A stretch of DNA of 63,926 bases, filler included, from Octopus bimaculoides (Eukaryota), in NCBI RefSeq assembly GCF_001194135.2. It is 4 parts of 4 records of this genome, joined end to end, with 100 filler letters (N's around TTAATTAATTAA, not from the genome) between each part and the next. Parts side by side here need not be neighbours in the genome. Positions count along the whole stretch, not along the records: positions 1 to 20,679 come from NC_068995.1; 3 more parts are not named here. One strand, given 5' to 3'. Shown here piece by piece: positions 1 to 63,926 of the stretch (positions within the stretch are counted from its first letter, which is position 1; the number at the start of each line of letters is the position of its first letter). Both the position numbers and the translations under genes were made by a program. The notes under the pieces are model-generated. The model was given only the letters and a program-made list of their open reading frames with translations. It had not been told where the DNA came from and searched no databases.

Positions 1-52
<52 letters not shown>
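1..52. repeat. (TC)n microsatellite
   Basis: Pure TC dinucleotide run at the window start. Confidence 0.98.
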
Positions 53-55
<3 letters not shown>

Positions 56-359
56 GTTGATTGTTTTCAACCATCACCAGCACCACCATCATCACCACCA
101 CGACTGCCATACACGCACCATTCGGTGCAAAGGAAAAGCACTATTTAAAATAGTAATCTTTATCATCTTAATCAAAGGACAGAAAAACAGAGAGTCCCTT
201 CGGTGAGTTAATTTCAGACTCCATATTGTACATATAAGAAGCCATCCAACAGCACAGGGAGGAAACATAATCCTAAATTTTTGCGATGCAACTACAGATT
301 AAGGGAGGAATAAAGAAAACATAGTAATATTCCCTTTAAGAAGAAAAAAAATCAAGTTG

Positions 360-1674
360 AAAATGTGGTTTTGACTAATTTCGTTATAATTGTTTATTTG
401 AACAGCAGCTTGGTCATTTCCTTTCAGCGTGTACTTGATGACATACTTAACTAACCTCACTGAGGCAACGATTTCAACGTTGCAATGGCATTTGAATGCT
501 CTTAAAAGAGTTTCATTATAAGTTACAACTCATTTGTTGTTGATTGTTTTTCCATTCTTATAAGATTCAATTCTTCCCATTGCAACTGATTTTCGTCTAT
601 AAAGAGGATAAGAATCTTCTCCACAGACAATACTTTACAAGTATTATTTGGGAAATCTCTCGGAGCATGATCCTTTCTTCCAGCATGGAGAATTTGCATT
701 ACAATATGAACCATGTATCTTATGAGCAACGACTAAATCATGCAGTTCCTTATCTGTTGGTGGGTCTGGAATTTCTGTTTGTATATAGTCGTCAATCTCA
801 TTTGCTCTTATATTGTTTAGCAAACAAAAAAGGGCATGCAAATGTGGAAGACCACGTTTTTGATATTCAACAGTATGAGTATGTGCTTTGACTTCACCCC
901 AGAGTTTTCTCATGACAATCAAGACCATAAATACGTGTCTCTTCAGTTGGAAAACTCTTGCAATCAGATCTGGCCTGTCGGATGCCACCTATCCAGGAAA
1001 AAGATTTTGAGTAATTTCTAGCCGTTTGAAATTACACGTAAGTGTAATGAACTACAATGGTGTTCTGTGTCTCTTCAAAATTTCCATGGCATTCATCTGC
1101 ATTTCAGCCATGTATCTTGGACCTCCAGTAACTGTTGAAAAAGTAAGACCTTTTTCCAACGTCATTAAAATCATCATTGTCGTTTATAGCATCCTTTAGT
1201 CCCTTGTATGTTGTAATTCTTAAATCAGCTTGATGTTGTATCAAAAATGAAGGGGTTATTAAATTCGATTTTTGCAGCTTGACCGACCAAATACTGTTGG
1301 AATAATCGGTCGCCTCAAAGAATACGATTGAATTTGCTTTGATGATTCATTATTCTATAGGCATAATATTTCTTAATTGTCAATCGCTTATTGTTTGTCA
1401 TATTCAAGTTACCTTCAGGAAAAAAAGAGAACGTACTGCAATGAGTCATACGAACGATGAGTTACCGAAATTATGGTTAGTTCACCTCTTCTTTCCTTCA
1501 AGACGATATTCCTAGACGATGCATCTTGATTTGTATTGGGTAAAATATCAGAGACTTCATTTGCAGTTGGTGCATTCCAACGCTTCTCATGCTCAGCCTT
1601 CTGATCTCACGAATAACACATCTAACGTGTCTCTGAATACTTCCTTTGCCATTTTGAACGAAACAATAATATAT

Positions 1675-1719
<45 letters not shown>

Positions 1720-1763
1720 TCTCTCTCTCTCTTTCTCTNNNNNNNNNNNNNNNNNNNNNNNNN

Positions 1764-1817
<54 letters not shown>

Positions 1818-2660
1818 ACTGTTTCAATTCGTTCTACTATTCTTCTTTCTAGCCCTGCTTCGTTGTTCAATTCTCATCCTTTTTGTAACTAAGTTTAGTT
1901 GAACAAATTTTGCTTGCTCATCGGCCTCTGGAATTAGTGGACCCAGGAAATAGTAAATTTGTCCATGAATTATGACCGAGGGATTGTAATTTTCAGGTTG
2001 CCGACTCTCTTTGCAATTAAAAGATGCCATTTGGAAAATACCATTGTACTGCCTGGCATATTTTCTGAAAATTTTCCCCACATCTGTCTGACCTTCAAAT
2101 AATTCCTTCATTTCTGGTGGTAAGTCAGTTAACGGTGCTAAATTGACTTTTCATTTCACACAGCAAAAATTGGTGGTTTCACCTGGAAATTTGAAAGCTC
2201 TACAATGGGGGGCATATTTGATTCATTTCTTCAAGAGAGACATCAATATCTTGATGGATGCGGAGTCGACGATGTTGGTTTCGAAGTCGAACCTAAGTCG
2301 TCTCTGTTCTTCATTTTCATTCAAATCAACTTGCTTTTGTCTCATTCGATCTTAGTCTAGTCTTTCAACCCTTTGATCATAATTTCCATTTAAATGAATG
2401 TGTCGATGTCTGGTTTGATCTTGCTCTAGTCTTTCAGCCCTTTAATCATAATTTTCGTTTTAACATCGGATTTGTTGTCTTTCCAATCTACGCTGTCTCT
2501 GTTCTTCAGTTTCAAGTTTTAATCGCAGGGTTAGAAAGAAGAATCGTAGAATGAATTGAAACAGTTTTGAGAGAGGGAGAAATCCATATATTGCTTCGTT
2601 CAAAATAGCAAAGGAAGAAACTGTAAGAAAAACAGGAAACTGAAAAGAAGTCATAATTCA
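360..2660 (-). mobile_element. Decayed Helitron RepHel 5' half (N-terminal Zn-finger region plus Rep HUH domain), in GALNT intron 3
   Basis: Manual minus-strand translation gives, in order: CPHCRAFKFPGETTNFCC, YARQYNGIFQMASF...HGQIYYFLGPL, EHEKRWNAPTANEV, RLFQQYLV..AAKIE, TGGPRYM, Rep motif I FITLTCN..DRPDL, motif II VEYQKRGLPHLH, and motif III VKYVIKYTLKG. Multiple stops and frameshifts. Confidence 0.93.
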
Positions 2661-3230
2661 AAGCTCAAAAACAGAATGAAATAAAATGAACAGAAAATAT
2701 TATTGAAATTTTTAGTTATTTGGTTTTAAATTATTTTAATACCAAAGTTTGATTTCTGTTAATATATTTCATGAATTTGTTTTAAATAGTAAATTCACTT
2801 CATGATTTTGTTTTAAATGGTAAATTAACTTTTTCGTGCCAATTTCAATGTTTAGATAAAACAAAATTGCAAAATATTGCAGCAAAGTTGCGTGATAGTG
2901 GTGTAGACGTAGCTTGCAGATCATCATATAATTTGCTTTATTCTTCTCTTCTGTTTTACTTTGACATGCGCATTGCGTTTATATTCTTCTCTTCCGTTTC
3001 ATGAATATAGTGTGCACATGCGCATTGTGTGTTCATACTTCGCTTTCGGGTTCCTATTCAAAATTGTTTATATATCACATGCATCTCCCGAACGTGCATT
3101 TCTAAGGAGCGCTTCGCGCTCCGATAGTTGTGAAGGCTCTTGCTAAAATAGTTAAAATTTCTATTAGTTTCTTTCACAGAAAATGAATATGACATACATT
3201 ACCATTTCAAGTTAATCAAGTGATACTCAC

Positions 3231-3408
3231 CAGTTTATATTTACTTCCATGTGACTTTCTAAAATACATACTACTTCAGCCGTAACATATTTGATTGCTT
3301 CCACGCGAGTTTTTATCAAGCCACCGCGCTCTTTTAATCGAATTAACTTCACAAGATCTGTATCAAAATGTTCTTTGATGTAAATATCCAAGTCTTCCTT
3401 GTAAAATT
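3231..3408 (-). CDS. GALNT: Polypeptide N-acetylgalactosaminyltransferase, coding exon 3 (GT1 motif second half; DXH motif reads ESH)
   Basis: Acceptor ttttgcag and donor TG|gtgagt; 178 nt, phase 1 to phase 2, matching the phase-1 end of exon 2. Encodes (E)FYKEDLDIYIKEHFDTDLVKLIRLKERGGLIKTRVEAIKYVTAEVVCILESHMEVNIN(W), aligning to the family pattern VKxIRxxxRxGLIRARxxGAxxAxGEVLxFLDSHCExxxxW. Confidence 0.92.
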
Positions 3409-4729
3409 CTGCAAAATTATAAATGCACAAATATTTCAAAGAAAGCAGATTAAACGCAAAAATTCACCCTTTTCTATTTACTTGTTATTGGACTGTGTCT
3501 ATTCTAACAACCATCAGTATTTAACCTGTATTGAAAGACAAAATCGACCGACATGGGATTTGAATGCAAAGCACCAATGGATGCACCAAATGCCGCAAGA
3601 TATTTTGTCCTATACTCTGATTCTGCAAATCTACCGTCCTAATGTATATATAATAGGGGAAAGTGTAGTTAGATTGAATGTGGGTTAAGTTTTAAAACCT
3701 CTTTTTGTTTTACAGAAATAAAGAATTTGGTGAGGACTTAACTGCCTCTTTAAAAGAGCCGTTTATACTATTTTTCAAATTGGTATCAAGTTGATACAGA
3801 ATTTTTTTACTATACAAAAAGCTTTCTATATTTTATACACCTTTTAGTAAAATTTGTGCTTCTTAGAAATATTCAGTAATACCATACTCAAGAACAAATG
3901 ATTTTGTGTTTTTATTGTTTAGCAAACTGTAATCAGAATGGGGCAGGAAATAATTTATCCGTTTCGTTTTGAGTTGTGTACTCTCCACATGTTATACTGA
4001 AGTCATTAGTAGATCAGGCGAGCTCAAGTATGATGTGAGACGTTAGTTGCAAGTTGATGATGAGGTTTAGTGGAAATATGTGTCCAACCAACTCATATAG
4101 AAGAATTTGAATATATGAGTCGATATTGTCTGTATAATACTCAAATCTTGGATAGAGGAGAAAAATGCAGAGGAAGACTAGATACTTCATTTTCTTAAAA
4201 GACATAAGAAGAGCAATGTCGAATCTCTTAAATATATGAGAGAGGGGTATGTTTTTAATGTTTACAGGAAAGGAAAATGTACACCATTATTATATTGCAA
4301 TGGTTGATAAAATGAATGAAAATGGAGGGGTAACAAGAAAAATGTTGAGAAATATTCCAAGCAGAGATTTGATGTGCTCCATATTCATAATGCTAATTAC
4401 TGTTAAAATATGCACACCTGAACGTGAGGACGCCGTATTTTTTCTGCGTTCCATACAACAATGAGAGCACAAGGCATTGCCTTTACAACCTTGCGTTTCA
4501 TGTTGACCTATAAGCCAACAAGCAAGATTAGAGACAAGGATGTGTTGTGGGCTAACAGTAAACCTTCTTTATTGGTGACAGACCAAAGTGACAATAAGGC
4601 CTAGTAAAAGCCACCTAATTAAATATATAATTAGTAATGGAAATTGAAATGATACCAATCTAATTGGTTACTTGTGATCGCTTCAAGCAATTCACCCTTT
4701 TGTACAACAGCACTGCATTGGACAAATAT

Positions 4730-4811
4730 AGATACATAATGCATACATAAGTACATACATAAATACATACGTACATACATACACATATAATACATGCATA
4801 TATATATATAT

Positions 4812-4868
<57 letters not shown>
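4730..4868. repeat. Compound (TACA)/(TA)/(CA) microsatellite
   Basis: Direct inspection. Confidence 0.9.
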
Positions 4869-4872
<4 letters not shown>

Positions 4873-5252
4873 AATGAGGCAGCTAGGAAGACAATAAATG
4901 TCATTAAATAGGACTGAGCGTAATAGGACACCTACACTGCTAGAAATAAGAATTAAAGTGCTCTATTGCTGCTAAGAGCTCAAATGCTCTCCTGCTGTTG
5001 TCAACGCATATGTATATGNNNNNNNNNNNNNNNNNNNNNNNNNNNNNNNNNNNNNNNNNNNNNNNNNNNNNNNNNNNNNNNNNNNNNNNNNNNNNNNNNN
5101 NNNNNNNNNNNNNNNNNNNNNNNNNNNNNNNNNNNNNNNNNNNNNNNNNNNTTATTAATTAATCAACATATTAACAAATAATTGTTCTATTTCTCAAATA
5201 AGATTAAAATTACAAAATATATATGAATATATAATTTTGTATTTTAAATACC

Positions 5253-5326
5253 GGATCTTTTTTAAAACGGGAGCCACATTTTTCAAACATTAATGAAAAA
5301 TGTGGCCCCCGTTTTAAAAAAGATCC
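5253..5326. repeat. 33-bp near-perfect inverted repeat (hairpin, 8-nt loop), foldback/MITE-like
   Basis: GGATCTTTTTTAAAACGGGAGCCACATTTTTCA - AACATTAA - TGAAAAATGTGGCCCCCGTTTTAAAAAAGATCC; one mismatch. Confidence 0.85.
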
Positions 5327-5371
5327 CTATTTCGGAATATACAGAATATATAAATATGTTTACGATGCGTG

Positions 5372-5658
5372 TGGGTGGAGGCGCAATGGCCCAGTGGTTA
5401 GGGCAGCGGACTCGCAGTCATAGTATCGCGGGGCATTGTGAGTGTTTATTGAGCGAAAACACCTAAAGCTCCACGAGGCTCCGGCAGGGGATGGGATGGT
5501 GGCGAACCCTGTTGTACTCTTCCACCACAACTTTCTCGCACTCTTACTTCCTGTTTCTGTTGTACCTGTAATTCAAAGGGTCAGCCTTGTCACACTGTGT
5601 CACGCTGAATATCCCCGAGAGCTACGTTAAGGGGACACGTGTCTGTGGAGTGCTCAGC
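5372..5658 (+). mobile_element. tRNA-derived SINE (5' part; runs into a gap)
   Basis: tRNA-like head GGAGGCGCAATGGCCCAGTGGTTAGGGCAGCGGACTCG with an A box; the B box appears deleted. Body resembles an octopus SINE (recalled). Confidence 0.7.
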
Positions 5659-6795
5659 NNNNNNNNNNNNNNNNNNNNNNNNNNNNNNNNNNNNNNNNNN
5701 NNNNNNNNNNNNNNNNNNNNNNNNNNNNNNNNNNNNNNNNNNNNNNNNNNNNNNNNNNNNNNNNNNNNNNNNNNNNNNNNNNNNNNNNNNNNNNNNNNNN
5801 NNNNNNNNNNNNNNNNNNNNNNNNNNNNNNNNNNNNNNNNNNNNNNNNNNNNNNNNNNNNNNNNNNNNNNNNNNNNNNNNNNNNNNNNNNNNNNNNNNNN
5901 NNNNNNNNNNNNNNNNNNNNNNNNNNNNNNNNNNNNNNNNNNNNNNNNNNNNNNNNNNNNNNNNNNNNNNNNNNNNNNNNNNNNNNNNNNNNNNNNNNNN
6001 NNNNNNNNNNNNNNNNNNNNNNNNNNNNNNNNNNNNNNNNNNNNNNNNNNNNNNNNNNNNNNNNNNNNNNNNNNNNNNNNNNNNNNNNNNNNNNNNNNNN
6101 NNNNNNNNNNNNNNNNNNNNNNNNNNNNNNNNNNNNNNNNNNNNNNNNNNNNNNNNNNNNNNNNNNNNNNNNNNNNNNNNNNNNNNNNNNNNNNNNNNNN
6201 NNNNNNNNNNNNNNNNNNNNNNNNNNNNNNNNNNNNNNNNNNNNNNNNNNNNNNNNNNNNNNNNNNNNNNNNNNNNNNNNNNNNNNNNNNNNNNNNNNNN
6301 NNNNNNNNNNNNNNNNNNNNNNNNNNNNNNNNNNNNNNNNNNNNNNNNNNNNNNNNNNNNNNNNNNNNNNNNNNNNNNNNNNNNNNNNNNTATATATATA
6401 TATATATATATGCATACATACATACATACACACATACATGCACGCGCGCGCACACGCAACAAGTATGTATATGAATATGTACATCAATATGTACTGGTAT
6501 ATATGTTCCTTTCCAATTTGCTTCTTTAGGTATGTAGATTGATTTATGAGCAGAAATGAAGTAAAGATAAGATTAAAATGTAATAAAATGAAAATAAAAT
6601 ATAAAGAATATTAAAAAAAAGTAAAAATAAAATTAATATAAAAATGATAAGTAAAAATAAAATAAATATATAGTAAATAAAGTAGAAATAAAATAAAATA
6701 AAATGTACGAAAGTGAAATAAACTGAAATAAATTTATGTACATGTATGTATACGTGTGTGCTTATATATGTGTGTCTATACTGTATATGTATATA

Positions 6796-7452
6796 CAATA
6801 ATCCCTCGTCTATCGCAGGTATTACATTCCAAAACCCACTGCGATAGGTGAAAATTGGCGAAGTAGAAACACTATTCTAATCTTTTATTCTTTTATTTAT
6901 TTCAGTCCATGCTGGAGCACCGCCTTTAGTCGAACAAATCGAACCCAGGGCTTATTCTTTGTAAGCCTAATATTTATTCTATCATCTCTTTGCCGAATCG
7001 CTAAGTTACGTGGACGTAAACACACCAGCATCGGTTGTCAAGCGATGCTGGGGGGACAAACACAGACATACAAACACACACACAAAAAGGGAAAAAGACA
7101 AAAGAACAACAACAAAAAACATCAGCGTGAGGACGTGATACAGGTTGTGTTACTAGACGCTCGGGAAAGGAAACGACGAGCCTCTTTCTGTTTCCGTCAA
7201 CCAAACCACTCGGAAGGCTTTGGTCGATCCGAGGCTATAGTAGAAGACACTGGCCCAAGGTGCCACGCAGTGGGACTGAACCTAGAACCATATGGTTGGC
7301 AAGCAAGCTACTTACCACACAGCTACTCCTGCGTAATTTTTTGAAATTATTTTTCTAATTTGTACATTTTATTTTATTATAAATGCAACACAACACTACG
7401 GAGGAATCGACGTAAGTTTCAATAATAAACCGCGATAGGTGAACCGCGATAT
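6796..7452. mobile_element. pogo/Tigger-like MITE interrupted by a SINE
   Basis: TA|CAATAATCCCTCGTCTATCGCAGG left terminus; internal CGCGATAGGTGAA repeated at about 6841 and 7430; the right terminus is partial. Confidence 0.5.
6885..7332 (-). mobile_element. CORE-like tRNA SINE, full length, with a foreign insert in its spacer
   Basis: Reverse complement of the 61663-62072 element; spacer 7085-7173 is non-microsatellite sequence. Confidence 0.88.
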
Positions 7453-7729
7453 ATATACTAAACAAGTATGGATACCTTTATTTATGTATTATTGTGTGTT
7501 TTCTTCCTAAGTTATTATATTGGTTCTTAAGTATGCATTCATTATGGTGACAGGTTAATTAATTATATATTATTTATATTTAGATACAAAAGTATGTTTA
7601 ATACTTTTGCGATCATGTATGCTCACGTTTTTATGTTTATACACGTGGATGAGTGTGTAGGCGTATATATTATCTATTTATATATTAGTATATGTGTGTG
7701 TATGTGTGCGCGCGCGCGTATATGTATTA

Positions 7730-7931
7730 TTCTTTTACTTGTTTCAGTCATTTGACTGCGGCCATGCTGGAGCACCGCCTTTAGTCGAGTAAATCAACCA
7801 CAGGACTTATTCTTTGTAAGCCTAGTACTTATTCTATCGGTCTCTTTGCCGAACTGCTAAGTTACGGGGACGCAAACACACTACCATCGGTTGTCAAGCA
7901 ATGTTGGGGGGACAAACACAGACATACAAAC

Positions 7932-7980
<49 letters not shown>

Positions 7981-8740
7981 NNNNNNNNNNNNNNNNNNNN
8001 NNNNNNNNNNNNNNNNNNNNNNNNNNNNNNNNNNNNNNNNNNNNNNNNNNNNNNNNNNNNNNNNNNNNNNNNNNNNNNNNNNNNNNNNNNNNNNNNNNNN
8101 NNNNNNNNNNNNNNNNNNNNNNNNNNNNNNNNNNNNNNNNNNNNNNNNNNNNNNNNNNNNNNNNNNNNNNNNNNNNNNNNNNNNNNNNNNNNNNNNNNNN
8201 NNNNNNNNNNNNNNNNNNNNNNNNNNNNNNNNNNNNNNNNNNNNNNNNNNNNNNNNNNNNNNNNNNNNNNNNNNNNNNNNNNNNNNNNNNNNNNNNNNNN
8301 NNNNNNNNNNNNNNNNNNNNNNNNNNNNNNNNNNNNNNNNNNNNNNNNNNNNNNNNNNNNNNNNNNNNNNNNNNNNNNNNNNNNNNNNNNNNNNNNNNNN
8401 NNNNNNNNNNNNNNNNNNNNNNNNNNNNNNNNNNNNNNNNNNNNNNNNNNNNNNNNNNNNNNNNNNNNNNNNNNNNNNNNNNNNNNNNNNNNNNNNNNNN
8501 NNNNNNNNNNNNNNNNNNNNNNNNNNNNNNNNNNNNNNNNNNNNNNNNNNNNNNNNNNATATATACATATACATATATACGACGGGCTTCTTTCAGTTTC
8601 CGTCTACCAAATCCACTCACAAGGCTTTGGTCGGCCCGAGGCTATAGTAGAAGACACTTGCCCAAGATTCCACGCAGTGGGACTGAACCTGGAACCATGT
8701 GGTTGGTAAGCAAGCTACTTACCACACAGCCATTCCTATG
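7730..8740 (-). mobile_element. CORE-like tRNA SINE whose (TA)n spacer spans a gap
   Basis: Tail at 7730-7980 and head at 8580-8740 both match the 61663-62072 element, in the expected order and orientation. Confidence 0.88.
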
Positions 8741-8824
8741 TTTATATATATATTTCGTTCTAAAGTTATTTCATAGATCTTAAGCGTATATGCAATTTTT
8801 TTCTTCTTGCCTTTAACCCTCCAG

Positions 8825-9385
8825 CGCGGAGTATAGGCCACTCATAATTGAATTCCATGTCACATAATTTCTCGCTTCTGTACTTATACTCTGCCATGAA
8901 TGTCCCCCTTTCTTCTAGTTCCTTTTGTGTTGATCTACGCCATGAGTTCTTAGGCCTACCTTTCTTTCTATATCCATCCGGATTCCACTGTAAAGCACTT
9001 TTCGCTGCATTTGGTGTGTCTTTTCTAATTGTGCTTCCAATCCACTTCCACTTTTTCTTAAATATTTGCTCCCTACTCGAAACTTGATTTGTTCTTTGTC
9101 ATAACTCCATATTGCTTATGTGTTCGGGCCATCTAATTTTAAGTATACTACGCAAGCATCTGTTGATGAATGATTGTATTTGCTTATTTGGCTTAACTGT
9201 TGTTCGCCATGTCTCAGCCCCATACAATAACACCGCTTCTACGTTAGTGTTAAAAATTCTTTTTTTTGTTCTTTATTGAAATTACACTTGCGCTCCATAC
9301 CTTTTTTTAACAGGTGAAAAGCGGTCCTTGCCTTACTTATTCTCGTCTTAATATCTTCGTCGGTGCATATTATTGAAAGATTATC
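8825..9385 (-). mobile_element. RTE-clade LINE, 3' RT fragment
   Basis: Minus-strand translation: RIFNTNVEAVLLYGAETW...RCLRSILKIRWPEHISN...KWKWIGSTIRK...ALQWNPDGYRKKGRPKNSWRRS. Confidence 0.9.
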
Positions 9386-9649
9386 AAAGTAATTATGTTA
9401 ATGATCATATTTATTACTAATTATTATATTATAGGATTATATATTTATACATTTAGATATATGTTGGGATGGTGTACTTAGTATTCATATTTGAGCTTAC
9501 TCTCTACATTTAGGATTATTACGTCGATTTGGTGTATTACGTCATCAAGATTGATTTCATTGATATATATATAGTATCTATCTAAATTAAATGTATAATA
9601 TTATACGGTTAATTAATAGGGATCAGTACTCAATTTTATTATTATCATC

Positions 9650-10700
9650 ACTATCAAACTGATTTTTAAGTATTGTATAATCTAACATAACATGGTGTAT
9701 GTTATTTTGATTATATTATGTTAGGTTTGTAAGTACAATTATACTAAGTTATACTAATTATACTTAAATTTTAATTTATATCTTCCTAAAATTTGTATTA
9801 AAATTAAATTGTATTATATTATTTGGTTAATTAGTGAATGTCAATGCTCAGCATTGTTATTACTATTATTAAGAATATATTTAAATATTACATAATGTAA
9901 TGTGGTACATATTATTTTTATTTTTGTTTATGCTAATATCCTTGTATGGTTAACATCTATGCTTGGATTAAAAGTAGTTATATTATCCGATAGATAGTAA
10001 AGGTTCATGTACTCTATTATTATAGAAATGAAATCCAATCATTATGTAATATAATATAATATAGTCTATGCTATTTATATTTGTTATTTCCAATTATTTT
10101 TATTCATGTTGATTTTTACTATTCAGGGTTTTTAATGTTAGTTTTAATTTGTTATGATTACTCAGATTATTAATACGTTTAAGATTTGTATTGGGTTTAT
10201 GGTATGGTTCATATTTACTAGTTACAAGATTAAAGTTAATAGCTAAAAAATTAACCTATTTATTTTCTTTTTCAATAGAGATTGAGAGACCATAATTTTT
10301 TTTTAAATTATGTAATTTTTTTCACACAGTTCCAATTTTCTATTTGATGGATTTTTAACTAGAAACAGCTCATCATCTTTATATAGTCCGCCCGTTATTT
10401 TAGGGAATTCATTATTGAATTCATGTAGAATGTATATGCCCACTATGTCCTTAACTTGGACTGAGTCCACGGACCCCATGGTGATGTCAAATGAATTATA
10501 TGAGCCCTTTCTAACCCAATATTTATTATCAAACTTAATCACTGATTTTCTGGCATGTAAAATAACATTTATTTATTTCGTGTTTAAGTCAGTCTTTTAG
10601 CGAAAATAACTGCTTTATTCAGAATTATCGGATTAATGGAAGAGTAATAGTTGTCAATATCAACCTGTAAGAATTTTAATTTGTATGGAATAAGCAGAGC
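9650..10700 (-). mobile_element. Penelope-like element RT, decayed
   Basis: KFLQVDIDNYYSSI, FDITMGSVD...GGLYKDD, GLSISIE...VNFLAINFNL...YEPYHKPN...SNH; the downstream part is very AT-rich and only weakly translatable. Confidence 0.82.
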
Positions 10701-10934
10701 AAGAGCACACACGAAGACGGAAAATGTCGCTGAAGATGTCACAGATGTGTGACGAAAGATTTCCGGACAATGGACATGATTTAGAATAAGAACAGTAATA
10801 AACGAGTGAAGAACGAATATATAGTCCGTATGTCTATTTGGCAAAAAAAAAAAATTACCATCTCGAAATACAATATCTGTTTCAACACACGATTTTGCAT
10901 CAGGAATCTTGCAACACAAATTCATAACATTCTT

Positions 10935-11402
10935 TTACTCTTTTATTTGTTTCAGTCATTTGACTGCGGCCATGCTGGAGCACCGCCTTTAGTCGAACAA
11001 ATCGACCCCAGGGCTTATTCTTTGTAAGCTTTGCACTTATTCTATCAGCCTCTTTTGCCGAACCGCTAAGTTACGGGGACGTAAACACACCAACAGTGGT
11101 CATCAAGTGATGGTGGGGNNNNNNNNNNNNNNNNNNNNNNNNNNNNNNNNNNNNNNNNNNNNNNNNNNNNNNNNNNNNNNNNNNNNNNNNNNNNNNNNNN
11201 NNNNNNNNNNNNNNNNNNNNNNNNNNNNNNNNNNNNNNNNNNNNNNNNNNNNNNNNNNNNNNNNNNNNNNNNNNNNNNNNNNNNNNNNNNNNNNNNNNNN
11301 NNNNNNNNNNNNNNNNNNNNNNNNNNNNNNNNNNNNNNNNNNNNNNNNNNNNNNNNNNNNNNNNNNNNNNNNNNNNNCTACTTACCACATAGCCACGCCT
11401 GC
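10935..11402 (-). mobile_element. CORE-like tRNA SINE, centre lost in a gap
   Basis: Tail at 10935-11118 and the head end (CTACTTACCACATAGCCACGCCTGCG) after the gap. Confidence 0.85.
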
Positions 11403-11939
11403 GCCTATTATCTGATATATAGTATTGTATTACAGAAAATTTTAATTTTCGCTTTGTTGTATCATGAATATAGTTCCGTTAAATCAGATATGTATTTGCA
11501 TATAAATGCAGACATTCCAGGTCAGTAGAAATATATGAAAACAAATAAATATTAATGTGACCATTCTCGTCTTCAGATGCAGTCTACCTAATATTGTGTA
11601 CTACCAACTACGAATTAATGAAGAAATCATACTAAAATTGGTAACCCCGAAGTCTCTACACACTAAAATGATCACCCAACGAAGAAAGAAAGAACATCTG
11701 CAAATATCGTCAGCACGAAACTGACCCTGATAAACCTGATTAGGCGATAAACACACTACAATGAGGGTTCGATTCATCAACATAACTTGATATCCTTAGC
11801 AGCAAATTTGGTGTCACGACAAATAAACTTAATGAAACTGAATGCAACAAAATAAACTGGTGTGGTTAAAGAGAATTTCTACGTGCTTACTGAATTTCTT
11901 CAGACATTTTACTCTACACCCTTCTGAAACGACATATTT

Positions 11940-24685: not shown

Positions 24686-26554
24686 TACAGAAAGCGAAAC
24701 ACAAATCTTAATAATGCGAAACTATCCCCTGTGTTTCCAGACTGCTTCTATATTTAGCAGATCGATAGCTTTANNNNNNNNNNTTTATTATGCAAAATGT
24801 AATTATTTAGAAGACACTATGCATTCCAAATGAGTGATGTGCGACTACAAGCGTTATATATATATATATATATATATTACATTACGGTTTTGTTTATAAT
24901 TTCCTTTCAGGTTTTAACCGGAAAGGGCGCCACGTGTCACTTGAGTAAATAACGAAAACGACTTCGCACGCATTCAGGTCTGTTAGAAACTCTTTTAGCA
25001 CCAAGAACTAAATGCAAAACGAATTTGTATACAAAAACAATGATTCTGAAATAATGTCCATCATAGGTTATATTTTCATGCAAAGCCTCCAAAAATATGT
25101 TTTACAGCAATGCGTCTCCATGACTGTTGCGCAGAAACAACAAATACAACAGTGCTTTAAATTACCACTTTTCTCATTTAATAATTTAAACTATGTCTAA
25201 GAAGAATTGGAATAGGACCACTGAGTAAAAAGTGAGTATGTACCATTCACAAACATGGTGATTGTTCTTATGTTTCAAACAGATGTCATCGACGTACGTC
25301 TCTCCATACAGCACAAATAAACAGTGAGTCTGACAGAACGAACCCACTGTGATCTCGATAATTGTTATTTGTGCGAGCGACCAATTGTTTATGAAACAAA
25401 AAAAATATATATGTGTTCTATGTAAGAGCAGCCACTGTAATGTGAAGATAAAGCGGAACAATGAAATGCTTTGGAGGATTCTGTTTCTATTCATGAAATG
25501 AAAATGAATTAAGAAATAAATATGTAAATATATTAATATTGATGTTATAAATAAATTGTAGAAATGGAGACTTGGAAGTCATTAATTACAGCAAGAAATA
25601 ATTCTGGTGAAGAATAAATATGCAAAGACACAAAGTTCGTTGAGATATGAGACAGCATTAAAAACAGATTCTATAAATATGCAAATATTAATATATTCGA
25701 TGTGTTCATCACAGTGCGAGGATAAAAAATAATTGCGTATTTGTCTTTCTTCACGTTCTTATTGTTTTTCAAAATATTATCATGCACCAGTTAACTGCAT
25801 ATTAGAGATATTGATTGATACTGATAGAGATATAATTGATATATGCAAACACACTGGCATGCGCACTGATGCACATTATATATGCACAAACATGCTCCAG
25901 CAAACACAGAAGCTCAGACATTCTTATACATATGCATATATGTGTATATATTTTTGTGTGTGGTTATTAATGTAATCAGATAAATTCACTTCTTAACAAA
26001 CTCTGGCACGTAAACAATGTATGATGAACATAAGATATACGAAGACGTTAATCTGTAAATAAACGGGGCGTGTATAATACCACTGTGTCTCCATAATTAT
26101 TTAGAGATTAGCCTGAAGTATATTGGTTTATTCGAAAATCTACTGAGGCGTCACGATATAATCCAGTTTTCTTGTCATGCTTAACCTAGTCAAATGGCAT
26201 CTAAATGTCTGAGCAATTAACACTTTTGCTTGATCAAAATATATTTTACTTCCATAATCGTTGTCGTAAGGTGAGTTAATAGACTATGATGTTTCTCGAT
26301 GCTGTGGTGCTGAAAATACTCTTCTTCTGATTAAATATCTATTGTAATGGAAAACATTTCTACACTGGTTAATTATATGCAGGTGATAATGACGTTCAGA
26401 TAACGTTAAGGTATGCGGTGTTTCTTTTGAGGTACGATATGAAATATATTCCTATATATGTAAGCACGTACAACTTTTCAAATAGGTTCATTTGCAGTTA
26501 GTTTTACATGGATAATATATTGAGTACATCTCTTTCGAAGGGGATATTGCAATA

Positions 26555-26745
26555 GCGCAGGCATGGCTGTGAGGAGAAGAAGGTCGCTGCAAGAGCCGGT
26601 ATTTCTGTATGATTGAGAAACCTTCTTTAATTTCAAGTGGCCTGATTTTTAGTCCCACTGAGCGGGAATTTGATCATGTACCTTCTACTATATTTACGGT
26701 AAGACCAAAATATGTGGAGAGAAATTGATCGAGTGAAAAATTTAT
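26555..26745 (+). mobile_element. Highly decayed CORE-like SINE head
   Basis: GCGCAGGCATGGCTGTG...AGTCCCACTG...CTTCTACTATA...GACCAAA. Confidence 0.5.
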
Positions 26746-28227
26746 AAGACCATCATAAATTCATATAAACATACACAAGCACACATGTACACACACTCAC
26801 ACACGCACAAACACGCGCGCACATAAACACAAGCTGAAGTTATTTTTGTTAGCGTTACGTGCACATACTGGTTGGACGAGATGAAACGTGGCTTTATCCA
26901 GATATAATTTTCATCAGGCCAGTATGATATTTAGCATGCATTGTTCACAATCTCATTTTGCTCAGCGCATCCCACACTTTTGCAGACCACTTTTACCCAA
27001 TATGATAAAGCAACACACATTTATACAAGGAGGCACTAGATATTATATAAGATAACGCTCATCTTAAAAACAAATGAAATATGGTTACCGCGATAAATAA
27101 TATAGCGCACCATAATTATTGAAACCTCATGTAGTAGTATCACTACTAACAATCAAGACTCGTAGAACAAATTTTGCTTACAAAACCCAAACAGTATCTT
27201 AGAAAATGGCGAAACAACAGAGAGCAGAAAGATAGGCTGTCTGACTTTTCTTAAACCAATATATTGNNNNNNNNNNNNNNNNNNNNNNNNNNNNNNNNNN
27301 NNNNNNNNNNNNNNNNNNNNNNNNNNNNNNNNNNNNNNNNNNNNNNNNNNNNNNNNNNNNNNNNNNNNNNNNNNNNNNNNNNNNNNNNNNNNNNNNNNNN
27401 NNNNNNNNNNNNNNNNNNNNNNNNNNNNNNNNNNNNNNNNNNNNNNNNNNNNNNNNNNNNNNNNNNNNNNNNNNNNNNNNNNNNNNNNNNNNNNNNNNNN
27501 NNNNNNNNNNNNNNNNNNNNNNNNNNNNNNNNNNNNNNNNNNNNNNNNNNNNNNNNNNNNNNNNNNNNNNNNNNNNNNNNNNNNNNNNNNNNNNNNNNNN
27601 NNNNNNNNNNNNNNNNNNNNNNNNNNNNNNNNNNNNNNNNNNNNNNNNNNNNNNNNNNNNNNNNNNNNNNNNNNNNNNNNNNNNNNNNNNNNNNNNNNNN
27701 NNNNNNNNNNNNNNNNNNNNNNNNNNNNNNNNNNNNNNNNNNNNNNNNNNNNNNNNNNNNNNNNNNNNNNNNNNNNNNNNNNNNNNNNNNNNNNNNNNNN
27801 NNNNNNNNNNNNNNNNNNNNNNNNNNNNNNNNNNNNNNNNNNNNNNNNNNNNNNNNNNNNNNNNNNNNNNNNNNNNNNNNNNNNNNNNNNNNNNNNNNNN
27901 NNNNNNNNNNNNNNNNNNNNNNNNNNNNNNNNNNNNNNGCATGTATATATATGTATTGTGAAAAGTATACAAACGAAACACCATGGTGACGCGTCGAAAA
28001 TATATGAACAATTAAAGAGAACTGCAACTGGACATATTAAGCGACAAACAACACAAATTTTACATATATAAGGATGGAACATTCATGTGATGATGTATTG
28101 TGTATGATGGAAAAATAACATAAAATGACGATAATATTCATGATATTGGTAAGTGTATTGTACATATTTAAGCTTTTGTTAAATAGAATGTAGCGTGAAA
28201 ATAAGACTTCCCATGATAATAGTTTTT

Positions 28228-28395
28228 ACTTCAACAACTACTACTACTACAACAACAACAACACCTACTACTACTACTAGTACTACTACTACTACTACAA
28301 CCACGACCACCACCGCTACTACTATTACTACTACTACTACAACCACCACAACCACCACCACCGTCATCATCATCATCACCATCATCATCATCAAT
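28228..28395. repeat. Compound trinucleotide repeat (ACT/ACA/ACC/ATC)
   Basis: Direct inspection. Confidence 0.9.
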
Positions 28396-29050
28396 GCTGC
28401 GATTGCAGTTGTATACGCCAGTCGGTAGAAACGGAGAAGAGAATTAAAACGAAACAATAGAAGAAAATATAATGATATTAAGTAATATGTTTAGAGCTGA
28501 AATGCGGAAATGTCTTAAACATAAAATGAACAATAACAGTAATTCATCACTATCATTTTTTTTTTACAGCATTGACGACAATACTAACGAAAATAACATA
28601 AGCATTATCGTAACAGGAAAACAACATTTGCACAAGACATGGGAAAAATAAAGAAACGACATATGAAGAAAATGCAAAACATTAATGAATATATTAAAGT
28701 ATTCCAGAGAGAAATTAAACACATTTGAGAAAAATATGGAAGTGAGCAATTAATTTAATAAACATGGCTGCAAGGTATGGTGTTTTGTTATGAATTTAAA
28801 ATATTAGAAATGTTTATGTCAGAACAAACATGTAGAAAACTACTGAGAGAATAATGCATGTATGCATGTAAGTATCTATAATACACACAGGCTCACATAT
28901 ACATATGGAAATAGTTGCATTTAAGATATATCTTGACTTATTTTGACGTTAATATATATATTTCAGAATTGCATATCACAAGGTAGTACTAATCACACAA
29001 CTACAAATGTATGTATAGAGAGACGCACCGCCCTTTTCTCTCTCTCTCCC

Positions 29051-29083
<33 letters not shown>

Positions 29084-29499
29084 NNNNNNNNNNNNNNNNN
29101 NNNNNNNNNNNNNNNNNNNNNNNNNNNNNNNNNNNNNNNNNNNNNNNNNNNNNNNNNNNNNNNNNNNNNNNNNNNNNNNNNNNNNNNNNNNNNNNNNNNN
29201 NNNNNNNNNNNNNNNNNNNNNNNNNNNNNNNNNNNNNNNNNNNNNNNNNNNNNNNNNNNNNNNNNNNNNNNNNNNNNNNNNNNNNNNNNNNNNNNNNNNN
29301 NNNNNNNNNNNNNNNNNNNNNNNNNNNNNNNNNNNNNNNNNNNNNNNNNNNNNNNNNNNNNNNNNNNNNNNNNNNNNNNNNNNNNNNNNNNNNNNNNNNN
29401 NNNNNNNNNNNNNNNNNNNNNNNNNNNNNNNNNNNNNNNNNNNNNNNNNNNNTTGCAAACCGTCTGGCACACACCACATTCAAACGTGTGCACATACAT

Positions 29500-29860
29500 A
29501 TAATCAGAATAGCTGGATGAGGTTTGTTTTCCATGGATTCGCAGGTGAGATTTGAGGCCAGCCAAGGACAGACATGGTCTGTCACAGACTGTGCACACAA
29601 AAAGGTCCTTGTCATTCACCTTCTCAGTCTTTACATTTTTCCTTAAATATCACTTGAGCCCTGCTTGCATCATCCTGGCCTCTTCAAATGCTTTCACTCC
29701 ACTCCACACCCTTGTTCGCCATCCAACTCGATCTGAAGCGAGGACTTCTATATCTTTTGGAGCCATTCCAATTGACTTCATAGCAGTCCTTATGCCATCC
29801 TTATGTATGTATATAAAGTATGTTATTATTCCATGTTGTTGTGTTTGTGACTTCTGTGGG
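29500..29860 (-). mobile_element. RTE (BovB-like) LINE 3' end with C-terminal zinc-finger-like motif
   Basis: IEVLASDRVGWRTRVWSGVKAFEEAR...LKR(H)LRKK...FVCTVCDRPCLSLAGLKSHLRIH in one continuous RTE C-terminal layout. Confidence 0.85.
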
Positions 29861-30029
29861 AATTTGAGCCTTCTTTGCTTTTGGAAACCAGAACGCAATC
29901 TTGATACACAAAGTTTGGAAGGAGATTGTATAGTTTTGGCCTTGCTTAGGGTCACCTATGTTCAATCAATCCATGGGTTAAAAAGGGTATTGAAATTATT
30001 TTGACAGAAAATTCTGCAGCTATTGAGGT

Positions 30030-30372
30030 GATGATTTGGTGGATGGTATCTTTTCAAATCTTCTTCATAATAACACCAATATCGACTGGATCTCTGAGAG
30101 AGCTGTCCTGGCTCCAAATAATGTTGCAGTACATAGCATCAATAATATGCGATTGAATACGCTTCCGGGAGAAATATTCGCTTATAATTCAATTGAGAGA
30201 GTCCTTGATTATCAGGATCATGTGAACTACCCCATTGTATTGTTGAACTCACTTGAACCACGAAGTACAACCCCTCATTGTCTTCAGCTGAAACAAAGGT
30301 CTCCTATTATACTATTACGTAATTCATCTCAAGGGAAATTATGCGATGTTACAAAATTAAATGTTCACGGTT
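30030..30372 (+). mobile_element. Helitron PIF1-like helicase fragment
   Basis: WISERAVLAPNNVAVHSINN...LPGE...NYPIVLLNSLEP..TPHCLQLKQRSPIILLRN....LCDVTKL. Confidence 0.9.
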
Positions 30373-30589
30373 TGGGTGCGTGTGAGTTTGTTTGTTTTTT
30401 TTCTTTCAGATATCTTTCGATTTTATTGTATCCCCGTGAATTGAATTCGTTCAAGGTGTTTATCTCGCTACTTGTCCTAGCACGTCATGCTCACGACGAC
30501 AGTAATGAAATTTGTTCCCTCTAATTCTTTCTGTAATTCAATTTTCTCTACTTCACCGTTTTCTATCTGTCCGTTTGTCTGCTTGCATG

Positions 30590-30700
30590 TCTGTCTGCCT
30601 GCCTTCCTTCCTGTCTATCTGTCTGTCTCTCGCTCTCTGTCTCTCTCTCTCTCGCTCTCTCTCTATCTCTCTCTCTCTCTTTCTCTCTCTCTCTCCGTCT
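30590..30700. repeat. (CTGT)/(CT)n low-complexity tract
   Basis: Direct inspection. Confidence 0.85.
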
Positions 30701-31565
30701 TCCTCTTTTACTCTCTCGGTCCCCACACGTGACGATCGTACATCTTTTTTTCCGCAATTATTCCTCTCTCTTTTATTTCTCTGTGTTGCACAGACCAGAC
30801 GTATTCTTGTCTGCCACCTCTCCTATCACTTCTCCTGTCAAATAATGTTCCTCAGCGTTCGCCACTTTAACCTGTCTGGATTATCAGCCCTCACTATTTG
30901 TTTCACTGTCTTGCATTTGTTACCAACTTTGACCTCCCCCCACGCAATATCTCAAGTTTTATTTGGGTTTGCAGGAGCAACTAATTTCTCGGAGGCACAT
31001 ATTGTCGTGAATTGCTCGAAATATTAGTAGATAAACAGCCGACAACTGATAAAAGGGCCGTTCTTTGTTACTTGCTTTGTTTTCCATTATTTTATCTTGC
31101 TGTTCGCAAGAAAACTGTTTGTCTTCTGTTTCACGTTGTTTTCCGTATTTCGGATTCCATGTTATCGTATTTCACGTTGTTTACGTTTTGTGACGGTTCT
31201 GTACCCATATCTGCATATATATATATATATATATATATNNNNNNNNNNNNNNNNNNNNNNNNNNNNNNNNNNNNNNNNNNNNNNNNNNNNNNNNNNNNNN
31301 NNNNNNNNNNNNNNNNNNNNNNNNNNNNNNNNNNNNNNNNNNNNNNNNNNNNNNNNNNNNNNNNNNNNNNNNNNNNNNNNNNNNNNNNNNNNNNNNNNNN
31401 NNNNNNNNNNNNNNNNNNNNNNNNNNNNNNNNNNNNNNNNNNNNNNNNNNNNNNNNNNNNNNNNNNNNNNNNNNNNNNNNNNNNNNNNNNNNNNNNNNNA
31501 GAAAGCAGTTATATACACCAGTAGATATGTAGATAGACTGACGGATAATGAGACAGATAGATATG

Positions 31566-31601
<36 letters not shown>

Positions 31602-33578
31602 TAGACAGATAGAAAGAGAGAGTGAAAGAGAGAGAGATAGAGGGGGGGAGAAATAAGAGCGCGTGCGTGTATACTTACATAAGTACACGAATTGAGAAAT
31701 ATATACATCTGCGTGAAATGTGTGCGTTTGTATGCAAGTTTCTTATTCCAACATTGAGCCATGCTGCTTTTGATGAATTTCAATCTCATTTCCTTAGAAC
31801 TACAAGCTGTGAAGAAAAAGAAGTCATGCCTACGTATCTTTTGCGTGGGAATGATTATCGTTCACTATTGTGTGAAAATATTCAAAATAATTTACGTCAA
31901 ATCATCATTCATCAAATAGCTTTTCAACACGAAATGTTAATGCAAGTGCACTTAGTTGAATTAACTGTTAAATGGAATTGGATGTTTAAAAAACAGAAAT
32001 GCGTGTTCTTACACTTCGATTAAATAATAGATGATTGCTTATTCGAATTTTCTTTTAATTCAATAATTAGAATTAATGTGTTGCTTAAGTATTATTCAAT
32101 ATACTTCTATGGTTGTAATTTCTTTGTGCTCCTCTTCTCCGTTTGGATTAACGTATATATTGATGTACGATAAATCTGAATCTGATTAAACCCGCCCATA
32201 TTATCAGCACAGTGTTCTAGGAATTTTAAATGTAATTTTTCAATATGTTTCGGTAATATATATTTCTCATACTCGAATTATCATTGTTATCTTCAATATA
32301 GATCCTATCATATTGATGGTGTAACTTCACACACTCCAATACCTTTAAGGGTTTGCATGTAAAAGAGTTTTATAACATTGTGACACTCTTTAATTTAATA
32401 GCTACAAAGATCTAATTAGCGAAAATTAGGTTGTTCTGATATTTATATATATANNNNNNNNNNNNNNNNNNNNNNNNNNNNNNNNNNNNNNNNNNNNNNN
32501 NNNNNNNNNNNNNNNNNNNNNNNNNNNNNNNNNNNNNNNNNNNNNNNNNNNNNNNNNNNNNNNNNNNNNNNNNNNNNNNNNNNNNNNNNNNNNNNNNNNN
32601 NNNNNNNNNNNNNNNNNNNNNNNNNNNNNNNNNNNNNNNNNNNNNNNNNNNNNNNNNNNNNNNNNNNNNNNNNNNNNNNNNNNNNNNNNNNNNNNNNNNN
32701 NNNNNNNNNNNNNNNNNNNNNNNNNNNNNNNNNNNNNNNNNNNNNNNNNNNNNNNNNNNNNNNNNNNNNNNNNNNNNNNNNNNNNNNNNNNNNNNNNNNN
32801 NNNNNNNNNNNNNNNNNNNNNNNNNNNNNNNNNNNNNNNNNNNNNNNNNNNNNNNNNNNNNNNNNNNNNNNNNNNNNNNNNNNNNNNNNNNNNTATATAT
32901 GTTCGGGAAAGCTATGCTTGGCCTAACTATATAACTGAATCTAATCGTGCTAATATAAATGCTTCAATCAACCGACTGTGTGCAATATTTGAGAAACCTT
33001 TGACACTCAGAAGAGTTTAATCCTCATATCAGGCACTTTTCTATATTTTGAGTGTCTTTCCTTGCTATTTACTTTGAAGGGCCTCATAAAATTCGCTACA
33101 TCTTTTATTCTTCTTTAAAATGCATTAATAATTAATATTTACTAACATTTTAGCATGCATTTCAAAAAAATATCCCAAGACGTAAGGCTGTACGTTATCC
33201 ACTAATTACATTACTTCAGTTACCTCCGTCTGCTTCAATATCTAAATTCGGCATACTAGTTCAGTTATGCTTGTCAAGTAGTTATATACTATGATCCAAT
33301 TTAGCGTTCATCTCCCACATAATTTCTGATCATTATTTTTCTTAACCTGAGGATAGATATGACAATTGTGTCACTACCTTCAACGCTTAATTACCTGCCT
33401 AAATAAAGTTTCGTATAATGCTTATCAAATGATAGAAATTGTCATATGTAATTAACGTATGTATTACCTTGTATTATATGTGCATGCATAGTTCTACACA
33501 TACATAAGGGCTTCCATTTGTGCATAGATACCTGTATGGATANNNNNNNNNNNNNNNNNNNNNNNNNNNNNNNNNNNN

Positions 33579-33630
<52 letters not shown>

Positions 33631-34909
33631 AATGTATATGTGTGCGAGCGTATTTAAAATCTTATAATCAGCAATACAATTGTCTGACAGATGGATGTAA
33701 AGCGTCCAAGTTATTTCCAGATACCAAAATTATTAGATACGTGAATGCCGTATATTTTTGTTGTTTGAGTCCAACAATATGGAAACGTGAACAAATTCCA
33801 ACCATACTTGCACTGCATAAATCAGTATTAACCCAAGTAATTTTGTTTTCCTTCATAACTGTCAGAGTGTGTGACAGTACATCAACCAATTTAGCCTATA
33901 CTTGGTCTATGTTTGTCTCGATAGAATAGTTTGTTAAATATATTTATCACGACCACATTCTTCGTAATCAGCATAGAAGCCATGTTGTGATGCGATTAAG
34001 TTTCATAATAGATTGAATTACTCTGGACAACCTAGGTTTAGCTACTGGGGTAAAACCAGGTGTTTTAGATTAATTGGAAGATGCTGATTCAGAATATAGA
34101 CTATAATTCCTCACGGAAGAGGTATGTTTGCATATATTCTCAATGAAGGAGGCTGCGGGATGAAAACCACTGTTTGTGTTTAAGGAAATCCAAGAGAGAT
34201 AAAACGAGCACATGTTTTTGGTGGAACGACATAAATCAACTTTCATTCTGAAGACGTGGAACAGTTTGATACTGAAATCCAATTTTTTTTTTTCATATAT
34301 ACTATTTGATTTCAGTAATAACTTAAATAAACCGCAGCCTTTAACACGACACTATTAGCAAAAAGAAAAAAGTCTATCAGCATTTGTGATTAAGCAAATT
34401 TTCAATACAGTAACAATAAATTATTGAGACGAAAATGAAATTCACATGATTGATCTCTGGACGTACGATTTTCAACACGAAATATTTGATAATTTATTAC
34501 GCAAGGATGTATTCAACTGAGACGCTTGACGAATGCATCATAATTTACAATTTACACCTTTGGCTGCTTCATTCACACGTCATAATTTACACATTTGTAC
34601 CTATAATTACGTATTATAGACAACATCAAAAACCATCATCTCCACCTCTCTGAATAGCATGAAATGATAGCTGCGGTGCAACACGTTTTCAATCCACATC
34701 TATTCAGATGCCAAAGGTAGGGGGATATGCAAACGAAATTTTCGAAGGTCACAATTCAGTACTCTCCTATAACAACGTATATATTTCTTATATATTAACA
34801 TTTTCAGTAAACAAACGTTCATATTTCAGAAGAGATTGTCCTTACCGATTTAAATAATTCATGTACGCTTCTGTTTTTAGATAATCCATATATTCTTATG
34901 GTTTCGTCC

Positions 34910-36130
34910 CCGCAGGTCTTTACATTTCAGTTACGTAGAGGGAAATTGTTAAAAATTTACAATAATGATAGTACAGAGTTGTTGAAAATGATTGAGTCAA
35001 TAACCAAATATTGGGCAATATAAAATAGTCACCAGAAGTATAAATTGAATAGCTAGCAAGAAGTATAAATTGAAGATGTGAGTCATTGATAACTGAGAGT
35101 TCAATGTTGAGGATGATGGTCGTATTTCTTTCTCAAACGCCAGCGTTTCTCCGAGCCGAGCCGATCAAAGCAAAAGGGGACGTAACTCTTTGTATTCATT
35201 TTCTTGACAATAACTAAAACTCAATCATTACAATACTATACTCAAGAAAAATACATTCGAATAACACTTTCCCCCTTAAGGAGAAGACATTCTCACAGAA
35301 ATTTTCTGTTACAATAATAATCTTAATACAATGAACGTTATAAGCATAGCACAGATGGACCAATTACAATGATGATACACCATACAGCATGAAATAAATA
35401 TAAAATTAATATTCTGAATTTTACAATCTAGAAAAAGCATCAGCACAAACAGTGTCTTTCTCCCTAATATGTCTTATCACAAGACAGTTTGCAGTAGCAT
35501 AGTCCATAATTCCTTTGGACACTTGATGTTTTGGGCAACTTTTTCAAAATGTAGAAAATACTTGTCCACCTCTTTTTCATTGAAAGGTGGAATCAGTCTG
35601 GCGTGTCTTGTAATTCCGAAAGTGGAAGAGTGTGATGGACGAAAATAATTTTCTAGCTTCTTTAAGGTCAAGTTCTGTTTTTAATTTCAAGCTATTTAAG
35701 CTCAATTTCCGTATCGAAACTTTTCAAATCTAATTGCAGCTCATGATTTTTCATTTCTAAATGGTCTGAAGGTAATTTTTCTACCATCTACAACGCATCA
35801 TGTCCGAAACCCCCCTCATCAACGAAGTGATTTAAAACAAGTTTCAAAATTTGAAATTTCCACACAAGAGGTTTAGTCTTAACTTTGAAATACGCAGAAA
35901 TTTCCAATAAATCTGATTTATCCAAGACACCAACCGTCTCAGGTGTAGGGGACTTAAGAAAATCCTATAGGTTGAACGTCATCTGTTCTGGTTTCAGCAG
36001 GTAAAACGAACAGGTATGTACATTTCAGTTGTGTATTGAGAAACATGGTAAAAATTTACAATATTTGCAGTACAGAATTATAATATATTTGAGTCAAGAT
36101 AAAATAGTCACCAGAGTCCGAAAATATTAA
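34910..36130 (-). mobile_element. Internally deleted Ty3/Gypsy LTR element (gag fragment 35477-35700, PPT, LTR remnants)
   Basis: RLIPPFNEKEVDKYFLHFEKVAQNIKCPKELWTMLLQTVL is typical Gypsy gag. The minus strand has AAGGGGGAAAG|TGTTA (PPT plus LTR start) at 35266. Diverged direct repeats lie at about 34920-35035 and 36020-36115. Confidence 0.72.
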
Positions 36131-37017
36131 AGGTTAGGGTTCCAAGTGTCTACAGATCTTCAATATCCTTTCACAATCCTGAGTGACCTACATAGGGTGT
36201 TTTCAAACAAAATTCTATCTCACCATGTTATCGATATCAGATGAACACACTTTACTGATGGGAAGGAATATGAGTGTCACAACATCAAACTCTCTTATTC
36301 AAGAAATGCCATATATCAGAGAAAGATTGAAAAGACAAAAGTGTAGTTCAATCAATGGTTGTGAAACAGGATAGTTGTAGCTCCTGAGTTGAAGTTAGTG
36401 AAAATATAAATGACTAAGGGTGCGTGTGTGTGTCATATGTATTTATGAATATACTTAACCACTGCATATAATGTAACTGAAAAAATGACAAGAGCGTTTC
36501 AAATTCTTTGTTTTCTTTATGTTTGTTGAAAAATCAATAACGATGTTGTCGTTGATTTTGACGAAAGGAAATACATGCAGCAAGTATTTACTTTCCTTTC
36601 ACAGAGACGGTAAATTTTAGCACATGTTTGTTCAACAAACTGTTCTACATGTAAAATGTAGCTTACGAAAACTTAATACACAAAAATACATTCAAATACA
36701 TGTGCGTGTGTCCGTGTACGTGTTTGTGTTTAATATATGTACATATGTATATAAAGAATTTGTGTTTATATATATATACATATATATACACATATGCATA
36801 TATATATGTATATATATATATATGTACGCATATATANNNNNNNNNNNNNNNNNNNNNNNNNNNNNNNNNNNNNNNNNNNNNNNNNNNNNNNNNNNNNNNN
36901 NNNNNNNNNNNNNNNNNNNNNNNNNNNNNNNNNNNNNNNNNNNNNNNNNNNNNNNNNNNNNNNNNNNNNNNNNNNNNNNNNNNNNNNNNNNNNNNNNNNN
37001 NNNNNNNNNNNNNNNNN

Positions 37018-37055
<38 letters not shown>

Positions 37056-38070
37056 TTACGTATGTATGTATATCATGTTGTGTTTGTTTGCTCTTAAAAA
37101 TGGACCACGGTAAGAGGCAATTAAATTTTAAATAAATATATCAATTGTAGAGATCCATAAAACCCATATTTTCAATCCGCGTTTTATTGTAAACAAAGAT
37201 CGTATAATTGTAAAATATAAAAAGAAAGGAAATAGAGAGGACATCACACTACAAATACAAAAAAGGCAAAATAAATATTAAAAAACCATGAGTACATTTT
37301 CAGTTGGACAGGAAATTCAATTTCAAATTTAAATCAAAACACATTTTGCCTCATCTACCGCATATATGCTGTTTGCAGTGATGTTCAGTCATACGCACTT
37401 ACACCAATACAGGCGCATATTCATACATTAATACACACTTACATTCAAGCATGCACGTGTACACACACGCAGACACATATATACATATATATGTGTTTAA
37501 GTATATATCTATTTAGGCATATATATGCATGTGTATATACGCACTCATACACAGACATATATGTTTAGAAATATATTTATATTAATATTCATCTGTTTGC
37601 GCCCGTGTATGCATGTGTATCTGTATGTTATTCAGGGATAATTTGTATTTTCAATCGCTCGCACATTGGATTTATTGATTTATTGTATGTAATCTTTACT
37701 GCTATATTCTTCCTGTATTATTTTTATATCTTTCAAAATCATCTTCACTATTACAGTTCTGTGTAATATGTTTTTATTTTTCATTTTAGTTTTTAATCAT
37801 ACTATCAATTTACACTCTAATCTCATCTACACCACTCTTTCTACCTTTTATTTCAATTTTCTGTTATGTTCATCTTTTCTCTCACTTCAAATATATCATA
37901 GATTTGTAATTTATTCGCTTAGCTTTTTCTTTTTTTATAACAGCATTATTTGAACTTCCCTCTATTTCTACGCATACACGAATATATATTTAAACGTTAA
38001 ACACTAACAATAAAACATACAGAAACATCTCTCTTACATTCTAAATACATACACACATACACACACGCAC

Positions 38071-38109
<39 letters not shown>

Positions 38110-51091: not shown

Positions 51092-51123
51092 CTCTGCTTT
51101 ACATGAAACTCTGGAAGAATGTT
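51092..51123 (+). CDS. Candidate 32-nt exon
   Basis: Long pyrimidine tract plus ttccag; donor gtgagt; open in phase 1 (LLYMKLWKNV) or phase 2 (SALHETLEEC) but not phase 0. Confidence 0.4.
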
Positions 51124-52624
51124 GTGAGTTTTGTATCTTGAATGAATCTCAACATTTTACTGTTACCTAATTATCAATTCCTGATACTAGTTATACTCTT
51201 TCATTACTTAATAGCTACATTGAGTACAATACATTGTCAATCATTCTAAGAATTGTTGCTTGAAGGAACTTTTCAATCCTATTTATTCTAACAATGCACA
51301 AACTTCTCTTATCATTCTCTATTTAACTATAACCACTCTCTTTTATCTATTCATTAGCCCTTCTAATTTTAGAGAGTCCTCCTTACATGTTATCAGCAAT
51401 GCCTATCTACCTAAAGTACAAGGATTTAAAATTTGCCCTATTATATTTATGTTCTTTTCTTCTTTTTAATGTTTTACATCTATTTTTATGTATTATATGG
51501 GTGAGATGGCTATTAGAAATTTATACATTAGTATTTGATGGAACATTTATGCCCTTCCAACTGCTAATCATTGGATGGGGAAGTAGAAGTTAAAAGTATT
51601 TTGAAAATTGGTGGTCAGAGGTAGACAGTTATGAGCCTTTCCTGGAACATTACACAATAGCTGTTGTCAAGTTTGTATTCATGACCATATGATCACTCAC
51701 TGTTTTTCATCTTTCCATTGAATTGACCTGTTACACAAAGGGCCTTTGAAGATGGGTCACTGAATAGATTATTTGAAAGAATTGAAGTTTTAATTTGTAA
51801 TATTTTAATAATAGAATTGGAAAAAAATATTATTTGGAAAATTTTTAGTTAATTTGCATTGTAAGTTTCTTTTGTTATCAAATGTTAACTTTAGAATTTG
51901 GGTTAATCAAAACTTCAAAATTGAAATGTCTATCAGTAATTAGAGCAGCAAAAAGCCCCTAGGTAAGGTGTAACTACATTTATATTATGGTTCTGATCAA
52001 TATGACATGAATTTTAAGAACATCAACGAATAGTGACAACAATTTCAGCAACATAGATAAAGTGGCACCTAATTTTAACTAAATTTCTTTTTATAATGTC
52101 ATCCAGTAACTAGAATGACAAATTATGGACTTGGTCTTATCTTCTGGAAAAAAATTGAGAAAGGAAATATAAATTTATAGTGATGTTGACTATTTTATAA
52201 TGTTAACACAAGGCACAGTGGTTATGAAGTTTAAATTGCTAAACAGACATAAGTTCAAATTTTGATATTGCCATTATGTTGTGCCCTTGGACAAAGCACA
52301 TAAGTATGTGTATCTCAGTTTATTTGACTAAAAAAAACAAAAGAAGTTTCTTATTTTGCATTTGAGTAGAAAGTATATCATGAAGTTACAATTTTTGTAA
52401 CAGATAAACCATCCCAACCATACAATTTTGAAAAAAAAGGATGTAAAGCAGTAAAATAAACTTAAGTTTTTAACCCCATTTCATGCAGAGGCAAGTCCTA
52501 ACAAACAAATGTATATTTGCAGTGTTTTGTAATTTAAAAAAAAAATTTCTAGTAAGACTGTGCAAGCTGCACCTGTCTTTGTATGCAAGCCTTAAAGTGT
52601 TGTGTGCACTTTGACATCTTTCAG

Positions 52625-52690
52625 GAAAGCATAGATAATTATGCTGACTTTGAAGTACTGAATGCTGCTTCTTTTCTTGTTCTGGATCCA
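52625..52690 (+). CDS. Candidate 66-nt symmetric exon
   Basis: catctttcag acceptor, CCA|gtgagt donor; ESIDNYADFEVLNAASFLVLDP. Confidence 0.45.
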
Positions 52691-52987
52691 GTGAGTTCCC
52701 TCCTATTTCCTCATGTTTTGTTTGTCTTCTTGATGTTTTTGTCATTGTTATTGCTGTTAACTAATTCAGTCTGTAGTGTAAAGTTTGGTTTGATGTTGTA
52801 GTTTCCTTCTTCCATAAAATGAGGACTAAGTGTAAAACTATGCACTTGTCCTCAATTGAATACTGGTGTAGGTGTCTTTTTTCTCTTTTTTTCCATTTTT
52901 CTCTTTATTTAGCTTACTCTATTCTTTATCCTTCTGCTTTATTATATTATGTTCATGTTTTTAGTGCACAGTTTTGGTTTTGGACAG

Positions 52988-53017
<30 letters not shown>

Positions 53018-53020
<3 letters not shown>

Positions 53021-53890
53021 GGCAACTGACTGGCAGAATCCTTAGCACACCTGGCAAAATGCTTAGTGGCATTTTGTCTGTCTTTACAGTCTGAGTTCAA
53101 ATTCTGGCAAGTTTAACTTTGCTTTTCATCCTTTCGGGGGTCCATGAAATAAGTACCATTTGGGCATTAGGGTTCAGTGTAATTGACTTACTCACTCCCC
53201 AGAAATTGCTGGTCTTGTGTCAAAATTTGAAACCATTATTATTATTACAGATGGTGAGAAGGCAGTGAGCTGGCAGAATCATTAGCATGCTAGACAAATT
53301 GCTTTATGGCATTTCATGCATATTTACATTCTGAGTTCAAATTCCACTGAGGTTGACTTTGCCTTTCATTCTTCCAGGGTCTATGATATTAGTGTCAGTC
53401 AAGTACTGGAGTCAGTGTAATCAACTAGCCCCCTTACCTCTAGATTTCAGGCCTTGTGCCTAGAGTAGAAAGGTTTATTAAAGATGGCAGGCTAACAGAA
53501 TTATTAGCACGCCAGCCAAAATGCTTTGTGGCATTTCTTCCTGTCTTATGTTCTGAGTTCAAATCCCATTAAAGCCAGCTTTACCTTTCAAGGTTGATAA
53601 AATAAGTACCAGATGAGTACTAGGGTCAATGTAATTGACTAGTCTCCTCTTACAAAATTTCAGGCATTGTTCCTATAGTAGAAAGGAAAGGCAGTGAGCT
53701 GGCAGAATCATTAGCATGCCAAGCAAAATACTGAGCAGTATTTCATCTGTCTTTATGTTCTGAGTTCAAATTCTGCCTTTCATCCCTCTGGAGTCAATAA
53801 AATAAGCACCAGTTGCATACTGGGGTCGATATAATCGACTAGCCCCTTTGACAAGATTTCAGGCCTTGTGCCTATAGCGGAAAGGATTAT
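53018..53890 (+). mobile_element. Four head-to-tail Meta-like SINE copies
   Basis: Units start near 53018, 53270, 53482 and 53687; each has GGCAGAATC(A)TTAGCA, TTCTGAGTTCAAAT and CCTTTCATCCTT..GGGGTC.AT..AATAAGTACC-like blocks. Confidence 0.88.
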
Positions 53891-54149
53891 TATTGTTATC
53901 ATTACTGCAGCACTGAAATTTAATTTGCAACAAGCTTGGTGCTACTGTTTTTTTTTTCTCTTTTATTGCTCTTCTTGTGTGTGGCACACTTCTTATATAT
54001 ACACTTATGCAACTATGTATATGTATGAACAAATACATAAAAGAGTGCGTATATGTATATGCATATGTTTGTATGTATATATACCCACAAACATATTCAT
54101 ACATGCATATATTAGTATTACCATGGTATCTTAAAGATAGCACATTGGC

Positions 54150-56405
54150 AGTGACTTGGTGTTGAGAGAGAATCATGATGTTATAGGAGAGAAATGTGTC
54201 TGCATGGATGACGGCTCATTTGCATTTAATGAGAGAGACTTGGAGACGCCACTATGAAAGGTTGCTAAATGAAGAGAATGAAAGGGAGAAAGAGAGTCTG
54301 CCAAATGTCAACCCAACAGAGGGACCAGCTATCCGAATTGACAGTACTTTGGTAGATAAAGCAATTAAGAGTATGAAGACAGGGAAAGACCCCGGCCCAT
54401 CAGGAATCATTGCAGAGATGCTTAAAATATCTGGTGGTGTAGGCTATAGTCTAGTCACCCATATATTCAATAAGGTGATACATTCTGGAGTCATACCCAA
54501 TGACTGGTGTAGCAGTACCATAGTCAACTGTAACAAAGGTAAAGGTGACGCATTAGATAGGAATAATTACAGAGGTATCAAATTGGTGGATCAGGTGATG
54601 AAAGTTACAGAGAGGGTCATAACCCAACTAATTAGGGAGAGAGTTAATTTAGACAAGATGCAGTTTGAGTTTGTGCCAGGGAGCAACACCAGTGATACTG
54701 TATTTCAAGTAAGACAGCTGCAGGAGAAATACCCTGCCAAAAATAAACCTCTGTACTTGGCTTTCTTTGACAGAGTCCCCCAATCCCTTATCTGGTGGTC
54801 AATGTGGAAACTAGGGATAGATGAGTGGTTAGTGAGAGCTGTACAAGCCATGTACAAGGATACTGTCAGTAAGGTGAGGGTTGGCAACGAGTATAGTGAA
54901 GAATTCTGGGTGGGGGTCCACCAAGGATCAGTCCTCAGCCCCCTCATAGTCATCATAGTCCTTCAGGCAATAACAGAGGAATTCAAAACACGCTGCACCT
55001 GGTAGTTCCTCTATGCTGATGACCATACTCTAATAGCTGAGTCACTATCAGAACTAGAGGAGAAGTTTCAGGTGTGGAAGCAAGGACTAGAATCAAAGGG
55101 CCTTAGAGTCAATCTTGCAAACACCAAAGTCTTAGTAAGTAGGAAGGCAGACAAATCACAAATCCCTTCAGGTAGATGGCCTTGCTCAATTTGTAGAAAA
55201 GGCATAAGTAGAAACTCCATAAGATGTACCTGGTGTAGCTGTGGACACATAAGAGGTGCAGTAATATCAAAGGAAGGCTAACTGGGAAGATAGTTTTTGT
55301 GTATGGCAGATGTACAGGGGCAATAAACACTGAAAATGTGCAGAAAATGGCTTCCATCACATGCCAGAGGGAAAAACTAGAGGTAGTTGATAGCTTCCAT
55401 TACCTAGGTGACCAAGTCAGTAGTAGGGGTGGTTGCTCTGAGAGCATAGCTGCTAGAATAAGAATAGTCTGGGCAAAGTTCAGAGAGCTCCTACCTCTGC
55501 TGGTAACAAAGGGCCTCTTACTCAGAGTGAAAAGTAGACTGTATGACGCATGTGTGCGAACAGCCATGCTACACAGCAGTGAAACATGGGCTGTGACTGC
55601 TGAAGACATGCGTAAGCTTGCAAGAAATGAAGCTAGTATGCTCCACTGGATGACTAATGTTAGTGTGCATATACAACAGAGTGTAAGCACCCTGAGAGAA
55701 AAGTTGGATATAAGAAGCATCTGACTGTGCTGGTATGGTTATGTGTTGCGTATGGATGAGGACAGCTGTGTGAAAAAGTGTCACACCCTAACAGTAGAGG
55801 GAACCTGTGGAAGAGGTAGACCCAGGAAGATCTGGGATGTGGTGAAGCATGACCTTCACACATTGGGCCTCATGGAGGCAATGACAAGTGACCGAGACCT
55901 TTGGAGATAAGCCAAGTGAGACCGTAGCTGTGGCCTATGCCAGTGTTGCATAACCGGCTCATTTAAAAGTACCCTTCAATCATTGGGCAATATACTGTGC
56001 TTGAGAAGACCTGTTGAGTCAAGTGAAATCATTGTCATGGCCAATGCCAGTACTGCCTGACTACCACCCATGCCAGTGGCACGTAAAAAGCACCATACTT
56101 GTGTGGTAGATGCCAGTGCCACCTGATTTGTTCCATGCTAGTGGCATGTAAAAAGCACCATTCAGAGTGTGGTTGTTGCCAGTTCCACTTGACTGGCTTC
56201 CATGCTGGTGGCACGTAAAAAGCACCATATGAGCATGGTCATTGCCAGTGCCACCTGACTGGCCCCCATGCAGGTGGCATGTAAAAAGTATCCACTAAAC
56301 CTTGCCAAATCAGATTGGAGCTTGGTGTAGCCTCATGGCTTGCCAGTCCACAGTCAAATCGTCCAACCCATGCCAGCATGGAAAGCGGATGTTAAAAGAT
56401 GATGA
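54150..56405 (+). mobile_element. RTE-clade LINE, 5'-truncated (RT, C-terminus, 3' UTR)
   Basis: MKTGKDPGPSG, NYRGIKL, QFEFVPG..T.D, GVHQGSVLSP, YADD after an in-frame TAG at 55003-55005, LHSSETW; ends CCAGCATGGAAAGCGGATGTTAAAAGATGATGATG. Confidence 0.96.
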
Positions 56406-57892
56406 TGGATTATTCACTGTATGTTTTTTGCATAGAAGTAAGGAGGTAAATGGTGAAAGAGAGATGAAACTGAGGATCTAAATGACTGAAGAAGTGTTGA
56501 GAATCCCAATATAGAGGATTCTTTGTTGGTTTAAAACATAATTGTTGTGTGTGTGTGTGTATGTATTAATATATATGCAGTTGTTAGACAAAATAATGGA
56601 AATACTTTGTTAAATGAAAGTTCTATTATTTAATACAGTTTTTCATGGCACCTGCGCTAGTGAAGTTACCATGCAGGTTGCAAGACTAAGATGCCCTTTG
56701 AATGGGTAGGGCTACAGTAGAGAGGGAGGTGACATTATAGTAGAAGATGAAGGGTTAAAGTATGAGAGAGATGACAGAACAGAACAAGTTTCTTGCTGTG
56801 GGTAAGCTACATGACTAACTATGTTATAGAGGAGAGGGTGGAAGATACCAAGGCGGAAACGGAAGGAGGGAAAAGGTGATGAAGTATCAGGGTGGACCCT
56901 CAAGATATGAGATAGGTAAAAGTAAGTGGGGTTAGTGAATGGGGTTAGGAGTGCTAGTCACTAGAGCTTTTAAGAGTGAATAAGAGACTTAGAAATGTTT
57001 ACAGATGTGGGCATAGGTGAAAGGGTGAGTATAATGCAGAATGGATATCGAGGAATGATAAGTAGAGGAGAGTAGATGATAACTGTAGAAGTTGAGTAAG
57101 GTTGAGAGGTGGATTTAGTGAATGATGGATAAGAGGTGGAGGTGACCAATGATATATATGAGTTGGGGGGAGGTGGGAAGAGTTGGAAATAACTGACAGT
57201 ACAGAAATTGGAACAGCAGAATAGTAATAATGGTAAAATAAATAGGAGAAGGATGTGACAGAGCTGACATGTAGTTAAGAGTGAGCAATGTAGAAAGTGG
57301 TTTGAGAGGACAAAATTAAGAATTAAAGATAGTGAAATGGTTCTGAGTAGTAAGAAGGATATGTGGTATGAAGTAAAAACTGATGAAGTGTGCAGTTTCG
57401 AACTGCTCCTAAGTTTTGATGTACACTGAACTTCAACCCCTTATGAAAGTATTCACTCACTAATACAAGGGAGCCTCTACAAACCAGTGACATAGCTTCT
57501 GTATAGTCAACTGACTTACTCAGACTAGCAGCCAAATTTCCACCACATCACACCTTGTCATCATACAAAAAAGTCCTGGATACACCATACTTGACAAAAA
57601 GACAGGATGACTTCGGTTAGAATGTCTCTGATCATAGGTCTGTTGAATCAGTGCAGACACGCAGCACTGATCAGAATACGGTCCGATATATCATGACATG
57701 TAATGATAAAATGACATTTGCTTTGTTTTTATTTTGCAAAGGATGTAACGTTTGTTTATTTTCTTGTGTATTCATTACTATGTATGTTCTAGCCATAGAA
57801 TAATTGGCTTATTCTTAACAAAGAGAAGAAAGCTTGTTATCCACCAAGCCATTGACTAAAATATGGTGTCTTAATGTATATCCTTTATTCAG

Positions 57893-58008
57893 AAATAAAA
57901 GTTCCTGATTCAAATCAAAATGGTAGGACAATAATATTCAGAAATAAGACAGCTGGTGACAAGCGATCAAAGCTTACTACAGATATAAAAATGCTTTCTA
58001 AAAATGAG
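57893..58008 (+). CDS. Candidate exon of an unidentified gene
   Basis: tcctttattcag acceptor, GAG|gtcagt donor; 116 nt, phase 1 to 0; IKVPDSNQNGRTIIFRNKTAGDKRSKLTTDIKMLSKNE. Confidence 0.45.
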
Positions 58009-58677
58009 GTCAGTAGTCCAAAAAAAAAACAGTATCTAAATTGTCCTGTCATACAGCATTTATCTCAGTAGCCATAGTTGTTCATTATCCTTTACATTCA
58101 GAATTTTTATTCAGCTGAATAATTAAGCCATTACATCAAACTAGTATCCACATTAAATAGACACAATTATGTGCAAGTCTTTAAAAACCTGCAATAATAT
58201 TAACTTGGCAATCACATCACATGAACATATCTGAAATGTGTAGTATACTATATAATTTGGTACATTCATAGCATATGGTTTATTTCAAAGATTAAACTAA
58301 ATTTCCTTAATTTATAACTGTTTATTTATTTATTTACGGCCTCAAACATCTCATAATACCTTCGCGCTTTAGTTTTGCCCCCTATTATTTATCTTGTTTC
58401 TCTCCATGAAATTCAATTGAATTCAGTTGTTGTCTTAAATTCATGCTTATTCATTTTCTAAGCTTCCTAAATTCATGCTACGTTATATTCTAATCACCCA
58501 GAATTCATTGCTCTTTTAAAAATTACGATTTATGCATTGTTGTCTCTCAAATATTTAAAATCTACAATTAAGAGCCCTATCTACTCGCTGGCGGTACCTA
58601 CCCACCACTACCCATTTTCCTTTATTCAAAAATTCTTATCGCTCCTTAAAATTATGGCTTTTAAGTGTTGATTTCTC

Positions 58678-58777
58678 NNNNNNNNNNNNNNNNNNNNNNN
58701 NNNNNNNNNNNNNNNNNNNNNTTAATTAATTAANNNNNNNNNNNNNNNNNNNNNNNNNNNNNNNNNNNNNNNNNNNN
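58678..58777. other. Artificial scaffold-join spacer
   Basis: 44N-TTAATTAATTAA-44N. Confidence 0.95.
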
Positions 58778-58915
58778 GTTTATAAATATATATGAGCTTT
58801 TAAATAAGTTCTCCACCAATAATGGTGCTTTCATACCAATGGGCTTGGTAAAAATTATTAATTGTTAATTGATTTATTAATTAATAAATTGATAATCCTT
58901 TACCCTTTTAATTTG

Positions 58916-58958
<43 letters not shown>

Positions 58959-58989
58959 TATATTGACCAAATGTTGTACACTACTGATC

Positions 58990-59190
58990 ACAATGCACTA
59001 CCTTGCATTGTTGTAGCTTACAGATGATGCCACCCAGGCAGGCCAATGTTCCTTCTGAGTGGGACATCAGTCCATCACTGGGTTGGAACATGAAATGGAG
59101 CATTTTCCCCCAAGAATACACTGCCCCACAAATCTTGAAATCAAAGCCATGATCTCACAACTGTGACTCTTACACCCCAACCACTAAGCC
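58990..59190 (-). mobile_element. Decayed tRNA-derived SINE
   Basis: Minus strand TGGCTTAGTGGTTGGGG (A box) followed by a decayed B box GCTTTGATTTC. Confidence 0.55.
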
Positions 59191-59339
59191 AAGTTATGTG
59201 CTTTCACACACACACATATCCTTTAAGTCCATTTATGTGAACCGTTTTCGAGTGTGTTCATAAAAGCTCCAATGCTATTTATTCTGTATATATATAATGA
59301 ATCATTATACAATCTCGACATAATTAAATCAATGGGTAA

Positions 59340-59745
59340 CTAGCCCAATTGACTTGCTTCTTGTGTTTGTTTCTCCATTCTCCACTTAATTATAATTATA
59401 AACTATGTTTTAAACGATAAATTACCTGCCTCTGGATACCTTCAAACAAAGACGGTACCCACACAGGTAATCTCCAGGAGTGCCTTTGGATTTAACTATC
59501 CCCTGGTTGCTTAGATACTTCAGACTACCACTTGAATATTGAAGCAATCCTATCATATACCTATATGATTGACCGTTGACTGAACACTATTCAATTTTTT
59601 TTCTCCGTGTTTTTCTCCTTGTCTCCGTATTCTTTCTGTTGAAGAGCGTAGCTCGAAACGTCAAAGACTTTCCGTATTCCCGAGCGTCATACTAATATAT
59701 ACTTTTGTTATTTACACCACCTGTCCTCGTCTGTTGTTATTTTTT
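59340..59745 (+). mobile_element. Penelope-type terminal repeat with hammerhead-like motif (59631-59667)
   Basis: TCTTT-CTGTTGA-A-GAG(CGTAG)CTC-GAAAC-GTC-AAAGA. The 5' boundary is approximate. Confidence 0.65.
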
Positions 59746-60211
59746 NNNNNNNNNNNNNNNNNNNNNNNNNNNNNNNNNNNNNNNNNNNNNNNNNNNNNNN
59801 NNNNNNNNNNNNNNNNNNNNNNNNNNNNNNNNNNNNNNNNNNNNNNNNNNNNNNNNNNNNNNNNNNNNNNNNNNNNNNNNNNNNNNNNNNNNNNNNNNNN
59901 NNNNNNNNNNNNNNNNNNNNNNNNNNNNNNNNNNNNNNNNNNNNNNNNNNNNNNNNNNNNNNNNNNNNNNNNNNNNNNNNNNNNNNNNNNNNNNNNNNNN
60001 NNNNNNNNNNNNNNNNNNNNNNNNNNNNNNNNNNNNNNNNNNNNNNNNNNNNNNNNNNNNNNNNNNNNNNNNNNNNNNNNNNNNNNNNNNNNNNNNNNNN
60101 NNNNNNNNNNNNNNNNNNNNNNNNNNNNNNNNNNNNNNNNNNNNNNNNNNNNNNNNNNNNNNNNNNNNNNNNNNNNNNNNNNNNNNNNNNNNNNNNNNNN
60201 NNNNNNNNNNN

Positions 60212-60247
<36 letters not shown>

Positions 60248-61029
60248 GAATATTTTTATTGGAATATACTTAATTCTCTTTCTTCCCCGACCCATGCCTC
60301 TTATCTATATAAAAAAAAACCTAACCTCCCGTACTTGTTATTGTCAACTTGGAAATGTAAAACCTGTTACCCTAAAGAAGGAGGAACTGCTAAATAATGG
60401 GTACTATACACCCTTATTTTTACCAGCAATTAATCTCTAGAAACGGCCGTTGGTACCCTATTTTAACAATGTTCAACTATCCTGACTTAATTTCTTTCCT
60501 CCTTGTATCTTTTATTTCGCTTTCATCACTACTTCAGATCGTCTTCAATATACTTACTTATACATGTACGTTTTAATATATTTATGCCTACATCAAAAGT
60601 TTTTAAAAATCTATTATTTTATATATATATTTTTAATATATTTATTTCTTTATAGATTTTTTTTAAATGTCTGTATACTTATATATTTTTAATGTATCAT
60701 GTATATACTTGTTCTATAAATTCATCTGAAATCAGAGTCATGTTTACAGATTAAATTACCTGGTCTTACATTTCTTCATATATATTTTTTATCTTTTGTC
60801 TCAAGTTCCTCTTGAGCACTTCTAAGTGCAAACCTTAACTTTGTGAGAGAATTTCTGATTAATCATATTCTTCCTCAAAACAATTATATATATATAAATA
60901 TATATATACACATATACATATATATACACACACATACATATATATACATATATGTATATATATATACACACACACATATATATATATATACATATATACA
61001 CACACACACATATAGAAATACATATATAT

Positions 61030-61215
61030 ATATAAGCTCAAGAGTGGGTGTGTGGTAAGAAGCTTGCTTCCCAATCAAATGATCCCAGGTTCAGTCCCAC
61101 TCCATGGCACCTTGGGCAAGTGTCTTCTACTATAGCCTCAGGCTGACCAAAACATTGTGAGTGGATTTGGTAAACAGAAACTGAAAGAAGCTCGTTATAT
61201 GTGTGTGTGTGTGTC
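61030..61215 (+). mobile_element. CORE-like SINE, head half only, ending in (TG)n
   Basis: Matches 61663-61830. Confidence 0.88.
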
Positions 61216-61301
61216 TGTCTGTATGTATATATATATATAACCATCTGTGTACGTTCTATCTATCCTATATGTTCATAACACAACACATACAACATATTTA
61301 C

Positions 61302-61473
61302 CTTTAATTATACTTTCGGCTGATATCATCTGGACATCATGAACTCTGGAGTCGAGACAAGAGGTTAAACTTTCCATTAACATAGACAACGATGTCTCAC
61401 CACAGCCTTCCCCGTTGTAGACATAGACAGGCTTCTTACTCACTATTGGTGACATGATCTTATACAGACGGTG
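61302..61473 (-). CDS. Exon encoding a BPL_N-like (biotin-protein ligase N-terminal, GATase1-fold) segment
   Basis: tttctttttccag acceptor, AAG|gtaaat donor; 172 nt; HRLYKIMSPIVSKKPVYVYNGEGCGETSLSMLMESLTSCLDSRVHDVQMISAESIIK(G) resembles yeast Bpl1 MNVLVYNGPGT...SL and the BPL_N start motif (recalled). Confidence 0.7.
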
Positions 61474-61534
61474 CTGGAAAAAGAAATTTATGAAACGTAT
61501 TTAAGTCTCTCTGATTTAATCTTTGTAAATTTAA

Positions 61535-62191
61535 CCCTTTAGCATTCAAACCGGCCACACCCAGCCGAAATATTCTACCTCTTTTATATTCACATTGTCC
61601 AGATCTTACTTTTAATACCAACCCTACAATATCATTCTAAAAATTAATAAAAATTAATGATAGACGTAGGAGTGGCTGTGTGGTAAGTAGCTTGCTTACC
61701 AACCACATGGTTCTGGGTTCAGTCCCACTGCGTGGCACCTTGGGCAAGTGTCTTCTACTATAGCCTCAGGCCAACCAAAGCCTTGTGAGTGGATTTGGTA
61801 GACGGAAACTGAAAGAAGCCCATTGTATATATGTATATATATGTGTGTGTGTGTATATGTTTGTGTGTCTGTGGTTGTCCCCCCCTCCCAACATCGCTTG
61901 ACAACCGATGCTGGTGTGTTTACGTCCCCGTAACTTAGCGGTTCGGCAAAAGAGAACGATAGAATAAATACTAGGCTTCCAAAGAATAAGTCCTGGGGTC
62001 GATTTGCTCGACTAAAGGTGGTGCTCCAGCATGGCCACAGCCAAATGACTGAAACAAGTAAAAGAGTAAAGAGAGAGAGAGAGTAATTACCTCATCAAAA
62101 TCTCCCAGCTACAAGATAATGCATAATTAATTCAAAACAATGTGAATAAAAAAATCATTAATTTTGACAGAATAAAGTGACTGCTGAAGGG
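61535..62191. mobile_element. piggyBac-like MITE with TTAA target duplication, interrupted by a SINE
   Basis: TTAA|CCCTTTAGCA ... TGCTGAAGGG|TTAA. Confidence 0.75.
61663..62072 (+). mobile_element. Full-length, little-decayed CORE-like tRNA SINE (reference copy)
   Basis: A box TGGCTGTGTGG, B box GGTTCAGTCCC, CORE-like GGCACCTTGGGCAAGTGTCTT, (TA)/(TG) spacer, tail ending (GTAAAAGA)n; CpGs retained. Confidence 0.92.
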
Positions 62192-62414
62192 TTAAATAAA
62201 AATTTTATCATGCATCTTGTAAACATTTAGTTAAATGTATCCAACCAGACAATCAACAGATTACTGCAGTAACAAGGGATTGCTTTTATAACTTGTGCAA
62301 AACAATTATCACACAAGGGACTGTCATTTGAAACTACCAGTTTATATGGTTTCTCACCATTGCTTACATCTTTCACTAATATACATTGCTGAGATACACG
62401 GACATTAATACATA

Positions 62415-62858
62415 GGAGGCAACTGGCACTTGTGCCAGTGACATGCAAAATGCACCTGTCAAGCATTGGGCCTCACGGAGGCAATGTAGCTGGTGCTAGA
62501 GTTACGTAACTGGCACCTGTGCTGGGGGCACGTAAAAAGCACCTTTCGAGTGTTGGGCCTCATGGAAGCAATGACAAATAACCGAGACCTTTGGCAATAG
62601 GACATGCTTGAGAAGAAGACCCATAAAACTAAGTGAAATCATAATTGTGGCAAATACTGGTTTCACACAACTGGCACCCATGCCAGAAACAAGTAAAAGC
62701 ACTCTTGGTGTGGTTGGTGTTAGGAAGGGCATCCAGCTGTAGAATCCATGCCAAATCAGACAGGAGTCCGGTGTAGCCACTCAGCTTACCAGCTCTGATC
62801 AAACTGTCCATCCCATGCCAGCATGGACAACAGATGTTAAAAGATGATGATGATGACG
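62415..62858 (+). mobile_element. RTE 3'-end derivative (non-autonomous)
   Basis: Shares TTGGGCCTCA(C/T)GGAGGCAATG, GGCACGTAAAAAGCACC and the CCATGCCAGCATGG...GATGATGAT tail with 55860-56405. Confidence 0.85.
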
Positions 62859-62989
62859 CAAAGTTAAAATCTGTTTGTGACATGTTTTAGCTTCTAAAGG
62901 TAAATCATCATCAAATATCTGCTCTCCATACTGGATGGTTTGGCAGGGTCCAGTGAGTTTCAGGGCTGCCTCTTGCTGTGTGTGTGTGT

Positions 62990-63613
62990 ATTAATAATGA
63001 TGAGGAGAATGGAGATTTTTCTGTTTCTGTGATGGTATTTGGAGCCGTGAAGAGTGGTGGAAGTGTTATGGGTCCACACTTCATCTCATTTAAAAATCAG
63101 CACAGAAAAAGAGTATCTGGACATACTGAAGAACTCTATTATCTCGAATGGAGCACAAGTTTGAGTTTGACAATGAAGTGCTTATCCAGGATTCTGCACA
63201 ATGCCATGGATCAAAAGCAACACAGGCCTTCCTTGGTGAGAAGGCGCCATTTTTTGTGAAGGCCAACACGTGGCCCAGTAATAGCCCAGATCACAATCTT
63301 CTTGATTACTTTTTATGGGGTGTACTTTAAGCAAACACCATTGCTTCACCACACACAAGTGTCAACAGATTGAAGACCTGCATTGTACGTGCAACACACA
63401 ATATCAAAAGGGTGGAGGTTGCAGCACCTGCAAAAAAAATTTATTTACATGTGGAGGTAGTAATTGCCCAAAAGGGTGGCCATATTGACTGACAAATGTT
63501 TTTGTTGTACTAAATGTTACATTAAAATTATATCTGTCTCCTACTATTATTTTAGTATTTACAACCAGTTTTGTGCATCATAACAATTGTCTCAATTTAT
63601 CTGCAAGACCATG
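62990..63613 (+). mobile_element. maT-family (DD37D) Tc1/mariner relic, 3' half with TIR
   Basis: VMVFGAV, then QDSAQCH...WPSNSPDHNLLDY with 37 residues between the two Asp; GGHI end; terminus ...AATTTATCTGCAAGACCATG|TA. Confidence 0.85.
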
Positions 63614-63624
63614 TATGTATATAT

Positions 63625-63657
<33 letters not shown>

Positions 63658-63689
63658 AGTGAATATATATATGTTAATATATATGTATA

Positions 63690-63866
63690 TAGTCAATCCA
63701 AACAAGAACAAGCAAGAAAAAACAATGCGAGGACACGGTATAAGTACTGTGTTACTGCACGCTCAGGAAAGGAAAGAAAAGAAAGAGGATTTCAAGTTTC
63801 AAGCAGAGCTCTTCATCAGAATTATAGAAAAAGTTCAAAGAAGAGAAGACAGAGAAAGAAAATCAC
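63690..63866 (-). mobile_element. Penelope-type terminal repeat fragment with decayed hammerhead motif (63790-63822), embedded in (TA)n
   Basis: Minus strand TTCTGATGAAGAGCTCTGCTTGAAACTTGAAA; homologous to 50189-50365. Confidence 0.65.
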
Positions 63867-63926
63867 CAACGATACATATATATATATGATACATATATAT
63901 AAATATATGATACATATATGAATATA

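Follow-up and report, generated by a model that had tools for sequence, protein, structure and literature searches.

Does a GalNAc-transferase remain an enzyme when the aspartate that binds its catalytic metal is replaced by glutamate? To our knowledge, the Asp of the Asp-x-His (DXH) motif is regarded as an invariant Mn2+ ligand in every enzyme by which mucin-type O-glycosylation is started. The window analysed here, a stretch of 63,926 nt joined from four parts of the Octopus bimaculoides genome, contains on its minus strand part of a gene in which the codons GAA AGT CAC (3251–3259) encode Glu249-Ser250-His251 where the family has the Asp-x-His ligands. In family GT27, the essential Mn2+ is coordinated by the Asp and His of DXH, a C-terminal His, UDP, and water (PMC11074326, PMC6994419, PMC7185993). 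The identity of the gene, the reality and distribution of the substitution, and the constraint acting on the protein are considered together here.

Gene structure and family membership

Comparison of the O. bimaculoides and O. sinensis genomic loci indicated that the gene contains ten coding exons; the window covers exons 1–3, which encode the N-terminal 258 residues and, like all features of the gene given below, lie on the minus strand. The coding part of exon 1 (15758..16182) runs from Met1, with the start ATG at 16182–16180, to the first two bases of Gly142; its open reading frame (ORF) and GT donor were read directly, and a hydrophobic signal-anchor (residues 7–24, about 16111–16164) is located in it after a short cytoplasmic tail and before the stem. 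Exon 2 (13713..13882), with an AG acceptor and a GT donor, encodes the start of the GT-A catalytic domain (CKNQ...) and the UDP-binding VDD (D193-D194, 13726–13731). Exon 3 (3231..3408, EFYKED...ERGGLIKTRVEAIKYVTAEVVCILESHMEVNINW), whose splice sites were also read directly, encodes the remainder of the GT1 motif and the metal-binding motif; a GLIRAR-type motif, GLIKTR (codons 228–233, 3305..3322), lies within it. In the metal-binding motif, codon 249 is GAA (3259–3257), codon 250 is AGT, and codon 251 is CAC (3253–3251), and the peptide reads VVCILESHMEVNINW.

As the initial annotation had stated, all three exons have an open frame in the correct phase and canonical splice sites. They end 2, 1, and 2 bases into a codon, the frame is unbroken over both junctions, and GT–AG borders are present at all exons in the window. 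Junctions 1–2, 2–3, and 3–4 were found in RNA contigs of relatives, designated here by letters. For intron 1 (13883..15757, 1875 nt, GT..AG on the coding strand), the joint 13882/15758 was seen in RNA contigs from organisms D and H; organism I shows a variant of this joint. Intron 2 (3409..13712, about 10.3 kb) contains several N gaps and microsatellites; the exon 2–3 junction was seen in RNA contigs, and the spacing between the two exons is identical in the chromosome-level O. bimaculoides assembly. The first 3.2 kb of intron 3 occupy positions 1..3230, and exon 4 is located outside the window, about 8.2 kb downstream of exon 3. Exon 3 contigs from the RNA of organisms B, D, and H stop at the exon borders, their overhangs corresponding to exon 2 (...ATCATTATAGTTGACGACAATAGTGATTTG) and exon 4 (...LQPLLVEIMK), and in the relatives' RNA the exon 3–4 junction reads ...NINW directly followed by LQPLLVEIMK. 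A 1350-nt contig of organism H contains exons 1-2-3 and about 500 nt more. As for the RNA-seq check that the initial annotation had proposed, the RNA of the relatives is spliced as predicted, whereas no O. bimaculoides reads fell on exon 3 in samples of about 6% from three RNA runs. Expression in this species is weakly documented: its RNA gave one 151-nt contig inside exon 1, and database models exist.

Several repeated sequences can be noted in and near the introns. In intron 1, two stretches (about 14296–14556 and 15253–15339) are covered to a very high depth in each of the Octopus runs, by contigs of which many are partial or have loose ends, as would be expected of dispersed (SINE-like) repeats common to the genus. 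In intron 2, two similar translated copies (...GFGR[SP]EAIVEDT[GC]PR[CF]HAVGLNLEP[YC]GW...) at 7200–7344 and 8600–8709 on the plus strand flank N gaps and are probably a repeated element. Intron 3 carries a fragment of a Helitron helicase-like N-terminal domain (644–988, minus strand; Pfam Helitron_like_N, 2.9e-15), and the adjoining ORF 1824–2111 on the same strand has no Pfam match. Long trinucleotide (ATT)n/(AAT)n microsatellites (16183–16260 and 16293–16500) are located immediately 5' of the start codon.

The assignment to the GT27 GalNAc-transferases, made in the initial annotation, was borne out by profile and structure searches. The Pfam family Glycos_transf_2 was matched at 8e-16 by the translation of exons 1–3 and at 1.8e-23 by the full model, and Glyco_transf_7C was also matched. 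A phmmer search against solved structures gave GalNAc-T1, T4, T10, T7, T9, T12, and T2, with T1 at 3e-30 for exons 1–3, and the best match of the full model was GalNAc-T1/13 (PDB 8v9q, 1xhb; E = 6.8e-71). In the phmmer alignments with GalNAc-T1, T4, and T10, E249 coincides with the Asp, and H251 with the His, of FLDAH, FLDCH, or FLDSH; together with the direct reading of the codons, this upholds the replacement of the DXH Asp that had been reported. The sequences IIVDDNSD (D193, D194) and ERGGLIKTR (R226, R233) are present, and their columns are invariant or nearly so. The Gal/GalNAc-T motif and the third metal ligand (WGGENLELSWRVW...CSHFGHIAR) were found in the two O. bimaculoides protein models, P0010 and P0174, in alignment with T1 and T4; the coding sequence for WGGENLE and the C-terminal His lies beyond the window, in exons 5–6 of the O. 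bimaculoides locus. The kept catalytic residues, in P0174 numbering, are D193/D194, R226, H251, W355-GGENLE, the C-terminal His383, and R386. A type II topology was recognized by eye, from MEQRLR, YLILLVVLVVIVNILVTL, and a low-complexity stem. The product would be a type II Golgi-type membrane protein in which an anchor and a stem precede a GT-A catalytic domain and a ricin-type lectin domain. By every defining feature tested, including the catalytic domain, it is a GT27 member except for the strict DXH motif, which retains its His but has Glu for Asp, a conservative change that leaves the carboxylate in place; of the lectin domain, which the O. sinensis orthologue has, exons 9 and 10 were found in O. 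bimaculoides.

The gene is already present in databases under the NCBI name GALNT13 and as UniProt A0A0L8G2G5 (O. bimaculoides, 566 aa; model P0010), which an exhaustive HMMER search showed to be identical over residues 1–258. The RefSeq model in the chromosome-level assembly (P0174, 'GALNT13', 543 aa) has the same N-terminus as exon 1. The O. sinensis orthologue (P0175, 'GALNT13-like', 600 aa) has a ricin lectin domain (Ricin_B_lectin, 4e-11). The O. bimaculoides models have no lectin domain; lectin exons 9 and 10 lie past the end of both and are intact (Ricin_B_lectin, 35 bits), as are exons 4–7. The downstream motif His, which the initial annotation had singled out for inspection together with the ricin domain, is present. 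Lectin exons 9 and 10 were found, and exon 8 was sought in the O. bimaculoides locus and not found; a 1.9-kb N gap lies between exons 7 and 9 (38160–40104 of the O. bimaculoides locus L007) and probably hides it. The final exon of the RefSeq model has no O. sinensis counterpart, and lectin exons 9 and 10 are further downstream; the stretches concerned are L007 41689–41991, 45856–45993, and about 50250–50390. The annotated O. bimaculoides protein probably does not have its true C-terminus. A reading of decay based on the old model P0010, with a 95-aa insert, an absent 18-aa segment, and no lectin domain, was rejected, the insert and the absent segment being annotation artefacts corrected in P0174 and the lectin exons being located past the model's end.

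The initial annotation regarded the gene as a lineage-specific paralogue, and this part of it was not supported. Among the best 120 of 637 matches, the Octopus proteins are just the models of this gene and its O. sinensis orthologue; the next matches in that set are transcriptome proteins with 58–60% identity, followed by gastropod and bivalve proteins with about 45–59%. Given these matches and the clade motifs GLIKAR, DSHMEVNIxWLQPLL, and GHIARSQPYxFP, the gene looks like the sole Octopus orthologue of a mollusc-wide GalNAc-T subfamily. Members of this subfamily (Haliotis, Patella, Lottia, Mytilus, Physella, and others) have 50–60% identity in the catalytic domain and the same domain order, and share with the octopus protein the motifs GLIKAR, xSHMEVNIxWLQPLL, and GHIARSQPYxFP; unlike it, they all have Asp at the DXH position. 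At the 77 positions conserved in at least 90% of sequences, the O. bimaculoides and O. sinensis proteins have changed 6 and 4, respectively, the median being 1. Some mollusc relatives are automatically named 'inactive GALNTL5-like' and yet keep every motif; the name appears to derive from similarity and not from evidence of inactivity. With mammalian GalNAc-T1/13 (PDB 8v9q, 1xhb), the octopus protein shares the GT1 motif, WGGENLE, the C-terminal His, type II topology, and probably the ricin lectin domain, but the identity is about 40% and Glu stands for the DXH Asp. Specific to the subfamily in this comparison are DSHMEVNI-W, GHIARSQPY-FP, and Tyr for the His of FHNE.

The O. sinensis orthologue is likewise a 10-exon gene, with 84% identity (BLASTP) and dS of 0.079. 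Both Octopus proteins have the departures F148, M153, I191, and A236. O. sinensis differs in GAC (Asp) at the motif and at two sites that are Thr in O. bimaculoides, its own residues there being Ser168 and Ala233.

Reality and distribution of the Glu-x-His motif

An error of sequencing or assembly at codon 249 would be the simplest explanation of the glutamate, and it can practically be dismissed. Contigs from three independent DNA runs show 0 differences over 3100–3560, the chromosome-level O. bimaculoides assembly is identical (298/298), and 31-mers specific for GAA were found at a share of 1.00 in O. bimaculoides runs of nine samples from four studies. The latter test used a 74-nt stretch in which the sole O. 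sinensis difference is the GAA/GAC base; five 31-mers were sampled and all were found. The DNA runs and both assemblies thus rule out an assembly error; the raw-read confirmation of GAA that the initial annotation had asked for comes from the contigs and k-mers of these runs.

Among the 150 nearest representatives of 50%-identity clusters, 143 have Asp at the DXH position. The 144 that align cleanly comprise these 143 and a sole exception, the O. bimaculoides protein with a clean Glu-x-His; the remaining non-Asp rows are gaps, truncations, and misaligned model ends. In a second search, among aligned members of the subfamily and other GT27 relatives, Asp was found in 107/107 and His in 106/107. 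Glu does not occur at this position in any of the approximately 250 other GT27 sequences examined, and it can be argued from this that Glu is normally selected against.

Within the genus, Glu was also found in six other Octopus taxa (organisms B, C, D, E, F, and G). Words specific for GAA are at a share of 1.00 in organisms B, C, D, and F, D being represented by four DNA runs from two studies. For organism B, the 67 nt that an RNA contig covers include the five sampled words, at least one of which almost certainly spans the GAA site. In organisms E and G, no change is listed at 3257 and the other differences of the contigs are accounted for; organism G has a synonymous CAC to CAT change in the His codon. 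Not all relatives keep ESH, however: in the genome of O. sinensis the motif begins with GAC (Asp). Six exon 3 mismatches each were counted in two RNA contigs, X26 (labelled D) and X27 (organism H); O. sinensis likewise has six, one more than the DNA of organism D, and the two contigs probably carry GAC; the listing of contig differences omits changes less than about 30 nt from an alignment end, and GAC in X26 and X27 would sit 28–29 nt from the end. Thus, of the comparison across paralogues suggested by the initial annotation, ESH is kept in six further Octopus taxa, but Asp is present in O. sinensis and in the mollusc relatives.

The direction of the change can be approached from the neighbouring positions. 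O. sinensis and the Glu-bearing organism D have derived states in common at 3304, 3371, and several intron positions, while organism C, organism G, and a group of organisms A, B, and E are placed outside this pair. In cephalopod-like and mollusc sequences further removed, the residue is Asp. The most parsimonious course would be a change of Asp to Glu in the ancestor of the Octopus group followed by reversal to Asp in the lineage of O. sinensis, a scheme that we infer from run labels, k-mer shares, and the mismatch count of the RNA contigs. A long-lived polymorphism or introgression is the alternative to reversal.

A similar pattern can be noted at codon 168 (13804–13806), where Ser is invariant in the family. 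The codon is ACT (Thr) in O. bimaculoides, TCT in organisms B and E, and AGT in organisms D, H, and I; each of the two Ser codons is one step from ACT, which suggests that the conserved Ser was lost and then regained, in parallel with Asp/Glu.

The initial annotation also pointed to GLIKTR as a departure from the family. The motif is indeed present at 3322–3305, but it is not an anomaly, GLIK(A/T)R being normal for the mollusc clade. Its columns contain Lys in 19 and Thr in 16 of 150 sequences, and the mollusc relatives read GLIKAR or GLTKAR. Codon 232 (3308–3310, GLIK-x-R) encodes Thr, Ala, Ser, or Cys among close Octopus taxa, all within the family range of Ala, Ser, Thr, Gly, and Cys. The Lys is typical of the mollusc subfamily, and the Thr is derived within Octopus, other taxa having Ala, Ser, or Cys.

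Constraint on the reading frame and the conserved core

If the gene were in early decay, its function lost or being lost in Octopus, Glu249 would be one of many substitutions brought by drift, and the open frame would be a matter of time. Some of the data agree with such a course. The differences listed across congeners in exons 1–3 give a non-synonymous to synonymous ratio of 46:17, or 51:20 with further changes, which is near the neutral expectation. Many conserved residues have been departed from: in exons 2–3, 10 of the 31 positions conserved in at least 80% of sequences are changed in Octopus, equal to the highest number among 146 sequences with a median of 2. The absence of exon 3 reads from the three sampled O. 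bimaculoides RNA runs (about 6%) and the odd ends of the database gene models point in the same direction, but the latter are explained by assembly gaps. The dN/dS of about 1 suggested by the exon 1–3 counts was superseded by a whole-gene genome comparison with an intron benchmark, the lists behind those counts being incomplete and exons 1–3 including the fast stem.

This comparison of O. bimaculoides with O. sinensis, over 560 aligned codons, gave dS of 0.079, dN of 0.048, and dN/dS of 0.61 (stem 0.90, catalytic 0.51, lectin 0.56); the overall value of about 0.6, a measure sought by the initial annotation, is in our judgement high for the catalytic domain of a GalNAc-T. The introns and flanks, over 12,049 aligned positions, are 8.1% divergent, with a transition/transversion ratio of 1.66, and contain 11.5 indel events per kb, 23% of which are multiples of 3. 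Against decay, the exons are only 5.2% divergent, two coding indels were seen, both in frame, where about 19 would be expected under neutrality, and no stop codon was found in the 560 aligned codons; the exon 1 indels of the relatives (12, 9, and 6 nt) are all in frame as well. The constraint also follows the conservation of the family. The ratio of the non-synonymous rate to the intron rate is 0.13 at the 77 positions conserved in at least 90% of sequences (P = 4e-5), 0.42 at positions conserved in 70–90%, and 0.58 at the rest, and just two of these 77 most conserved positions differ between the two species, through S168T and D249E. Correctly spliced mRNA contigs are available from organisms B, D, H, and I, and the downstream exons found in O. 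bimaculoides (4–7, 9, and 10) show none of the disabling mutations by which the initial annotation would have recognized a recent pseudogene. Early pseudogenisation is largely refuted by the evidence of indels, stop codons, and the conservation gradient, and we consider it very unlikely.

The ORF and the conserved core are kept by purifying selection, while the overall constraint is weaker than usual; the gene is maintained, as had been suggested, by the evidence of its intact frame, its deficit of indels, and the slow conserved core. When replacements are polarised with outgroups, 10 fall on the O. sinensis side and 13 on the O. bimaculoides side. With such similar numbers, the relaxation belongs to the Octopus gene as such and does not follow from Glu.

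Possible consequences of Glu249 for catalysis

Replacement of the DXH Asp by Asn in GalNAc-T1 strongly reduces or abolishes activity, and so does replacement of Asp by Glu in the DXD motifs of other GT-A enzymes. If these effects are a correct guide, Glu249 may be disabling; a literature search for mutants of D209 or D-to-E mutants of the DXH motif gave nothing usable. The octopus protein could then be a maintained pseudo-enzyme, in which Glu249 abolishes productive binding of Mn2+ and UDP-GalNAc and the protein is retained by virtue of a function other than catalysis, for instance the binding of sugars or peptides via the cleft or the lectin domain, or action as a chaperone or partner of another GalNAc-T. 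In agreement with this, the Asp is invariant in the other relatives examined and is a direct Mn2+ ligand (PMC11074326, PMC6994419), and the ORF and core have been maintained despite the relaxed overall constraint. Inactive GT-A relatives with biological roles also exist: GALNTL5 (GalNAc-T20) and COSMC have no transferase activity and yet are biologically needed (PMC12443989, PMC11655647, PMC7185993), and they would serve as the model of an inactive member of a transferase family.

The likeness is limited, however. Among known pseudo-glycosyltransferases, COSMC is without whole motifs, neither DxD nor xED being left in it (PMC7185993). The octopus protein has a single, conservative ligand change and keeps its lectin exons; of the marks of a GALNTL5-type pseudo-enzyme, an absent lectin domain or the disappearance of entire catalytic motifs, none was found in it, all motifs but one Asp being kept. 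GALNTL5, for its part, is not known to have a lectin domain. Moreover, the return of Asp in O. sinensis is hard to explain if the metal site is irrelevant. A pseudo-enzyme is in our opinion possible but unlikely.

We favour instead, with about an even chance of being right, a working, weakly constrained, and possibly weakened GalNAc-transferase with a Glu ligand. The carboxylate of Glu249 would take over the coordination of the metal and UDP with an altered geometry, and this form would probably have a reduced efficiency or a shifted metal preference. The change of Asp to Glu may have been nearly neutral or slightly deleterious and may have been fixed in a gene less constrained than is usual, with Glu reverting to Asp in the O. 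sinensis lineage. The protein is read as still catalytic because the carboxylate is kept together with every other ligand and motif, the core is under purifying selection in the Glu lineages, and Asp is back in O. sinensis.

The Glu might also be of advantage in itself, if it shifts metal preference or donor handling favourably and the difference between sister taxa in Asp and Glu reflects divergent selection. Glu has been retained across several speciation events, in at least seven taxa, with the surrounding active site conserved. No adaptation-specific signal was found, though; no co-varying change in exon 3 separates the Glu-bearing organism D from the Asp-bearing O. sinensis, and the whole gene looks relaxed and not driven. 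Such adaptive retuning seems improbable to us.

In its boldest form, a competent E-x-H site with shifted metal or donor use would make Glu/Asp in close Octopus species a selected toggle of the initiation of O-glycosylation. This suggestion is a long shot; if true, the protein would be the first natural EXH GalNAc-transferase, and the orthologues would form a pair for dissecting the metal site. A protein that proves simply weakened or dead would exemplify relaxed constraint of a common kind. The novelty lies in the naturally occurring E-x-H variant, in its presence across several Octopus taxa, and in the sister orthologue with Asp. The Glu protein and the near-identical Asp orthologue of O. sinensis form a natural pair for probing the need for Asp in this family, and the case bears on the use of family-motif rules for calling glycosyltransferases 'inactive' in genome annotation.
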